This document shows positions 1 to 64,000 of a stretch of 64,000 bases of DNA, piece after piece. Positions within the stretch are counted from its first letter, which is position 1. The number at the start of each line of letters is the position of its first letter. This stretch comes from Escherichia coli (lineage in GTDB: Bacteria; Pseudomonadota; Gammaproteobacteria; Enterobacterales; Enterobacteriaceae): the NCBI RefSeq assembly GCF_041886205.1, contig NZ_CP169029.1. One strand, given 5' to 3'. The notes under the pieces were generated by a model that saw only the letters and a list, made by a program, of their open reading frames with translations, did no database searches and was not told where the DNA came from. Both the position numbers and the translations under genes were made by a program.

Positions 1-674
1 GCACCCGAATTAACGTTAAGCTGACGGAAAAAGACGGCGAAGTGACCGACTTCAACTTCTCGGGTTTTGAAGTCACCCCCGCCGACTGGGAACGCTTTGT
101 GACTGATTCTCTGAGCTGGCTCGGTCAGTTCGATATGGTCTGTGTCAGCGGAAGCTTACCGTCAGGCGTCAGCCCGGAAGCGTTCACCGACTGGATGACT
201 CGCCTGCGTAGTCAGTGTCCTTGCATTATCTTTGATAGTAGCCGTGAAGCGTTAGTAGCAGGTTTGAAAGCGGCACCGTGGCTGGTGAAACCTAACCGCC
301 GCGAGCTGGAAATCTGGGCAGGCCGTAAACTGCCTGAAATGAAAGATGTGATTGAAGCTGCGCATGCGCTGCGTGAACAAGGTATTGCGCATGTCGTTAT
401 TTCACTGGGTGCCGAAGGCGCGCTTTGGGTTAATGCCTCCGGCGAATGGATCGCCAAACCACCGTCAGTCGATGTCGTAAGCACCGTTGGCGCAGGGGAT
501 TCTATGGTTGGTGGCCTGATTTATGGCTTGCTGATGCGTGAATCCAGTGAACACACACTGCGTCTGGCGACAGCTGTTGCAGCCCTGGCGGTAAGTCAAA
601 GCAATGTGGGTATTACCGATCGTCCGCAGTTGGCCGCAATGATGGCGCGCGTCGACTTACAACCTTTTAACTGA
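1..674 (+). CDS. fruK: 1-phosphofructokinase, 3' portion; the gene starts upstream of the window
   Basis: Reading frame is open from base 3 to the stop at 672-674 (…TRINVKLTEKDGEVTDFNF…); the ORF-track start at 42 is an internal GTG. PfkB-type C-terminus (GAGDSMVGG). fruA follows directly, as in the fruBKA operon. Confidence 0.9.
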   Translation, partial: TRINVKLTEKDGEVTDFNFSGFEVTPADWERFVTDSLSWLGQFDMVCVSGSLPSGVSPEAFTDWMTRLRSQCPCIIFDSSREALVAGLKAAPWLVKPNRRELEIWAGRKLPEMKDVIEAAHALREQGIAHVVISLGAEGALWVNASGEWIAKPPSVDVVSTVGAGDSMVGGLIYGLLMRESSEHTLRLATAVAALAVSQSNVGITDRPQLAAMMARVDLQPFN

Positions 675-690
675 CAGCAGGAGAGGCATA

Positions 691-2382
691 ATGAAAACGC
701 TGCTGATTATTGACGCTAATCTCGGTCAGGCACGCGCCTATATGGCGAAGACCCTGCTGGGCGCGGCGGCGCGAAAAGCAAAACTGGAAATCATCGACAA
801 TCCGAACGACGCAGAAATGGCGATTGTTCTCGGTGATTCCATCCCGAATGACAGCGCGCTGAACGGTAAAAATGTCTGGCTGGGCGATATTTCCCGGGCA
901 GTTGCGCACCCTGAGCTGTTCCTGAGTGAAGCCAAAGGCCATGCGAAACCTTACACTGCGCCGGTCGCTGCGACAGCACCGGTTGCCGCCAGCGGTCCGA
1001 AACGCGTAGTTGCGGTGACTGCTTGCCCGACTGGCGTAGCACACACCTTTATGGCGGCTGAAGCCATTGAAACCGAAGCGAAAAAACGTGGCTGGTGGGT
1101 GAAAGTTGAAACCCGTGGTTCTGTTGGTGCGGGTAATGCAATCACCCCCGAAGAAGTAGCCGCAGCGGATCTGGTGATTGTGGCGGCAGATATCGAAGTG
1201 GATCTGGCGAAATTTGCTGGTAAACCGATGTATCGTACCTCTACCGGTCTGGCGCTGAAGAAAACCGCGCAGGAACTGGATAAAGCGGTTGCTGAAGCAA
1301 CGCCGTATGAACCGGCGGGCAAAGCTCAAACGGCGACCTCTGAAGGTAAGAAAGAGAGTGCAGGCGCATACCGTCACTTGCTGACGGGCGTCTCTTACAT
1401 GCTGCCGATGGTCGTTGCAGGTGGTCTGTGTATCGCGCTTTCTTTTGCTTTTGGTATCGAAGCGTTTAAAGAGCCGGGTACGTTGGCAGCGGCGCTGATG
1501 CAGATTGGTGGTGGTTCAGCCTTTGCGCTGATGGTGCCGGTACTGGCAGGTTACATTGCCTTCTCCATTGCCGATCGTCCGGGTCTCACGCCGGGTCTGA
1601 TTGGCGGTATGCTGGCGGTCAGCACCGGTTCTGGCTTCATTGGCGGTATTATTGCGGGCTTCCTGGCTGGTTACATTGCGAAGTTAATCAGTACGCAACT
1701 GAAACTGCCACAGAGTATGGAGGCGCTGAAACCAATCCTGATCATTCCGCTAATTTCCAGTCTGGTGGTCGGTCTGGCGATGATCTACCTGATCGGTAAA
1801 CCGGTTGCTGGCATTCTCGAAGGGCTGACTCACTGGCTGCAGACCATGGGGACTGCGAATGCGGTTCTGCTGGGGGCGATCCTCGGTGGCATGATGTGTA
1901 CTGACATGGGCGGTCCGGTAAACAAAGCAGCGTACGCATTCGGTGTGGGTCTGCTGAGTACTCAAACCTATGGCCCGATGGCGGCGATTATGGCGGCAGG
2001 TATGGTGCCACCGCTGGCAATGGGTCTGGCAACAATGGTGGCGCGTCGCAAATTCGACAAAGCGCAGCAGGAAGGTGGCAAAGCCGCTCTGGTATTGGGA
2101 CTGTGCTTCATTTCGGAAGGTGCAATTCCGTTTGCTGCTCGTGATCCGATGCGTGTGCTGCCGTGCTGTATCGTGGGTGGTGCGCTGACTGGCGCAATCT
2201 CAATGGCGATTGGTGCGAAACTGATGGCACCACACGGTGGTCTGTTTGTTCTGCTGATCCCTGGCGCTATTACGCCGGTACTGGGTTACCTGGTAGCAAT
2301 TATTGCCGGTACGCTGGTGGCGGGTTTGGCCTATGCCTTCCTGAAACGTCCGGAAGTGGACGCAGTAGCGAAAGCAGCGTAA
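691..2382 (+). CDS. fruA: PTS fructose-specific EIIB'BC component
   Basis: 563-aa ORF starting MKTLLIIDANLGQARAYMAK with a polytopic membrane C-domain; sits directly downstream of fruK. Confidence 0.95.
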   Translation: MKTLLIIDANLGQARAYMAKTLLGAAARKAKLEIIDNPNDAEMAIVLGDSIPNDSALNGKNVWLGDISRAVAHPELFLSEAKGHAKPYTAPVAATAPVAASGPKRVVAVTACPTGVAHTFMAAEAIETEAKKRGWWVKVETRGSVGAGNAITPEEVAAADLVIVAADIEVDLAKFAGKPMYRTSTGLALKKTAQELDKAVAEATPYEPAGKAQTATSEGKKESAGAYRHLLTGVSYMLPMVVAGGLCIALSFAFGIEAFKEPGTLAAALMQIGGGSAFALMVPVLAGYIAFSIADRPGLTPGLIGGMLAVSTGSGFIGGIIAGFLAGYIAKLISTQLKLPQSMEALKPILIIPLISSLVVGLAMIYLIGKPVAGILEGLTHWLQTMGTANAVLLGAILGGMMCTDMGGPVNKAAYAFGVGLLSTQTYGPMAAIMAAGMVPPLAMGLATMVARRKFDKAQQEGGKAALVLGLCFISEGAIPFAARDPMRVLPCCIVGGALTGAISMAIGAKLMAPHGGLFVLLIPGAITPVLGYLVAIIAGTLVAGLAYAFLKRPEVDAVAKAA

Positions 2383-2395
2383 TAAAAGGTGTGTT

Positions 2396-2420
2396 ACAGG
2401 GCAGAAATTTCCTGCCCTGT
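2396..2420 (+). terminator. 9-bp perfect stem-loop just after the fruA stop; no T-tract follows
   Basis: acagggcag-aaatttc-ctgccctgt read directly from the sequence. Confidence 0.35.
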
Positions 2421-2539
2421 ATCATTGGATGAGCGCAAAGGGAATGACCAGCTTGTGAATGTAATTTTATGAATTTAAATGGTTTTATCTTTCAGTAGAA
2501 ACTTGAAACGTTCATCAAACACTAAGGTTATTTCCTCAA

Positions 2540-2568
2540 GGGCAGATTATTTTCTGCCCTTTTTTATT
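2540..2568 (+). terminator. Rho-independent terminator candidate downstream of fruA
   Basis: gggcaga-ttattt-tctgccc stem-loop followed by tttttatt. Confidence 0.6.
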
Positions 2569-2805
2569 GTTCCTGTTCTGTGCATCCCGTCACAAATTCC
2601 TCGCTTTTGTAATTCAGGCATTTAATCGCATTTTGTGAGCCTGCTCAAATCTGCCCATTTAGCCTCTCTGGCGGTAATTTACTTTACGTAAAACATGCAT
2701 ACTATGAGCACATGTTTAAATATGAACACATGTTTAAACCGTCTTTGCAGTATCTATATTCTTGTGGATTGACAGGGTTGGTAATTTTTTACCAGAGGAC
2801 GTGCT

Positions 2806-3747
2806 ATGCGCGAAAAGGATTATGTCGTCATTATAGGCTCGGCGAATATTGATGTCGCCGGATATTCACATGAATCATTAAATTATGCGGATTCAAATCC
2901 AGGTAAAATAAAATTTACGCCTGGTGGAGTCGGGCGCAATATTGCACAAAACCTGGCGTTGCTGGGGAACAAAGCCTGGCTACTGAGCGCCGTAGGCAGT
3001 GACTTTTATGGTCAATCGCTGCTAACGCAAACCAATCAATCTGGCGTTTATGTCGATAAATGCCTGATTGTGCCGGGAGAAAATACGTCTAGTTATTTAT
3101 CATTACTCGATAATACCGGTGAAATGCTGGTTGCTATAAATGACATGAATATTAGCAACGCTATTACAGCTGAATATCTCGCACAGCACCGTGAATTTAT
3201 TCAGAGGGCAAAGGTCATTGTCGCGGACTGTAATATCAGTGAAGAGGCACTGGCATGGATTCTGGATAATGCCGCCAACGTACCCGTATTTGTCGATCCG
3301 GTTTCCGCATGGAAATGTGTCAAAGTGCGCGACCGTCTAAATCAGATCCACACTCTCAAGCCAAACCGCCTTGAAGCGGAAACCCTGAGTGGGATTGCGC
3401 TGTCAGGGCGTGACGATGTGGCAAAAGTTGCTGCCTGGTTCCATCAACATGGCCTGAACCGACTGGTATTGAGCATGGGCGGCGACGGCGTTTATTACAG
3501 CGATATCAGCGGTGAAAATGGCTGGTCTGCGCCGATCAAAACCAATGTTATTAATGTTACCGGAGCGGGCGATGCCATGATGGCGGGACTTGCTTCGTGT
3601 TGGGTAGACGGAATGCCGTTTGCCGAATCTGTTCGTTTCGCACAGGGATGTTCGTCAATGGCGCTCTCCTGTGAATACACCAATAACCCCGATTTATCGA
3701 TTGCCAACGTTATATCGTTAGTGGAGAACGCAGAATGTCTGAATTAA
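2806..3747 (+). CDS. psuK: Pseudouridine kinase (PfkB family)
   Basis: 313-aa ORF starting MREKDYVVIIGSANIDV, with ribokinase-like GG and GAGD motifs; overlaps psuG by 13 nt. Confidence 0.9.
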   Translation: MREKDYVVIIGSANIDVAGYSHESLNYADSNPGKIKFTPGGVGRNIAQNLALLGNKAWLLSAVGSDFYGQSLLTQTNQSGVYVDKCLIVPGENTSSYLSLLDNTGEMLVAINDMNISNAITAEYLAQHREFIQRAKVIVADCNISEEALAWILDNAANVPVFVDPVSAWKCVKVRDRLNQIHTLKPNRLEAETLSGIALSGRDDVAKVAAWFHQHGLNRLVLSMGGDGVYYSDISGENGWSAPIKTNVINVTGAGDAMMAGLASCWVDGMPFAESVRFAQGCSSMALSCEYTNNPDLSIANVISLVENAECLN

Positions 3748-4673
3748 AAATTTCCCCTGAATTATTACAAATTTCCCCGGAAGTGCAGGACGCTTTAAAA
3801 AACAAAAAACCGGTTGTGGCGCTGGAATCGACCATTATTTCTCACGGGATGCCGTTCCCACAAAATGCCCAGACCGCAATTGAAGTAGAAGAAACTATTC
3901 GTAAACAGGGCGCTGTACCTGCCACTATCGCCATTATTGGCGGCGTGATGAAAGTGGGTTTAAGCAAAGAAGAAATTGAATTACTGGGTCGTGAAGGGCA
4001 TAACGTGACCAAAGTTAGTCGTCGCGATTTACCTTTTGTTGTTGCCGCCGGAAAAAATGGCGCAACCACTGTGGCTTCAACGATGATTATTGCGGCGCTT
4101 GCCGGAATTAAAGTATTTGCCACCGGGGGAATTGGTGGTGTGTATCGCGGGGCGGAACATACCTTCGATATTTCTGCCGATTTGCAAGAACTGGCAAATA
4201 CTAATGTCACCGTTGTTTGTGCCGGGGCGAAATCTATTCTCGATTTAGGATTAACCACTGAGTATTTAGAAACCTTCGGTGTGCCGTTAATTGGCTATCA
4301 GACTAAAGCGCTGCCTGCGTTTTTCTGCCGTACCAGCTCGTTTGACGTCAGCATTCGTCTCGACAGCGCCAGTGAAATTGCCCGTGCAATGGCGGTGAAA
4401 TGGCAAAGCGGGCTGAACGGTGGCCTCGTGGTAGCGAACCCGATCCCGGAACAGTTTGCGATGCCGGAGGAATCTATCAATGCAGCCATAGATCAAGCCG
4501 TCGCCGAAGCCGAAGAGCAGGGCGTTATTGGTAAAGAAAGTACACCGTTCCTGCTGGCGCGCGTTGCTGAACTGACCGGCGGTGACAGCCTGAAATCCAA
4601 TATCCAGCTGGTGTTCAACAACGCCATTCTGGCGAGTGAAATTGCCAAAGAATACCAGCGTCTCGCGGGTTAA
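3735..4673 (+). CDS. psuG: Pseudouridine-5'-phosphate glycosidase
   Basis: 312-aa ORF starting MSELKISPELLQISPEVQDALKN; translationally coupled to psuK. Confidence 0.9.
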   Translation: MSELKISPELLQISPEVQDALKNKKPVVALESTIISHGMPFPQNAQTAIEVEETIRKQGAVPATIAIIGGVMKVGLSKEEIELLGREGHNVTKVSRRDLPFVVAAGKNGATTVASTMIIAALAGIKVFATGGIGGVYRGAEHTFDISADLQELANTNVTVVCAGAKSILDLGLTTEYLETFGVPLIGYQTKALPAFFCRTSSFDVSIRLDSASEIARAMAVKWQSGLNGGLVVANPIPEQFAMPEESINAAIDQAVAEAEEQGVIGKESTPFLLARVAELTGGDSLKSNIQLVFNNAILASEIAKEYQRLAG

Positions 4674-4766
4674 TTTCTGACGGGCAGAAAGCCGTCGCCC
4701 GTACTCATCAAACATACCAAAACCTGGCGCTGACGCCGGGTTTACTGGCATGAAGGGAAAATCATT

Positions 4767-6017
4767 ATGGACATAATGAGAAGTGTTGTGGGGATGGTGG
4801 TGTTACTGGCAATAGCATTTCTGTTGTCAGTGAATAAAAAGAGCATCAGTTTGCGTACGGTTGGAGCCGCACTGCTGCTGCAAATCGCTATTGGTGGCAT
4901 CATGCTCTACTTCCCACCGGGAAAATGGGCAGTAGAACAGGCGGCATTAGGCGTTCATAAAGTGATGTCTTACAGTGATGCCGGTAGCGCCTTCATTTTT
5001 GGTTCGCTGGTTGGGCCGAAAATGGATGTCCTGTTTGACGGTGCGGGTTTTATCTTCGTCTTTCGCGTACTTCCGGCGATTATTTTCGTTACTGCGCTCA
5101 TCAGTCTGCTGTACTACATTGGCGTGATGGGGCTGCTGATTCGCATCCTTGGCAGCATTTTCCAGAAAGCTCTTAACATCAGCAAAATCGAATCTTTTGT
5201 CGCAGTCACAACTATTTTCCTCGGGCAAAATGAGATCCCGGCGATCGTTAAACCGTTTATCGATCGCATGAATCGCAACGAGTTGTTTACCGCAATTTGT
5301 AGCGGGATGGCGTCCATTGCTGGTTCGATGATGATTGGTTATGCCGGAATGGGCGTACCAATTGACTACCTGTTAGCGGCATCGCTGATGGCGATCCCAG
5401 GTGGTATTTTGTTTGCACGTATTCTTAGCCCGGCCACCGAGCCTTCGCAGGTCACATTTGAAAATCTGTCGTTCAGCGAAACGCCGCCAAAAAGCTTTAT
5501 CGAAGCGGCGGCGAGCGGTGCGATGACCGGGCTGAAAATCGCCGCTGGTGTAGCGACGGTGGTAATGGCGTTTGTCGCAATTATTGCGCTGATCAACGGC
5601 ATTATCGGCGGAATTGGTGGCTGGTTTGGTTTCGCCAATGCCTCTCTGGAAAGTATTTTTGGCTATGTGCTGGCACCGCTGGCGTGGATCATGGGTGTGG
5701 ACTGGAGTGATGCCAATCTTGCGGGTAGCCTGATTGGGCAGAAACTGGCGATTAACGAATTCGTCGCTTACCTGAGTTTCTCCCCATACCTGCAAACGGG
5801 CGGCACGCTGGAAGTGAAAACCATTGCGATTATCTCCTTTGCGCTTTGTGGTTTTGCTAACTTTGGTTCTATCGGTGTTGTCGTTGGCGCATTTTCGGCT
5901 ATTTCGCCAAAACGTGCTCCAGAAATCGCCCAGCTTGGTTTACGGGCGCTGGCAGCAGCAACGCTTTCCAACCTGATGAGTGCGACTATTGCCGGGTTCT
6001 TTATTGGTCTGGCGTAA
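4767..6017 (+). CDS. psuT: NupC-family nucleoside transporter (YeiM/PsuT)
   Basis: 416-aa polytopic membrane ORF; close paralog of the nupX ORF at 7957-9207. Confidence 0.9.
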   Translation: MDIMRSVVGMVVLLAIAFLLSVNKKSISLRTVGAALLLQIAIGGIMLYFPPGKWAVEQAALGVHKVMSYSDAGSAFIFGSLVGPKMDVLFDGAGFIFVFRVLPAIIFVTALISLLYYIGVMGLLIRILGSIFQKALNISKIESFVAVTTIFLGQNEIPAIVKPFIDRMNRNELFTAICSGMASIAGSMMIGYAGMGVPIDYLLAASLMAIPGGILFARILSPATEPSQVTFENLSFSETPPKSFIEAAASGAMTGLKIAAGVATVVMAFVAIIALINGIIGGIGGWFGFANASLESIFGYVLAPLAWIMGVDWSDANLAGSLIGQKLAINEFVAYLSFSPYLQTGGTLEVKTIAIISFALCGFANFGSIGVVVGAFSAISPKRAPEIAQLGLRALAAATLSNLMSATIAGFFIGLA

Positions 6018-6027
6018 TGCTCGATTT

Positions 6028-6066
6028 GTAGACCGGATAAAACGTATTAAGCGTTGCATCCGGCAA
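6028..6066. repeat. REP (palindromic unit) element
   Basis: gtagaccggataaaacg…gcgttgcatccggca; matches the ccggat / atccgg inverted core of E. coli REP. Confidence 0.6.
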
Positions 6067-6087
6067 TCGCGCTATTGCAAATAATTT

Positions 6088-6747
6088 TTACTGCATCATC
6101 CCGGAGAATTTATTCTCCGGGTCCATCTCCAGCGCCAGTCCTGACAACTGCTTTCTGTTTTTAATGAGATACCCTTTCTTGCTTTTAGTTAATAAACCGT
6201 CGTGAATGAATTGCGCGAGAACATATAAAAGATGTCGATAAGAAACGCCTAAATACTCTGCCGCTTGCGTATGCTTTTCGTGATAAAGATCACCTTCCTG
6301 CGAGAGTAATATAAAAGCTGCCAGGCGATTAACTAACGGAAATGATTGATTCTGAGTTAAAGAAACAATATTACGATAATTTTTATGACTTAAGGTGACG
6401 CAGAGTTTTCGTAAAAATAGCGTGTCGTTTAATAACAGCGGGCGGTAATGTTTCATAGAGAGCGCAAGGCACCAACACTCTTCAATAGCCTGCACCGCAC
6501 GCGGTTCATGGTCTTTGTCGATTAACTCAATCTCACCAATAAAACAGGGGGCGGCAAAGAAATCGATCAGCGACACGCGACCATTAGCAAGCGTGGCGTA
6601 AAGCCTGGCGCGGCCTCGCGTCAGATAAAACAGCCAGGACGGCTGTTGCCCTTCCTGCACAATGTAGTCACGCGCTAAAAAATGAAACAGCCGCGTATCG
6701 GCTGAAACATCCGTTAAAAAGCAATCCTTAAACGCGGATTCACTCAT
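6088..6747 (-). CDS. yeiL: CRP/FNR-family transcriptional regulator YeiL
   Basis: ORF has a cNMP-binding-like N-domain and C-terminal HTH. Start placed at the internal Met ([10 protein letters not shown]…) to give 219 aa; the ORF track extends to 6786. Confidence 0.8.
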
Positions 6748-6800
6748 CAATTGCTGCTTAAGATCATTATTGTGGATTTCTTTCACGATGTTTATCCGCT

Positions 6801-6814
6801 ATGAGATTTCTCAT
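6801..6814. promoter_or_regulatory. 14-bp palindrome ATGAG-N4-CTCAT upstream of yeiL; candidate CRP/FNR-family (FNR or YeiL) site
   Basis: atgagatttctcat read directly; TGA-N6-TCA core geometry is typical of CRP/FNR-family sites. Confidence 0.4.
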
Positions 6815-6915
6815 ATTTAGCATACGTACGCGGTTGGTAAGATTCAATCATCGGCCCGGTCGAATTTTCTTTGCTGTAGAAAAAATAACGCAACTGGAAA
6901 CAGAGGAAATAAACA

Positions 6916-7857
6916 ATGGAAAAGAGAAAAATTATTCTGGATTGTGATCCGGGTCATGATGATGCTATTGCAATGATGATGGCAGCGAAACATCCGGCAA
7001 TAGATTTATTAGGCATCACTATTGTAGCGGGTAATCAGACGCTTGATAAAACATTAATTAATGGCCTGAATGTTTGCCAGAAACTGGAGATTAATGTTCC
7101 GGTTTATGCGGGGATGCCGCAACCCATTATGCGTAAACAAATCGTTGCCGATAATATTCACGGTGAAACCGGACTGGATGGCCCGGTATTCGAGCCGCTG
7201 ACCTGCCAGGCAGAAAGTACCCACGCGGTGAAATACATCATTGATACCCTGATGGCAAGCGATGGCGATATCACTCTGGTGCCGGTTGGTCCGCTTTCAA
7301 ATATCGCGGTGGCAATGCGTATGCAACCCGCGATCCTGCCCAAAATCCGTGAAATTGTGCTAATGGGCGGCGCTTACGGTACAGGCAACTTCACGCCATC
7401 TGCCGAGTTCAACATCTTTGCTGATCCGGAAGCAGCCCGCGTGGTGTTCACCTCCGGCGTTCCATTAGTGATGATGGGCCTCGATCTCACCAACCAGACC
7501 GTTTGCACCCCGGACGTGATTGCACGGATGGAAAGGGCAGGCGGCCCTGCCGGAGAGCTGTTCAGCGACATCATGAACTTCACTCTCAAAACGCAGTTCG
7601 AAAACTACGGCCTGGCTGGCGGCCCGGTGCACGACGCCACCTGCATCGGTTATCTGATTAACCCTGATGGCATTAAAACCCAGGAGATGTACGTCGAAGT
7701 GGACGTCAACAGTGGCCCTTGCTATGGGCGTACCGTCTGCGACGAGCTGGGCGTTCTTGGCAAGCCCGCTAATACCAAAGTCGGCATCACTATTGATACC
7801 GACTGGTTCTGGGGCTTAGTCGAAGAGTGCGTGCGCGGCTACATCAAAACCCATTAA
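6916..7857 (+). CDS. rihB: Pyrimidine-specific ribonucleoside hydrolase RihB
   Basis: 313-aa ORF with the N-terminal DCDPGHDDA aspartate-cluster motif of IU-nucleoside hydrolases. Confidence 0.9.
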
Positions 7858-7956
7858 GTGTTGATAACAAGCCGGGTCAGTATCGCAAGATCCAAGCCCG
7901 GCTATTTCTGATGGGCAGAAAGCCGTCGCCCAATATGACATGAAGAGATAATAACT

Positions 7957-9207
7957 ATGGATGTCATGAGAAGTGTTCTGGGAATGGTGGTATTGCTGAC
8001 GATTGCGTTTTTGCTGTCAGTAAACAAGAAGAAGATCAGCCTGCGTACCGTTGGCGCGGCGTTAGTGTTACAGGTCGTGATTGGCGGGATTATGCTTTGG
8101 TTACCGCCAGGGCGTTGGGTCGCTGAAAAAGTCGCTTTTGGCGTGCATAAAGTGATGGCGTACAGCGACGCGGGTAGCGCATTTATCTTCGGTTCGCTGG
8201 TCGGGCCGAAAATGGACACGCTGTTTGATGGTGCAGGATTTATCTTTGGTTTCAGGGTATTACCGGCAATTATCTTCGTCACTGCACTGGTGAGTATTCT
8301 CTACTACATCGGTGTGATGGGGATTTTAATTCGCATTCTCGGCGGTATATTCCAGAAAGCATTAAATATCAGCAAGATTGAGTCATTCGTCGCGGTCACC
8401 ACCATTTTCCTCGGGCAAAACGAAATTCCGGCGATCGTCAAACCCTTTATCGATCGTCTGAATCGCAATGAATTATTTACAGCGATTTGTAGTGGCATGG
8501 CCTCGATTGCTGGTTCGACAATGATTGGTTACGCCGCCCTGGGCGTACCTGTGGAATATTTGCTGGCGGCATCGTTAATGGCGATCCCAGGCGGGATCTT
8601 GTTTGCCCGCCTGTTAAGCCCGGCTACGGAATCTTCGCAGGTTTCCTTTAATAACCTCTCTTTCACCGAAACACCGCCAAAAAGCATTATTGAAGCCGCT
8701 GCGACAGGGGCAATGACCGGGCTGAAAATCGCCGCCGGTGTAGCGACAGTTGTTATGGCATTTGTCGCCATCATTGCGTTAATTAATGGTATTATCGGCG
8801 GCGTTGGCGGCTGGTTTGGTTTTGCACATGCCTCGCTGGAGTCCATTTTAGGTTACCTGTTGGCCCCATTGGCGTGGGTGATGGGGGGTGACTGGAGTGA
8901 TGCAAATCTTGCCGGGAGTTTGATTGGGCAGAAGCTGGCGATCAATGAATTTGTCGCTTATCTCAATTTCTCGCCATATCTGCAAACGGGTGGCACTCTG
9001 GATGCTAAAACCGTGGCGATTATTTCTTTCGCGTTGTGCGGTTTCGCTAACTTTGGTTCTATCGGGGTGGTGGTGGGGGCGTTTTCTGCGGTTGCGCCAC
9101 ACCGTGCGCCGGAAATCGCCCAACTTGGTTTACGCGCGCTGGCGGCGGCGACACTTTCTAACCTGATGAGTGCTACTATTGCAGGATTCTTTATTGGTTT
9201 AGCGTAG
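7957..9207 (+). CDS. nupX: NupC-family nucleoside transporter NupX
   Basis: 416-aa ORF, about 85-90% identical to PsuT by eye across the whole length. Confidence 0.9.
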   Translation: MDVMRSVLGMVVLLTIAFLLSVNKKKISLRTVGAALVLQVVIGGIMLWLPPGRWVAEKVAFGVHKVMAYSDAGSAFIFGSLVGPKMDTLFDGAGFIFGFRVLPAIIFVTALVSILYYIGVMGILIRILGGIFQKALNISKIESFVAVTTIFLGQNEIPAIVKPFIDRLNRNELFTAICSGMASIAGSTMIGYAALGVPVEYLLAASLMAIPGGILFARLLSPATESSQVSFNNLSFTETPPKSIIEAAATGAMTGLKIAAGVATVVMAFVAIIALINGIIGGVGGWFGFAHASLESILGYLLAPLAWVMGGDWSDANLAGSLIGQKLAINEFVAYLNFSPYLQTGGTLDAKTVAIISFALCGFANFGSIGVVVGAFSAVAPHRAPEIAQLGLRALAAATLSNLMSATIAGFFIGLA

Positions 9208-9218
9208 TGCGCAATTTA

Positions 9219-9257
9219 TGAGCCGGATAAGATGCGGTCAAGCGTCGAATCCGGCAA
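9219..9257. repeat. REP element
   Basis: tgagccggataagatgcggtcaagcgtcgaatccggcaa. Confidence 0.55.
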
Positions 9258-9262
9258 CATTG

Positions 9263-10351
9263 TTACACCATTGGCACTAATGAAAGCGCGTTATCGGCAG
9301 ACAGGGTAGGGTTGTTTAAGCTGCCGCTGGCGCGCGAAATTGCCGCGCAGGCTACCGCAAAACGGGCGCTGTCGCGGAAACTGTATCCTTCAAGAAAGCT
9401 ATATACCAGGCCCGCCATAAAACCATCGTCAGCACCAAAACTGTCTACTGTCGTATGCGCTGGCGCGGTCAGCAAAAATTGTTCTCCATCCTTTTCGCTG
9501 CAATAAACTGACTCATCGGGCAAATAAACAAACAGTTGCTGAACACCTTGCTGATGCAATGCATTCACTGCGGCATTACGGTCAGCATCGCTGGTGATCG
9601 CCTGTCCCCATAAAATTTCCAGCTCCGGTAAAGTGGGTTTCAGGGTGTGAATATGCGCCAGCCAGTGTTTGATTTTGCCCGCTTTGAATTCTGAAACGGT
9701 ATCGACAAACACCGGGATTTCATCAGCGAGGGTAAAGACCCATTCCAGCGCCTCGGCTGTCAGGTTGCAATCAGCCAGTACCACGCCCGCATGACGAAGT
9801 AAATCGCGCGACCCGTTCAGTAGTTGCGGTGTCAACTGTTCCAGCAGATGGGTATCGTTAATCGCCAGCACGGTTTGATCGTCTCGATTGGCAATTGCCA
9901 GATACGTCGATGTGCTTTGACCATGCAAACGAACGCAGCCGGAGACATTCACGCCGGCACGGCGCGTTTCTTCCAGGAGCATTTCGCCATAAAAGTCATC
10001 GCCAATCACTGAAAGCAAATGGACGTCACGGCCTAACAGCGCCAGATTGTGGGCGATGTTGCGTCCCACGCCGCCCGCCGAGCAATGAATTGTACCGGGA
10101 TGAGAAGCCGCTTGCGGGTAACGGATATCCGCCATCCCGCGAATATCCATATTGATTGTCCCCACCACTACGCAGTATTCCTGCTCGGTGAGAATGTAAC
10201 CTTTGCCTTTAATCCGCCCTTTGCGCATTAAATCCATAATATGCGCCGCAACGCGCGAACGACTGATTTGCAGCATGTCCGCAATTTCGTTCTGCTGAAT
10301 CAGCGGGTTACGCCGTAAAATTGCAAGGATCTCCTTTTCCCGGTTATTCAT
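9263..10351 (-). CDS. yeiI: HTH-fused PfkB-family sugar/nucleoside kinase YeiI
   Basis: 362-aa ORF: N-terminal HTH (ILAILRRNPLIQQNEIADMLQISRSRVAAHI) followed by a ribokinase-like domain homologous to PsuK. Confidence 0.85.
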   Translation of the reverse strand: MNNREKEILAILRRNPLIQQNEIADMLQISRSRVAAHIMDLMRKGRIKGKGYILTEQEYCVVVGTINMDIRGMADIRYPQAASHPGTIHCSAGGVGRNIAHNLALLGRDVHLLSVIGDDFYGEMLLEETRRAGVNVSGCVRLHGQSTSTYLAIANRDDQTVLAINDTHLLEQLTPQLLNGSRDLLRHAGVVLADCNLTAEALEWVFTLADEIPVFVDTVSEFKAGKIKHWLAHIHTLKPTLPELEILWGQAITSDADRNAAVNALHQQGVQQLFVYLPDESVYCSEKDGEQFLLTAPAHTTVDSFGADDGFMAGLVYSFLEGYSFRDSARFAVACAAISRASGSLNNPTLSADNALSLVPMV

Positions 10352-10353
10352 CT

Positions 10354-11211
10354 TCAGGCTACCGCTTTTTCAGTTTGTTGCGCTTTCAGCCAGGCGATCT
10401 CTTCTGCCCAGATATCCGGGTTGATGGTTTCAAGGATCAGCGGAATGCCGTCGAAACGGTCGTCTTGCATGATCCAGCGGAACGCATCATGACCGATATT
10501 GCCTTCACCGAGGCTATGATGGCGGTCAACGCGGCTGCCAAAGGTACTTTTCGCATCGTTAAGGTGCATCCCGCGCAGATACTTAAAGCCGACAATACGG
10601 GCAAAATCAGCGAACGTTTTTTCGCATTCGGCTGGAGTACGCAAATCATACCCGGCAGCGAAAGCATGGCAGGTATCAATGCAGACGCCGACGCGGGATT
10701 TATCTTCCACGCCGTCGATAATCGCTGCGAGATGTTCGAATTTAAACCCTAAGTTACTGCCCTGACCGGCGGTGTTTTCAATCACCGCGGTGACACCTTG
10801 AGTTTTATCCAGCGCAATGTTGATGGATTCGGCAATACGCGCAAGGCAATCCTCTTCTGAAATCTGCATCAGATGGCTGCCAGGGTGGAAGTTGAGCAAA
10901 GAAAGCCCCAGCTGTTCGCAACGCTGCATTTCATCTATAAAGGCATCGCGCGATTTTTCCAGAGCTTCAGCAACCGGATGTCCGAGGTTAATCAGATAAC
11001 TGTCGTGGGGAAGAATTTGCGCCGATGTGTAGTGATATTTTTCACAGGCGGCTTTGAATTCATCGATGGTTTGCGTCGTGAGCGGTGCGGCACGCCACTG
11101 ACGTTGGTTTTTGGTGAACAAGGCAAACGCGGTTGCGTCGATTTCGGCGGCGCGAATTGCGGCATTTGCCAGACCGCCAGCAGCACTAACGTGCGCTCCA
11201 ATGTATTTCAT
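10354..11211 (-). CDS. nfo: Endonuclease IV
   Basis: 285-aa ORF starting [39 protein letters not shown]. Confidence 0.95.
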
Positions 11212-11284
11212 GCGAGGACTCCTGTTAAACCCGCTGGAGGAAAACGGTAATGATAGCGGGTTAACAGGAGCAAGATGTAGTGGT

Positions 11285-12334
11285 TTATGCGATGACGCTT
11301 TGAATCACATAGTTAATCGCACCACCACCAACAATCAGCCAGGCAAACAGTACCAGTGCCATCAGCAGAGGTTTCGCCCCGGCTTTTTTCAGCGCGCTGA
11401 CGTGAGTGGTCAGACCCAGCGCCGCCATCGCCATTGCCAGCAGGAAGGTATCCAGCGTTACCAGCATGTTCACCACGCTCTGCGGTAACAGGTGGAACGA
11501 GTTAAAGATGGCAACGACGATGAACAAGATGGCAAACCACGGAATAGTGATTTTGCTTTTCTCGCCGCTGTTCGCCCCAGACAGCTGTTTAACACGCGCC
11601 GCCAGCAGGATGAGGAACGGAGCCAGCATCATCACGCGCAGCATTTTGGAAATAACTGCTGCGTTTTCCGCATCCGGGCTGATGGCATGACCTGCCGCCA
11701 CCACCTGCGCCACTTCGTGCACAGTAGAACCAATGTAGATACCGAAAGTTTCCGGACTAAACCATTGAGACATCAGCGGATATATCGCCGGGTAGAGGAA
11801 AATCGCGACGGTCCCGAAGATAACAACGGTTGCAACAGCCACGGTTACTTTACTGGCTTCCGCTTTCACTACCGGCTCAGTCGCCAGTACCGCGGCAGCA
11901 CCACAGATACTGCTACCGGCACCGATCAACCAGCTGGTGTGCTTATCCAGACCAAACACTTTCTGCCCCAGGAAGCAAGCCAGCAGGAAGGTACTGGACA
12001 GCGTCAACACGTCAATGATGATCCCACTGATACCGACATCGGCAATTTGCGAGAACGTCAGACGGAAGCCATAAAGAATGATACCCAGACGTAATAAATA
12101 TTGCTTGGCAAACAGCACACCACCGTCACAGCTTTTCCAGATGTGCGGATAGATGGTGTTGCCTAAAACCATCCCCAACAAGATTGCGAGGGTGAGGGCA
12201 CTAAACCCGGCACCCGCAACCGCGGGAATGGAACCACCCCACAGGGCGACCCCGGTGATAACTGCACTCAGGGCTAACCCCGGAATAAAATGCCACAGTG
12301 TACGATGTTGTTTCTGTAAGGTGATATTCGTCAT
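11285..12334 (-). CDS. yeiH: UPF0324 inner membrane protein YeiH
   Basis: 349-aa polytopic membrane ORF, divergent from the LysR regulator yeiE. Confidence 0.85.
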
Positions 12335-12400
12335 AACCCTCTCCTTTATCCGGGCATAAGGTTACGACTAACTGGTTTAAAAATAAAATTGATTATATAT

Positions 12401-12419
12401 TTATAATTAATCTTTATAA
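12401..12419. promoter_or_regulatory. Candidate LysR-type box in the yeiH-yeiE divergent region
   Basis: ttataa-N7-ttataa dyad (T-N11-A type) read directly between the divergent genes. Confidence 0.3.
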
Positions 12420-12432
12420 GTGGTAAGCGACT

Positions 12433-13314
12433 ATGCACATCACCCTCCGGCAGTTGGAAGTTTTTGCAGAAGTATTGAAAAGTGGATCAACCACCCAGGC
12501 GTCGGTGATGCTGGCGTTGTCGCAATCAGCAGTGAGCGCAGCCTTGACCGACCTGGAAGGGCAGCTTGGCGTTCAACTGTTTGATCGCGTGGGGAAAAGA
12601 CTGGTAGTTAATGAACACGGTCGGCTGCTCTATCCGCGTGCGTTGGCACTGCTTGAACAGGCGGTTGAAATCGAACAACTGTTTCGCGAAGACAACGGCG
12701 CGATTCGTATCTATGCCAGTAGTACCATCGGTAACTACATTCTGCCTGCAGTTATTGCCCGTTATCGCCATGATTATCCGCAGTTGCCGATTGAACTTAG
12801 CGTTGGGAACAGCCAGGACGTGATGCAAGCGGTGCTGGATTTCCGCGTTGATATTGGCTTTATTGAAGGACCGTGCCACAGCACTGAAATCATTTCTGAA
12901 CCGTGGCTGGAAGACGAGCTGGTGGTTTTCGCCGCGCCGACTTCGCCGTTGGCCCGTGGTCCGGTCACCTTAGAGCAGCTGGCCGCTGCGCCGTGGATCC
13001 TGCGTGAACGCGGTTCCGGCACGCGGGAGATTGTCGATTATCTATTGCTGTCACATTTACCGAAGTTTGAGATGGCGATGGAATTAGGTAACTCCGAGGC
13101 AATCAAACATGCGGTGCGTCATGGGTTGGGAATTAGTTGCCTGTCGCGACGGGTGATTGAAGATCAATTGCAGGCAGGCACATTAAGTGAAGTTGCGGTC
13201 CCTCTGCCGCGCCTGATGCGTACGTTGTGGCGTATACATCATCGGCAAAAACACCTTTCCAACGCGCTACGGCGCTTTCTGGACTATTGCGATCCCGCGA
13301 ATGTACCGCGTTAA
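12433..13314 (+). CDS. yeiE: LysR-family transcriptional regulator YeiE
   Basis: 293-aa ORF with N-terminal LysR HTH ([36 protein letters not shown]). Confidence 0.9.
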
Positions 13315-13518
13315 GTTGCTGTACAAGAACATGCTGGTGCTGTGTCGATTTCGTGACGCAGCGCCTTCAGCATGCATTCGCCAGAAAAGAGATTGGCTGC
13401 TTTACTTATAATCCCTGGGCGATCATGAAGGTGTCTTATAACCGTGTATTTCTGCCGGAAGGATTGCCAATCGTCTGCTACAATCGCGCCTCATTTTTTA
13501 GATGGATAGCATTTTTGT

Positions 13519-14988
13519 ATGGTTTCCGAAACTAAAACCACAGAAGCGCCGGGCTTACGCCGTGAATTAAAGGCGCGTCACCTGACGATGATTGCCATTG
13601 GCGGTTCCATCGGTACAGGTCTTTTTGTTGCCTCTGGCGCAACGATTTCTCAGGCAGGTCCGGGCGGGGCATTGCTCTCGTATATGTTGATTGGCCTGAT
13701 GGTTTACTTCCTGATGACCAGTCTCGGTGAACTGGCTGCATATATGCCGGTTTCCGGTTCGTTTGCCACTTACGGTCAGAACTATGTTGAAGAAGGCTTT
13801 GGCTTCGCGCTGGGCTGGAACTACTGGTACAACTGGGCGGTGACTATCGCCGTTGACCTGGTTGCAGCTCAGCTGGTCATGAGCTGGTGGTTCCCGGATA
13901 CACCGGGCTGGATCTGGAGTGCGTTGTTCCTCGGCGTTATCTTCCTGCTGAACTACATCTCAGTTCGTGGCTTTGGTGAAGCGGAATACTGGTTCTCACT
14001 GATCAAAGTCACGACAGTTATTGTCTTTATCATCGTTGGCGTGCTGATGATTATCGGTATCTTCAAAGGCGCGCAGCCTGCGGGCTGGAGCAACTGGACA
14101 ATCGGCGAAGCGCCGTTTGCTGGTGGTTTTGCGGCGATGATCGGCGTAGCTATGATTGTCGGCTTCTCTTTCCAGGGAACCGAGCTGATCGGTATTGCTG
14201 CAGGCGAGTCCGAAGATCCGGCGAAAAACATTCCACGCGCGGTACGTCAGGTGTTCTGGCGAATCCTGTTGTTCTATGTGTTCGCGATCCTGATTATCAG
14301 CCTCATTATTCCGTACACCGATCCGAGCCTGCTGCGTAACGATGTTAAAGACATCAGCGTTAGTCCGTTCACCCTGGTGTTCCAGCACGCGGGTCTGCTC
14401 TCTGCGGCGGCGGTGATGAACGCAGTTATTCTGACGGCGGTGCTGTCAGCCGGTAACTCCGGTATGTATGCGTCTACTCGTATGCTGTACACCCTGGCGT
14501 GTGACGGTAAAGCGCCGCGCATTTTCGCTAAACTGTCGCGTGGTGGCGTGCCGCGTAATGCGCTGTATGCGACGACGGTGATTGCCGGTCTGTGCTTCCT
14601 GACCTCCATGTTTGGCAACCAGACGGTATACCTGTGGCTGCTGAATACCTCCGGGATGACGGGTTTTATCGCCTGGCTGGGGATTGCCATTAGCCACTAT
14701 CGCTTCCGTCGCGGTTACGTATTGCAGGGACACGACATTAACGATCTGCCGTACCGTTCAGGTTTCTTCCCATTGGGGCCGATCTTCGCATTCATTCTGT
14801 GTCTGATTATCACTTTGGGCCAGAACTACGAAGCGTTCCTGAAAGATACTATTGACTGGGGCGGCGTAGCGGCAACGTATATTGGTATCCCGCTGTTCCT
14901 GATTATTTGGTTCGGCTACAAGCTGATTAAAGGAACTCACTTCGTACGCTACAGCGAAATGAAGTTCCCGCAGAACGATAAGAAATAA
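13519..14988 (+). CDS. lysP: Lysine-specific permease (APC family)
   Basis: 489-aa ORF starting MVSETKTTEAPGLRRELKARHLTMIAIGGSIGTGLFVASG. Confidence 0.95.
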   Translation: MVSETKTTEAPGLRRELKARHLTMIAIGGSIGTGLFVASGATISQAGPGGALLSYMLIGLMVYFLMTSLGELAAYMPVSGSFATYGQNYVEEGFGFALGWNYWYNWAVTIAVDLVAAQLVMSWWFPDTPGWIWSALFLGVIFLLNYISVRGFGEAEYWFSLIKVTTVIVFIIVGVLMIIGIFKGAQPAGWSNWTIGEAPFAGGFAAMIGVAMIVGFSFQGTELIGIAAGESEDPAKNIPRAVRQVFWRILLFYVFAILIISLIIPYTDPSLLRNDVKDISVSPFTLVFQHAGLLSAAAVMNAVILTAVLSAGNSGMYASTRMLYTLACDGKAPRIFAKLSRGGVPRNALYATTVIAGLCFLTSMFGNQTVYLWLLNTSGMTGFIAWLGIAISHYRFRRGYVLQGHDINDLPYRSGFFPLGPIFAFILCLIITLGQNYEAFLKDTIDWGGVAATYIGIPLFLIIWFGYKLIKGTHFVRYSEMKFPQNDKK

Positions 14989-15008
14989 GTTTCCTCCCTT
15001 CCTTGCTA

Positions 15009-15035
15009 AGCCCTCTCAACCGAGAGGGCTTTTTC
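15009..15035 (+). terminator. Rho-independent terminator of lysP
   Basis: agccctctc-aacc-gagagggct followed by ttttt. Confidence 0.8.
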
Positions 15036-15083
15036 AATTCCATTTCCCTGACAAATCATGCGGATATAAAATTTAACATTTGG

Positions 15084-15111
15084 ATTGATAATTGTTATCG
15101 TTTGCATTATC
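15084..15111. promoter_or_regulatory. Fur box in the cirA promoter region
   Basis: gattgataattgttatcgtttgcattatcg matches the GATAATGATAATCATTATC Fur consensus; cirA is a classic Fur-repressed gene. Confidence 0.65.
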
Positions 15112-15281
15112 GTTACGCCGCAATCAAAAAAGGCTGACAAATCAGAGGCTGTTCCGGCTTTCTGGGATGATCACCTGCATAAAAAATAAGTCCACCGCGA
15201 TGCTGCCGTACGCAAGGGGACGTGAAGAAGATGTGAGCGATAACCCATTTTATTTTCGTAGTTACCTCATGGAGATATGGA

Positions 15282-17261
15282 ATGTTTAGGTTGAACCCTT
15301 TCGTACGGGTCGGGCTGTGTTTGTCCGCTATTTCTTGTGCATGGCCTGTGTTAGCGGTCGATGATGATGGCGAAACGATGGTTGTCACTGCATCTTCCGT
15401 GGAACAAAATCTTAAAGATGCACCTGCCAGTATCAGCGTCATTACCCAGGAAGACCTGCAGCGAAAACCGGTACAGAATCTGAAGGATGTCCTCAAAGAA
15501 GTGCCTGGCGTACAACTGACGAACGAAGGGGATAACCGTAAGGGCGTTAGTATTCGTGGTCTGGACAGCAGCTATACCCTGATTCTCGTCGACGGTAAAC
15601 GCGTGAACTCCCGCAATGCCGTCTTCCGCCACAATGATTTCGATCTGAACTGGATCCCGGTCGATTCCATCGAACGTATTGAAGTGGTCCGTGGCCCGAT
15701 GTCGTCGCTGTACGGTTCCGATGCGCTCGGCGGTGTAGTGAATATCATCACCAAAAAAATCGGTCAGAAATGGTCGGGTACCGTTACCGTCGATACCACC
15801 ATTCAGGAACATCGCGATCGCGGTGACACCTATAACGGTCAGTTCTTTACCAGTGGACCATTAATTGATGGTGTGCTGGGAATGAAAGCTTACGGCAGCC
15901 TGGCAAAACGTGAAAAGGATGACCCGCAAAACTCAACGACCACCGATACCGGAGAAACGCCGCGTATTGAAGGATTCTCCAGCCGCGACGGCAATGTCGA
16001 ATTTGCCTGGACACCGAATCAAAATCACGATTTTACTGCCGGATACGGTTTCGACCGTCAGGATCGTGATTCCGACTCGCTGGACAAAAACCGCCTGGAA
16101 CGCCAGAACTACTCCGTCAGCCATAATGGGCGTTGGGATTACGGCACCAGCGAACTGAAATACTACGGTGAGAAAGTCGAGAACAAAAACCCTGGCAACA
16201 GCAGCCCGATAACTTCCGAAAGCAATACGGTCGACGGCAAATACACGTTGCCGCTGACGGCGATTAATCAGTTTCTCACGGTTGGCGGTGAATGGCATCA
16301 CGACAAACTTAGCGATGCGGTGAACCTGACCGGGGGAACCAGCTCCAAAACGTCCGCCAGCCAGTACGCGCTATTTGTGGAAGATGAATGGCGGATCTTC
16401 GAGCCGCTGGCGCTGACGACCGGCGTGCGTATGGACGATCACGAAACCTACGGTGAACACTGGAGTCCGCGTGCCTACCTGGTTTATAACGCCACCGACA
16501 CCGTAACGGTGAAAGGGGGCTGGGCGACGGCATTTAAAGCACCTTCTCTGTTGCAACTTAGCCCTGACTGGACGAGCAATTCCTGCCGTGGCACATGTAA
16601 GATTGTGGGTAGCCCGGATCTGAAACCAGAAACCAGCGAAAGTTGGGAGCTGGGGCTTTACTACATGGGTGAAGAAGGCTGGCTGGAAGGGGTTGAATCC
16701 AGCGTTACCGTTTTCCGTAACGATGTGAAAGATCGTATCAGCATCAGCCGTACGTCTGACGTCAACGCTGCACCGGGCTACCAAAACTTTGTCGGTTTTA
16801 CAGCGAACGGTGTGCCGGTATTTAGCTACTACAACGTTAACAAAGCACGTATTCAGGGCGTGGAAACCGAGCTGAAAATTCCGTTCAACGATGAATGGAA
16901 ACTGTCACTCAACTACACCTACAACGATGGTCGTGATGTCAGCAACGGCGAAAACAAACCGCTATCCGATCTGCCGTTCCATACCGCTAACGGTACGCTG
17001 GACTGGAAACCGCTGGCGCTGGAAGACTGGTCATTCTATGTTTCTGGTCACTATACCGGGCAGAAACGAGCCGACAGCGCGACGGCTAAAACACCTGGCG
17101 GTTATACCATCTGGAATACCGGCGCGGCCTGGCAGGTGACTAAAGACGTCAAACTGCGCGCAGGCGTGCTGAACCTTGGCGACAAGGATCTCAGCCGTGA
17201 TGACTACAGTTATAACGAAGATGGACGTCGTTACTTTATGGCAGTGGATTATCGCTTCTGA
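15282..17261 (+). CDS. cirA: TonB-dependent catecholate siderophore / colicin I receptor
   Basis: 659-aa ORF with signal peptide [25 protein letters not shown], TonB box region and C-terminal terminal-Phe beta-barrel (…MAVDYRF). Confidence 0.95.
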
Positions 17262-17270
17262 TGAGAAGAT

Positions 17271-17293
17271 GCCCGGCGCGGATCCCGCCGGGC
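17271..17293. terminator. GC-rich hairpin between the convergent cirA and transporter gene ends
   Basis: gcccggcg-cggatc-ccgccgggc; no clear T-tract on either strand. Confidence 0.4.
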
Positions 17294-17319
17294 ATAATGC
17301 CAGAAATTCTGTTCTGGAT

Positions 17320-18642
17320 TTATAACCGATGAAATTTTGCCAGTAAGGCCAGTGAAAATGTTGTCAGCAAAATGGTAATGACGGCGTAAATATACACGCC
17401 TGACCATTCCCAACTGTTTTTCACCATAATTACTGGAAGCCCTGCCATTGCCGCACCTACATAACTAAACAAGCCCCTGAATCCAGTAATGGAACCTGCC
17501 GCATCTTTATGCGTAACATCCAGACATCCGACAGCGAATAACATATGTGGTCCATACAATGCAAACCCCATGATTGTAAACAGAATAGCCGTTAATGTGT
17601 AGGAGACGTCCTGTACCAGCGGCACGAGAACGATGCAAATACATAAGGCGATGGCAAACATTAATCCGGTCATCCAGCGGTTACTTTTAAACATAAAATC
17701 GGACAAGTACCCTGCAAGTAATCCCCCTGCAAGTCCACCTGCTTCAAACCAGGATATAATGGAGTTCGCTTTAATCAGGCTCCAGTTATGAACCTGAGAA
17801 TAATAAATTTGTGGCCAGTCATTGAGGATGGTGCGTGCAATATAGACTGACATATCCCCGAGGATAATTAGCCAAACTAATGGGTTGGTAAGAATATATT
17901 TAACGAAAATTTGCCAAAAACTCAGATCAACCGGGCTTGCTTTAACTTGCGCAAGTTCTGTCGGGTCGTTGCGCCACTTACCTACGTTAGGCAAACCGAG
18001 TGTGCCAGGACGATCTTTAATCGTAAACAGGGCAACAACCCCCATAATCAGCGAGATTACACCCGGAACATAAAAACCCATTTTCCAGCTGCCACTAAAA
18101 GCAATGGCAAAGCTTGTCAGGAGAGGTGCAAGACTACCGCCAATATTATGCGCCGCTTCAACAACTGCCCACCAGCGCCCGCGTTCATTTTTAGAGAACC
18201 ACGAGGCCATAATTTTTGCCATCGGCGGAAAACTGGTACCCTGAAGAATAGCATTAAGGCTATACAGGACATAGAACGCAGCAACGCTATCTGAAAAACC
18301 GAAAAGAATGTTAACAATACCGACGCCAATAAGTACGGGGCCGGTCATCGCGCGTGGGTTAATTTTATCAACTAACATGCCACCTACAAACTTCATGGAG
18401 CCATAAAGAATGTAAAAGACCGATGACATGATAGCGAAATCTTGTGCAGTTAATGACGTATCCGTTAACATCGCCGGCATGGCCGCAGAGAAATTCTTGC
18501 GGGTTAAATAAAATACGGCATAAGAGATAAATACAGAGGTGATGATTTCAATGCGAAATTTTTTATAAGTATGATCAACTTCTTCTTTCGGTTTGACCAC
18601 TGGTTGGTCGGCCTGGCTGAAAATAAATTTTTTCAAGCTCAT
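17320..18642 (-). CDS. Organophosphate:Pi antiporter (OPA/MFS; GlpT/UhpT/PgtP-like) transporter, accessory
   Basis: 440-aa 12-TM-type ORF with the GlpT-like N-terminal YLTRKNF motif and overall GlpT/UhpT-like architecture; AAGGAA Shine-Dalgarno before the ATG at 18642; 32 nt downstream of the phosphatase gene on the same strand. Confidence 0.8.
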   Translation of the reverse strand: MSLKKFIFSQADQPVVKPKEEVDHTYKKFRIEIITSVFISYAVFYLTRKNFSAAMPAMLTDTSLTAQDFAIMSSVFYILYGSMKFVGGMLVDKINPRAMTGPVLIGVGIVNILFGFSDSVAAFYVLYSLNAILQGTSFPPMAKIMASWFSKNERGRWWAVVEAAHNIGGSLAPLLTSFAIAFSGSWKMGFYVPGVISLIMGVVALFTIKDRPGTLGLPNVGKWRNDPTELAQVKASPVDLSFWQIFVKYILTNPLVWLIILGDMSVYIARTILNDWPQIYYSQVHNWSLIKANSIISWFEAGGLAGGLLAGYLSDFMFKSNRWMTGLMFAIALCICIVLVPLVQDVSYTLTAILFTIMGFALYGPHMLFAVGCLDVTHKDAAGSITGFRGLFSYVGAAMAGLPVIMVKNSWEWSGVYIYAVITILLTTFSLALLAKFHRL

Positions 18643-18674
18643 CGTGAGTTTCCTTTTCTGTGAACCTTATGGCG

Positions 18675-19562
18675 CTATAATTTTTCTTCTATAAAGAAGA
18701 GAAGCGACTCGAAACCATTAAAATTAATCTGGTTAGCAACTTTTTCCCGGGTTTTAGGTTTTGCTTTCCATGCCACGCCATTCCCGGCATGCAGAAGCAT
18801 AGGAATATCATTAGCGCCATCTCCGCAGGCAATGATGTTTTCACGACAAATAGATAACTCTGTCGCCAAATTTATCAGGGTTTGCTTTTTCTTTTCTGCA
18901 TTCATAATAGGAAAGGTAATTTTGTCAGTTAAGCGATCTTCCTGAATGCGTACAGAGTTAGAAAATGCATAATCAAGTTGATATTTTTCTTTTAATCTCT
19001 CAGTGAAAATATCTAAACCTCCGGATATAATTGCCGTCTTAAATCCTTTTTCTTTAAAAATGGGAAGAATAGTTTTAAGACCTGGTGAAAGAGTCATCTG
19101 TTCACAAACCTGATGCAATATATCTTTATGCGTTCCTTTAAGCATGCCAATTCGACGGGTAAAACTGGTATCAAAATCGATTTTTCCTTCCATCGCTTCA
19201 CGGGTCAGCGCGGTGATTTTTTCAGAGATCCCGAGTCTACGGGCTATTTCATCAACGCCTTCCTCTTCAACAAAGGTGGAATCCATATCAAAGGCAATAA
19301 TTCCCTGACCCGGTAAGTCCGTAGGTTTGCGGAAAAAATCAAAATGATGATGATCAGCACGGTGACGTAAACCAGCATAAAAATCAGGATTGGTTACATC
19401 ATCTGGTAATATTAGCTTTAGATACTCTTTATTTATTTGCTCACTGTAATTCGTTGTTAACGAAAACACCGAGGATGAAACCTTTAAATGTTGCAAATAA
19501 TGTTCCAGACATTTTTTGGTGATGTCGATGCCTGTTGGCGACAAGAAATAAATAATCGTCAT
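18675..19562 (-). CDS. SerB-like HAD-family phosphoserine phosphatase, accessory
   Basis: 295-aa ORF with HAD motifs DMDST, IDEIA, ISGG, GDGANDIPML and AKPK that line up with E. coli SerB as I recall it; AAAGGAG Shine-Dalgarno. Confidence 0.8.
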   Translation of the reverse strand: MTIIYFLSPTGIDITKKCLEHYLQHLKVSSSVFSLTTNYSEQINKEYLKLILPDDVTNPDFYAGLRHRADHHHFDFFRKPTDLPGQGIIAFDMDSTFVEEEGVDEIARRLGISEKITALTREAMEGKIDFDTSFTRRIGMLKGTHKDILHQVCEQMTLSPGLKTILPIFKEKGFKTAIISGGLDIFTERLKEKYQLDYAFSNSVRIQEDRLTDKITFPIMNAEKKKQTLINLATELSICRENIIACGDGANDIPMLLHAGNGVAWKAKPKTREKVANQINFNGFESLLFFIEEKL

Positions 19563-19655
19563 TTACCGCTCCTTTTTATCTGTAATGATTATAATAAGGT
19601 TTCGTAGAGGCTGATGTATCTAACAATCACAGTTGTGAATGTTAAATAAAAGATA

Positions 19656-19716
19656 AAAAAGTACTTTTTTTGATACCTTGAAATAATAAGATACTAAAAG
19701 TACCATTTTTGATATC
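19656..19716. promoter_or_regulatory. Pair of related AT-rich palindromic sites in the divergent promoter region of the islet; candidate operators
   Basis: aaaaagtacttttt (perfect 14-bp palindrome, 19656-19669) with a related copy ctaaaagtaccatttttgata about 40 bp downstream; both are followed by tttgata. Confidence 0.4.
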
Positions 19717-19772
19717 TTTGCCAGGATATAACGAATAACGAGTTTTCAACGTTGAAGGAATTATTTACAAAA

Positions 19773-21125
19773 ATGGAAAGCTGCGTAGATATATTCAAGA
19801 TAGTTATAGGTCCATCCAGTTCCCGCACTGTCGGGCCAATGCGTGCGGCTTATAATTTTGTCTCACAATTGAAACAGCGAGAAATGTTACCTTTGTTGCG
19901 GAAGATTGATGTCGAACTTTATGGTGCACTGTCATTAAGCCGCAAGTGCCACAATGTTGATGTGGCGATTTATCTCGGTTTGCAAGGTCACTTACCTGAC
20001 AGCGTTGATATCCGCATGGAAATGTCCGCCATCAGGCGTGCAGAAACTGAGGCGACGCTGGAAGTTATGCCTGGTGTCAACGTTGGTGTAGCCATTATTT
20101 CTAATCCACAGGCGCACCCAGGGCATCCTTATGCGATGACATTTCGTGCCAGAGATGACTGGTTTACGCTTTATGAAGAAACCTGGTTTTCTGTCGGCGA
20201 CGGTCAGGTGCAAAAAGCGGGAGAGGCGATGATTCCCTCCTCAGTCACTCCACATCCTTTTGAATTCCAGAACGCAAACGAATTATTAAAACTTTGTCAG
20301 CAAAACGGATTATCTGTTGCGGCATTAATGATGAAAAACGAACTGCACTGCCAGACATCTGCTTTTTTGCATGACGATTTCAATAAAAAATGGGAAGTAA
20401 TGAAGGATGCGGTCTGTCGCGGGATGCATACAGAAGGATTACTTCCAGGTCCGTATCAGGTTAACCGTCGTGCCTGTGCTTTATATAAATCGTTGCAGGC
20501 AAAGGGGTTTACCAACGACTTCCTGACTGCGATCAATTGGGTCAATACTTTTGCCATTGCGGTGAGCGAAGAAAATGCTGCTGGTGGACGCGTCGTGACA
20601 GCACCCACCAACGGCGCGAGCGGTATTATCCCGGCCGTACTGTGTTGGTATGACAAATTCATTCACGAGATTGATACTTACTCCGTTACCCGCTTTTTTC
20701 TGACCGCCGGTGCCATCGCCATTCTGTTCAAAAAAAATGCCTCTATTCTGGGGTCTGAAGTTGGATGTCAGGGGGAAATAGGCGTTGCCAGTTCAATGGC
20801 GGCAGCAGGATTAGCAGAACTTATGGGCGGGTCAGTGACTCAGGTACTCAGCGCGGCAGAAATTGCGATGGAACACCATTTAGGTTTGACCTGTGATCCA
20901 GTTGGCGGGCAGGTACAAATTCCTTGTATTGAACGAAATGCTATTTCAGCCGTGAAAGCTATCAACGCAACGACGATGGCTTTGAGTCGCATAAGCGAGC
21001 CGTGCATTACACTGGATGAGATAATTTCCGCGATGTATGAAACCGGAAAAGATATGAGCGCTAAATACCGGGAAACTTATCATGGCTGTCTTAGCAAATT
21101 GCAGCCAAGAAAAAAGGACGCATAA
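19773..21125 (+). CDS. L-serine dehydratase (Fe-S, SdaA/SdaB/TdcG family), accessory paralog
   Basis: Conserved GIGPSSS-type N-terminus ([15 protein letters not shown]) and C-terminal [17 protein letters not shown] block; start placed at the ATG (MESCV…), since the ORF track begins at a TTG at 19752. Confidence 0.85.
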
Positions 21126-21126
21126 G

Positions 21127-21516
21127 ATGAAATATAATACGATGAATAACAACGAAATTATTTTATCTCTATGTGCACGCATTAAAGAAACGCGGATCTC
21201 CTTATCATTGACCCAGCAGCAGTTAGCCGATCGTGCATTGGTGGGCATTGCAACGGTCAAGCGGATTGAAAAGGGAGGAAGTTTAAATCTTGATACCCTC
21301 ATTTCTATTCTGCGCGCGCTGAATAAATTGCAAAATCTCGATGCCATATTGTTCGAAGCAGAAATGCGTAATTTCAATGAAAATACTTCCAGCGGCGAAG
21401 GGGCAGGGCGACTTCAGGTGCGCCAGCAACTGACAGATTTAAACCAGAAGTCTCCAGCCCCGCACGCAGATGACCGTGATTTTAGTACGGTGCTGGAAAA
21501 TACCTTTTGCTGGTGA
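21127..21516 (+). CDS. XRE-family HTH transcriptional regulator, accessory
   Basis: HTH LSLTQQQLADRALVGIATVKRIEKGG; ATG is 1 nt after the dehydratase stop, implying an operon. Start placed at the internal ATG 21127 (129 aa); the ORF track starts at 21082. Confidence 0.7.
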   Translation: MKYNTMNNNEIILSLCARIKETRISLSLTQQQLADRALVGIATVKRIEKGGSLNLDTLISILRALNKLQNLDAILFEAEMRNFNENTSSGEGAGRLQVRQQLTDLNQKSPAPHADDRDFSTVLENTFCW

Positions 21517-22386
<870 letters not shown>

Positions 22387-22610
22387 TCATCATACCGTTT
22401 ATTCAATGTGCTGTGAGTAACTTTCACTTCCGTATTTGCATAATGATGTTTTAACATCTGCTGATGAAAGGCAGTGGCAATTACAATAATTATCGCTGTG
22501 AATACTGGATTATGTGCGCCGCCTCACGCACAATAATCAGGCTGTAAATCAGCTTAATAACTTTGCCCCCACGCAGGGCGGAGGCGTCACACCTGCAGGA
22601 GAAATCATAA

Positions 22611-23279
22611 ATGCCATCACTCAGTAAAGAAGCGGCCCTGGTTCATGAAGCGTTAGTTGCGCGAGGACTGGAAACACCGCTGCGCCCGCCCGTGCATGAA
22701 ATGGATAACGAAACGCGCAAAAGCCTTATTGCTGGTCATATGACCGAAATCATGCAGCTGCTGAATCTCGACCTGGCTGATGACAGTTTGATGGAAACGC
22801 CGCATCGCATCGCTAAAATGTATGTCGATGAAATTTTCTCCGGTCTGGATTACGCCAACTTCCCGAAAATCACCCTCATTGAAAACAAAATGAAGGTCGA
22901 TGAAATGGTCACCGTGCGCGATATCACTCTGACCAGTACCTGTGAACACCATTTTGTTACCATCGATGGCAAAGCGACGGTGGCTTATATCCCGAAAGAT
23001 TCGGTGATCGGTCTGTCAAAAATTAACCGTATCGTGCAGTTCTTTGCCCAGCGTCCGCAGGTGCAGGAACGTCTGACGCAGCAAATTCTTATTGCGCTAC
23101 AAACGCTGTTGGGCACCAATAACGTGGCTGTCTCTATCGACGCGGTGCATTACTGCGTGAAGGCGCGTGGCATCCGCGATGCAACCAGCGCCACGACAAC
23201 GACCTCCCTCGGTGGTTTGTTCAAATCCAGTCAGAATACGCGCCACGAGTTTCTGCGTGCTGTGCGTCATCACAACTGA
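22611..23279 (+). CDS. folE: GTP cyclohydrolase I
   Basis: 222-aa ORF starting [23 protein letters not shown], with the CEHH active-site motif. Confidence 0.95.
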
Positions 23280-23295
23280 TTAAAAGGCAGGAACC

Positions 23296-24453
23296 ATGGA
23301 GCGCAACGTCACGCTCGATTTTGTTCGCGGCGTCGCCATTCTGGGGATCCTGCTATTAAACATCAGCGCCTTTGGGCTACCAAAGGCGGCTTATCTCAAT
23401 CCCGCCTGGTACGGCGCTATTACGCCGCAGGATGCATGGACCTGGGCATTTCTCGATCTCATCGGCCAGGTGAAATTCCTCACGCTTTTTGCGCTGCTGT
23501 TTGGTGCGGGCCTGCAAATGTTGCTGCCCCGTGGCAGACGCTGGATCCAGTCGCGGTTAACGCTGTTAGTCTTGCTGGGTTTTATTCACGGTTTATTGTT
23601 CTGGGACGGCGATATTCTGCTGGCTTACGGGCTGGTGGGCTTAATCTGCTGGCGGCTGGTGCGCGATGCGCCATCGGGAAAAAGCCTGTTTAATACAGGC
23701 GTCATGCTTTATCTGGTGGGGCTTGGCGTTTTGCTGTTATTGGGGCTGATTTCCGACAGCCAGACCAGCCGCGCCTGGACGCCGGATGCATCGGCTATTT
23801 TGTATGAAAAATACTGGAAGCTTCACGGCGGCGTTGAAGCGATCAGTAATCGTGCCGATGGTGTTGGCAACAGTTTACTGGCACTGGGCGCACAGTATGG
23901 CTGGCAACTGGCAGGGATGATGCTCATTGGTGCGGCGCTGATGCGCAGCGGCTGGCTGAAAGGGCAGTTCAGCTTACGTCACTATCGTCGTACTGGTTTT
24001 GTGCTGGTGGCGATTGGGGTGACCATTAACCTTCCTGCCATCGCCCTGCAATGGCGGCTGGACTGGGCATATCGCTGGTGCGCCTTCTTACTTCAGATGC
24101 CGCGGGAACTGAGTGCGCCGTTTCAGGCGATAGGCTATGCGTCGCTGTTTTATGGTTTCTGGCCGCAATTGAGCCGCTTTAAGCTGGTGCTTGCGATCGC
24201 CTGCGTCGGACGGATGGCGCTGACCAACTATCTATTGCAAACGCTGATTTGTACCACGCTTTTTTACCACCTCGGTTTGTTTATGCATTTTGACCGCCTG
24301 GAGCTGCTGGCGTTTGTTATTCCGGTATGGCTGGCGAATATCCTCTTCTCTGTTATCTGGCTGCGTTACTTCCGCCAGGGGCCGGTGGAATGGCTCTGGC
24401 GTCAGTTAACTTTGCGTGCTGCCGGACCGGCAATATCTAAAACATCAAGATAA
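23296..24453 (+). CDS. yeiB: DUF418-family inner membrane protein YeiB
   Basis: 385-aa polytopic membrane ORF directly downstream of folE. Confidence 0.85.
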   Translation: MERNVTLDFVRGVAILGILLLNISAFGLPKAAYLNPAWYGAITPQDAWTWAFLDLIGQVKFLTLFALLFGAGLQMLLPRGRRWIQSRLTLLVLLGFIHGLLFWDGDILLAYGLVGLICWRLVRDAPSGKSLFNTGVMLYLVGLGVLLLLGLISDSQTSRAWTPDASAILYEKYWKLHGGVEAISNRADGVGNSLLALGAQYGWQLAGMMLIGAALMRSGWLKGQFSLRHYRRTGFVLVAIGVTINLPAIALQWRLDWAYRWCAFLLQMPRELSAPFQAIGYASLFYGFWPQLSRFKLVLAIACVGRMALTNYLLQTLICTTLFYHLGLFMHFDRLELLAFVIPVWLANILFSVIWLRYFRQGPVEWLWRQLTLRAAGPAISKTSR

Positions 24454-24594
24454 CGATCTGGATCACATTCGTTAACAAAACGGCTGTAACCGTTTCCATT
24501 GCTGTGACTCGATTCACGAAGTCCTGTATTCAGTGCTGACAAAATAGCCGCCAGCAAGCAGTCATTTACTGCAATCTCATAACAGGTAGTGAAT

Positions 24595-25635
24595 ATGATC
24601 ACCATTCGTGATGTAGCGCGTCAGGCTGGCGTCTCTGTGGCAACGGTTTCCCGGGTGCTCAATAACAGCACGCTGGTCAGTGCCGACACGCGTGAAGCAG
24701 TAATGAAAGCCGTGAGTGAGCTGGATTATCGGCCAAACGCCAATGCCCAGGCGCTGGCAACTCAGGTTAGCGATACCATTGGCGTGGTGGTGATGGACGT
24801 TTCTGATGCTTTTTTCGGCGCGCTGGTAAAAGCGGTGGATCTGGTCGCCCAGCAGCATCAGAAATACGTGCTAATCGGCAATAGCTATCATGAAGCGGAA
24901 AAAGAGCGTCACGCCATTGAGGTGTTAATTCGCCAGCGTTGTAATGCGTTGATTGTTCACTCAAAAGCATTGAGTGACGATGAACTGGCGCAATTTATGG
25001 ATAACATTCCCGGTATGGTGTTAATCAACCGCGTTGTGCCGGGGTACGCCCATCGTTGCGTTTGCCTGGATAATCTCAGCGGTGCCCGAATGGCGACGCG
25101 CATGTTGCTGAATAACGGTCATCAACGTATTGGTTATCTTTCTTCCAGCCACGGCATTGAAGATGACGCCATGCGTAAAGCAGGCTGGATGAGTGCGTTG
25201 AAAGAGCAGGATATTATTCCGCCAGAAAGCTGGATTGGCACTGGTACGCCGGACATGCCGGGCGGTGAGGCGGCGATGGTTGAACTGCTGGGGCGCAATC
25301 TACAACTTACCGCTGTATTTGCTTATAACGACAATATGGCCGCTGGCGCACTGACAGCATTAAAAGATAATGGCATTGCGATTCCGTTACATCTCTCAAT
25401 CATCGGTTTCGATGATATTCCCATCGCCCGTTACACCGACCCGCAATTAACGACCGTGCGTTATCCCATTGCTTCAATGGCGAAATTAGCCACCGAACTG
25501 GCCTTGCAGGGGGCAGCAGGCAATATTGATCCTCGTGCCAGCCACTGTTTTATGCCGACGTTAGTGCGTCGCCATTCTGTCGCAACACGCCAGAATGCGG
25601 CGGCGATCACTAACTCAACAAATCAGGCGATGTAA
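24595..25635 (+). CDS. galS: LacI/GalR-family repressor GalS
   Basis: N-terminal [27 protein letters not shown]; start placed at ATG 24595 (346 aa), since the ORF-track start at 24589 is a GTG. Confidence 0.9.
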
Positions 25636-25647
25636 CCGCTTTCAATC

Positions 25648-25663
25648 TGTGAGTGATTTCACA
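25648..25663. promoter_or_regulatory. CRP-consensus site TGTGA-N6-TCACA between galS and mglB
   Basis: tgtgagtgatttcaca is a perfect match to the CRP half-sites; mgl is cAMP-CRP dependent, but its position about 250 bp upstream of mglB makes the target promoter uncertain. Confidence 0.4.
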
Positions 25664-25914
25664 GTATCTTAACAATGTGATAGCTATGATTGCACCGTTT
25701 TAACGTTGTAACCCGTATGTAACAGTGAATAATCACTTTCACCGAGGTAATAGCGTCATAACAACAATTAAAGCCGTTTTCTGGAGCGTTACCGGGCATG
25801 GAAGAACGAATTTTAAAAAGTGAGCTTCGGCGTTCAGTAACACTTCATTAACTCTACTGCCCCGCCGAGCATTTATCTCAAGCACTACCCTGCATAAGAA
25901 AAACCGGAGATACC

Positions 25915-26913
25915 ATGAATAAGAAGGTGTTAACCCTGTCTGCTGTGATGGCCAGCATGTTATTCGGTGCCGCTGCACACGCTGCTGATACCCGCATTGG
26001 TGTAACAATCTATAAGTACGACGATAACTTTATGTCTGTAGTGCGCAAGGCTATTGAGCAAGATGCGAAAGCCGCGCCAGATGTTCAGCTGCTGATGAAT
26101 GATTCTCAGAATGACCAGTCCAAGCAGAACGATCAGATCGACGTATTGCTGGCAAAAGGGGTGAAGGCACTGGCAATCAACCTGGTTGACCCGGCAGCTG
26201 CGGGTACGGTGATTGAGAAAGCGCGTGGGCAAAACGTGCCGGTGGTTTTCTTCAACAAAGAACCGTCTCGTAAGGCGCTGGATAGCTACGACAAAGCCTA
26301 CTACGTTGGCACTGACTCCAAAGAGTCCGGCATTATTCAGGGTGATTTGATTGCTAAACACTGGGCGGCGAATCAGGGTTGGGATCTGAACAAAGACGGT
26401 CAGATTCAGTTCGTACTGCTGAAAGGTGAACCGGGCCATCCGGATGCAGAAGCACGTACCACTTACGTGATTAAAGAATTGAACGATAAAGGCATCAAAA
26501 CTGAACAGTTACAGTTAGATACCGCAATGTGGGACACCGCTCAGGCGAAAGATAAGATGGACGCCTGGCTGTCTGGCCCGAACGCCAACAAAATCGAAGT
26601 GGTTATCGCCAACAACGATGCGATGGCAATGGGCGCGGTAGAAGCACTGAAAGCACACAACAAGTCCAGCATTCCGGTGTTTGGCGTCGATGCGCTGCCA
26701 GAAGCGCTGGCGCTGGTGAAATCCGGTGCACTGGCGGGCACAGTACTGAACGATGCTAACAACCAGGCGAAAGCGACCTTTGATCTGGCGAAAAACCTGG
26801 CCGATGGCAAAGGTGCGGCTGATGGCACCAACTGGAAAATCGACAACAAAGTGGTCCGCGTACCTTATGTTGGCGTAGATAAAGACAACCTGGCTGAATT
26901 CAGCAAGAAATAA
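25915..26913 (+). CDS. mglB: Galactose/glucose ABC transporter periplasmic binding protein
   Basis: 332-aa ORF with signal peptide [23 protein letters not shown]. Confidence 0.95.
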
Positions 26914-26973
26914 GACTGATTGGGCGCAGTCGTTTACTGCGCCCTTATTGTATGGCCAACAAGGTAAAATTAT

Positions 26974-28494
26974 ATGGTCAGCTCAACGACTCCGTCTTCC
27001 GGGGAATACTTGTTGGAAATGAGCGGTATCAACAAGTCCTTTCCTGGTGTTAAGGCACTTGATAACGTTAATTTAAAAGTCCGGCCACATTCTATCCATG
27101 CATTAATGGGGGAAAACGGCGCAGGAAAATCAACATTATTAAAATGCCTGTTTGGTATTTATCAAAAAGACTCCGGCACCATTTTATTCCAGGGTAAAGA
27201 GATTGATTTCCATTCCGCCAAAGAGGCACTGGAAAATGGTATTTCGATGGTACACCAGGAGTTAAACCTGGTATTACAACGTTCGGTGATGGATAACATG
27301 TGGCTGGGGCGATATCCCACCAAAGGCATGTTTGTCGATCAGGACAAAATGTACCGCGAAACCAAAGCGATTTTTGATGAACTGGATATTGATATCGATC
27401 CGCGTGCGCGCGTCAGCACATTATCCGTTTCGCAAATGCAGATGATCGAAATCGCCAAAGCATTTTCCTATAACGCGAAAATTGTGATTATGGATGAACC
27501 GACTTCTTCGTTAACCGAAAAAGAGGTCAATCATCTGTTCACTATTATTCGTAAATTAAAAGAGCGCGGCTGCGGTATTGTTTATATCTCTCATAAAATG
27601 GAAGAAATCTTCCAGTTATGTGATGAAGTTACCGTATTGCGCGACGGTCAGTGGATCGCCACCGAACCGCTGGCAGGGCTGACGATGGACAAGATCATCG
27701 CCATGATGGTTGGGCGTTCTCTTAACCAGCGTTTCCCTGACAAAGAAAACAAGCCGGGCGAAGTCATCCTCGAGGTGCGTAACCTGACGTCACTGCGCCA
27801 GCCGTCGATTCGCGATGTCTCGTTTGATCTGCATAAAGGGGAGATCCTCGGTATTGCCGGTCTGGTGGGGGCGAAACGTACCGATATTGTTGAGACGTTA
27901 TTTGGTATTCGCGAGAAATCGGCTGGCACCATTACGTTGCACGGCAAACAGATCAATAACCATAATGCCAACGAAGCCATAAACCACGGATTTGCACTGG
28001 TAACTGAGGAGCGCCGCTCAACGGGAATTTATGCCTATCTGGATATTGGTTTTAACTCGTTAATTTCCAATATTCGCAACTACAAAAATAAAGTTGGTTT
28101 ACTGGATAACTCGCGGATGAAAAGCGATACCCAGTGGGTGATTGATTCGATGCGGGTAAAAACGCCGGGTCATCGGACGCAAATTGGTTCGCTCTCCGGT
28201 GGTAATCAGCAAAAGGTGATTATTGGTCGCTGGCTACTAACGCAACCAGAAATATTAATGCTCGATGAACCGACGCGCGGTATTGATGTCGGGGCGAAGT
28301 TTGAGATCTATCAGTTAATTGCCGAACTGGCGAAGAAAGGCAAGGGGATTATTATTATCTCCTCTGAAATGCCTGAGTTGTTAGGGATAACAGACCGTAT
28401 TCTGGTCATGAGCAATGGTCTCGTTTCCGGAATTGTCGATACAAAAACAACAACGCAAAACGAAATTCTGCGTCTTGCGTCTTTGCACCTTTAA
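26974..28494 (+). CDS. mglA: Galactose ABC transporter ATPase (duplicated ABC domains)
   Basis: 506-aa ORF with two Walker A motifs (GENGAGKST and a second in the C-terminal half) and LSGG signature motifs. Confidence 0.95.
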
Positions 28495-28509
28495 GATTAG
28501 GGGCTTCCC

Positions 28510-29520
28510 ATGAGTGCGTTAAATAAGAAAAGTTTTCTTACTTACCTGAAAGAGGGCGGTATTTACGTCGTTCTTTTAGTTTTGCTGGCGATTATTATTT
28601 TCCAGGACCCAACATTTTTAAGTCTGTTGAACTTAAGTAATATTCTCACCCAGTCATCGGTGCGTATTATTATCGCGCTCGGTGTGGCAGGGTTAATTGT
28701 CACCCAGGGGACCGATCTTTCTGCTGGTCGTCAGGTAGGGCTGGCGGCAGTGGTGGCTGCGACATTATTGCAGTCCATGGATAACGCCAACAAAGTGTTC
28801 CCGGAAATGGCGACGATGCCGATTGCGCTGGTTATTCTGATTGTCTGTGCCATTGGTGCGGTGATCGGTTTGATCAACGGTCTGATTATCGCTTATCTCA
28901 ACGTGACGCCGTTCATTACCACGCTCGGCACGATGATCATCGTCTATGGCATCAACTCGCTCTATTACGACTTTGTCGGGGCGTCGCCAATTTCTGGTTT
29001 TGACAGTGGCTTCTCTACCTTTGCTCAGGGCTTTGTCGCGCTGGGGAGTTTCCGTCTCTCTTACATCACCTTCTACGCGTTGATTGCGGTGGCGTTCGTC
29101 TGGGTGTTGTGGAACAAAACCCGCTTCGGTAAGAACATTTTTGCCATTGGCGGTAACCCGGAAGCGGCAAAAGTATCTGGTGTCAACGTCGGCCTGAACC
29201 TGCTGATGATCTACGCGTTGTCTGGCGTGTTCTATGCCTTTGGCGGGATGTTAGAGGCCGGACGTATCGGCTCTGCCACCAACAACCTCGGCTTTATGTA
29301 TGAGCTGGATGCTATCGCGGCGTGCGTGGTAGGCGGTGTATCGTTCAGCGGCGGTGTGGGGACGGTGATTGGCGTGGTGACCGGGGTAATTATTTTTACC
29401 GTCATCAACTATGGCCTGACGTATATCGGCGTAAACCCATACTGGCAGTACATCATCAAAGGGGCGATTATTATCTTCGCCGTAGCGCTGGATTCACTGA
29501 AATACGCGCGTAAGAAGTGA
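28510..29520 (+). CDS. mglC: Galactose ABC transporter permease
   Basis: 336-aa polytopic membrane ORF directly downstream of mglA. Confidence 0.95.
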   Translation: MSALNKKSFLTYLKEGGIYVVLLVLLAIIIFQDPTFLSLLNLSNILTQSSVRIIIALGVAGLIVTQGTDLSAGRQVGLAAVVAATLLQSMDNANKVFPEMATMPIALVILIVCAIGAVIGLINGLIIAYLNVTPFITTLGTMIIVYGINSLYYDFVGASPISGFDSGFSTFAQGFVALGSFRLSYITFYALIAVAFVWVLWNKTRFGKNIFAIGGNPEAAKVSGVNVGLNLLMIYALSGVFYAFGGMLEAGRIGSATNNLGFMYELDAIAACVVGGVSFSGGVGTVIGVVTGVIIFTVINYGLTYIGVNPYWQYIIKGAIIIFAVALDSLKYARKK

Positions 29521-29577
29521 TGTGAATGTGGTCCGCATTCGGTCATAAACGCACATAACATCATGATCTGTGTGGTT

Positions 29578-29646
29578 TTGTAGGCCGGATAAGGCGTTCA
29601 AGCCGCATCCGGCGACAGGAACCAAATGCCGGATGTGACGCGGGTT
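29578..29646. repeat. REP/BIME cluster between mglC and preA
   Basis: gtaggccggataaggcgttcaagccgcatccggcgac plus a partial second unit atgccggatgtgacgcggg. Confidence 0.65.
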
Positions 29647-30882
29647 CTACAACGTTACCGGGTGTTCTTTCTCGCCTTTCTTAAACTTCACTTCCCCGAG
29701 CTCAATACAACCCACCGGGCAGACGTGACCACAAAGCAGACAACCCACACATTTCTCGGTATTACAATGCGGTGTGCGGGTTTTCTCGCTCCATTCCATC
29801 GCCTGGTGACCGCCGTCATAACAGGAAATATAACAGCGTCCACAGCCAACACATTTATCAAGATTGATACGGGGATAGACAATATAACTGCGGTCTAAAT
29901 CTTCCGCCGGGACAATATTGTTATTCGCCAGACCTACCATCTCCTGCAACGAATCAAATCCCTGATCGGCGAGATAATGCGATAACCCGCTCGCCATATC
30001 TTCTACGATGCGATAGCCGTACTGCATAATGCCGGTGGTGACCTGTAACGTTGCTGCGCCGAGCAATAAAAACTCCGCCGCATCCTCCCAGGTTTCAATG
30101 CCGCCAATACCGCTGATTGGGAAATCGCGCAGTTCTGGATGGGTGCGCATTTGCTGAATGAAGCGCAGGGCGATCGGTTTTACCGCTTTACCGGAATATC
30201 CGGAAATACTCGATTTACCGTTAACGATCGGCATACCGATTTTCTGATTAAGATCGATATTGGTGATGGATTTAACGGTGTTAATTGCCGCAATGCCATC
30301 TGCGCCGCCGCGCTTCGCCGCCAGCGCCACTTCGCACATATCACCGATATTCGGCGTCATCTTCGCCAGCATTGGCAGCGTGGAACCGCGTTTCACCGCC
30401 CGACAATATTTTTCTACCAGCACCGGACTTTGCCCGACATCGCTACCCATCGCATGAGAAGTCATTTGCGGACAGGAGAAGTTACACTCGATCATATCCG
30501 CGCCAGCTTCTTGCACCAGGCGCGCCAGCTCCTCCCATTGCTGCTCATTTTCCCCCATGATCGAAGCGATCAATACTTTGTCCGGGTAATCTTCTTTCAG
30601 CCGACGCAGGGCGGCCAGATTCTCCTCCAGCGGATGCTCGGCAATCTGCTCCATATTTTTGAAGCCGATAAAACCGGTATCTTCTTTCACCAGATGATCA
30701 AAACGCGGCGAGACTTCGTTGGCGATAAAAAAGCCGATCGTTTTAAACACCACACCGCCCCAACCTGTGTCGTAGGCTTTGGCACACATCTCATAGCAGT
30801 TGCCTACCGGCGAAGAAGAGAGGCAGAACGGGTTGGGAAACTTCACGCCGCAAAAAGTAATCGAAAGATCTTTCGTTAACAT
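29647..30882 (-). CDS. preA: NAD-dependent dihydropyrimidine dehydrogenase subunit PreA
   Basis: DHOD-like TIM-barrel domain plus a C-terminal 4Fe-4S ferredoxin motif ([11 protein letters not shown]…[12 protein letters not shown]); start placed at the Met giving 411 aa. Confidence 0.9.
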
Positions 30883-32114
30883 GAGCAAGCTCCCTCTAAA
30901 TAGTGATGAATCGCCTCGGCGGCTTCTTTCCCGGTTTTCACGGCATAGACCACGGTTTTGTCTCCCTCAACAATATCGCCAGCAGCAAAGACTTGCGGGT
31001 CGCGGGTCTGGTAATTTTGTGTTTTGATGGTGTTACGCTGCGGCTCTAACTCCGCAAAGGCATCTAGTCTGGCATGCTGACCGACGGCGAGAATAATTTT
31101 ATCTGCCGCCATCGTCAGTTCGCCCGATAACCGTACATGCTTAAACGTGACTTTATTGCCTTCCACGGCTACTGGCGTGAATCCATCGATGATCGAAACG
31201 CCCAGCTCCCGGGCGCTGGCAAACTCTTTTTCGCTTGCCGGAAACTCATCTAACTCTTCACGCGCTACGCAGGTTACCGCCTGACAGCCGAGAACTTTCA
31301 GCGTGCTGGCTACGTCCATCGCAACATCACCGCCGCCGATAATTAATGCGCTTTGTGGAATGCTGATATCGCCTTGCGCCTGTCGTGCACGTTGCAAGAA
31401 GTCCACGGCAATCTCAACGTCGCTATGCTCAAACAGCGATAACCCGGAACCGCTCGATAACCCCACGGTGACCAGTACCGCGCGGTTTTCCGCTTTCAGT
31501 TGCTGCAGGGTGAGTGTTTTACCGACTTCGTTGTTGCACTTAATGGTCACGCCCATTTTTTCAATACGGGCGATCTCTGCATCCAGTACTGATTGCGGTA
31601 ACCGGAATTGCGGAATACCGTTACGCAACCAGCCACCGGGTTGTGCTTCTTTCTCATAGATCGTGACGTCATAACCTTGGTTTGTCAGTGTCACACTGGC
31701 CTGCAATCCGGCAGGACCTGCGCCAATAATCGCGACTTTGCCGAGCGTTTTAGTACCGGGCTGATAAATTTCCATCCCGGTTTGTTGTTCAAAATCAGTA
31801 ACAAAACGCTGTAAGCGGCCGATATCAATGGGAGCATCAACACCGGCACGGGTACAACCGCTTTGGCATAATTTCTCCGTCGGGCACACTCTGGCACAAA
31901 CGGCACCGAGGGCATTATTTTCGCGAATTGTCTCGGCAGCGCCTTTAAAATTACGAAAGTAGATTGAGCGAATAAATTTCCCCGGATCGGTCTGTGCCGG
32001 GCAAGCCTGACTACAGGGAGCGTCATGACATAATAAACAGCGAGAGGCTTCTTTAATCGCCAGTAAAGGCGTAAAAGCCGGAGTGAGTTCATCCAGATAA
32101 TTTTGTTGCGGCAT
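30876..32114 (-). CDS. preT: NAD-dependent dihydropyrimidine dehydrogenase subunit PreT
   Basis: 412-aa ORF with Cys cluster and dinucleotide-binding motif ([10 protein letters not shown]); its stop lies 1 nt before the preA start. Confidence 0.9.
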
Positions 32115-32307
32115 GTGATCTTCCTTAATGCTATGAGTAATTAAGGCGAACGCTAAATAAATATTGCGTGCTGATATTAAGGCTAAGCGTGTGGGGAAAT
32201 TTAAACTGTGAAAGGATTCACAATTAGCTGCGGTTCAGAATGTTATATCCGCAGCTTATTGAGTGAAGTAATAATTATTCTCAATAATTAACAGAAAAGA
32301 GAAAATA

Positions 32308-34303
<1,996 letters not shown>

Positions 34304-34362
34304 GGCGTTGCCTCATAATCATGTAATGGGATAACAGTTTACGAACCCGTTATGGCTTTATA

Positions 34363-34378
34363 TGTGATCTGAATCTCA
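34363..34378. promoter_or_regulatory. CRP-like site in the cdd promoter region
   Basis: tgtgatctgaatctca has one mismatch to TGTGA-N6-TCACA; cdd is a known CytR/CRP-regulated promoter. Confidence 0.45.
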
Positions 34379-34432
34379 TTAATTATGCAACGCGTGAAAC
34401 TTACATCAAAAATGCGCGACGCATCGCAAATT

Positions 34433-35559
<1,127 letters not shown>

Positions 35560-35653
35560 TTAATTCGTAAAACGTGCTACCGATCACATTAAGAATTCTC
35601 AGCATAGTTGAATTTTAGGGAAGTAACCTCGGGCGATCGCCCAGTTCAGCACA

Positions 35654-36562
35654 CTAATTCTGCTGTAAAAAGTGCAGAAACTGACTTAAAGCATAAGAAG
35701 GCGTTTCGTTATTGCGCCAGAACACACCGACGCTGCCTTTCTGTTCTATCTTTGGCAGGTTGAGGATCACCAGTTGTCCCTGGCTGGCATAACGTTGCGC
35801 CAGGCGTAATGACAAAATAGAGATCATATCGCTGCTTTGTAACAGGTTGGTACTGACGTTCATCGACGCCGACTCAATCGTGTTTTCTGGCAGCATCACG
35901 CCGTGGTCTACCAGCGCATTATCAATGCTGATGCGGATGGGGGTACCTGTCGGCCAGACTATCCACCGCCAGTTAGCAAGATCATTCCAGCTGAGGGTGG
36001 CGTATTTCGCCAGTGGATGCTCAGGACGGGCGACAAAACACACCGGCTCGGTGTAGAGCACGCGATAATTCAGCGGCAGCTGCAACGCGCGACCGCCAAT
36101 TCGCCCAACCACCACATCGACAGAACCTGCCAACAGATCTTGCAGCAATGGGGTCATCACCTTCTCTTCGATATTCAGGTGTAGAGTTGGCATCTCCTTG
36201 AGCAAATGCAAAATCGCCTGGGATACGCAGTCAGTGGCGACGGGAGAACAGCCAATTTTCAGACTGCCGACCAGACCACCTTGTTTAAAACGGGCCAGTT
36301 CATGTTGCGAGCGCTCCATGTCATTGATTAACCGTTGGGCATGTTGCAATAACAATTTGCCGCCTTCAGTAGGACGAAGTCCTTTGCTGTGCCGCTCAAA
36401 AAGTGTGAGTCCGATCTCATCTTCCAGATGTGACAACCATTTCGAAAGCGCGGGTTGGGTGATATTCATCATCCGTGCGACATGGGTCAGATTACCCTGT
36501 TCACCCAGCGCCACCAGCATTTGCAGGTGATGAAGCTTTAGTTTCTGCGCCCAGTTTGCCAT
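35654..36562 (-). CDS. LysR-family regulator of the gentisate cluster (MhbR-like)
   Basis: 302-aa ORF with N-terminal LysR HTH (LHHLQMLVALGEQGNLTHVARMMNITQPALSKWL); divergent from the catabolic operon. Confidence 0.8.
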   Translation of the reverse strand: MANWAQKLKLHHLQMLVALGEQGNLTHVARMMNITQPALSKWLSHLEDEIGLTLFERHSKGLRPTEGGKLLLQHAQRLINDMERSQHELARFKQGGLVGSLKIGCSPVATDCVSQAILHLLKEMPTLHLNIEEKVMTPLLQDLLAGSVDVVVGRIGGRALQLPLNYRVLYTEPVCFVARPEHPLAKYATLSWNDLANWRWIVWPTGTPIRISIDNALVDHGVMLPENTIESASMNVSTNLLQSSDMISILSLRLAQRYASQGQLVILNLPKIEQKGSVGVFWRNNETPSYALSQFLHFLQQN

Positions 36563-36688
36563 TTGCCATAACCTTCAGGTTATCTCTCTGCTCGAAATGC
36601 CATTGTACATTTCATCTCTTTAATCACAATATCGCAACATACACAAAACAAAAGAAACATCTACCTTACCTGCACTGAGGCATTTACT

Positions 36689-38047
36689 ATGACTCAACGA
36701 CGTGATCTACAAGCACTGATCGATGCCGCTCCGGTCGGCAAGATGCAGTGGCGCGTTATCATCTGCTGTTTTCTGGTGGTAATGCTCGATGGTTTTGACA
36801 CCGCGGCTATCGGCTTTATCGCCCCTGATATTCGCACTCACTGGCAACTCACCGCAGGCGATCTCGCCCCGCTTTTTGGCGCGGGTCTGCTGGGGTTAAC
36901 CGCAGGCGCACTGCTTTGTGGCCCGTTGTCCGATCGCTTTGGTCGCAAACGGGTGATTGAGCTGTGTGTCTTTTTGTTTGGCGCGTTAAGCCTTGCCTCG
37001 GCTTTCTCACCGGATCTGCAAACGCTGGTATTCCTGCGTTTCCTAACCGGCCTTGGGCTGGGTGGCGCGATGCCAAACACCATCACCATAACCTCGGAAT
37101 ATCTGCCTGCCCGCCGCCGCGGCGCGCTGGTGACGCTGATGTTTTGCGGCTTTACGCTGGGTTCGGCGTTTGGCGGGATTGTTAGCGCGCAGCTGGTGCC
37201 GGTGATTGGCTGGCACGGCATTCTGGTGTTGGGGGGCGTGTTACCGCTGATGCTGTTTGTCGCACTGCTGGTAGTTCTGCCGGAATCGCCACGCTGGCAG
37301 GTGCGCCGCCAGCTACCGCAGGCGGTGATTGCGAAAACCGTCAGCGCCATCACCCGCGAGCGTTATGTCGATACCCACTTTTATCTCATTGAATCAGCCT
37401 CCGTTACAAAAGGCAGCATTCGTCAACTGTTTATGGGACGTCAGTTACCCATCACGTTGATGCTGTGGGTAGTGTTCTTTATGAGCCTGCTGATTATTTA
37501 CCTGCTCTCAAGCTGGATGCCGACGCTACTGAACCATCGCGGCATCGACCTGCAACACGCGTCCTGGGTCACCGCCGCGTTCCAGATTGGTGGTACGTTA
37601 GGCGCGCTGGCGCTGGGTGTGCTGATGGATAAGTTCAATCCTTTCCGCGTACTGGCACTGAGCTATGCCATAGGCGCTGTATGCATCGTGATGATTGGCT
37701 TAAGCCAGGACGGATTATGGCTGATGGCGCTGGCGATTTTCGGCACCGGCATTGGTATTAGCGGATCGCAGGTGGGGCTGAATGCGCTGACCGCCACACT
37801 TTATCCAACACAAAGTCGCGCCACGGGCGTGAGTTGGTCAAACGCCGTGGGTCGCTGCGGTGCGATTGTTGGCTCGCTTTCTGGCGGCGTGATGATGGCG
37901 ATGAATTTCTCTTTCGACACCCTGTTTTTCATTATCGCTGTGCCCGCGGCGATCAGTGCGGTGATGTTAGCCTTGCTGATTACCGTGGTTCGCCAGTCGA
38001 CCTCTGTCCCTGACTCACTGCCTCGCGCAGGCGTTGTGAACGAATAA
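36689..38047 (+). CDS. MFS aromatic-acid:H+ symporter (3-hydroxybenzoate/gentisate transporter, MhbT-like)
   Basis: 452-aa 12-TM-type ORF with MFS motifs ([11 protein letters not shown]), placed first in the gentisate operon. Confidence 0.8.
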
Positions 38048-38058
38048 GGAGCATCCTA

Positions 38059-39087
38059 ATGACTGATAACAATCAAAATAGCCGCGAACAATTTTATCAG
38101 CACATTTCCGGGCAAAACCTGACCCCGCTGTGGGAGTCACTACACCATCTGGTGCCGAAAACGCCCAACGCTAACTGTGTGCCAGCGTACTGGAATTATC
38201 AGGAGATCCGCCCGCTGCTGCTGGAGAGCGGCAGCCTGATTGGCGCGAAAGAGGCGGTGCGCCGCGTGCTGGTGCTGGAAAACCCGGCGCTGCGCGGGCA
38301 GTCTTCCATCACCGCGACTTTATATGCCGGTTTGCAACTGATCATGCCGGGCGAAGTGGCACCGAGTCATCGCCATAACCAGTCGGCGCTGCGTTTTATT
38401 GTTGAAGGCAAAGGGGCATTTACCGCCGTTGACGGCGAACGCACGCCAATGAATGAGGGCGATTTTATCCTCACTCCGCAGTGGCGCTGGCACGATCACG
38501 GTAACCCTGGCGACGAACCAGTTATCTGGCTCGATGGGCTGGATCTGCCATTAGTGAATACTCTGGGCTGCGGTTTTGCCGAAGATTACCCGGAAGAGCA
38601 ACAACCGGTAACGCGTAAAGAGGGCGATTATCTGCCGCGTTACGCTGCCAATATGTTGCCGCTGCGCCATCAGACCGGGAACTCCTCACCCATCTTTAAC
38701 TACCGTTATGACCGCAGCCGCGAAGTGCTGCACGATTTAACCCGCCTGGGCGATGCCGATGAGTGGGATGGCTACAAAATGCGCTACGTCAACCCGGTCA
38801 CCGGTGGCTATCCGATGCCGTCGATGGGCGCTTTCCTGCAACTGCTGCCGAAAGGGTTCGCCTCCCGCGTGGCGCGTACCACTGACAGCACCATCTATCA
38901 CGTGGTGGAAGGCGGCGGGCAGGTCACCATCGGCAATGAAACCTTCAGCTTTAGTGCAAAAGATATCTTCGTGGTGCCGACCTGGCACGGCGTGTCGTTC
39001 CAGACCACGCAAGATACCGTGTTATTCAGTTTTTCGGACAGACCGGTACAAGAAGCCCTGGGACTGTTCCGCGAAGCGCGTTATTAA
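38059..39087 (+). CDS. Gentisate 1,2-dioxygenase (bicupin)
   Basis: 342-aa ORF with two cupin modules and His-rich metal site ([12 protein letters not shown]…WRWHDHGN). Confidence 0.85.
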
Positions 39088-39102
39088 TTTGGGAGAGAAA
39101 AA

Positions 39103-39804
39103 ATGACTCAATACGTATTCGAACCACAAGCGCCCGTTACCGTACCGGTTGTTGGCAGTGATGAACAATTCCCCGTGCGCCGCGTGTACTGCGTCGGACG
39201 TAACTATGCCGCCCACGCCCGCGAAATGGGCTTTGATCCGGATCGTGAACCGCCATTCTTCTTCTGCAAACCGGCGGATGCCGTTGTTCCGGTTGCCGCT
39301 GGCGAAACGCTGGCGCTGCCGTATCCGGCGCAGACCGATAACTACCATTACGAAATTGAACTGGTGGTGGCGATTGGTAAAAAGGGCAGTGATATCCCGC
39401 TGGAAAACGCCCATGAATATGTCTGGGGTTATGCCACGGGTCTTGATATGACTCGTCGTGACCGTCAAATGGAAATGCGCCAGATGGGCCGCCCGTGGGA
39501 AATCGGCAAAGCGTTTGATCTCTCGGCCCCCATCGCGCCGCTGCACAAAGCCAGCGAAACCGGCGGTATTGATAACGCGCCAATCTGGTTACAGGTTAAC
39601 GGCGAAGATCATCAGCGCAGCGATATTCGCCATCTCATCTGGTCAGTGAATGAAACCATCAGCTACCTGTCCGGCTTTTTTGAACTGCAACCGGGCGATC
39701 TGATCTTCACCGGTACGCCGGAAGGGGTTGGCCCGGTAGTGAAAGGTGATGTGATCACGGGCAACGTCGAGGGCTTAACGCCTATCGCGGTGAAAATTGT
39801 CTGA
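39103..39804 (+). CDS. Fumarylpyruvate hydrolase (FAH family)
   Basis: 233-aa ORF with fumarylacetoacetate-hydrolase fold motifs ([15 protein letters not shown]); sits between the dioxygenase and the isomerase. Confidence 0.8.
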
Positions 39805-39809
39805 GGTGC

Positions 39810-40457
39810 ATGATGAAGCTGTACAGTTTTTTTAATAGTTCAGCATCGTACCGGGTACGCATTGCGCTGGCGCTGAAAGGCATTGATTACCATACCGAAG
39901 GGGTGAATATCCGCATTGGTCAGCAAAATGAACTGGCCTACCGGCGGATGAATCCGGTCGGGCTGGTGCCGACGCTGCTGACTGACGAGGGCGAATCACT
40001 TGGACAATCGCTGGCGATTATTGACTGGCTGGATCGTCACTACCCCCAAGTTCCGCTGATGCCGCAGGAAGAGCCGGCCCGCAACAAGGTGCTGGAAATT
40101 GTCTATGCCATCGCCTGTGATATTCATCCACTGAATAACCTGCGCGTGCTGCGCTACCTGACCGAAGAGCTGAACGTCAGTGAAGAAGATAAAAAACGCT
40201 GGTATGCGCACTGGATCCAGCAAGGGTTAAGCGCGGTGGAACAGCTGTTGCGCCAGAGCCAGTCGGGGCAATTTTGCGTGGGCGAGACGCCGACGCTGGC
40301 AGATTGCTGCCTTGTCCCGCAGTGGGCGAACGCGCTACGCATGAACTGCGATCTGAGTGGGTATCCGCGCTGCAAAGCGGTGTACGACGCCTGCACGCAG
40401 CTGCCAGCGTTCATTGCCGCAGCGCCAGAAAATCAACAAGATAAAATTTCAGCCTGA
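39810..40457 (+). CDS. Maleylpyruvate isomerase (GST zeta-class / maleylacetoacetate isomerase-like)
   Basis: 215-aa ORF with GST N-terminal thioredoxin-like fold (MKLYSFFNSSASYRVRIALALKGIDY). Confidence 0.8.
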   Translation: MMKLYSFFNSSASYRVRIALALKGIDYHTEGVNIRIGQQNELAYRRMNPVGLVPTLLTDEGESLGQSLAIIDWLDRHYPQVPLMPQEEPARNKVLEIVYAIACDIHPLNNLRVLRYLTEELNVSEEDKKRWYAHWIQQGLSAVEQLLRQSQSGQFCVGETPTLADCCLVPQWANALRMNCDLSGYPRCKAVYDACTQLPAFIAAAPENQQDKISA

Positions 40458-40468
40458 CCAGGAGAACC

Positions 40469-41665
40469 ATGATGACTAAAGTGACACGCGCAGTAATTGT
40501 GGGAGGCGGGATCGGCGGTGCGGCAACTGCGCTGTCACTGGCCCGCCAGGGGATCAAAGTGGTGCTGCTGGAAAAGGCGCATGAGATTGGTGAGATTGGC
40601 GCGGGCATCCAGTTGGGGCCAAATGCGTTTTCGGCGTTGGATAGCCTCGGCGTCGGCGAAATCGCCCGCCAGCGCGCGGTATTCACCGATCACATCACCA
40701 TGATGGATGCGGTAAACGCCGAAGAAGTGGTGCGCATTGAAACCGGTCAGGCCTTTCGCGACCATTTCGGCGGCCCTTACGCGGTGATCCACCGGGTTGA
40801 TATTCACGCCTCGGTGTGGGAAGCGGTACTGACGCATCCGGACGTGGAATATCACACCTCCACCAACGTCGTGGATATTCGTGAGACGGAAGACGATGTC
40901 ACCGTGTTTGACGATCGCGGCAATAGCTGGAGCGGCGATATTCTGATTGGCTGTGATGGCGTGAAGTCAGTGGTGCGCCAGAGCTTATTAGGCGATGCGC
41001 CGCGCGTCACCGGACATGTGGTCTACCGCGCAGTTATCGATTGTGCGGATATGCCGGAAGATTTGCGCATTAACGCACCAGTACTGTGGGCGGGGCCGCA
41101 CTGTCACCTGGTGCATTACCCTTTGCGCGGCGGCAAGCAGTATAACCTGGTGGTGACATTCCACAGCCGCCAGCAGGAAGAGTGGGGCGTGAAGGATGGC
41201 AGTAAAGAGGAAGTGCTCTCTTACTTTGAAGGGATTCACCCCCGTCCTCGCCAGATGCTGGATAAACCGACCTCCTGGCGACGCTGGTCAACCGCCGACC
41301 GTGAACCGGTAGCGAAGTGGGGAACGAAGCGCATTACGCTGGTTGGCGATGCGGCCCATCCGGTGGCGCAGTATATGGCGCAGGGTGCCTGTATGGCGTT
41401 GGAAGACGCGGTAACGCTCGGCAAGGCGCTGGCGCAGTGTGAGGGGGATGCGGCGCAAGCCTTTGCACTGTATGAGTCGGTACGTATTCCGCGCACCGCG
41501 CGCATCGTCTGGTCGACCCGTGAAATGGGGCGGGTTTATCACGCCGCAGGAGTAGAGCGCCAGGTACGAAACCTGCTGTGGAAAGGTAAATCGCAGGCAG
41601 AGTTTTACCGCGGCATGGAGTGGCTGTACGGCTGGAAAGAAGATAACTGTCTGCAACCACGCTGA
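40469..41665 (+). CDS. FAD-dependent 3-hydroxybenzoate 6-hydroxylase (salicylate hydroxylase-like monooxygenase)
   Basis: 398-aa ORF with N-terminal GxGxxG motif ([14 protein letters not shown]) and C-terminal FAD-binding motif ([22 protein letters not shown]). Confidence 0.8.
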
Positions 41666-41726
41666 GTACTTTAATCCGCTGACCGGAGGCGCTAACATAG
41701 CGCCTCATTTTTTTGCGGGTGATGAT

Positions 41727-42674
41727 ATGCGTGTGTTACTGGCGCCGATGGAGGGTGTGCTTGACTCTCTGGTGCGTGAATTGCTGACCGAAGTTAACGA
41801 CTACGATCTGTGCATCACCGAGTTTGTCCGCGTGGTGGATCAACTGCTGCCGGTAAAAGTCTTTCATCGCATTTGCCCTGAGCTACAAAACGCCAGCCGG
41901 ACACCATCCGGTACGCGGGTGCGCGTTCAGTTGTTAGGTCAGTTCCCACAATGGCTGGCAGAGAACGCCGCCCGTGCGGTGGAATTAGGTTCCTGGGGCG
42001 TGGATCTCAATTGCGGCTGCCCGTCGAAAACGGTTAACGGCAGCGGCGGCGGGGCGACGTTACTCAAAGATCCTGAACTCATCTACCAGGGTGCAAAAGC
42101 GATGCGTGAAGCTGTACCGGCGCATTTGCCCGTCAGCGTGAAAGTGCGTCTGGGCTGGGACAGCGGTGAGAAGAAATTTGAAATCGCCGATGCGGTTCAA
42201 CAGGCTGGTGCTACGGAGCTGGTGGTGCATGGACGGACAAAAGAGCAGGGTTACCGCGCGGAGCATATTGACTGGCAGGCGATTGGCGAGATTCGCCAGC
42301 GGCTGAATATTCCGGTGATTGCCAACGGTGAAATCTGGGACTGGCAGAGTGCGCAACAATGCATGGCGATCAGCGGCTGCGACGCAGTGATGATTGGTCG
42401 CGGGGCGCTCAATATTCCCAACCTGAGCCGGGTGGTAAAATATAACGAACCGCGAATGCCGTGGCCGGAGGTGGTTGCTTTGCTGCAAAAATATACCCGT
42501 CTGGAAAAGCAGGGCGATACCGGGTTATATCACGTAGCGCGGATTAAACAGTGGTTGAGTTATTTGCGTAAAGAATACGATGAAGCAACAGAATTATTTC
42601 AGCATGTTCGGGTGTTGAATAATCCCCCTGATATTGCAAGGGCTATTCAGGCAATTGATATCGAGAAACTCTAA
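41727..42674 (+). CDS. dusC: tRNA-dihydrouridine(16) synthase
   Basis: 315-aa ORF starting [23 protein letters not shown] with a Dus TIM-barrel and catalytic Cys region (DLNCGCP). Confidence 0.9.
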
Positions 42675-42715
42675 TAAACCATAGTGATGTTTTTTGACAA
42701 TGTGTTAGCTCTTTA

Positions 42716-42960
42716 TCAATAGGCCGCACGGTTGTTTGGTGGCGTCAAAATTGCCGAGGCGTTCCCTGAAGGCCGGGGCAGCCCACATGGATGTGGGCTG
42801 AGGGCGCGTTTTACAGGGATGTTACCTCGCGCCCGACCCGGTAGCCGTAAGGGATAAGCCGAGGGCACCGCGCAGCGGCGATTTTGTTCGCCAGAGCCCG
42901 GGGGTGCAGGGGGCGGCGGCGATTGGCCGCCCCCTGCGCGCTCCTTGCGCCAGTGATTAT
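42716..42960. repeat. GC-rich intergenic block with several perfect stem-loops; unclassified structured element
   Basis: Hairpins gcagggggcggc-ggcgattg-gccgccccctgc (42906-42936), gcccacat-gg-atgtgggc, and gggcgcg…cgcgccc; it lacks the ccggat / atccgg REP core. Confidence 0.3.
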
Positions 42961-43045
42961 ATGAAGCAATGCACATGACAGGAGCGCAACAGGATGAGAG
43001 ACTGAAATATTCTCGTTATTTTCGGACCTGATGACATTAATTAAT

Positions 43046-43130
43046 TTTAAAATATCATCTTAAATACGCCAGTCACCACCAGTAGCCCAATCAGGAAAAT
43101 AATCAATACAGCCCAGAGTATAATTTTCAT
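43046..43130 (-). CDS. yohP: Small membrane protein YohP (27 aa)
   Basis: Hand translation gives MKIILWAVLIIFLIGLLVVTGVFKMIF with an AAGGAA Shine-Dalgarno 5 nt upstream; it is below the ORF-track size cutoff. Confidence 0.65.
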
Positions 43131-43353
43131 TGGCGTTCCTTTATTTGTGAGTGCTGAATAAGTATAGGAAAAAACGAAGCCCTTTGCCGTTATCCATAAA
43201 CGATTAAGATAAATCGGAAGATATCATTCACTTAGTGTATATTTTTCTGGATATGTCGTTTTATTGCTACTGATGTATTGCCACGCGAAACTAAAAAATA
43301 TATCGCAACACACGGTAATCTCCGCGCACCTTTTCTTACCTGATTATTCCCCC

Positions 43354-44790
43354 ATGAATCGTGATTCCTTTTATCCCGCCATCGCCTGTTTTCCGCTGTT
43401 ACTGATGCTGGCCGGGTGTGCGCCTATGCATGAAACCCGCCAGGCGTTAAGCCAGCAAACGCCCGCTGCACAAGTTGACACCGCATTACCCACGGCGCTG
43501 AAAAATGGTTGGCCAGACAGCCAATGGTGGCTGGAGTATCACGATAATCAGCTCACTTCATTAATTAACAATGCACTACAGAACGCACCGGATATGCAGG
43601 TGGCTGAACAGCGCATTCAGCTAGCTGAAGCCCAGGCGAAGGCAGTTGCCACTCAGGATGGTCCGCAGATCGACTTTTCGGCGGATATGGAGCGGCAAAA
43701 AATGTCGGCAGAAGGCTTAATGGGGCCGTTTGCTCTGAACGATCCGGCCGCAGGTACGACCGGCCCGTGGTACACCAACGGTACTTTTGGCTTAACGGCG
43801 GGCTGGCATCTCGATATCTGGGGAAAGAATCGGGCGGAGGTTACTGCCCGCCTGGGTACGGTTAAAGCACGGGCGGCGGAACGCGAGCAAACCCGCCAAT
43901 TGCTGGCTGGCAGCGTAGCCCGCCTGTACTGGGAGTGGCAAACCCAGGCGGCGTTAAACACGGTCTTGCAGCAAATAGAAAAAGAGCAGAACACCATTAT
44001 CGCGACCGATCGCCAGCTATATCAGAACGGGATTACTTCTTCAGTTGAAGGTGTGGAAACCGATATTAATGCCAGCAAAACCCGGCAGCAGCTCAACGAT
44101 GTCGCGGGGAAAATGAAAATTATTGAGGCACGGTTAAGCGCACTTACAAATCACCAGACAAAGTCATTGAAGCTTAAACCGGTCGCGTTGCCGAAAGTGG
44201 CAAGCCAGCTTCCTGATGAACTGGGGTACTCCTTACTGGCCCGGCGGGCAGATTTGCAGGCGGCGCACTGGTACGTTGAGTCATCGCTAAGCACCATTGA
44301 TGCGGCAAAAGCGGCATTTTATCCTGACATCAACCTGATGGCCTTCCTGCAACAGGATGCGTTGCACTTAAGCGATCTGTTCCGTCATTCCGCGCAGCAA
44401 ATGGGCGTTACGGCAGGCCTGACGCTACCCATTTTCGATAGTGGTCGTCTTAACGCCAATCTCGATATCGCAAAAGCCGAAAGCAACTTGTCTATCGCCA
44501 GCTACAACAAAGCGGTGGTTGAAGCGGTGAATGACGTGGCGCGGGCAGCCAGTCAGGTTCAGACACTTGCGGAGAAAAACCAGCATCAGGCGCAAATTGA
44601 GCGCGATGCCTTGCGTGTGGTAGGTCTTGCGCAGGCGCGCTTTAACGCGGGCATCATTGCTGGTTCCCGCGTCAGCGAAGCCAGAATCCCCGCGCTGCGT
44701 GAGCGGGCCAATGGCCTGTTATTGCAAGGGCAGTGGCTGGATGCCTCCATTCAACTCACTGGTGTGTTGGGCGGGGGTTACAAACGCTGA
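43354..44790 (+). CDS. mdtQ: Outer membrane efflux lipoprotein, NodT/OMF family (MdtQ/YohG), apparently intact
   Basis: 478 aa from ATG 43354 (MNRDSFYPAIACFPLLLMLAGC lipoprotein signal with lipobox Cys); one uninterrupted reading frame. Confidence 0.8.
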   Translation: MNRDSFYPAIACFPLLLMLAGCAPMHETRQALSQQTPAAQVDTALPTALKNGWPDSQWWLEYHDNQLTSLINNALQNAPDMQVAEQRIQLAEAQAKAVATQDGPQIDFSADMERQKMSAEGLMGPFALNDPAAGTTGPWYTNGTFGLTAGWHLDIWGKNRAEVTARLGTVKARAAEREQTRQLLAGSVARLYWEWQTQAALNTVLQQIEKEQNTIIATDRQLYQNGITSSVEGVETDINASKTRQQLNDVAGKMKIIEARLSALTNHQTKSLKLKPVALPKVASQLPDELGYSLLARRADLQAAHWYVESSLSTIDAAKAAFYPDINLMAFLQQDALHLSDLFRHSAQQMGVTAGLTLPIFDSGRLNANLDIAKAESNLSIASYNKAVVEAVNDVARAASQVQTLAEKNQHQAQIERDALRVVGLAQARFNAGIIAGSRVSEARIPALRERANGLLLQGQWLDASIQLTGVLGGGYKR

Positions 44791-44842
44791 TGATATGCGC
44801 CTTCTATACTTAACGTTTATTCAGCGTTAAGTGGAGAACTCG

Positions 44843-45604
44843 ATGGCACAGGTTGCGATTATTACCGCCTCCGATTCGGGGATCGGCAAAGAGTGCGCGT
44901 TATTACTGGCGCAGCAGGGGTTTGATATTGGTATTACCTGGCACTCAGATGAAGAAGGGGCAAAAGATACCGCGCGTGAGGTAGTTAGCCACGGCGTACG
45001 TGCGGAGATCGTGCAGCTGGATCTCGGCAATCTACCAGAAGGGGCACTGGCGCTGGAGAAACTCATTCAACGGCTGGGGCGCATTGATGTGCTGGTGAAT
45101 AATGCGGGTGCAATGACCAAAGCGCCGTTTCTTGATATGGCTTTTGATGAGTGGCGCAAGATTTTTACCGTTGATGTCGATGGTGCATTCTTATGCTCGC
45201 AAATTGCGGCTCGTCAGATGGTGAAACAAGGGCAGGGCGGTCGCATCATCAACATTACGTCGGTACATGAACATACGCCGCTGCCGGATGCCAGCGCCTA
45301 CACAGCCGCTAAACATGCGCTCGGTGGGTTAACCAAAGCGATGGCGCTGGAGCTGGTCAGGCATAAGATTTTGGTGAACGCAGTCGCGCCTGGGGCGATC
45401 GCCACGCCAATGAATGGCATGGATGACAGCGACGTGAAGCCCGACGCGGAGCCTTCGATTCCCTTGCGGCGTTTTGGCGCAACGCATGAGATTGCCAGCC
45501 TGGTGGTGTGGCTTTGTTCGGAGGGCGCAAATTACACCACCGGGCAGTCGTTGATAGTGGATGGCGGCTTTATGTTGGCGAATCCACAGTTCAACCCAGA
45601 ATAG
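44843..45604 (+). CDS. yohF: Short-chain dehydrogenase/reductase YohF
   Basis: Start at MAQVAIITASDSGIGKE (253 aa); SDR TGxxxGxG-type motif and YxxxK. Confidence 0.85.
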   Translation: MAQVAIITASDSGIGKECALLLAQQGFDIGITWHSDEEGAKDTAREVVSHGVRAEIVQLDLGNLPEGALALEKLIQRLGRIDVLVNNAGAMTKAPFLDMAFDEWRKIFTVDVDGAFLCSQIAARQMVKQGQGGRIINITSVHEHTPLPDASAYTAAKHALGGLTKAMALELVRHKILVNAVAPGAIATPMNGMDDSDVKPDAEPSIPLRRFGATHEIASLVVWLCSEGANYTTGQSLIVDGGFMLANPQFNPE

Positions 45605-45659
45605 CGCAGTGAGGTGCGTGGATATTTCATTGGGTAATATTTTGGTCGGCATGAAAAGA

Positions 45660-45732
45660 CGCACAAGCGTCGTATCAGGCATGGTACTCCGGATGTCGGA
45701 TGCGGCGCGAACGCCTTATCCAGGGCAATGGT
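45660..45732. repeat. REP/BIME cluster between yohF and yohD
   Basis: gtactccggatgtcggatgcggcgcgaacgccttatccagg and flanking ccggat-type units. Confidence 0.5.
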
Positions 45733-45733
45733 T

Positions 45734-46312
45734 TTACGCCTGATGATCCGGCTTTTTCTTCCCGCGTCGTTTCAGCCACCAGCGCACGCCTACCACCAGA
45801 ACCACGACCAGAATCAACCAGACCCAGTGCTTCAAATGCTGGTCGAGATTGTGCAACCACGGCGCAATCACCTGACCACCAGCGTAACCGATAGTGGTAA
45901 AAATCAACGCCCAGGCAAATGCGCCGAGAATATTCAGCGGCAGAAAGATTTTCGGCGGCAGCTGGCTGGCACCAATCAGCGTCGGGCCAATCACCCGAAA
46001 GCCATACATAAAGCGCGTACCAATGACAAACAGATACGGATGGCGTTGGATAAGTTTCTGCGCCCGCTCAATTTTATCCTGATGTTTCGAGAAACGGCGT
46101 AACAGCTTGCCGCCAAACCGCCGCCCGCACAGATAGAGCACCTGGTCGCCAATCATGCCGCCAAGCGCCACAGAAAGTACCACCAGCGGGAACTTTAATA
46201 GCCCCTGATGCGCCGCAACGCCTCCCAGCAACGTCACGGTTTCACCTTCCGCCAGGCTACCGATCACCAGCGCGGCATAACCATATTGTGAGATGAGTGT
46301 ATTGAGATCCAT
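45734..46312 (-). CDS. yohD: DedA-family inner membrane protein YohD
   Basis: Start placed at the Met (MDLNTLISQYGY…) to give 192 aa; the ORF track extends to 46348. Confidence 0.8.
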   Translation of the reverse strand: MDLNTLISQYGYAALVIGSLAEGETVTLLGGVAAHQGLLKFPLVVLSVALGGMIGDQVLYLCGRRFGGKLLRRFSKHQDKIERAQKLIQRHPYLFVIGTRFMYGFRVIGPTLIGASQLPPKIFLPLNILGAFAWALIFTTIGYAGGQVIAPWLHNLDQHLKHWVWLILVVVLVVGVRWWLKRRGKKKPDHQA

Positions 46313-46481
46313 AAGCCAGTCTGTCTCCCTTTGGTTGCCTGTAAGCATACACCCTGTAAATCATTCACGCTGAAAAAGGACGTACATCAGACGGTGCAAA
46401 TTACATGAGCGAACAAAAAATAATCACAAGCTGACTTATACTTGAACTGTCAGGTTCATGAACTCACAACAAGGGGGCGGT

Positions 46482-47069
46482 ATGAGCCATGTCTGGGGAC
46501 TGTTTTCCCATCCCGATCGTGAAATGCAGGTGATTAATCGCGAAAACGAAACGATTTCTCACCATTACACCCACCACGTTTTGCTGATGGCGGCGATTCC
46601 GGTGATTTGCGCCTTCATTGGCACTACACAGATTGGCTGGAATTTTGGCGATGGCACTATCCTGAAGTTATCCTGGTTTACCGGACTGGCGCTGGCTGTC
46701 CTGTTTTATGGCGTTATGCTGGCTGGGGTTGCGGTAATGGGGCGGGTCATCTGGTGGATGGCGCGTAATTATCCGCAGCGTCCGTCACTTGCGCACTGCA
46801 TGGTCTTCGCGGGCTACGTTGCAACTCCGCTGTTTTTAAGCGGTCTGGTGGCGCTTTATCCACTGGTCTGGTTGTGTGCGCTGGTCGGCACGGTGGCGCT
46901 GTTTTACACCGGCTACCTGCTTTACCTTGGTATTCCGAGCTTCCTGAATATCAACAAAGAGGAAGGCCTTAGCTTCTCTAGTTCGACGCTGGCGATTGGC
47001 GTGCTGGTACTGGAAGTGCTGCTCGCCCTAACCGTTATACTATGGGGCTACGGTTATCGTTTGTTCTAG
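46482..47069 (+). CDS. yohC: Yip1-family inner membrane protein YohC
   Basis: Start placed at MSHVWGLFSHP (195 aa); multi-TM ORF. Confidence 0.8.
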   Translation: MSHVWGLFSHPDREMQVINRENETISHHYTHHVLLMAAIPVICAFIGTTQIGWNFGDGTILKLSWFTGLALAVLFYGVMLAGVAVMGRVIWWMARNYPQRPSLAHCMVFAGYVATPLFLSGLVALYPLVWLCALVGTVALFYTGYLLYLGIPSFLNINKEEGLSFSSSTLAIGVLVLEVLLALTVILWGYGYRLF

Positions 47070-47242
47070 AAAGTTCTTTGACGTTGCATTGCTGGCGTAA
47101 ATGTCAGCAATGCAGCATTTCCTCACGATTCTCCTTTGACGATCGCACTTTTTGCTCGTTATGATGGCGTCGCTAGCCTCAGTAAATCCTTACTCCGGCG
47201 GTGCGCAACCCGTGCGCGTGAACCACTATCTGAATGCTCATC

Positions 47243-48175
47243 ATGCCGAAATTTCGAGTTTCTTTATTTAGCCTGGCCCTGATGCTGGCTGTGCCTTTGG
47301 CACCGCAGGCCGTTGCGAAAACGGCAGCCGCTACCACCGCCTCACAACCGGAAATTGCCTCCGGTAGCGCGATGATTGTTGATCTGAATACCAACAAAGT
47401 GATCTATTCGAACCACCCGGATCTGGTGCGTCCGATTGCGTCTATCAGCAAATTAATGACCGCGATGGTCGTGCTGGATGCACGACTGCCGCTGGATGAA
47501 AAACTAAAAGTGGATATCAGCCAGACGCCGGAGATGAAAGGGGTCTATTCGCGCGTACGACTGAATAGCGAAATCAGCCGTAAAGATATGCTGTTGCTGG
47601 CGCTGATGTCTTCAGAAAACCGCGCGGCGGCAAGCCTTGCGCACCATTATCCCGGTGGTTACAAAGCCTTTATTAAGGCGATGAATGCGAAAGCGAAGTC
47701 GCTCGGAATGAACAACACGCGCTTTGTTGAACCGACCGGATTGTCGGTGCATAACGTTTCAACCGCCCGTGACTTAACCAAACTGCTCATTGCCAGCAAA
47801 CAATATCCGTTGATCGGGCAGTTAAGTACCACCCGGGAAGATATGGCAACCTTCTCTAACCCGACGTATACGCTGCCGTTCCGCAATACTAATCATCTGG
47901 TGTATCGCGATAACTGGAATATCCAGCTAACCAAAACCGGCTTTACCAATGCGGCGGGCCATTGTCTGGTGATGCGTACGGTTATCAATAATAAACCGGT
48001 GGCGCTGGTAGTGATGGATGCGTTTGGCAAATATACCCATTTTGCCGATGCCAGCCGCCTGCGTACCTGGATTGAAACCGGTAAAGTGATGCCTGTTCCG
48101 GCAGCAGCGTTGAGCTATAAAAAACAAAAAGCCGCCCAGATGGCGGCGGCGGGGCAGACGGCACAGAACGATTAA
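47243..48175 (+). CDS. pbpG: D-alanyl-D-alanine endopeptidase (PBP7)
   Basis: Start at [11 protein letters not shown] (310 aa); signal peptide and SxxK motif (SISK). Confidence 0.9.
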
Positions 48176-48180
48176 GTGAA

Positions 48181-48215
48181 TTACGGATGGCGATACTCTG
48201 CCATCCGTAATTTTT
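48181..48215 (+). terminator. Terminator hairpin between the convergent pbpG and dld
   Basis: ttacggatggc-gatactct-gccatccgtaa followed by ttttt. Confidence 0.7.
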
Positions 48216-49929
48216 ACTCCACTTCCTGCCAGTTTTTCCGTTTACTGGTTTTACCGATCCCCGGATTCATGCTGTTGGTCGGATCGTTCTCGCGATAGAA
48301 CTTCTGCAACGTCTCCGGTGCTTTATACAAATGACCGACGTTATGCTCGGCAGGGTACTGCGCGCCGCGCTGCTGTAGCAGTTCTAGCATCTGTTCTTTT
48401 AACGCATGCACATCCACGCCTTTTTTAACGATGTAATCCTGATGGAAGACATAGCACATAAAATGGCCGTAATAGAGCTTGTGCACCAGCTGGCTGTCGA
48501 TCTCCGGCGGTAAATGCTCATACCACTCGGTGTCGTTACGCCGCAGAGCGATATCCAGCGCCAGAATGTCTTCGACTTCATCGGAATGCACCGCCTGATA
48601 ACGAATTGCTGCGCCCGCAGCGGCGAAACGGTGTAAAAACGCTTTGCTGCCTTCCTCCGGCGTACAGACAAAGAAATCGCCTTCGGCCTGTTTGAAATAA
48701 TCCACCAACCACGATTTGGCTTCGCCCACGCCATCGCCCGCCATTTTTAACAGCAGATGATGCTCGTATTTATCGCGCCAGTTTTTCATGCGCGGCGGTA
48801 AATGGCTGGGGAACAGGTGACCGAATTTTTGCATCGCACGGTCAGTAAAATGCGGACGGAAGAATTTCACTTTCTCCAGCATCGCATCGGTGCGTCCCTT
48901 GAGATTAAAGAAGAACGGCATCTTGTCGGTGCCTAACTTATCAATCATCAGGAAGGTGTCTTTGCCGTATTTTTCCGCAATATCGTAGATATCCCGGTGC
49001 ATATATTCCCCGGCAACCGGCAGATTTTCGAAGTTAGCCAGAATATGACGGCGGATTTCGGTCAGCACTTCCGGCTGGTTGGTGCCGATATAAAACACCT
49101 GCTGATTTTTTTCCGCTTCGAAGGTATCTAGACGTACTGCAAAGACCGCCAGCTTCCCGGCGCAACCAGAAGATTCAAATAACCGATCAGGATCGGCGTT
49201 ATAACGTGCGGGCGTGTCGGCTTCAATATCACGAACGCGGTGGACATAGTCATAATCGTGGGCGTGACGACCATCGTGACGCACATCGTCATCTTTGATG
49301 CGATCATCATCCAGCTTGCTAAGGATCTGCTCCGGCGTTTCGCCCAGATCAATCCCCAGATGGTTCACTAGCGTCAGTTTGCCGTCTTCATTTATACGCG
49401 CGAATAACGACATTTCGGTATACGCCGGGCCACGTTGCACCAGCGAGCCGCCGGAGTTGTTACAAATACCGCCGATGACCGATGCGCCTATACACGATGA
49501 TCCAATCACTGAGTGCGGTTCGCGTCCCAGCGGTTTGAGGGCTTTTTCCAGCGAATAGAGCGTGGTGCCCGGATAGGCCAGCACCTGTTCGCCCTTGCCA
49601 AGAACGTGCAGCTTGTCGAGACGCAGGGTGCTGATGATAACGACATCGCGATCATAATCGTTACCGTTTGGCGTCGATCCTTCGGTCAGGCCTGTATTGG
49701 CGGCCTGCATCAGAATAATTTTGTCGGCGGTGACGCAGGCTTTCAGCACCCGCCACAATTCCAGTAGTGAGCCAGGGAAAACGACAGCCAGCGCGTCGCC
49801 CTGACCAGAACGGAAGCCCTTGCGATAGCGGGCCGTTTTTGCGGGATCGGTGAGCAGGTGTGAAGAACCCACCAGACGAGCAAGTTCATTCAAAAAGGCT
49901 TTATTATCAGTTGTTGTCATGGAAGACAT
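48214..49929 (-). CDS. dld: FAD-dependent D-lactate dehydrogenase
   Basis: Start placed at MSSMTTTDNKAFLNELARLVG (571 aa); the ORF track extends 11 codons upstream. Confidence 0.9.
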   Translation of the reverse strand: MSSMTTTDNKAFLNELARLVGSSHLLTDPAKTARYRKGFRSGQGDALAVVFPGSLLELWRVLKACVTADKIILMQAANTGLTEGSTPNGNDYDRDVVIISTLRLDKLHVLGKGEQVLAYPGTTLYSLEKALKPLGREPHSVIGSSCIGASVIGGICNNSGGSLVQRGPAYTEMSLFARINEDGKLTLVNHLGIDLGETPEQILSKLDDDRIKDDDVRHDGRHAHDYDYVHRVRDIEADTPARYNADPDRLFESSGCAGKLAVFAVRLDTFEAEKNQQVFYIGTNQPEVLTEIRRHILANFENLPVAGEYMHRDIYDIAEKYGKDTFLMIDKLGTDKMPFFFNLKGRTDAMLEKVKFFRPHFTDRAMQKFGHLFPSHLPPRMKNWRDKYEHHLLLKMAGDGVGEAKSWLVDYFKQAEGDFFVCTPEEGSKAFLHRFAAAGAAIRYQAVHSDEVEDILALDIALRRNDTEWYEHLPPEIDSQLVHKLYYGHFMCYVFHQDYIVKKGVDVHALKEQMLELLQQRGAQYPAEHNVGHLYKAPETLQKFYRENDPTNSMNPGIGKTSKRKNWQEVE

Positions 49930-50124
49930 TTTCCACTCCTTGTGGTGGCGAAAAAATATCACAAACTAGAATAGCGCCTTGTATGACAATTCAGCGAGTG
50001 AATATTTTGAAAATTCAGACAATAAACTGAGCATTCTTTTTCTCTCTCCATCATGCTTATGGCAAACTACGGTTTTTGCACCATTTTCGCTGCCTCGTCG
50101 GGCAACAGAGGAAGAAAAATCCAT

Positions 50125-52422
50125 ATGAAATGGCTATGTTCAGTAGGAATCGCGGTGAGTCTGGCCCTGCAGCCAGCACTGGCGGATGATTTATTCGGCA
50201 ACCATCCATTAACGCCCGAAGCGCGGGATGCGTTCGTCACCGAACTGCTTAAGAAAATGACAGTTGATGAGAAAATTGGTCAGCTGCGCTTAATCAGCGT
50301 CGGCCCGGATAACCCGAAAGAGGCGATCCGCGAGATGATCAAAGACGGTCAGGTTGGGGCGATTTTCAACACCGTAACCCGTCAGGATATCCGCGCCATG
50401 CAGGATCAGGTGATGGAATTAAGCCGCCTGAAAATTCCTCTTTTCTTTGCTTACGACGTGCTGCACGGTCAGCGCACGGTGTTCCCGATTAGCCTCGGTC
50501 TGGCCTCGTCTTTTAACCTCGATGCAGTAAAAAAGGTCGGACGTGTCTCTGCTTATGAAGCGGCAGATGATGGCCTGAATATGACCTGGGCACCGATGGT
50601 CGATGTCTCGCGCGATCCGCGCTGGGGACGTGCTTCCGAAGGTTTTGGCGAAGATACGTATCTCACCTCAACAATGGGTAAAACCATGGTGGAAGCGATG
50701 CAGGGTAAAAGCCCGGCAGATCGCTACTCGGTGATGACCAGCGTCAAACACTTTGCCGCATACGGCGCGGTAGAAGGCGGTAAAGAGTACAACACCGTCG
50801 ATATGAGTCCGCAGCGCCTGTTTAATGATTATATGCCGCCGTACAAAGCGGGGCTGGACGCAGGCAGCGGCGCGGTGATGGTGGCGCTGAACTCGCTGAA
50901 CGGCACGCCAGCCACCTCCGATACCTGGCTGCTGAAAGATGTTCTGCGCGATCAGTGGGGTTTTAAAGGCATCACCGTTTCCGATCATGGTGCAATCAAA
51001 GAGCTGATTAAACATGGCACGGCGGCAGACCCGGAAGATGCGGTGCGCGTGGCGCTGAAATCCGGAATCAACATGAGCATGAGCGACGAGTACTACTCGA
51101 AGTATCTGCCTGGGTTGATCAAATCTGGCAAAGTGACGATGGCAGAGCTGGACGATGCTGCCCGCCATGTACTGAACGTTAAATATGATATGGGGTTGTT
51201 TAACGACCCATACAGCCATTTGGGGCCGAAAGAGTCTGACCCGGTGGATACCAATGCCGAAAGCCGCCTGCACCGTAAAGAAGCGCGTGAAGTGGCGCGT
51301 GAAAGCCTGGTGTTGCTGAAAAACCGTCTCGAAACGTTACCGCTGAAAAAATCGGCCACCATTGCGGTGGTTGGGCCACTGGCGGACAGTAAACGTGACG
51401 TGATGGGCAGCTGGTCCGCAGCCGGTGTTGCCGATCAATCCGTGACCGTACTGACCGGGATTAAAAATGCCGTCGGTGAAAACGGTAAAGTGCGGTACGC
51501 CAAAGGGGCGAACGTTACCAGTGACAAAGGCATTATCGATTTCCTGAATCAGTATGAAGAAGCGGTCAAAGTCGATCCGCGCTCGCCGCAAGAGATGATT
51601 GATGAAGCGGTGCAGACTGCGAAACAATCTGATGTGGTGGTGGCTGTGGTCGGTGAAGCACAAGGCATGGCGCACGAGGCCTCCAGCCGTACCGATATCA
51701 CTATTCCGCAAAGCCAACGTGACTTGATTGCGGCGCTGAAAGCCACTGGTAAACCGCTGGTGCTGGTGCTGATGAACGGGCGTCCGCTGGCGCTGGTGAA
51801 AGAAGATCAGCAGGCTGATGCGATTCTGGAAACCTGGTTTGCGGGGACTGAAGGCGGTAATGCAATTGCCGATGTATTGTTTGGCGATTACAACCCGTCC
51901 GGCAAGCTGCCAATGTCCTTCCCGCGTTCTGTCGGGCAGATCCCGGTGTACTACAGCCATCTGAATACCGGGCGTCCGTATAATGCCGACAAGCCGAACA
52001 AATACACTTCGCGTTATTTTGATGAGGCTAACGGGGCGCTGTATCCGTTCGGCTATGGTCTGAGCTATACCACTTTCACCGTCTCTGATGTGAAACTTTC
52101 TGCGCCGACCATGAAGCGTGACGGTAAAGTAACTGCCAGCGTGCAGGTGACGAACACCGGTAAGCGCGAAGGGGCGACGGTAGTCCAGATGTACTTGCAG
52201 GATGTGACGGCTTCCATGAGCCGTCCAGTGAAGCAGCTGAAAGGCTTTGAAAAAATCACCCTGAAGCCGGGCGAAACTCAGACCGTCAGCTTCCCGATTG
52301 ATATCGAGGCGCTGAAGTTCTGGAATCAACAGATGAAATATGACGCCGAGCCTGGCAAGTTCAATGTCTTTATCGGCACTGATTCCGCACGCGTTAAGAA
52401 AGGCGAGTTTGAGTTGCTGTAA
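50125..52422 (+). CDS. bglX: Periplasmic beta-glucosidase (GH3)
   Basis: Start placed at MKWLCSVGIAVSLALQPALA (signal peptide; 765 aa); the ORF-track start at 50053 is rejected. Confidence 0.9.
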   Translation: MKWLCSVGIAVSLALQPALADDLFGNHPLTPEARDAFVTELLKKMTVDEKIGQLRLISVGPDNPKEAIREMIKDGQVGAIFNTVTRQDIRAMQDQVMELSRLKIPLFFAYDVLHGQRTVFPISLGLASSFNLDAVKKVGRVSAYEAADDGLNMTWAPMVDVSRDPRWGRASEGFGEDTYLTSTMGKTMVEAMQGKSPADRYSVMTSVKHFAAYGAVEGGKEYNTVDMSPQRLFNDYMPPYKAGLDAGSGAVMVALNSLNGTPATSDTWLLKDVLRDQWGFKGITVSDHGAIKELIKHGTAADPEDAVRVALKSGINMSMSDEYYSKYLPGLIKSGKVTMAELDDAARHVLNVKYDMGLFNDPYSHLGPKESDPVDTNAESRLHRKEAREVARESLVLLKNRLETLPLKKSATIAVVGPLADSKRDVMGSWSAAGVADQSVTVLTGIKNAVGENGKVRYAKGANVTSDKGIIDFLNQYEEAVKVDPRSPQEMIDEAVQTAKQSDVVVAVVGEAQGMAHEASSRTDITIPQSQRDLIAALKATGKPLVLVLMNGRPLALVKEDQQADAILETWFAGTEGGNAIADVLFGDYNPSGKLPMSFPRSVGQIPVYYSHLNTGRPYNADKPNKYTSRYFDEANGALYPFGYGLSYTTFTVSDVKLSAPTMKRDGKVTASVQVTNTGKREGATVVQMYLQDVTASMSRPVKQLKGFEKITLKPGETQTVSFPIDIEALKFWNQQMKYDAEPGKFNVFIGTDSARVKKGEFELL

Positions 52423-52430
52423 TGCTTTAG

Positions 52431-52493
52431 CAAGGGCGCGACGTTTGCGCCCTTTGTAGGCCGGATAAGGCGCTCGCGCCGCATCCGGCAGGA
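52431..52493. repeat. Terminator hairpin plus REP element after bglX
   Basis: gggcgcgacgtttgcgccc hairpin followed by gtaggccggataaggcgctcgcgccgcatccggcagg. Confidence 0.6.
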
Positions 52494-52632
52494 AACGCCG
52501 GACCGAATATGCCTCTTAAGTATTTATCTGATTCTGCAACTGATTCCTTCCGCTCAGGCTAACCCCGCCATTATCAACTATGCTTTTCTCTTAATTCGCT
52601 GAAAACAACAGTAAAAGAATGAGGAAAGCATC

Positions 52633-53550
52633 ATGCCACTCTCAAAGGTCTGGGCAGGTTCACTGGTTTTGTTGGCAGCCGTGAGCCTGCCGCTGCACGC
52701 GGCTTCCCCCGTTAAAGTCGGTTCAAAAATCGATACCGAAGGCGCGCTACTCGGCAACATCATCTTGCAGGTGCTGGAAAGCCACGGCGTACCGACGGTC
52801 AATAAAGTCCAGTTGGGAACTACGCCGGTGGTACGCGGGGCAATTACTTCCGGTGAACTGGATATCTATCCGGAATATACCGGCAATGGCGCTTTCTTCT
52901 TTAAAGATGAAAACGATGCAGCGTGGAAAAATGCCGGGCAGGGCTACGAGAAAGTCAAAAAATTCGATGCAGAGCAAAACAAGTTAATCTGGCTGACGCC
53001 CGCGCCTGCAAATAACACCTGGACCATCGCCGTGCGTCAGGATGTGGCAGAGAAAAATAAACTCACTTCGCTTGCCGACCTGAGTCGTTATCTGAAAGAG
53101 GGCGGCACCTTCAAACTGGCAGCCTCGGCTGAGTTTATCGAACGCGCCGATGCCTTACCCGCTTTTGAAAAAGCCTACGACTTTAAACTCGATCAGGATC
53201 AGTTGCTGTCACTGGCGGGCGGTGACACGGCGGTAACGATTAAAGCCGCTGCCCAGCAAACTTCTGGCGTTAATGCCGCAATGGCTTACGGCACTGACGG
53301 TCCGGTCGCAGCGCTGGGGTTGCAAACCTTAAGCGATCCGCAAGGCGTGCAACCTATCTACGCGCCTGCACCAGTGGTGCGTGAGTCGGTGCTGAAAGAG
53401 TATCCGCAAATGGCACAGTGGCTACAGCCAGTCTTCGCCAGCCTCGATGCAAAAACATTGCAGCAACTGAATGCCAGCATTGCCGTTGAAGGACTGGATG
53501 CCAAAAAAGTGGCTGCCGACTACCTGAAACAAAAAGGGTGGACGAAGTAA
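52633..53550 (+). CDS. osmF: Glycine betaine ABC transporter periplasmic binding protein OsmF (YehZ)
   Basis: 305-aa ORF with signal peptide; first gene of a four-gene ABC operon. Confidence 0.9.
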   Translation: MPLSKVWAGSLVLLAAVSLPLHAASPVKVGSKIDTEGALLGNIILQVLESHGVPTVNKVQLGTTPVVRGAITSGELDIYPEYTGNGAFFFKDENDAAWKNAGQGYEKVKKFDAEQNKLIWLTPAPANNTWTIAVRQDVAEKNKLTSLADLSRYLKEGGTFKLAASAEFIERADALPAFEKAYDFKLDQDQLLSLAGGDTAVTIKAAAQQTSGVNAAMAYGTDGPVAALGLQTLSDPQGVQPIYAPAPVVRESVLKEYPQMAQWLQPVFASLDAKTLQQLNASIAVEGLDAKKVAADYLKQKGWTK

Positions 53551-53556
53551 TTTCCC

Positions 53557-54714
53557 GTGACTTATCTACGTATTAATCCTGTTCTGGCGCTGCTGCTGTT
53601 GCTGACGGTAATCGCAGCGGCGCTGCCGTTTATCAGTTACGCGCCTAATCGTTTAGTCTCGGGTGAAGGGCGTCATCTCTGGCAACTGTGGCCGCAAACG
53701 ATCTGGATGCTGGTGGGCGTTGGTTGCGCCTGGCTGACAGCCTGTTTTATCCCCGCTAAAAAAGGCAGCATTTTTGCACTCATTCTGGCGCAATTCGTCT
53801 TCGTGTTACTGATATGGGGCGCAGGAAAGGCAGCGACGCAGCTGGCGCAAAATGGCAGTGCGCTGGCGCGTACCAGCCTCGGCAGTGGTTTCTGGCTGGC
53901 TGCGGCGCTGGCATTGCTGGCCTGTAGTGATGCCATTCGCCGAATCTCCGCGCATCCGCTGTGGCGCTGGTTGTTGCATATGCAGATTGCCATCATTCCG
54001 CTGTGGTTGCTGTACTCCGGCACGCTTAACGATCTCTCGCTAATGAAAGAATACGCCAACCGTCAGGATGTGTTTGACGACGCGCTGGCACAACATCTGA
54101 CGTTGCTGTTTGGTGCGGTGCTGCCTGCGTTAGTGATTGGTGTGCCGTTGGGCATCTGGTGCTACTTTTCCACTGCGCGGCAGGGGGCGATTTTTTCTCT
54201 GCTCAATGTCATTCAGACCGTGCCTTCGGTAGCGCTTTTTGGCCTGTTGATTGCGCCGCTTGCCGCGCTGGTTAAGGCCTTTCCGTGGCTGGGGAAGCTC
54301 GGCATAGCAGGAACAGGAATGACACCCGCACTGATTGCGCTGGTGCTCTATGCATTGCTGCCGCTGGTGCGCGGCGTGGTAGTCGGTTTGAACCAGATCC
54401 CGCGCGATGTGCTGGAGAGCGCCAGAGCGATAGGGATGAGCGGGGCGCAGCGTTTCCTGCATGTTCAGTTACCGCTGGCGTTACCGGTATTTCTGCGCAG
54501 CCTGCGGGTGGTGATGGTGCAAACTGTAGGTATGGCGGTGATTGCGGCGTTAATCGGTGCAGGCGGTTTTGGTGCGCTGGTTTTCCAGGGGCTGCTAAGC
54601 AGTGCCATTGATTTAGTGTTGCTGGGGGTGATCCCGGTAATTGTTCTGGCGGTGCTTACCGACGCGCTGTTCGATTTGCTTATCGCACTGCTGAAGGTGA
54701 AACGTAATGATTGA
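53557..54714 (+). CDS. yehY: ABC transporter permease YehY
   Basis: 385-aa polytopic membrane ORF with a BPD-transporter motif region. Confidence 0.9.
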
Positions 54715-55633
54715 ATTTAGCCATGTCAGCAAACTGTTCGGCGCACAAAAAGCCGTTAACGATCTCAATCTCAATTTTCAGGAAGGGAGTTTTTCGGTGC
54801 TGATTGGCACATCTGGCTCCGGTAAATCCACCACCCTGAAAATGATTAACCGCCTGGTGGAGCATGACAGCGGCGTGATCCGCTTTGCCGGAGAAGAAAT
54901 TCGCTCGCTGCCAGTACTGGAGTTGCGCCGCCGGATGGGCTATGCCATTCAATCTATTGGCCTGTTCCCCCACTGGAGCGTGGCGCAAAACATCGCTACC
55001 GTGCCGCAATTACAAAAATGGTCGCGGGCACGGATTGACGATCGTATCGACGAATTAATGGCGCTACTGGGGCTGGAGTCAAATTTGCGTGAGCGTTATC
55101 CGCATCAGCTTTCCGGTGGTCAGCAGCAACGTGTGGGAGTGGCGCGCGCACTGGCTGCCGATCCGCAAGTCTTACTGATGGATGAACCTTTTGGCGCACT
55201 GGACCCGGTAACGCGCGGCGCGTTGCAACAAGAGATGACGCGCATTCACCGTTTGCTGGGGCGCACTATTGTGCTGGTCACTCATGATATTGATGAGGCG
55301 CTACGGCTGGCAGAACATTTGGTATTGATGGATCACGGTGAAGTGGTGCAGCAGGGCAATCCGCTGACGATGCTGACTCGTCCGGCGAATGATTTTGTCC
55401 GCCAGTTTTTTGGACGTAGTGAACTGGGTGTGCGCCTGCTTTCGTTACGTAGTGTGGCGGATTACGTGCGTCGCGAAGAACGTGCAGAAGGTGAGGCACT
55501 GGCAGAAGAGATGACGCTACGCGATGCGCTCTCCCTGTTTGTCGCGCGGGGATGCGAGGTGCTGCCGGTGGTGAACATGCTGGGCCAGCCTTGCGGCACG
55601 CTGCATTTTCAGGATCTGCTGGTGGAGGCGTAA
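54707..55633 (+). CDS. yehX: ABC transporter ATP-binding protein YehX
   Basis: 308-aa ORF with Walker [18 protein letters not shown] signature and a C-terminal CBS-like region. Confidence 0.9.
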
Positions 55634-55637
55634 ACGT

Positions 55638-56369
55638 ATGAAGATGTTGCGCGATCCGCTGTTCTGGCTCATTGCTCTGTTTGTGGCACTGATTTTCTGG
55701 CTGCCTTACAGCCAGCCGCTGTTTGCTGCCTTGTTCCCACAACTGCCACGACCCGTTTATCAGCAAGAAAGTTTTGCAGCTCTGGCACTGGCTCATTTCT
55801 GGCTGGTGGGAATTTCGAGTTTGTTTGCGGTGATCATTGGTACTGGTGCCGGAATTGCAGTCACTCGCCCGTGGGGCGCGGAATTTCGCCCACTGGTGGA
55901 AACTATTGCCGCCGTTGGGCAGACTTTTCCGCCTGTCGCAGTGCTGGCGATTGCTGTTCCGGTGATCGGCTTTGGTCTGCAACCAGCGATTATCGCCTTG
56001 ATCCTGTACGGCGTGCTGCCCGTCCTGCAGGCGACACTTGCCGGGCTGGGAGCGATTGATGCCAGCGTGACAGAAGTTGCGAAGGGTATGGGAATGAGTC
56101 GTGGTCAGCGACTGCGTAAGGTCGAGCTACCGCTGGCGGCTCCGGTGATTCTGGCGGGCGTGCGAACTTCGGTGATTATCAACATTGGTACGGCGACGAT
56201 CGCCTCAACGGTAGGGGCCAGCACGCTGGGTACGCCCATCATCATCGGGCTTAGCGGATTTAATACCGCGTATGTGATCCAGGGGGCGTTACTGGTGGCA
56301 ATGGCGGCGATCATTGCAGACCGCCTGTTTGAAAGGCTGGTGCAGGCGCTTAGCCAGCACGCAAAATAA
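55638..56369 (+). CDS. yehW: ABC transporter permease YehW
   Basis: 243-aa polytopic membrane ORF; last gene of the osmF-yehYXW operon. Confidence 0.9.
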
Positions 56370-56457
56370 AGGTATAACCTGCGAGCATGACGCCACCAAT
56401 TCCGCCTAACGCCATAAACAGGAACAGGGCGATGACCCCAATTTTAGCTATGCGCAT
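56350..56457 (-). CDS. yohO: Small membrane protein YohO (35 aa)
   Basis: Hand translation gives [35 protein letters not shown] with an AAGGAG Shine-Dalgarno 7 nt upstream; its 3' end overlaps the yehW 3' end by 20 nt on the opposite strand. Not in the ORF track. Confidence 0.6.
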
Positions 56458-56516
56458 AATGCACTCCTTATGTTAACGAAAGGATTGTACAGTAAAGCGC
56501 ATTTGTTAACGAATCA

Positions 56517-57248
56517 TTAAATGCCGAGTGGGAAAATATCATAGCCTTGTTCTTGCCAACTGGTGAGTTGCTGTTGTTGGGCGGAGGTTCGATTTTCACC
56601 GCACCACACCAGCAATGTACGGCCTTCAAACAGTTCAGGGCGTAGTTGATTGAGTGAGTGGGCGAGGACATCAATGCGCCAGCCTTGTTGACTGGCAATC
56701 CAGCCCTCCAGCCACAGACGGGTGGTATCGTGAATATTCCAGCCAACCACCAGCGCATCTTTACCCTGTTTTTTACGTGCCGAAGCCAGACAGATGGCGA
56801 TGTAGTTGATCAGTACGCCGTCGAGGATCGCCAGCAGCGCCTGGAGAGTCGGTTGTTGGCACTGAAGCCGTCGGCGCAGAGGAATAAACAGATGTGTGGT
56901 GAGTGTCTGGGCGGGGTAATCCTGACCACGCTCTTTGATCCACGTTCGCAGGCTATGCAGATTGCCGCTTTGCAGGTAAGTCAGTAATGTTTCTTGCTGA
57001 TCGCGCCAGCCATTCTGCACATCAACATTTTCATTACTGAGCAGCATTTTTACTTTGCTGACCTGCACGCCGTTGTCGATCCAGCGTTTAATCTCGCGGA
57101 TCCGGTCAATATCGGCATCGTTGAACAGCCGATGACCGCCGTCTGTCCGTTGCGGTTTCAGCAATCCGTAACGCCTCTGCCACGCGCGTAACGTGACAGG
57201 GTTAATATCACAAAGCAACGCCACTTCACCAATTGTGTAAAGCGCCAT
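56517..57248 (-). CDS. mlrA: MerR-family regulator MlrA (YehV)
   Basis: 243-aa ORF with MerR HTH N-terminus (MALYTIGEVALLCDINPVTLRAWQRRYGLLKP). Confidence 0.9.
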   Translation of the reverse strand: MALYTIGEVALLCDINPVTLRAWQRRYGLLKPQRTDGGHRLFNDADIDRIREIKRWIDNGVQVSKVKMLLSNENVDVQNGWRDQQETLLTYLQSGNLHSLRTWIKERGQDYPAQTLTTHLFIPLRRRLQCQQPTLQALLAILDGVLINYIAICLASARKKQGKDALVVGWNIHDTTRLWLEGWIASQQGWRIDVLAHSLNQLRPELFEGRTLLVWCGENRTSAQQQQLTSWQEQGYDIFPLGI

Positions 57249-57469
57249 CGTCTCACCCTTGCTCGCGAGGTCCCGGTTTAACTTTAGACGCAGTTTTGCG
57301 AACCAGGTAGTTTTGCCCGTTTTTTGTGCATCTATAGGGTGATTTTATTTTTGCCAGGCGATTTTGAGTGATCATACTCACGAATTCTCATTTTTCTGCA
57401 AGAGTTCAAAGAAAGTTAAACGCAGGCAATGTATGTTACGCGTTTTAAAGGGAAGTGTGGTTTGCGGGT

Positions 57470-59155
57470 ATGTACGATTTTAATCTGGTGTTGCTGCTGC
57501 TTCAGCAGATGTGCGTTTTTTTAGTCATTGCATGGTTAATGAGTAAAACGCCATTATTCATACCGTTAATGCAGGTCACGGTTCGTCTGCCGCATAAATT
57601 TCTCTGCTACATCGTCTTTTCCATCTTCTGCATCATGGGCACCTGGTTTGGGTTGCACATTGACGATTCTATTGCCAATACCCGTGCGATAGGCGCGGTA
57701 ATGGGCGGCTTACTCGGCGGTCCGGTCGTCGGTGGGCTGGTTGGTCTGACCGGCGGGTTACATCGATATTCGATGGGGGGCATGACCGCGTTAAGTTGCA
57801 TGATCTCGACCATCGTTGAAGGATTGCTCGGCGGCCTGGTACACAGCATCCTGATCCGCCGCGGGCGCACTGATAAAGTCTTTAACCCCATTACCGCCGG
57901 TGCCGTCACGTTCGTCGCTGAAATGGTGCAAATGCTGATCATCCTGGCGATCGCCCGACCTTATGAAGATGCGGTGCGTCTGGTGAGTAATATTGCTGCG
58001 CCAATGATGGTCACCAATACCGTCGGCGCGGCGCTGTTTATGCGTATATTGCTCGATAAACGCGCGATGTTTGAAAAATACACTTCGGCTTTTTCTGCCA
58101 CTGCGCTGAAAGTGGCGGCCTCGACGGAAGGCATTTTGCGCCAGGGGTTTAACGAAGTGAACAGCATGAAAGTGGCACAGGTGCTGTATCAGGAGCTGGA
58201 TATTGGTGCAGTCGCGATTACCGATCGAGAGAAATTGCTGGCCTTTACCGGAATTGGTGACGACCACCATTTACCCGGCAAACCGATTTCTTCGACTTAC
58301 ACCTTAAAAGCGATTGAAACCGGTGAAGTGGTCTACGCTGATGGCAACGAAGTACCTTATCGTTGCTCTTTGCATCCGCAATGCAAACTGGGGTCGACGC
58401 TGGTAATTCCGTTGCGTGGTGAAAATCAGCGGGTGATGGGCACCATCAAATTGTATGAAGCCAAAAACCGTTTATTCAGTTCAATCAACCGCACGCTGGG
58501 CGAGGGGATTGCGCAACTGCTTTCGGCGCAGATCCTCGCCGGGCAATATGAGCGGCAAAAAGCGATGCTCACCCAGTCAGAGATCAAACTGCTTCACGCC
58601 CAGGTGAACCCCCATTTTTTGTTTAATGCGCTTAACACCATTAAAGCGGTGATTCGCCGCGACAGCGAACAGGCCAGCCAGCTGGTGCAATATCTTTCCA
58701 CTTTTTTCCGCAAAAACTTAAAGCGGCCTTCGGAGTTTGTTACTCTCGCCGACGAAATTGAACATGTGAACGCTTATCTGCAAATTGAAAAGGCGCGCTT
58801 CCAGTCGCGGTTGCAGGTCAACATTGCTATTCCGCAAGAATTATCCCAGCAGCAATTGCCCGCGTTTACCCTGCAACCGATAGTGGAAAACGCCATTAAA
58901 CATGGGACATCACAACTGCTGGATACAGGGCGAGTGGCAATCAGCGCCCGACGTGAGGGGCAACATTTGATGCTGGAGATCGAAGACAATGCCGGTTTGT
59001 ATCAACCGGTAACCAATGCCAGTGGGCTGGGGATGAATCTGGTGGATAAGCGTTTACGTGAACGGTTTGGCGATGACTATGGGATAAGCGTCGCCTGTGA
59101 GCCTGATAGTTACACCCGAATAACGTTACGACTACCATGGAGGGACGAGGCATGA
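57470..59155 (+). CDS. btsS: LytS-type sensor histidine kinase BtsS (YehU)
   Basis: Start placed at [11 protein letters not shown] (561 aa); 5TM-LytS membrane domain, GAF, then His kinase ([14 protein letters not shown]). Confidence 0.9.
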
Positions 59156-59871
59156 TTAAAGTCTTAATTGTCGATGATGAACCGTTAGCACGGGAGAATC
59201 TGCGCGTATTTTTGCAGGAGCAGAGCGATATTGAAATCGTTGGTGAGTGTTCAAACGCCGTGGAAGGGATCGGCGCGGTGCATAAACTGCGCCCGGATGT
59301 GCTGTTTCTCGATATCCAGATGCCGCGCATCAGTGGTCTGGAAATGGTGGGGATGCTCGACCCGGAACATCGTCCGTATATTGTTTTTCTCACCGCGTTT
59401 GACGAATACGCTATTAAAGCCTTTGAAGAACATGCCTTTGACTATCTGCTGAAGCCAATTGATGAAGCGCGACTGGAGAAAACGCTGGCGCGTTTGCGTC
59501 AGGAACGCAGCAAGCAGGATGTTTCGCTGTTACCGGAAAATCAACAGGCGCTGAAATTTATCCCTTGTACGGGGCATAGTCGGATTTATTTGCTGCAAAT
59601 GAAAGATGTGGCATTTGTCAGCAGTCGGATGAGCGGTGTCTACGTTACCAGCCACGAAGGGAAAGAGGGCTTTACCGAATTGACATTACGTACCCTGGAA
59701 AGTCGTACACCACTACTGCGCTGCCATCGTCAGTATCTGGTTAACCTCGCGCATTTACAGGAGATTCGTCTGGAAGATAACGGCCAGGCCGAGTTGATTT
59801 TGCGTAATGGCTTAACCGTGCCGGTCAGCCGCCGTTATCTGAAAAGCTTAAAAGAGGCGATTGGCCTGTAA
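59152..59871 (+). CDS. btsR: LytTR-family response regulator BtsR (YehT)
   Basis: Start placed at [13 protein letters not shown] (239 aa), overlapping the btsS stop by 4 nt; receiver plus LytTR domain. Confidence 0.9.
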
Positions 59872-59917
59872 AAGACTGCTAAAATGGCTTTTTGCCTCAT
59901 CAACACCTGAAGGCCTC

Positions 59918-60388
59918 ATGCTAAGTAACGATATTCTGCGCAGCGTGCGCTACATTTTGAAAGCCAATAATAATGACCTGGTGCGTATTCTGGCGCTGGG
60001 TAATGTCGAAGCCACCGCGGAACAGATCGCCGTCTGGCTACGTAAAGAAGACGAAGAGGGTTTTCAGCGTTGTCCGGACATTGTTTTGTCGTCATTCCTC
60101 AATGGCCTGATTTATGAAAAACGCGGCAAGGATGAGTCTGCTCCGGCACTGGAGCCGGAACGTCGCATTAATAACAACATCGTGCTGAAAAAATTACGCA
60201 TCGCGTTTTCGCTGAAAACCGATGACATTCTGGCGATCCTCACCGAACAGCAGTTCCGCGTTTCGATGCCGGAAATTACAGCGATGATGCGTGCACCGGA
60301 TCATAAAAACTTCCGCGAATGCGGCGATCAATTTTTACGTTATTTTCTGCGTGGACTGGCAGCGCGCCAGCATGTGAAGAAAAGCTAA
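59918..60388 (+). CDS. yehS: DUF1456 protein YehS
   Basis: Start placed at MLSNDILRSVRYILKA (156 aa); tandem internal repeat of the DUF1456 type. Confidence 0.8.
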   Translation: MLSNDILRSVRYILKANNNDLVRILALGNVEATAEQIAVWLRKEDEEGFQRCPDIVLSSFLNGLIYEKRGKDESAPALEPERRINNNIVLKKLRIAFSLKTDDILAILTEQQFRVSMPEITAMMRAPDHKNFRECGDQFLRYFLRGLAARQHVKKS

Positions 60389-60396
60389 GACGGGTA

Positions 60397-60422
60397 TGGC
60401 GGCCATGCGAAACATGGCCGCC
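60397..60422. terminator. Hairpin terminator between the convergent yehS and yehR
   Basis: tggcggccatg-cgaaa-catggccgcc. Confidence 0.6.
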
Positions 60423-60428
60423 GACAGA

Positions 60429-60890
60429 TTATTTCACTTCTTTAAAACCAGCGGCTTTCATCACCAGTTCCATTTGCGCCATAGTGATACCTTTTTTGGC
60501 ATCTTCAGCAGAAACGTTGATTCCTGAAATACCCTGCAGGGCTTTAAAATCCACTTTTTCCATATCGATAGTCACGTTTTCCTGCGCGTAGGTATCGGTA
60601 TAGGTTAATTTTTCTTCAACACCCGCGATGTTTTTGTATTTGGCGCTTAACGGCTCAAGTGTCTTGGCAGCATCTTCTTTGGTGGTTGCACCAATGGAGG
60701 CAAATTGAATTTTGGTTTCAGAAGATTGCTTAAGCACCTTGTCACCTTTGTAGACATAGGTAATGGCAATTTCAGTGCCGTTCAGATTGGCGCTGAATTT
60801 CTTCGATTCTTCTTTGTCACCGCAGCCAGCAAGAGAGAAAACCAGAACAGATGCAACAACGAGGGAAAACAGCTTATTGAAAGCCTTCAT
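60429..60890 (-). CDS. yehR: Lipoprotein YehR (DUF1307)
   Basis: Start placed at MKAFNKLFSLVVASVLVFSLAGC (lipobox; 153 aa). Confidence 0.85.
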   Translation of the reverse strand: MKAFNKLFSLVVASVLVFSLAGCGDKEESKKFSANLNGTEIAITYVYKGDKVLKQSSETKIQFASIGATTKEDAAKTLEPLSAKYKNIAGVEEKLTYTDTYAQENVTIDMEKVDFKALQGISGINVSAEDAKKGITMAQMELVMKAAGFKEVK

Positions 60891-61014
60891 GTAAAACTCC
60901 ATTTTATTTAATCAAGAAACTGGTGACTCTCACCAGGGGCTATATAGGATATGCCTAATACCGTGGCGTGAGCAGTCCGGAACTGGAGTAGAACTCTTAG
61001 TAAAAAGCACTATT

Positions 61015-63015
61015 TCATCCTTGTTGCTGAAGCATGGGGAATAATTGTTCGCAAAGCAAAACACCGTTATTCATTGCTTCTACCCGAGCCTCGCTTTCTG
61101 TATTACGAAATTGTGCCAATACATGTGCCAGCCGATAAAAACCCATCGCGGTGAGGTCATTCGCCAGCAACTCTGCCTGACCAATAGCACTCTGTTCCTG
61201 ATAGCGCCAGCCGTTATGGAGCAGTTGAATAAGTAACGCCTGGCAGCGCATCAGCAACTGAGGAGCGGTAGACGGCACAGGCAGAACGCTGGCAGAAGGT
61301 AGCGGTGCCACAGGCGTAGTTTCTGCGTCCAGCGCCCAGGCGCGGGTTTTTGTCATCATCACCCGTGGTTCCAGTGTCAATTGCCCCTCAACAAAACTGA
61401 CAAAGCCAGAAACCAGACTCACGGGGTCCTCTGTTTGTTGTAACAGAGCTGCCATGCGTTCAACAGCAAAGGGCGAACAGGTAGAGGCTGGTAGGGATAA
61501 TGTCAGCACGTTATCTTCACCTTCGCCGCTGATTACCTGCGCATCCAGCGTTTGGCGGCTGCTATCCCAACCGAGTGAAATACACTCAGCGACCGGCAGA
61601 ATAAATAAGTTATCGACCTGATTAAGAGGCCGTATGCAGGCGGGGGGACGCTGGCGTAAATATTCCCGCAAAGCCACAATGCCCGGCTGGCGTAACGGCG
61701 CGCTCAACATTTGCCAGGCATCAGGCGACAGCGGCACAACGCTGCTTAAGCGGTTGCGGGTAGCTAACAGCAGCTCGCCATCGGCACTGCGTTTTGCTGC
61801 TTGTGAAACAATTTGCCCGCCCGCTAGTGCGCCAGCCTGAAAACTAAACAGCCGACGCGTAGCTGCCGGTGAGTTTTCCTGTTCACTTCGCGGCCAACTG
61901 CGCGAAAGGTGCAAAATACTGCCGGTGTCGGGATCGGTAAACCAGATGCGTAAACCATAATGCTCAATATCCTGCCAGCAACGCATACCTAAAGACACCA
62001 GCCGCAGATGATCAAGCTTTGCTTCTCCGGCAATGCCAGAGCCAACGACCGTGCGCCACGGCACAGGAGGAACTTCACCAATACTGTCGCGCCGGGCCAT
62101 CTCTTGTGCGCAATTTAATCGACTGTTTAATGCCGCAAGCTGACGTAAGCATTCTCCGGCATGATAGTGGCTGGCGCGGGCGTGGAAGGCATCAACGCTT
62201 GCCCGTAGCTGTCGTAGTGATTCACTCACCCATCGCCAGTTGCAGCGTTCCGCCGCCTGCTGCGCGCGACTAAAAGCGGCCTCGTAGTGAATAAGCGGCT
62301 GGCTGATGCCGCCCAGCCATAATGCCTGGCTTAATTGCTGAACATATTGACGACACGCGTTACCCTCGTCGTTGGCAAACGGATCGTTAGATGATGTGAC
62401 GTGTTCGCTGCGCATCTGCCAGATTAAATGAGTCAATTCCGCTTGCTGCGCTTTTGCCTGGACAAAGGCCTGTACTGCCAGTACGACATGTTCGCAAAGT
62501 GTGCCTTCAATACAATCACAACGGGCGAAACGAATGCTGCTACGGGAATAAAAACGCACATCGCTCATCGGTAAGCGGGCAGAGGGAATTTCGCCCGGCG
62601 TACAGAACAACTCAATGGTGATGCCTTTAGCGACCAGCGCCTGTGCGCGTTTGCGGGTAGCATCGGGAAGGGTAGCCAGTTCTTCCAGCCAGATTGCCGG
62701 ATCCCACTCTTCTTCTTTTTCCGTAGACTGAGTGGTGGCACAAAGTCGTTGATAACTTAACACCAGCATCACGCGATGACGGCACATACCGTTGGCCCCG
62801 CAACTGCACTGAGCCTCTTTCAGTGCCTGGCCGTTCGCCAGCTGGGTACGGACACCGTCACTGAAGGTGGCGATTAAAGCGTCGTTCTCATGGCTGATCT
62901 CCGGGACGTTGCCATTTTCCAGTTCCTTAAGACTGCGCTTAACAAAACCGGCATTGCTTAACGCCGTCAGGGCCTGCGGTGTCAGTTCTAATAATTCCGG
63001 ACGTAGTGAATTCAT
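61015..63015 (-). CDS. yehQ: SWIM zinc-finger protein YehQ
   Basis: Two CxCx(n)CxH SWIM motifs (CSCGANGMCRH, CDCIEGTLCEH). Start chosen at ATG 63013-63015, which overlaps the yehP stop in an ATGA arrangement; the ORF track allows 63039, so the exact start is uncertain. Confidence 0.75.
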   Translation of the reverse strand: MNSLRPELLELTPQALTALSNAGFVKRSLKELENGNVPEISHENDALIATFSDGVRTQLANGQALKEAQCSCGANGMCRHRVMLVLSYQRLCATTQSTEKEEEWDPAIWLEELATLPDATRKRAQALVAKGITIELFCTPGEIPSARLPMSDVRFYSRSSIRFARCDCIEGTLCEHVVLAVQAFVQAKAQQAELTHLIWQMRSEHVTSSNDPFANDEGNACRQYVQQLSQALWLGGISQPLIHYEAAFSRAQQAAERCNWRWVSESLRQLRASVDAFHARASHYHAGECLRQLAALNSRLNCAQEMARRDSIGEVPPVPWRTVVGSGIAGEAKLDHLRLVSLGMRCWQDIEHYGLRIWFTDPDTGSILHLSRSWPRSEQENSPAATRRLFSFQAGALAGGQIVSQAAKRSADGELLLATRNRLSSVVPLSPDAWQMLSAPLRQPGIVALREYLRQRPPACIRPLNQVDNLFILPVAECISLGWDSSRQTLDAQVISGEGEDNVLTLSLPASTCSPFAVERMAALLQQTEDPVSLVSGFVSFVEGQLTLEPRVMMTKTRAWALDAETTPVAPLPSASVLPVPSTAPQLLMRCQALLIQLLHNGWRYQEQSAIGQAELLANDLTAMGFYRLAHVLAQFRNTESEARVEAMNNGVLLCEQLFPMLQQQG

Positions 63016-64000
63016 GACTGAAGATTCTCCGCAAGCCATGATGCCAGCTCGCCCGGCGTCATGGCGGCTATTTGTGCGCCGACATTAACCAGCGCCTGGG
63101 CCGTATCGTGGTCATAGCAAGGTGTTGCGTTGCTATCGAGCGCCGCCAGTCCCAGCACTTTGATGCCGCTCTGGACACACTTTTTCACCTGATGCGTGAG
63201 TAATGATGATGAACCCCCTTCGTAAAAATCGCTCACGAGGATAATGACGCTTTTTGCTGGTTGTTCAATAAGTTGCCGACCATATTCCACGGCACTGGCG
63301 ATATTGGTTCCGCCGCCTAATTGCACTTTCATTAATAACTCTACCGGATCGGCAACGTCTGCCGTGAGATCGACGACGCTGGTGTCAAACGCCACCAGAT
63401 GGGTACGAATACCGGGTAACTGCCATAAACAGGCCGCCATCACCGCTGAGTGGATCACCGAGTCCACCATTGATCCGCTTTGATCAACCAGTAAGACCAG
63501 TTGCCATTGTTCACTGTGGCGCTTAATACGGCTGTTAAAGCGGGGGGATTCGATATACAACTTGCCGTGTTGCGGGTGCCAGTGTTGCAGGTTGGCGCGC
63601 AGAGTACTTTTGAAATCAAAGTTTCGCGCCAGTAGAATAAATGAGCGGCGACGGCGATCGCGGACACCAGAAAAAGCCTGACGAACCTCCTTTGCCAGTT
63701 GTGCCATAATTTCTTCCACAACCTGGCGCACTATCCGGCGGGCGGCAGCCAGTACTTCGGGATTCATCAGATGTTTGGTGTGCAAAACGGCGCGTAGCAG
63801 GCTTTCAGAAGGCTGCATACGTTCCAGCACGTCGAGATTCGTCACCACATCTTCAATGCCATAGCGCAGTACGGCATCGCTTTCCAGCCGCTCAATCACC
63901 TGTTGCGGAAACAGCGTGTGAATACTGTTGATCCACTCAGGAGTGGTGAGATTTGAGCCACCTAATCCACCGGAGCGTTCACCACGCTGGAGCCGTTCAG
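63012..64000 (-). CDS. yehP: VWA-domain protein YehP, 3' portion; the gene starts beyond the window end
   Basis: von Willebrand A fold with MIDAS-like DQSGS motif (LLVDQSGSM); the frame stays open upstream of the first Met at 63899. Confidence 0.75.
   Translation of the reverse strand, partial: ERLQRGERSGGLGGSNLTTPEWINSIHTLFPQQVIERLESDAVLRYGIEDVVTNLDVLERMQPSESLLRAVLHTKHLMNPEVLAAARRIVRQVVEEIMAQLAKEVRQAFSGVRDRRRRSFILLARNFDFKSTLRANLQHWHPQHGKLYIESPRFNSRIKRHSEQWQLVLLVDQSGSMVDSVIHSAVMAACLWQLPGIRTHLVAFDTSVVDLTADVADPVELLMKVQLGGGTNIASAVEYGRQLIEQPAKSVIILVSDFYEGGSSSLLTHQVKKCVQSGIKVLGLAALDSNATPCYDHDTAQALVNVGAQIAAMTPGELASWLAENLQS

Follow-up and report, generated by a model that had tools for sequence, protein, structure and literature searches.

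An intact mdtQ (yohG) in Escherichia coli and the one-base deletion that interrupts it in K-12

Four outer-membrane channels have been described in Escherichia coli, namely TolC, CusC, MdtP and MdtQ, with a sequence identity between TolC and MdtQ of about 12% (PMC11762307). Other papers count MdtQ among the lipidated outer-membrane factors of the species, and one names the K-12 locus 'the mdtQ pseudogene'. According to a 2025 review, mdtQ (also known as yohG), although annotated as a pseudogene, is a conserved part of the E. coli core genome, is encoded alone, and has a promoter that lacks experimental confirmation and a product whose function is regarded as not elucidated (PMC11762307). As cited in the same review, mdtQ null mutants 'in E. 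coli' are hypersusceptible to drugs, and the substrates connected with MdtQ-dependent drug tolerance are puromycin, acriflavine and tetraphenylarsonium chloride (PMC11762307). The existence of an intact mdtQ, its family, its pseudogene status in K-12 and its conservation are already known from annotation and from this review (PMC11762307). Here, we compare mdtQ in a 64,000-nucleotide stretch of E. coli DNA (the window) with K-12, with other complete genomes of the species and with the described channels.

In the window, mdtQ runs from an ATG at 43354 to a TGA at 44788-44790, as read from both the list of open reading frames and the raw sequence (Table 1). A sequence-only reading of this stretch had claimed a single uninterrupted frame of 478 codons, and its codon count and coordinates were exact: the frame, once translated, showed no internal stop or indel within 43354-44790, and no premature stop had been missed. 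The open frame represents a real gene rather than a chance one, because it reaches 1023.5 bits on the NCBIfam equivalog profile for MdtQ (NF008524), whose cutoff is 650, and the E-value is given as 0. Residues 1-478 fall on profile positions 1-478 of 478, and at the DNA level the gene shows 100% identity with mdtQ as annotated (WP_001078134.1) in E. coli strain wlxctx60, which was isolated from the faeces of an Asian black bear in Japan and is also 100% identical to the window over positions 32000-56000. RefSeq places the start of this identical gene at the same ATG, and it is on account of the profile alignment and this RefSeq choice that we set the mdtQ start at 43354. The mechanical list of open reading frames begins the gene at an upstream TTG (43264, 508 aa), a start that we rejected given the complete profile alignment from the ATG and its use by RefSeq, and that is further disfavoured by a 30-residue extension that would bury the signal peptide.

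Table 1. Positions of mdtQ, its sequence features and its neighbours, in window coordinates unless otherwise indicated
Feature	Position	Strand	Basis or remark
mdtQ (yohG) CDS, intact	43354..44790	+	478 codons plus TGA, 1437 nt
Predicted lipoprotein signal peptide, residues 1-22	43354..43419	+	Sequence read and lipobox regular expression
MdtQ lipobox, L19-A20-G21-C22	43408-43419	+	Cys22 codon TGT at 43417-43419
A5 run, codons K50-N51, gene nt 148-152	43501..43505	+	MG1655 alignment; A4 in K-12
Two tandem OEP (PF02321) repeats, channel body	43558..44787	+	Pfam profile, solved homologues
yohF (SDR oxidoreductase)	44843..45604	+	NF009384, 484.8 bits; 52 nt downstream of mdtQ
yohP, small membrane protein, 27 aa	43047..43130	-	Exact match to K-12 yohP; divergent from mdtQ
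IS1A and mdtQ remnant, E. coli STEC379	2248-3573 of that locus		IS1A replaces the 5' 60% of the gene

MdtQ of the window is a full-length member of both the MdtQ equivalog family and the NodT subfamily, and the earlier claim of a NodT-family outer-membrane efflux lipoprotein was upheld by family profiles, lipobox and solved homologues alike. Specifically, the protein scores 270 bits on the profile for NodT-type efflux outer-membrane subunits (TIGR01845; TC 1.B.17), above the cutoff of 210.05, with residues 16-475 on profile positions 4-460 of 460, and PF02321 (OEP) recurs in two tandem stretches (106.8 bits, cutoff 22). The first of these stretches covers residues 69-266, and the remainder of the mature protein can be aligned with solved channels as far as residue 477. 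VceC (PDB 1yc9) is matched at E=4.1e-39, with query residues 51-477 on chain residues 19-438 of 442, and the further solved homologues are OprM, SilC, CmeC, CusC, OprN, MtrE and OprJ, the E-values of the whole set (VceC included) ranging from 4e-39 to 8e-18 over nearly the entire mature protein. The N-terminus (MNRDSFYPAIACFPLLLMLAGCAP) comprises a positive n-region (R3) and then a hydrophobic core, and the residue after the lipobox cysteine is Ala, the Asp signal for inner-membrane retention being absent. Under the Lol-avoidance rule, Asp after the cysteine retains a lipoprotein in the inner membrane, and Ala at this position fits sorting to the outer membrane. The LAGC lipobox and the Ala that follows it are kept in all eight mdtQ alleles examined.

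By analogy with NodT-type outer-membrane factors, the MdtQ precursor would be translocated by Sec and would receive a diacylglyceryl group at Cys22, where it would also be cleaved; lacking Asp at position +2, it would probably be carried to the outer membrane by the Lol system. There it is expected to trimerise, forming a pore whose beta-barrel lies in the outer membrane and whose long alpha-helical tunnel extends into the periplasm, and it may dock an adaptor in the periplasm and a transporter in the inner membrane, both encoded at other loci, and would serve as the exit duct for their substrates. No adaptor or transporter gene lies in the annotated stretches beside mdtQ, the neighbours being dusC, yohP, yohF, yohD, yohC and pbpG.

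The sequence-only reading had taken mdtQ to be annotated as a disrupted pseudogene in K-12, and had put forward an alignment to the K-12 gene as a means of finding the break. This proved correct: the annotation of MG1655 gives b2139, 1436 nt long, as a pseudogene, and mdtQ of DH5a, identical to that of MG1655, is flagged 'frameshifted' by PGAP. The alignment likewise located the lesion. Between the window and MG1655 there are seven substitutions and one indel, the latter a 1-bp deletion that turns the A5 run of the window (Table 1) into A4, and no identical intact frame was found in K-12 by this comparison. As a result of the deletion, translation of the K-12 gene in frame 1 stops after 69 residues, of which the first 50 are native and the last 19 out of frame, and the rest of the gene is open in another frame without a signal peptide. 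Five of the substitutions are synonymous and two change amino acids (H267N and V471A). These two residues are the only differences that separate the window protein from a K-12 MdtQ repaired in silico, and this near-identity points to a recent lesion. Knowing the exact change, one A lost at codons 50-51, offers a handle for a one-base repair test of MdtQ function.

Single-base differences in homopolymers are a classic form of sequencing error, and one could argue that the K-12 pseudogene is an artefact of sequencing or annotation and that K-12 is really intact. We give this practically no weight. A 60-mer query with the A4 sequence of K-12 is found at no less than 99% identity in 355 of 5426 complete E. 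coli genomes, MG1655 and DH5a agree over the whole gene with the frameshift of the latter flagged independently by PGAP, and no K-12 assembly carrying A5 was seen. An error of sequencing is refuted by the 355 assemblies. All 60 of the A4-matching genomes listed look, judging by their names, like K-12 laboratory derivatives; the A4 genomes include MG1655, DH5a, C600, J53, DH1, NCM3722 and AG100.

Across the species, mdtQ is present in 5420 of the 5426 complete genomes, and in 5390 the match covers at least 80% of the gene. A 33-mer with the A5 run at its centre, which cannot seed a megablast match on the A4 allele, matches 4916 of the 5426 (90.6%). The intact state was sampled through such allele-specific short queries, 40 evenly spaced rows of the gene search and eight genome records. 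Genomes matching neither the A5 nor the A4 query presumably have substitutions close to the run or lesions of another kind. Seven divergent alleles (97.3-99.3% DNA identity), which include those of NC101 and O55:H7 CB9615 and are taken, from strain identity, to span several phylogroups, are all annotated mdtQ, all 1437 nt long, all free of internal stops and all A5. Nei-Gojobori estimates of dN/dS for the window against these seven alleles lie at 0.03-0.13, and the 34 pairs with dS above 0.02 average 0.10. Values of about 0.1 among the sampled alleles point to clear purifying selection on mdtQ.

On this sampling, an intact mdtQ is evidently the norm of the species and K-12 the exception. The suggestion of the sequence-only reading that this strain keeps an mdtQ that K-12 has lost therefore stands genetically, but not as a peculiarity of the strain, given that about 91% of the genomes carry the intact site. 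An opposite history can also be envisioned, in which the ancestral gene was broken and the intact frame of this strain arose by secondary reversion. The likelihood of such a history is vanishingly small, and it is contradicted on several grounds: A5 is found in all sampled non-K-12 alleles and in the 4916 genomes, which refutes reversion in this strain, the MdtQ equivalog profile aligns without a frameshift, and the break is a young event of the K-12 lineage alone, as the two residue differences after repair indicate. The overall best explanation of the data includes the window mdtQ as the ancestral, intact allele, a reading in which we place strong confidence. K-12 is the atypical strain at mdtQ, and conclusions on E. 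coli channels drawn from K-12 ignore a gene under purifying selection that has the intact site in about 91% of complete genomes.

Losses of mdtQ are not restricted to K-12. E. coli STEC379 is an independent natural loss outside that lineage, its IS1A-interrupted locus (Table 1) retaining gene nt 865-1437 as a partial gene annotated 'TolC family protein'. In Salmonella, independent truncations of mdtQ have been reported in a minority of isolates of Typhi and Paratyphi A (PMC9241588). The gene is dispensable in some lineages, since it has been lost in K-12, in STEC379 and in some Salmonella isolates.

The gene order at the window locus, yohP-mdtQ-yohF-yohD-yohC-pbpG, is the usual one, and mdtQ lies between yohP and yohF in K-12 too, as well as in eight other genomes with a full-length gene. 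Annotated beside mdtQ in every genome record examined, yohP encodes a protein that has been linked to membrane depolarisation and starvation (PMC12719787). For yohF, the mechanical list gives a GTG start at 44831 (257 aa) and RefSeq an ATG at 44843 (253 aa); a GGAG ribosome-binding site lies a few bases upstream of the ATG, and the 253-aa form is matched by NF009384 from its first residue. A scan of the gap between mdtQ and yohF found no terminator-like site, and the two genes are possibly co-transcribed. The original account of the yohG null-mutant phenotype is reportedly that of Sulavik et al. (2001). If those mutants were K-12, their phenotype would be hard to explain through MdtQ, which is frameshifted there after codon 50, and the drug phenotype of mutants made in K-12 might reflect polarity on yohF.

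Upstream of mdtQ, no Shine-Dalgarno-like motif was found before the ATG (upstream sequence TTACCTGATTATTCCCCC). The sole promoter-like match on the + strand lies about 300 nt away, at 43031-43058, where it overlaps the 3' end of yohP, and the promoter scan returned 2 sites against 3.4 expected from shuffled sequence, hence no excess. Further upstream, the TRIP1c repeat has been described in the interval between yohI/dusC and yohG, at a distance of 43 bp from the stop of the former and 363 bp from the start of the latter, and recombination between TRIP1 copies is reported to cause chromosomal rearrangements (PMC10888264). In the window, the dusC-yohP intergenic region (approximately 42718-42990) should hold this repeat. 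A spurious open reading frame of 86 aa on the - strand (42716-42976), rich in Pro, Gly and Arg, overlaps the predicted TRIP1c region.

Beyond dusC, the window carries a six-gene cluster for 3-hydroxybenzoate/gentisate catabolism (35654-41665) in the interval that separates yohJ/yohK from dusC and that is empty in K-12. It consists of a LysR regulator on the - strand and, on the + strand and in this order, the MFS transporter MhbT, gentisate 1,2-dioxygenase, a FAH-family hydrolase, the isomerase maiA and 3-hydroxybenzoate 6-monooxygenase, an order that we take to resemble Klebsiella mhbRTDHIM. Of the 5426 complete E. coli genomes, only 614 have the cluster; O157:H7 strains, at about 96% identity, are among them, and 26 of the places are on plasmids. 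Its restriction to these 614 genomes and its plasmid occurrences mark it as a variable accessory island beside a core region.

How the conserved frame relates to activity is a separate matter. From the intact frame, a dN/dS of about 0.1 and species-wide conservation, we infer that MdtQ would be a functional channel in this strain. One may object that the gene is intact yet cryptic, poorly or never expressed, without a dedicated pump and adding no channel activity beyond that of K-12. Several of the above observations lean this way: mdtQ is an orphan with no adjoining adaptor or transporter, it has neither a Shine-Dalgarno-like sequence nor a convincing promoter, its loss is tolerated in K-12, in STEC379 and in some Salmonella isolates, and neither its function nor its promoter is established in the literature (PMC11762307). 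However, a dN/dS of about 0.1 and an intact site in at least 4916 of 5426 genomes are unexpected for a functionless gene, and the drug hypersusceptibility of mdtQ null mutants, as cited in the review, also speaks against a silent gene (PMC11762307). On balance, we regard a cryptic mdtQ as unlikely.

A working MdtQ need not export drugs. It could instead be a duct for an endogenous metabolite, a peptide or another compound, reached through an MFS or ABC partner, much as MdtP operates with MdtNO. After MdtQ itself, the nearest E. coli model is that of MdtP (354 bits), the drug phenotypes reported for MdtQ are modest, and the review calls the two proteins divergent, with possibly distinct functions (PMC11762307). 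Direct evidence for any alternative substrate is nonetheless absent and the neighbourhood points to none, yohF encoding a generic SDR oxidoreductase, which leaves a duct for compounds other than drugs as a tentative possibility. A bolder proposal is that MdtQ of natural isolates provides a second general exit duct, pairing with TolC-dependent pumps or with an unrecognised partner, and that decades of efflux genetics in K-12 have missed it through the recent frameshift of that strain. We consider this quite improbable; were it true, restoring a single A in K-12 would expose a TolC-independent efflux or export phenotype.

Among known systems, the closest is E. coli MdtQ as already annotated (WP_001078134.1; Q8X659 in O157:H7), which is the same gene and differs in nothing of substance; the protein of the O55:H7 allele is identical to that of the window at 475 of 478 residues. 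Next comes MdtP (YjcP, of the MdtNOP system), the closest paralog model and likewise a NodT-type lipoprotein channel. The MdtP equivalog profile NF007390 scores 354.4 bits over residues 17-477 of MdtQ, under its cutoff of 597, and MdtQ is for this reason a paralog of MdtP and not MdtP itself. By contrast with mdtQ, which stands alone in the window as it does in the literature, the operon of mdtP also encodes an adaptor and an MFS pump (PMC11762307). VceC of Vibrio cholerae, OprM, CusC, SilC and CmeC, all lipoprotein outer-membrane factors of tripartite pumps, are homologous across the whole of mature MdtQ (E=4e-39 to 5e-21). TolC is more distant: the profile for the TolC family and type I secretion (TIGR01844) gives a weak 54.7 bits, below its cutoff of 225.15, and TolC and MdtQ share a superfamily and a predicted architecture but belong to different subfamilies, TolC being non-lipidated according to the literature whereas MdtQ has a lipobox.

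Follow-up and report, generated by a model that had tools for sequence, protein, structure and literature searches.

Small proteins of the inner membrane that bind larger membrane proteins are exemplified by the pairs AcrZ-AcrB, MgtS-MgtA and CydX-CydAB. The protein encoded by yohO, the gene analyzed here, is like them in its size class (about 30-50 amino acids), in its single transmembrane helix and in the conservation of one face of this helix. The genetic setting differs: where the partner of such a protein is encoded in an operon with it, the two are transcribed together, but yohO faces yehW in convergent orientation and would have a promoter of its own.

The arrangement of the two genes has its closest counterpart in the convergent excludons (PMC12288877), which share with it the convergent orientation, the overlap of the transcripts and an intergenic space that is small or missing. 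The pair yohO-yehW is listed there by name, as one of the 165 convergent pairs that ExcludonFinder returned for E. coli MG1655; a listing means that transcript overlap was called in at least 50% of 58 MG1655 RNA-seq samples (PMC12288877). The outcome that defines an excludon is mutually exclusive expression with the involvement of RNase III, whereas yohO-yehW is known here by its architecture alone.

A transcript from the orthologous locus of Klebsiella pneumoniae MGH 78578 was described by Seo et al. in 2012 (PMC3536570). This 800-nt segment, observed in exponential phase (NC_009648, 2810932-2811731), contains a putative ORF of 37 amino acids (2810962-2811075) and is antisense to 92.4% of yehW. 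It starts 30 nt before the ORF, which is the 37-residue form of YohO, and a sense operon segment (2810882-2814821) covers it completely. The ends of these transcripts are approximate, as the tiling-array signal was segmented by RNA polymerase binding. In that work, the transcript is presented as an unannotated antisense RNA (Fig. 1C) and separately as a putative ORF, and it is never named the yohO mRNA.

The window analyzed here is the whole stretch of 64,000 nucleotides of E. coli DNA (RefSeq assembly GCF_041886205.1, contig NZ_CP169029.1), along which all positions without another reference are counted. The genes at the point of convergence are the following.

56350..56457, minus strand: yohO coding sequence (ORF list, RefSeq annotation, NCBIfam NF010225 at 80.1 bits, pN/pS lowest in its own frame).
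56464..56469, minus strand: Shine-Dalgarno sequence AAGGAG, 6 nt upstream of the yohO ATG, read from the sequence.
55638..56369, plus strand: yehW, permease of 243 amino acids, last gene of the osmF-yehYXW glycine betaine ABC transporter operon.
56350..56369, no strand assigned: yohO/yehW coding overlap, 20 nt, tail-to-tail (ORF list, RefSeq annotation).
56517..57248, minus strand: mlrA, the upstream neighbor on the yohO strand, with its stop codon 59 nt before the yohO ATG.

The ORF starts with an ATG and comprises 35 codons followed by a TAA stop. It is yohO (b4542, UPF0387), an already annotated E. coli gene for a 35-residue membrane protein, and reference annotation and published catalogues also record both its coding overlap with yehW and the transcription across it. 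The name given to it in the preliminary description of this DNA agrees with the RefSeq annotation and with the match to the NCBIfam equivalog NF010225, “protein YohO”, which is well above its cut-off of 57 bits and covers the full length (residues 1-35 of 35). The size cut-off offered there as the reason for its absence from the initial ORF list is plausible: ORFs below 60 amino acids are left out by default, and yohO appears when the minimum is set at 20. In the RefSeq record of K-12 MG1655, yohO (b4542) occupies 2215657..2215764 (+) and yehW 2215745..2216476 (-), which also overlap by 20 nt. K-12 YohO (b4542; UPF0387; NF010225; PF27791, UPF0387_membrane) is identical in protein sequence and alike in gene position and overlap, with no difference between the two loci. 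The region matches 5423 of 5426 complete E. coli genomes, and yohO is annotated between mlrA and yehW in every record among the matches listed, as well as in one record fetched in full. To note, a local Pfam-A hmmscan of YohO returned only a sub-threshold match to B12D, without the UPF0387 family, whereas YohO homologues bear the precomputed Pfam label PF27791 (UPF0387_membrane); this discrepancy probably reflects a difference of version or filter.

The 35 residues of YohO are too few for a homology query, and YehW was used as bait instead. The best 80 yehW loci, each representing one species, span Escherichia, Salmonella, Citrobacter, Enterobacter, Klebsiella, Kosakonia, Leclercia, Cedecea, Buttiauxella, Pantoea and others. 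A YohO homologue lies directly tail-to-tail with yehW in 79 of these 80 species, and the ATG-initiated ORF is intact in 78, with 34, 35 or 37 codons. The exceptions are L007, a frameshifted assembly of Citrobacter amalonaticus, and L079, an Enterobacterales genome without yohO, in which yehW ends before an unrelated convergent ORF of 714 amino acids that, on reading its sequence, we take to be pta-like. In L007 (3713-3820; strain AUH_CA_2023_1), yohO is broken near its 5′ end, in this assembly only, and sister strains differ from it by a one-base shift of the upstream sequence; the break is either a genuine frameshift or a homopolymer error of the long-read assembly. Homologues of YohO are shown to be confined to the Enterobacteriaceae and close relatives, and the family is narrow: an exhaustive representative search among 1.84 billion proteins yielded no more than 17 cluster representatives (clusters at 50% identity). 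Each of them shares at least 60% identity with the query, and several are obvious truncations or fusions.

Selection was assessed on the 28 codons outside the overlap, where the pooled pN/pS is 0.25 in the yohO frame versus 0.45-2.4 in the five others; the value of 0.45 comes from the antisense frame that has its wobble positions in common with yohO. Relative to E. coli, the median dN/dS is 0.13. Judged from such substitution patterns, purifying selection on yohO is specific to the annotated frame. The strong AAGGAG ribosome-binding site pointed out in the preliminary description is indeed found at 56464-56469 (-), 6 nt before the ATG, and AAGGAG or CAGGAG occupies this site in most of the 79 species loci, with a few weaker variants. 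The excess of the AAGGAG-N6-ATG pattern in the window (6 occurrences versus 0.32 expected from shuffles) indicates that it marks real starts.

Translation, whose absence would have refuted the preliminary description, is documented: Ribo-seq coverage lies in the correct yohO frame (bioRxiv 10.1101/2020.05.05.079178) and top-down mass spectrometry has detected the protein (PMC12529367). ORFs of 20-40 codons arise by chance many times in the region, and yohO might have been one more such open frame and no gene. Conservation, frame-specific selection, the ribosome-binding site, the curated family match (NF010225), Ribo-seq and mass spectrometry together refute this reading, which we reject and to which we attach a negligible probability.

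The preliminary description had recognized a hydrophobic peptide with a single transmembrane segment, and the predictions agree. YohO is strongly hydrophobic (GRAVY 1.58, best 19-residue Kyte-Doolittle mean 2.41), and AlphaFold2, run on a 25-sequence alignment, predicts a single continuous helix from residue 3 to residue 34 with a pLDDT of 91. With 35 amino acids and one hydrophobic helix, the protein falls within the UPF0387 family, whose members have about 35-37 residues. The invariant residues G19, G22, V23, M24, L25, G27 and Y28, together with the near-invariant K5, M15, A16, I20, G21 and I31, make up a face of the helix with many small residues. Conservation alone suggests a glycine-zipper-like packing role for this face, M15-A16-x-G/S-G-I-G/S-G-V-M-L-A-G-Y28, through which YohO would act in the inner membrane, packing against itself or against a larger membrane protein. 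YohO is a membrane-associated small protein according to Hemm et al. (2008), as cited in bioRxiv 10.1101/2020.05.05.079178. The searchable literature, outside which the primary Hemm papers lie, yielded no function, partner or phenotype for YohO, and a PDB sequence search found no solved structure that contains it. Some published observations touch upon the gene: RNA-seq of Shigella under anaerobiosis reports yohO down by 2.96 log2, in a paper silent on yehW, osmF and mlrA, and the first round of a screen for alanine export recovered the ASKA clone of yohO, induced with IPTG (PMC10299036).

The spacer between mlrA and yohO is 59 nt long, and three conserved features precede the yohO start codon.

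56484..56489, minus strand: putative sigma-70-type -10 box TACAAT, its end 26 nt before the ATG; nearly all of the 79 loci have it at this position.
56458..56477, minus strand: conserved short leader GTTAACATAAGGAGTGCATT, with a GTTAACAnAAGGAG block conserved across genera.
56504..56521, minus strand: conserved upstream element TTTAATGATTCGTTAACA, consensus TTAATGGTTCATTAACA, from alignment A1 and 79 upstream sequences.

In the window the sequence of the -10 box is TACAAT; most other genera have TATAAT. Loci with an upstream neighbor other than mlrA keep the box, and its position agrees with the K. pneumoniae transcript segment, which starts 30 nt before the ORF. From the position of this box, transcription would start at or near the 5′ end of the leader. 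The upstream element, which is partly palindromic (TTAATG..CATTAA), starts from the stop codon of mlrA and lies where a -35 box would stand. Klebsiella and locus L086, in which mlrA is not the adjacent gene, have kept it. The element looks like a regulator binding site; to our knowledge, none of the MlrA, OmpR, Fur and ArgR consensus sites fits it convincingly, and no regulator is claimed. A recognizable -35 box is absent, and for want of a good one the consensus promoter scan missed the -10 box and did not call the yohO promoter.

Since the -10 box, the TTAATGnTTCATTAACA element and the GTTAACAnAAGGAG leader persist at loci without mlrA as a neighbor, we infer that yohO forms a transcription unit by itself, with a conserved promoter of its own. 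Transcription would be driven by the TATAAT/TACAAT box, preceded by the TTAATGnTTCATTAACA element, and would produce a leader of ~20 nt with a strong Shine-Dalgarno sequence, making of yohO an independent and constitutively translatable small-protein gene. Read-through from mlrA into yohO may also occur, because no terminator-like hairpin lies between the two genes. Two further observations were made in the spacer. A second TTAACA box is located 33 nt downstream of the upstream element, just before the Shine-Dalgarno sequence. The promoter geometry of the Citrobacter freundii complex (L010, L011, L013, L014, L016, L019, L027, L029, L030 and L034) differs from that of the other genera, the spacing from TTAACA to the -10 box being about 8 nt shorter (ATTAACAAACGTGTACAAT), with the -10 box and the leader kept.

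At the other end of the gene, the 20-nt antisense overlap with the end of yehW was correctly placed in the preliminary description, bases 56350-56369 being shared by both coding sequences. An overlap of 14-26 nt is found in all 79 species loci that bear yohO, and also in eight extra loci of divergent context (L082-L089). With the E. coli record L001 included, it measures 26 nt in 42 loci, 20 nt in 35, 17 nt in 2 and 14 nt in 1, the last being Pantoea; the 26-nt overlap goes with the 37-residue form of YohO, which ends in FIVRGGVG. The forms of 35 and 37 residues differ by a 6-nt indel in the shared bases, in frame for both genes, and YehW lengthens accordingly from 243 to 245 amino acids. Within the overlap, the C-terminus of YohO is less variable than the tail of YehW (lower column entropy), and so it seems, from these alignments, to be YohO that carries the stronger constraint in the shared bases.

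The other side of yohO is less constant. The gene mlrA adjoins it in most genera and is displaced or absent in several Klebsiella and other loci. In the two most divergent homologues, yohO lies downstream of metG and an HTH regulator, or of a TonB-dependent receptor; both keep a 20-nt overlap with the yehW homologue, and the full four-gene operon is present. The overlap is ancestral, and none of the yohO loci examined lacks it (79 of the 80 species, plus L082-L089). It would most simply explain the fixed linkage of yohO and yehW: the shared bases would lock the two genes together, because a rearrangement between them would destroy one of the two. Further along the window, the ORF of btsS (57455-59155, +) begins mechanically at GTG 57455 and encodes 566 amino acids, while the RefSeq start lies 15 nt downstream and gives 561 (L001 4471-6156), an ordinary start-codon ambiguity.

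No convincing conserved intrinsic terminator was found at the yohO/yehW junction on either strand by consensus scan, by folding or by comparison of the 79 loci. The consensus scan gave weak matches at chance level, and folding of both 3′ flanks gave no structure beyond shuffled controls (z = -0.97 and -0.23). Within 500 nt downstream of yohO, a hairpin followed by a U-tract is absent in 67 of the 79 loci and takes scattered positions in the rest. Two terminator-like matches, in yohO (56440-56425, -) and in mlrA (56552-56567, +), were rejected as weak, not conserved in position and at chance level. A search of Rfam with 55500-57600 gave no family match. As no conserved terminator stands at the junction, the yohO and osmF-yehYXW mRNAs would run through each other: the yohO mRNA would read on through yehW in antisense, and the operon mRNA would read through yohO. 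The two unterminated RNAs could thereby pair over a long stretch, which is how a convergent excludon is built. A marginal SELEX peak of the RpoE holoenzyme has been reported inside yehW, between yohO and yehX, at the cut-off intensity of 4.0 (older K-12 coordinate 2214150; PMC5493296).

The Klebsiella transcript can be identified by its geometry. A yehW of 738 nt overlapped over 26 nt predicts an antisense coverage of 682/738 nt, that is 92.4%, in exact agreement with the published value (PMC3536570). This agreement identifies the “antisense RNA” against yehW as the yohO mRNA, running about 656 nt past the stop codon. Transcripts ending before the overlap would have contradicted the arrangement proposed in the preliminary description; the 800-nt Klebsiella transcript and the E. 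coli excludon listing both run counter to such an ending. The preliminary description had gone further and proposed that convergent transcription could couple the expression of the small protein to that of the transporter operon. Published maps support the overlapping transcripts, and this part of the proposal holds. The coupling itself finds no support, no effect of one transcript on the other having been found in the sources or computations of this analysis.

The account that best explains the whole, and which we consider very probable, is that of a genuine gene for a single-pass membrane protein, with its own promoter and with convergent transcripts that are left unterminated. Interference between yohO and yehW expression is possible but unproven within this account, and the readings that add to it differ in what they make of the overlap. 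Conservation of the coding overlap in 79 of 80 species and the lack of a conserved terminator on either side would suit a functional excludon, in which transcriptional interference or cleavage of the duplex by RNase III makes the expression of yohO and osmF-yehYXW reciprocal, with yohO prevailing during growth and the stress-induced operon taking over under stationary or osmotic conditions. The 800-nt antisense transcript that extends over 92% of yehW in exponential-phase Klebsiella points the same way, as does the 5′-end binding site of the Klebsiella yehW operon segment, found in additional file 10, presumably the RpoS list (PMC3536570). However, the sense and antisense segments of Klebsiella coexist, both being called in one exponential-phase sample, and no measurement of reciprocal expression was found in the literature. 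The place of E. coli yohO-yehW in the core “excludome” also favors reciprocity, but ExcludonFinder necessarily flags any convergent pair with overlapping coding sequences, provided that both are expressed, and conservation of the overlap is expected anyway once coding sequences share bases. Reciprocal control is hence a tentative reading, to which we give some weight while holding it improbable on balance. A neutral origin, with the arrangement a by-product of a compact genome, YohO engaged in an unrelated membrane process and the RNAs without mutual effect, has in our view an even chance of being correct. Short overlaps of the tail-to-tail kind are common, as are missing terminators (E. coli alone has 165 overlapping convergent pairs), the length of the overlap drifts among 14, 17, 20 and 26 nt, and the YehW tail encoded in it is variable. 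Against this, the antisense extension of ~650 nt in Klebsiella offers at least an opportunity for interference, and the neutral and regulatory readings are the same as far as sequence data can separate them.

Two other readings concern the protein. YohO could be a dedicated accessory subunit or regulator of the OsmF-YehYXW transporter, by likeness with other small membrane proteins that bind transporters, and this would explain why it is never found apart from yehW. The linkage to yehW is constant while the other neighbor varies (mlrA, metG with an HTH regulator, or a TonB-dependent receptor), and an invariant transmembrane face of small residues is suited to helix packing. But the overlap by itself explains the linkage, and at least one yehW homologue (L079) does without yohO. 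The genes are convergent and have separate promoters; co-transcription or co-regulation with the transporter genes was looked for, and yohO was found on the opposite strand with a conserved promoter that would be its own. With no interaction data in the literature and no PDB structure containing YohO, a dedicated role in the transporter appears distinctly unlikely. A small hydrophobic single-helix peptide with an overlapping antisense transcript also recalls a type I toxin, whose mRNA would be kept in check by the 3′ end of the yehW operon RNA. The Shine-Dalgarno sequence is, however, strong, conserved and accessible, and YohO is translated and detected in ordinary cultures; the gene is single-copy, fixed in synteny across the bacterial family and under purifying selection. 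In a bioassay screen, the induced ASKA clone was recovered as one of the candidates and was viable (PMC10299036), and the region is without an Rfam match. No dedicated antisense RNA gene with its own promoter was found, the only antisense transcript being the 3′ end of the four-gene transporter operon; nor is there a conserved plus-strand promoter within yohO, where the single consensus match (56432-56460) is within chance expectation. On the detection in normal cultures, the viable induced clone, the fixed synteny and the missing antisense RNA gene, the toxin reading was rejected and is held to be extremely improbable.

To what was already on record for yohO, this analysis makes modest additions: the overlap is ancestral, the constraint within it seems to be on the C-terminus of YohO, the gene appears to have its own promoter without a terminator, and the Klebsiella antisense RNA is the yohO mRNA. 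It is rather unlikely, in our estimate, that the never-broken pairing of yohO with yehW reflects function, be it that YohO acts on OsmF-YehYXW, that the 3′ extension of its mRNA is an antisense brake on the operon, or both. Should the RNA overlap or YohO itself control the transporter, the locus would provide a tractable example of a small-protein gene that doubles as an antisense regulator. A constitutive small-protein gene and a stress-induced transporter would then make up a reciprocal switch conserved across the Enterobacteriaceae.

What the first reader, a model, noticed from the sequence alone, without database searches (positions are those of the whole stretch)
61015..64000. yehP-yehQ: VWA plus SWIM zinc-finger pair of unknown function
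yehP (VWA/MIDAS domain) and yehQ (two SWIM zinc fingers) are translationally coupled by an ATGA overlap. In K-12 I recall them as part of a yehL-M-P-Q operon with a MoxR-type AAA+ ATPase upstream, outside this window. AAA+/VWA pairs of this kind usually act as chaperone or remodelling systems, and this one is, to my knowledge, functionally uncharacterised.
Basis: partly seen in the sequence, partly recalled or inferred. Interest (0 to 1): 0.35.

Follow-up and report, generated by a model that had tools for sequence, protein, structure and literature searches.

The report
Unstudied five-gene DNA-linked ATPase machine
The two E. coli genes are real and form the tail end of a widely conserved, unstudied five-protein ATP-driven machine whose parts look suited to binding DNA and remodelling or cutting proteins, and whose first gene is a known DNA-damage-induced gene.

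Summary
yehQ lies at 61015-63015 on the minus strand (666 aa). yehP lies at 63012 to beyond 64000 on the minus strand, with 328 of its 378 codons in the window. The two genes share a real ATGA stop/start overlap.

YehP is a CoxE-type VWA protein with a fully conserved MIDAS motif. YehQ has two CxCx5CxH SWIM motifs. A confident structure model adds a helical bundle, an RPA/Teb1-like tandem OB-fold region and a C-terminal bundle.

The predicted upstream partners exist just outside the window: yehL, an AAA_5 MoxR-type ATPase, and yehM (DUF5682).

The pair is part of a larger unit. In about 85 loci from Alpha-, Beta-, Gamma- and "Delta"-proteobacteria and Streptomyces, the cassette WGR-DUF4132 / AAA_5 / DUF5682 / VWA / YehQ-like travels together through unrelated neighbourhoods. 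YehM's N-domain has the TIKI/TraB/ChaN/EreA hydrolase fold, with invariant His/Glu/Arg residues.

In E. coli the WGR-DUF4132 gene is molR, a published LexA (SOS) regulon member. Its LexA box is present in this strain.

The yehLMPQ genes I tested (yehM only against K-12) are under purifying selection. They match no PADLOC defence model, and their flanks are not defence islands.

K-12 carries damaged alleles: an amber codon in yehQ and a split molR.

Best reading: a MoxR/VWA remodelling machine directed at nucleic-acid-bound targets. Its function has not been tested experimentally.

The parts
61015..63015 (-). yehQ coding sequence (666 aa, stop included)
   Evidence: ORF list and translation. 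RefSeq annotation of the identical record. Family of 870 50%-identity clusters at E<=1e-3.
63012..64000 (-). yehP coding sequence, 3' 87% (residues 51-378 plus stop); the 5' end lies beyond the window
   Evidence: Translation. Full gene of 378 aa in the source record.
63012..63015 (-). ATGA stop/start overlap of yehP and yehQ
   Evidence: Sequence read directly. Overlaps of 1-4 bp or gaps of 1, 2 or 18 nt at the same junction in distant loci.
62752..62850 (-). SWIM zinc finger 1 of YehQ (residues 56-88; ligands C70, C72, C78, H80 at 62776-62808)
   Evidence: Pfam SWIM E 9e-8, 31.9 bits against a cut-off of 19.6. Ligands invariant in 49 of 49 homologues.
62446..62622 (-). SWIM-like zinc finger 2 of YehQ (residues 132-190; CDCIEGTLCEH at 62488-62520)
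   Evidence: Motif read directly. Ligands kept in 44-45 of 49 homologues. Pfam reports a second SWIM stretch only at a relaxed E-value limit of 5, and its position was not printed. Ligands are lost in the Streptomyces homologue.
62083..62370 (-). Central helical bundle of YehQ (residues 216-311)
61333..62025 (-). Beta-rich region of YehQ (residues 331-561) modelled as tandem OB-like folds
61021..61269 (-). C-terminal helical bundle of YehQ (residues 583-665). Codon 615 (61171-61173, GAG) is the position of the K-12 amber mutation.
   Evidence: AF2 model. G625 nearly invariant. K-12 has TAG at codon 615.
63033..63698 (-). VWA_CoxE domain of YehP (residues 151-372)
   Evidence: Pfam PF05762, E 8e-71, full-length match 1-222 of 222.
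63471..63485 (-). MIDAS DxSxS of YehP (D222, S224, S226). The remaining MIDAS residues are T281 (63306-63308) and D307 (63228-63230).
   Evidence: Read from the sequence. All five positions are conserved in at least 98% of 80 homologues.
60920..60936 (-). Terminator-like hairpin between yehQ and yehR, the probable end of the yehLMPQ transcript
   Evidence: Consensus scan: 7-bp stem followed by TTTCTTGATT. This is a pattern match only.

Best explanation
yehP and yehQ are the last two genes of a conserved five-component ATP-driven machine. Its components are a WGR-DUF4132 protein (molR and its paralogues in E. coli), YehL, YehM, YehP and YehQ.

YehL is an AAA_5/MoxR-type ATPase. By analogy with other MoxR ATPases it should form a hexameric motor. 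YehP is its VWA partner, and its intact MIDAS site would hold a partner or substrate through an acidic residue. YehQ is made in step with YehP through the ATGA overlap. It is the targeting subunit: two SWIM zinc fingers plus tandem OB-like folds of the kind that bind single-stranded DNA. YehM carries a TIKI/TraB/EreA-type hydrolase domain with conserved catalytic-type His/Glu/Arg residues on a helical scaffold. It is the likely catalytic output, a peptidase or esterase. The WGR-DUF4132 proteins are fast-evolving and vary in copy number. They carry the WGR domain that reads DNA breaks in PARPs, and probably act as sensors or adaptors.

Proposed action: the complex is recruited to a nucleic-acid structure, such as ssDNA or breaks that arise after DNA damage in E. 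coli. There it uses ATP to remodel, extract or cleave a protein bound at that site.

Shown here: gene anatomy, motif conservation, cassette conservation, predicted folds, purifying selection and the LexA box. Inferred: complex formation, DNA binding, hydrolase activity and the identity of the target.
For: Operon and partners
- yehL, yehM, yehP and yehQ are contiguous, with a 10-nt gap, an 8-bp overlap and a 4-bp overlap.
- YehL matches AAA_5 (E 1e-34). Its nearest solved relatives by sequence are midasin AAA domains.
- Walker A (GEPGTAKS) and Walker B (RFEE) are conserved in 76 homologues. The YehP MIDAS motif is conserved in 80.

Cassette conservation
- Eighty genome loci plus five contigs were analysed. 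Essentially every locus with enough flank has WGR-DUF4132 + L + M + P + Q on one strand. The commonest order is W-L-M-P-Q.
- The same order, with 4-bp overlaps, occurs on a Streptomyces plasmid and on an Iodobacter plasmid.
- The neighbourhoods are unrelated (topA-sohB, hrpA-glgB, gal operon), so the cassette moves as a unit.

Folds
- YehQ model: pLDDT 93, pTM 0.90. It gives RPA70/Teb1/POT1/CST/LEF-3 OB-fold matches.
- H11, E35, R175, E176 and H202 are invariant in 34 YehM homologues. Their spacing parallels the RRSP catalytic residues H3902/E3930/R4001/H4030.
- The WGR domain is confirmed: Pfam E 1e-17 and a profile hit to the PARP3 WGR domain.

DNA-damage link
- A LexA box, CTGGATAAAATTACAG, lies 9 nt upstream of the first WGR-DUF4132 ATG in K-12 and in this strain.
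- molR is listed among LexA-regulated genes with a known SOS box (PMC6590174).
- The Deinococcus proteins DRA0166 (DUF4132) and DR2173 (WGR) are induced by mitomycin C through IrrE/DdrO (PMC8533742).

Selection
- dN/dS is 0.03-0.12 for yehL, yehM, yehP and yehQ.
Against: - There are no experimental data on any of the four proteins. No interaction, DNA-binding or activity assay exists in the searchable literature.
- SWIM domains can mediate protein-protein contacts rather than DNA binding.
- Some TIKI-fold proteins are not enzymes, for example ChaN and PMT.
- The LexA box sits only in front of molR. A hairpin followed by a T-run separates yehK from yehL. No CTG-N10-CAG lies in the yehK-yehL intergenic region. 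yehL and yehM are reported as H-NS/StpA-repressed (PMC3686432). SOS control of yehLMPQ itself is therefore not shown.
- LexA-like boxes are not enriched upstream of the WGR-DUF4132 gene in 58 other loci: 1 found against 1.0 expected.
Confidence: 0.5

Rival explanations
1. The cassette is an anti-phage or anti-plasmid immune system. The WGR-DUF4132 paralogues and YehQ would sense invading DNA. The MoxR/VWA motor would then activate the YehM hydrolase as an effector.
For: - Phyletic distribution is patchy and the cassette sits in unrelated neighbourhoods, including plasmids.
- One Iodobacter mobilizable plasmid carries the cassette flanked by IS elements and next to a type I R-M system.
- DUF4132 genes occur as tandem paralogues whose number varies within E. 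coli: three in this strain, two in K-12.
- YehI evolves fast within E. coli: dN/dS 0.30-0.35 and 15% amino-acid difference.
- yehL and yehM are reported as H-NS/StpA-silenced.
- Inactivation is recurrent: the K-12 amber codon and split molR, IS600/IS1203 insertions, and frameshifts in strain Rb-50.
Against: - None of six proteins matches any of the 5027 PADLOC models. The only hit is a chance-level DpdF match, E 0.007.
- Of 101 ORFs flanking 35 loci, only about three give non-trivial PADLOC hits. The five MzaA hits equal the number of sigma-70 Pfam hits in the same set and are probably the same flanking proteins (not checked per protein).
- The locus is present at one fixed position in 5361 of 5426 complete E. 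coli genomes. That is unlike a variable defence gene.
- yehL, yehP and yehQ are under ordinary purifying selection.
- The only two phage records with a match look incidental: a host-flank inclusion and a 237-bp fragment at a record end.
Confidence: 0.2
2. It is a cofactor-insertion or enzyme-maturation chaperone of the CoxD/CoxE, NorQ/NorD or CbbQ/CbbO type, serving a specific metalloenzyme.
For: - YehP is a full-length VWA_CoxE match, E 8e-71.
- YehL belongs to the same AAA_5 class and gives weak GvpN and cobaltochelatase-like NCBIfam similarities.
- From established knowledge of MoxR systems, all characterised AAA_5/VWA pairs of this class mature or activate a partner enzyme.
Against: - No candidate client enzyme is conserved next to the cassette. 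The flanks differ between genera.
- The conserved partners are WGR, SWIM/OB and TIKI-fold proteins, none of which is known from maturation systems.
- Control by SOS or the radiation response fits a DNA role better.
Confidence: 0.1
3. It is a decaying, horizontally acquired remnant with no current function in E. coli.
For: - K-12 and several other strains carry disrupted genes.
- yehL and yehM are reported as H-NS-silenced.
- Synonymous divergence is higher than in the flanking btsSR-yehS genes.
Against: - dN/dS is 0.03-0.12 for yehL, yehM, yehP and yehQ, with dS 0.08-0.25.
- The 666/667-aa full-length YehQ form dominates: clusters of 11049 and 4644 members.
- 5321 of 5426 genomes keep at least 80% of the region.
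- Catalytic and ligand motifs are conserved across phyla.
Confidence: 0.03

Closest known systems
AAA_5 MoxR-type ATPase plus VWA pairs (CoxD/CoxE, NorQ/NorD, CbbQ/CbbO)
   Same: An AAA_5 ATPase with a VWA/MIDAS partner in one operon. YehP is a full-length Pfam VWA_CoxE match. ATPase and MIDAS motifs are conserved.
   Different: No client enzyme genes lie nearby. There are three additional obligatory partners (DUF5682 with a TIKI fold, a SWIM/OB protein, and WGR-DUF4132) that these systems lack.
RavA-ViaA, the other MoxR/VWA pair of E. coli
   Same: The same general logic of a MoxR AAA+ ATPase with a VWA partner in the same organism.
   Different: The Pfam families here are AAA_5 and VWA_CoxE. 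The pair is embedded in a five-gene cassette with nucleic-acid-type domains. From my own knowledge, RavA-ViaA is linked to LdcI and respiratory complexes.
Midasin/Rea1 (eukaryotic ribosome-assembly AAA+ with a MIDAS domain)
   Same: YehL's best solved-structure relatives by sequence are midasin AAA domains, E 1e-9 to 1e-8. Both combine an AAA_5 motor with MIDAS-mediated substrate capture.
   Different: Midasin is one giant polypeptide with six AAA modules. Here the parts are separate small proteins, and the context is bacterial and unrelated to ribosomes.
vWA-MoxR ternary conflict systems (Pfam bpMoxR family)
   Same: A MoxR plus vWA core with additional obligate partners, sporadic distribution and mobility.
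   Different: YehL scores 18.7 bits on bpMoxR against a cut-off of 27. The partners are not beta-propeller or VMAP proteins. No recognised effector domain of those systems is present.
TIKI superfamily hydrolases (Tiki, RRSP, EreB/Bcr135, TraB/PrgY, ChaN)
   Different: Sequence similarity is below Pfam thresholds, best E 0.1 to ChaN. It is fused to a roughly 400-residue helical scaffold and coupled to an AAA+/VWA motor. Activity is untested.
Cdc48/p97 with the SPRTN/Wss1 DNA-protein crosslink proteases (functional analogy only)
   Same: The combination of an AAA+ motor, a DNA-sensing module and a putative protease, linked to damage induction.
   Different: There is no homology between the components. 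The analogy is an inference, not a finding.

Membership tests
MoxR-type AAA+ / VWA two-component systems | A MoxR-class AAA+ ATPase encoded next to the VWA gene | tested here: met
   yehL lies two genes upstream and matches AAA_5 (E 1e-34). It co-occurs with yehP in 76 of the loci analysed.
MoxR-type AAA+ / VWA two-component systems | Intact Walker A and B motifs in the ATPase and a complete MIDAS (DxSxS...T...D) in the VWA protein | tested here: met
   GEPGTAKS and RFEE are conserved in 76 homologues. D222, S224, S226, T281 and D307 are conserved in at least 98% of 80 homologues.
MoxR-type AAA+ / VWA two-component systems | Physical complex of a hexameric ATPase with the VWA protein | not testable with these tools
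   No multimer prediction or experiment was available.
CoxD/CoxE CO-dehydrogenase maturation system | VWA protein of the CoxE family | tested here: met
   PF05762 match, E 8e-71, covering 1-222 of 222.
CoxD/CoxE CO-dehydrogenase maturation system | Linkage to CO-dehydrogenase (coxMSL) or another client enzyme operon | tested here: not met
   No such genes appear in E. coli, in five distant contexts, or among the most frequent Pfam families (top 25 of 101 shown) matched by 101 flanking ORFs.
vWA-MoxR ternary conflict systems (bpMoxR) | MoxR of the bpMoxR family at Pfam's gathering score | tested here: not met
   18.7 bits against a cut-off of 27.
vWA-MoxR ternary conflict systems (bpMoxR) | Third component is a beta-propeller or VMAP protein | tested here: not met
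   The partners are DUF5682, a SWIM/OB protein and WGR-DUF4132.
SWIM zinc finger (PF04434) | CxCxnCxH zinc-ligand signature with a Pfam match above the cut-off | tested here: met
   Finger 1 scores 31.9 bits against 19.6 and its ligands are kept in 49 of 49 homologues.
SWIM zinc finger (PF04434) | A second independent SWIM finger | tested here: inconclusive
   The CDCIEGTLCEH motif is kept in 44-45 of 49 homologues. Pfam reports a second stretch only at a relaxed E-value limit of 5. The ligands are lost in the Streptomyces member.
RPA-like OB-fold ssDNA-binding proteins | Tandem OB folds | tested here: inconclusive
RPA-like OB-fold ssDNA-binding proteins | Binding of single-stranded nucleic acid | not testable with these tools
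   Needs an EMSA or similar assay.
TIKI/TraB/ChaN/EreA superfamily (for the partner YehM) | The TIKI alpha/beta fold | tested here: met
TIKI/TraB/ChaN/EreA superfamily (for the partner YehM) | Catalytic 2His/2Glu set plus a basic residue | tested here: inconclusive
   H11, E35, R175, E176 and H202 are invariant in 34 sequences. Equivalence to the catalytic residues rests on spacing only, not on a residue-level superposition.
Known anti-phage defence systems (PADLOC-DB v2) | An HMM match of any component | tested here: not met
   No significant hit for YehQ, YehP, YehM, YehL, YehK or YehI.
Known anti-phage defence systems (PADLOC-DB v2) | Location in defence islands | tested here: not met
   The 101 flanking ORFs from 35 loci are mostly housekeeping. 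The one exception is the Iodobacter plasmid.
E. coli LexA (SOS) regulon | A LexA box at the promoter of the transcription unit | tested here: inconclusive
   The feature is met for molR, the first gene of the extended locus: CTGGATAAAATTACAG, and molR is listed with a known SOS box (PMC6590174). It is not met for yehLMPQ: there is no CTG-N10-CAG in the yehK-yehL intergenic region, and a hairpin with a T-run lies between them.

The most novel reading that the evidence does not exclude
The cassette is a bacterial, DNA-damage-linked machine that removes or cleaves proteins stuck on DNA. WGR-DUF4132 and the SWIM/OB subunit YehQ would locate breaks or ssDNA. The YehL/YehP motor would pull on the trapped protein and the TIKI-type hydrolase YehM would cut it. 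This would be a non-homologous functional counterpart of eukaryotic p97 with SPRTN/Wss1. It would also give the orphan SOS gene molR a function.
Probability: 0.15. Interest if true: 0.85.

Novelty: new variant of a known kind. Interest (0 to 1): 0.45.

Why it matters
yehLMPQ and molR are long-standing orphans of the best-studied bacterium. molR has been on SOS-regulon lists since 2000 without a credible function.

Three results turn a vague "AAA+/VWA pair of unknown function" into specific, cheap experiments:
- molR and yehLMPQ are parts of one cassette conserved across phyla.
- The predicted folds (SWIM plus OB, WGR, TIKI hydrolase) suggest a nucleic-acid-directed protein-remodelling or cleaving activity.
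- K-12 carries an amber-truncated yehQ and a broken molR.

The third point also suggests why K-12-based screens may have been uninformative.

If the DNA-repair reading is right, it adds a new class of repair or surveillance machine. If the immunity reading is right, it adds a new, nearly core-genome defence system.

Tried and rejected
- Literature searches for the yeh gene names returned mostly noise from author initials. A YehQ mention in a crosslinking-MS preprint is only an entrapment-database false match.
- No paper combines at least three of MoxR, vWA, SWIM domain, WGR domain and SWIM zinc. A looser search was swamped by swimming and weight-gain-rate papers.
- Sequence searches of the PDB with YehQ, YehP and YehM found nothing. 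The YehM profile gave only chance-level helical hits.
- PADLOC found no match for any component.
- The genome scan with the 49-sequence alignment failed because no stretch was conserved enough. It worked with 10 sequences. That scan uses two peptide patterns, so it is not a census of the family.
- I tested whether the high nucleotide divergence of yehPQ among E. coli reflects positive selection. Only 5 records are at least 99% identical, against 1917 for the adjacent btsSR-yehS region. It does not: dN/dS is 0.06-0.12 with high dS. The neighbouring osmF-yehW genes are similarly divergent between the two strains compared. Only yehI stands out.
- I tested whether SOS boxes are a general feature of the cassette. 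They are not: 1 of 58 loci, with 1.0 expected.
- Phage-collection hits are a host flank of the VT1-Sakai prophage record and a 237-bp end fragment.
- Most E. coli "plasmid" hits are multi-megabase records or large (0.18-1.4 Mb) records that carry this chromosomal region.
- Rfam found no RNA family in 60000-64000.
Full report
**Observation**

The window is 100% identical to the chromosome of E. coli strain wlxctx60 (NZ_AP045833.1), read in the opposite orientation to the K-12 map. Both genes are on the minus strand.

yehQ occupies 61015-63015 (666 aa), as RefSeq annotates the identical record. A longer ORF from the ATG at 63039 exists, but homologues align from residues 1-5 of the 666-aa form.

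yehP ends with TGA at 63012-63014 and runs off the window. Residues 51-378 of 378 are inside.

The coding strand reads ATGA at 63015-63012, with a GGAG 11 nt upstream, so the stop/start overlap is real. The same junction is overlapping by 1-4 bp, or separated by 1, 2 or 18 nt, in distant homologous loci.

**Domains of the pair**

YehP is a full-length VWA_CoxE match (E 8e-71). Its MIDAS residues D222, S224, S226, T281 and D307 are conserved in at least 98% of 80 homologues.

YehQ has one SWIM match above Pfam's cut-off, at residues 56-88. Pfam reports a second stretch only at a lax threshold.

- The first CxCx5CxH set is invariant in 49 of 49 diverse homologues.
- The second (C166, C168, C174, H176) is kept in 44-45 of 49.
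- The second set is lost in a Streptomyces member.

The second finger is the less constrained of the two.

An AlphaFold2 model built on 49 homologues is confident (pLDDT 93, pTM 0.90). It shows an N-terminal helical segment, the two SWIM units, a helical bundle (216-311), a beta-rich region (about 331-561) and a C-terminal bundle (583-665).

- Foldseek against the PDB puts tandem OB-fold ssDNA binders on top: RPA70 DBD-A/B with ssDNA (E 2e-3, prob 0.99), then Teb1, LEF-3, MNDA HIN, POT1 and CST.

I read the beta region as tandem OB-like folds. Nucleic-acid binding is an inference from that.

**The operon**

In the source record, yehM (DUF5682, 759 aa) and yehL (AAA_5, 362 aa) lie immediately upstream. 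The spacing is a 10-nt gap, an 8-bp overlap and the 4-bp overlap.

YehL's Walker A and B motifs are conserved in 76 homologues. Its closest solved relatives by sequence are midasin AAA domains.

A terminator-like hairpin follows yehQ at 60920-60936.

The ATPase partner exists, and nothing characterised matches.

**The unit is bigger than the pair**

YehQ defines a family of 870 50%-identity clusters.

- Five distant members (27-55% identity) sit in the order [WGR-]DUF4132 / AAA_5 / DUF5682 / VWA_CoxE / YehQ-like. Their neighbourhoods are unrelated to one another.
- A scan of one genome per species returned 80 loci. They come from Gamma-, Beta-, Alpha- and "Delta"-proteobacteria.
- phmmer with the E. 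coli proteins shows that essentially every locus with enough flank has all five components on one strand. The commonest order is W-L-M-P-Q.
- The same five genes, with 4-bp overlaps, occur on a Streptomyces linear plasmid. Its fifth protein matches the YehQ profile at E 3e-168.
- They also occur on a mobilizable Iodobacter plasmid.

In the window strain the extended locus runs from metG to yehR. It holds two WGR-DUF4132 genes, yehI (DUF4132 only), yehK, and then yehLMPQ. K-12 has one WGR-DUF4132 gene (molR), split into yehF plus the yehH pseudogene, and yehI.

**YehM**

Its N-terminus carries invariant G8, R10, H11, E35, H51, E83, R175, E176 and G199-x-x-H202. Sub-threshold Pfam hits among family members point to ChaN, TraB and erythromycin esterase.

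The spacing H11-E35 ... R175-H202 parallels RRSP H3902-E3930 ... R4001-H4030. YehM is thus a plausible hydrolase on a helical scaffold. Activity is untested.

**Link to DNA damage**

A CTG-N10-CAG box (CTGGATAAAATTACAG) lies 9 nt upstream of the first WGR-DUF4132 start codon, in K-12 and in this strain. molR is listed among LexA-regulated genes with a known SOS box (PMC6590174).

In Deinococcus, a DUF4132 protein (DRA0166) and a WGR protein (DR2173) are induced by mitomycin C through IrrE/DdrO (PMC8533742). The WGR assignment is solid.

Limits of this link:

- The box is not general: 1 of 58 other loci, with 1.0 expected.
- In E. coli a hairpin with a T-run separates yehK from yehL.
- No box precedes yehL.
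- yehL and yehM are reported as H-NS/StpA-repressed (PMC3686432).

**Selection and population**

The yehPQ segment is present in 5361 of 5426 complete E. coli genomes. It is more divergent than the adjacent btsSR-yehS segment.

That divergence is synonymous. dN/dS is 0.03-0.12 for yehL, yehM, yehP and yehQ. yehI has dN/dS of 0.30-0.35 and 15% amino-acid divergence within the species.

Disruptions recur:

- K-12 yehQ has GAG to TAG at codon 615, with the last 52 codons still in frame.
- IS600 or IS1203 insertions occur in some STEC strains.
- Strain Rb-50 has frameshifts in yehM and yehK.
- A resistance transposon sits in the DUF4132 region of an ST131 sublineage (PMC9334617).

**Interpretation**

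The best-supported reading is a MoxR/VWA remodelling machine with:

- a nucleic-acid-binding targeting subunit (YehQ);
- a hydrolase subunit (YehM);
- variable WGR-DUF4132 sensors or adaptors.

It probably acts on proteins at DNA structures that appear after damage.

The main rival is an immune system against foreign DNA.

- For it: mobility, paralogue arrays, a fast-evolving DUF4132 protein, H-NS silencing and one plasmid instance next to an R-M system.
- Against it: no PADLOC match, housekeeping flanks in 35 loci, and a fixed, near-universal position in E. coli.

A cofactor-maturation role like CoxDE lacks any conserved client. Decay is contradicted by purifying selection.

**Verdict**

The genes are known and annotated, and their function is not known. 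The system is best described as a new variant of the MoxR/VWA kind. Interest is moderate.

Noticed in passing
window 61171-61173 (-), compared with L007 15101-17225: K-12 MG1655 yehQ is shortened to 614 aa by a single GAG to TAG (amber) change at codon 615. The remaining 52 codons are still in frame to the same TGA. The window strain and most E. coli have the 666/667-aa form. The truncation removes a conserved element that includes the nearly invariant G625.
   Followed up: yes
L090 12303-23471 (outside the window, upstream of yehK): The window strain has three tandem DUF4132 genes: two with WGR domains (1246 and 1252 aa) plus yehI (1215 aa). K-12 has one broken WGR-DUF4132 gene (yehF plus the yehH pseudogene) plus yehI. 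yehI differs by about 15% in amino acids between E. coli strains, with dN/dS of 0.30-0.35.
   Followed up: partly
L090 12278-12293; L007 2450-2465: A LexA-box-like CTGGATAAAATTACAG lies 9 nt upstream of the first WGR-DUF4132 (molR) start codon. It is conserved between K-12 and the window strain. molR is a published SOS-regulon member.
   Followed up: yes
window 63275-63290 (-): [quoted passage not shown] This weakens the internal Shine-Dalgarno-like GGAG that the authors invoked as a stimulator.
   Followed up: partly
window 61431-61446: The only perfect CTGT-N8-ACAG (LexA-core palindrome) in the whole 64-kb window lies inside the yehQ coding sequence. About one is expected by chance in 64 kb, so it is probably fortuitous.
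   Followed up: partly
L091 (Iodobacter fluviatilis plasmid pl1, NZ_CP025783.1): A mobilizable 76.8-kb plasmid carries the whole cassette, with the YehQ homologue split into two ORFs. It is flanked by IS3, IS200/IS605 and IS630 elements and sits directly next to a type I restriction-modification system with a PDDEXK nuclease.
   Followed up: partly
L088 12130-14408 and 16139-16455; rows H5, H6 and H67: The cassette is inactivated repeatedly in natural E. coli: yehM and yehK are frameshifted in strain Rb-50, and IS600 or IS1203 is inserted in yehQ in some STEC strains. PMC9334617 reports a blaCTX-M-15 transposon in the metG/DUF4132/yeh region of an ST131 sublineage.
   Followed up: partly
phage record AP000400.1 (VT1-Sakai), positions 919-2919: The Stx1 prophage record contains yehQ and yehP, apparently as host flank: the record annotates the host gene yehV next to them, and from my own knowledge that prophage integrates at yehV (mlrA), next to this locus. 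They are not phage genes.
   Followed up: partly
L001 1-4400 compared with L088 (osmF-yehY-yehX-yehW; about window 52600-56400): The osmF-yehYXW glycine-betaine transporter operon is 92-96% identical between the window strain and strain Rb-50 (dS 0.13-0.29). The mlrA-btsSR-yehSR block between it and yehQ is 98-99% identical. This looks like a mosaic of recombination segments.
   Followed up: no
L090 1723-2569: rcnA (nickel/cobalt efflux) is annotated as frameshifted in the window strain.
   Followed up: no
flanks of loci L002-L084 (alignment A5): The PADLOC model MzaA hit five flanking proteins (best E 5e-78). Five proteins in the same set match Pfam sigma-70 regions. The model therefore probably picks up ordinary sigma factors, although I did not check that they are the same proteins.
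   Followed up: no
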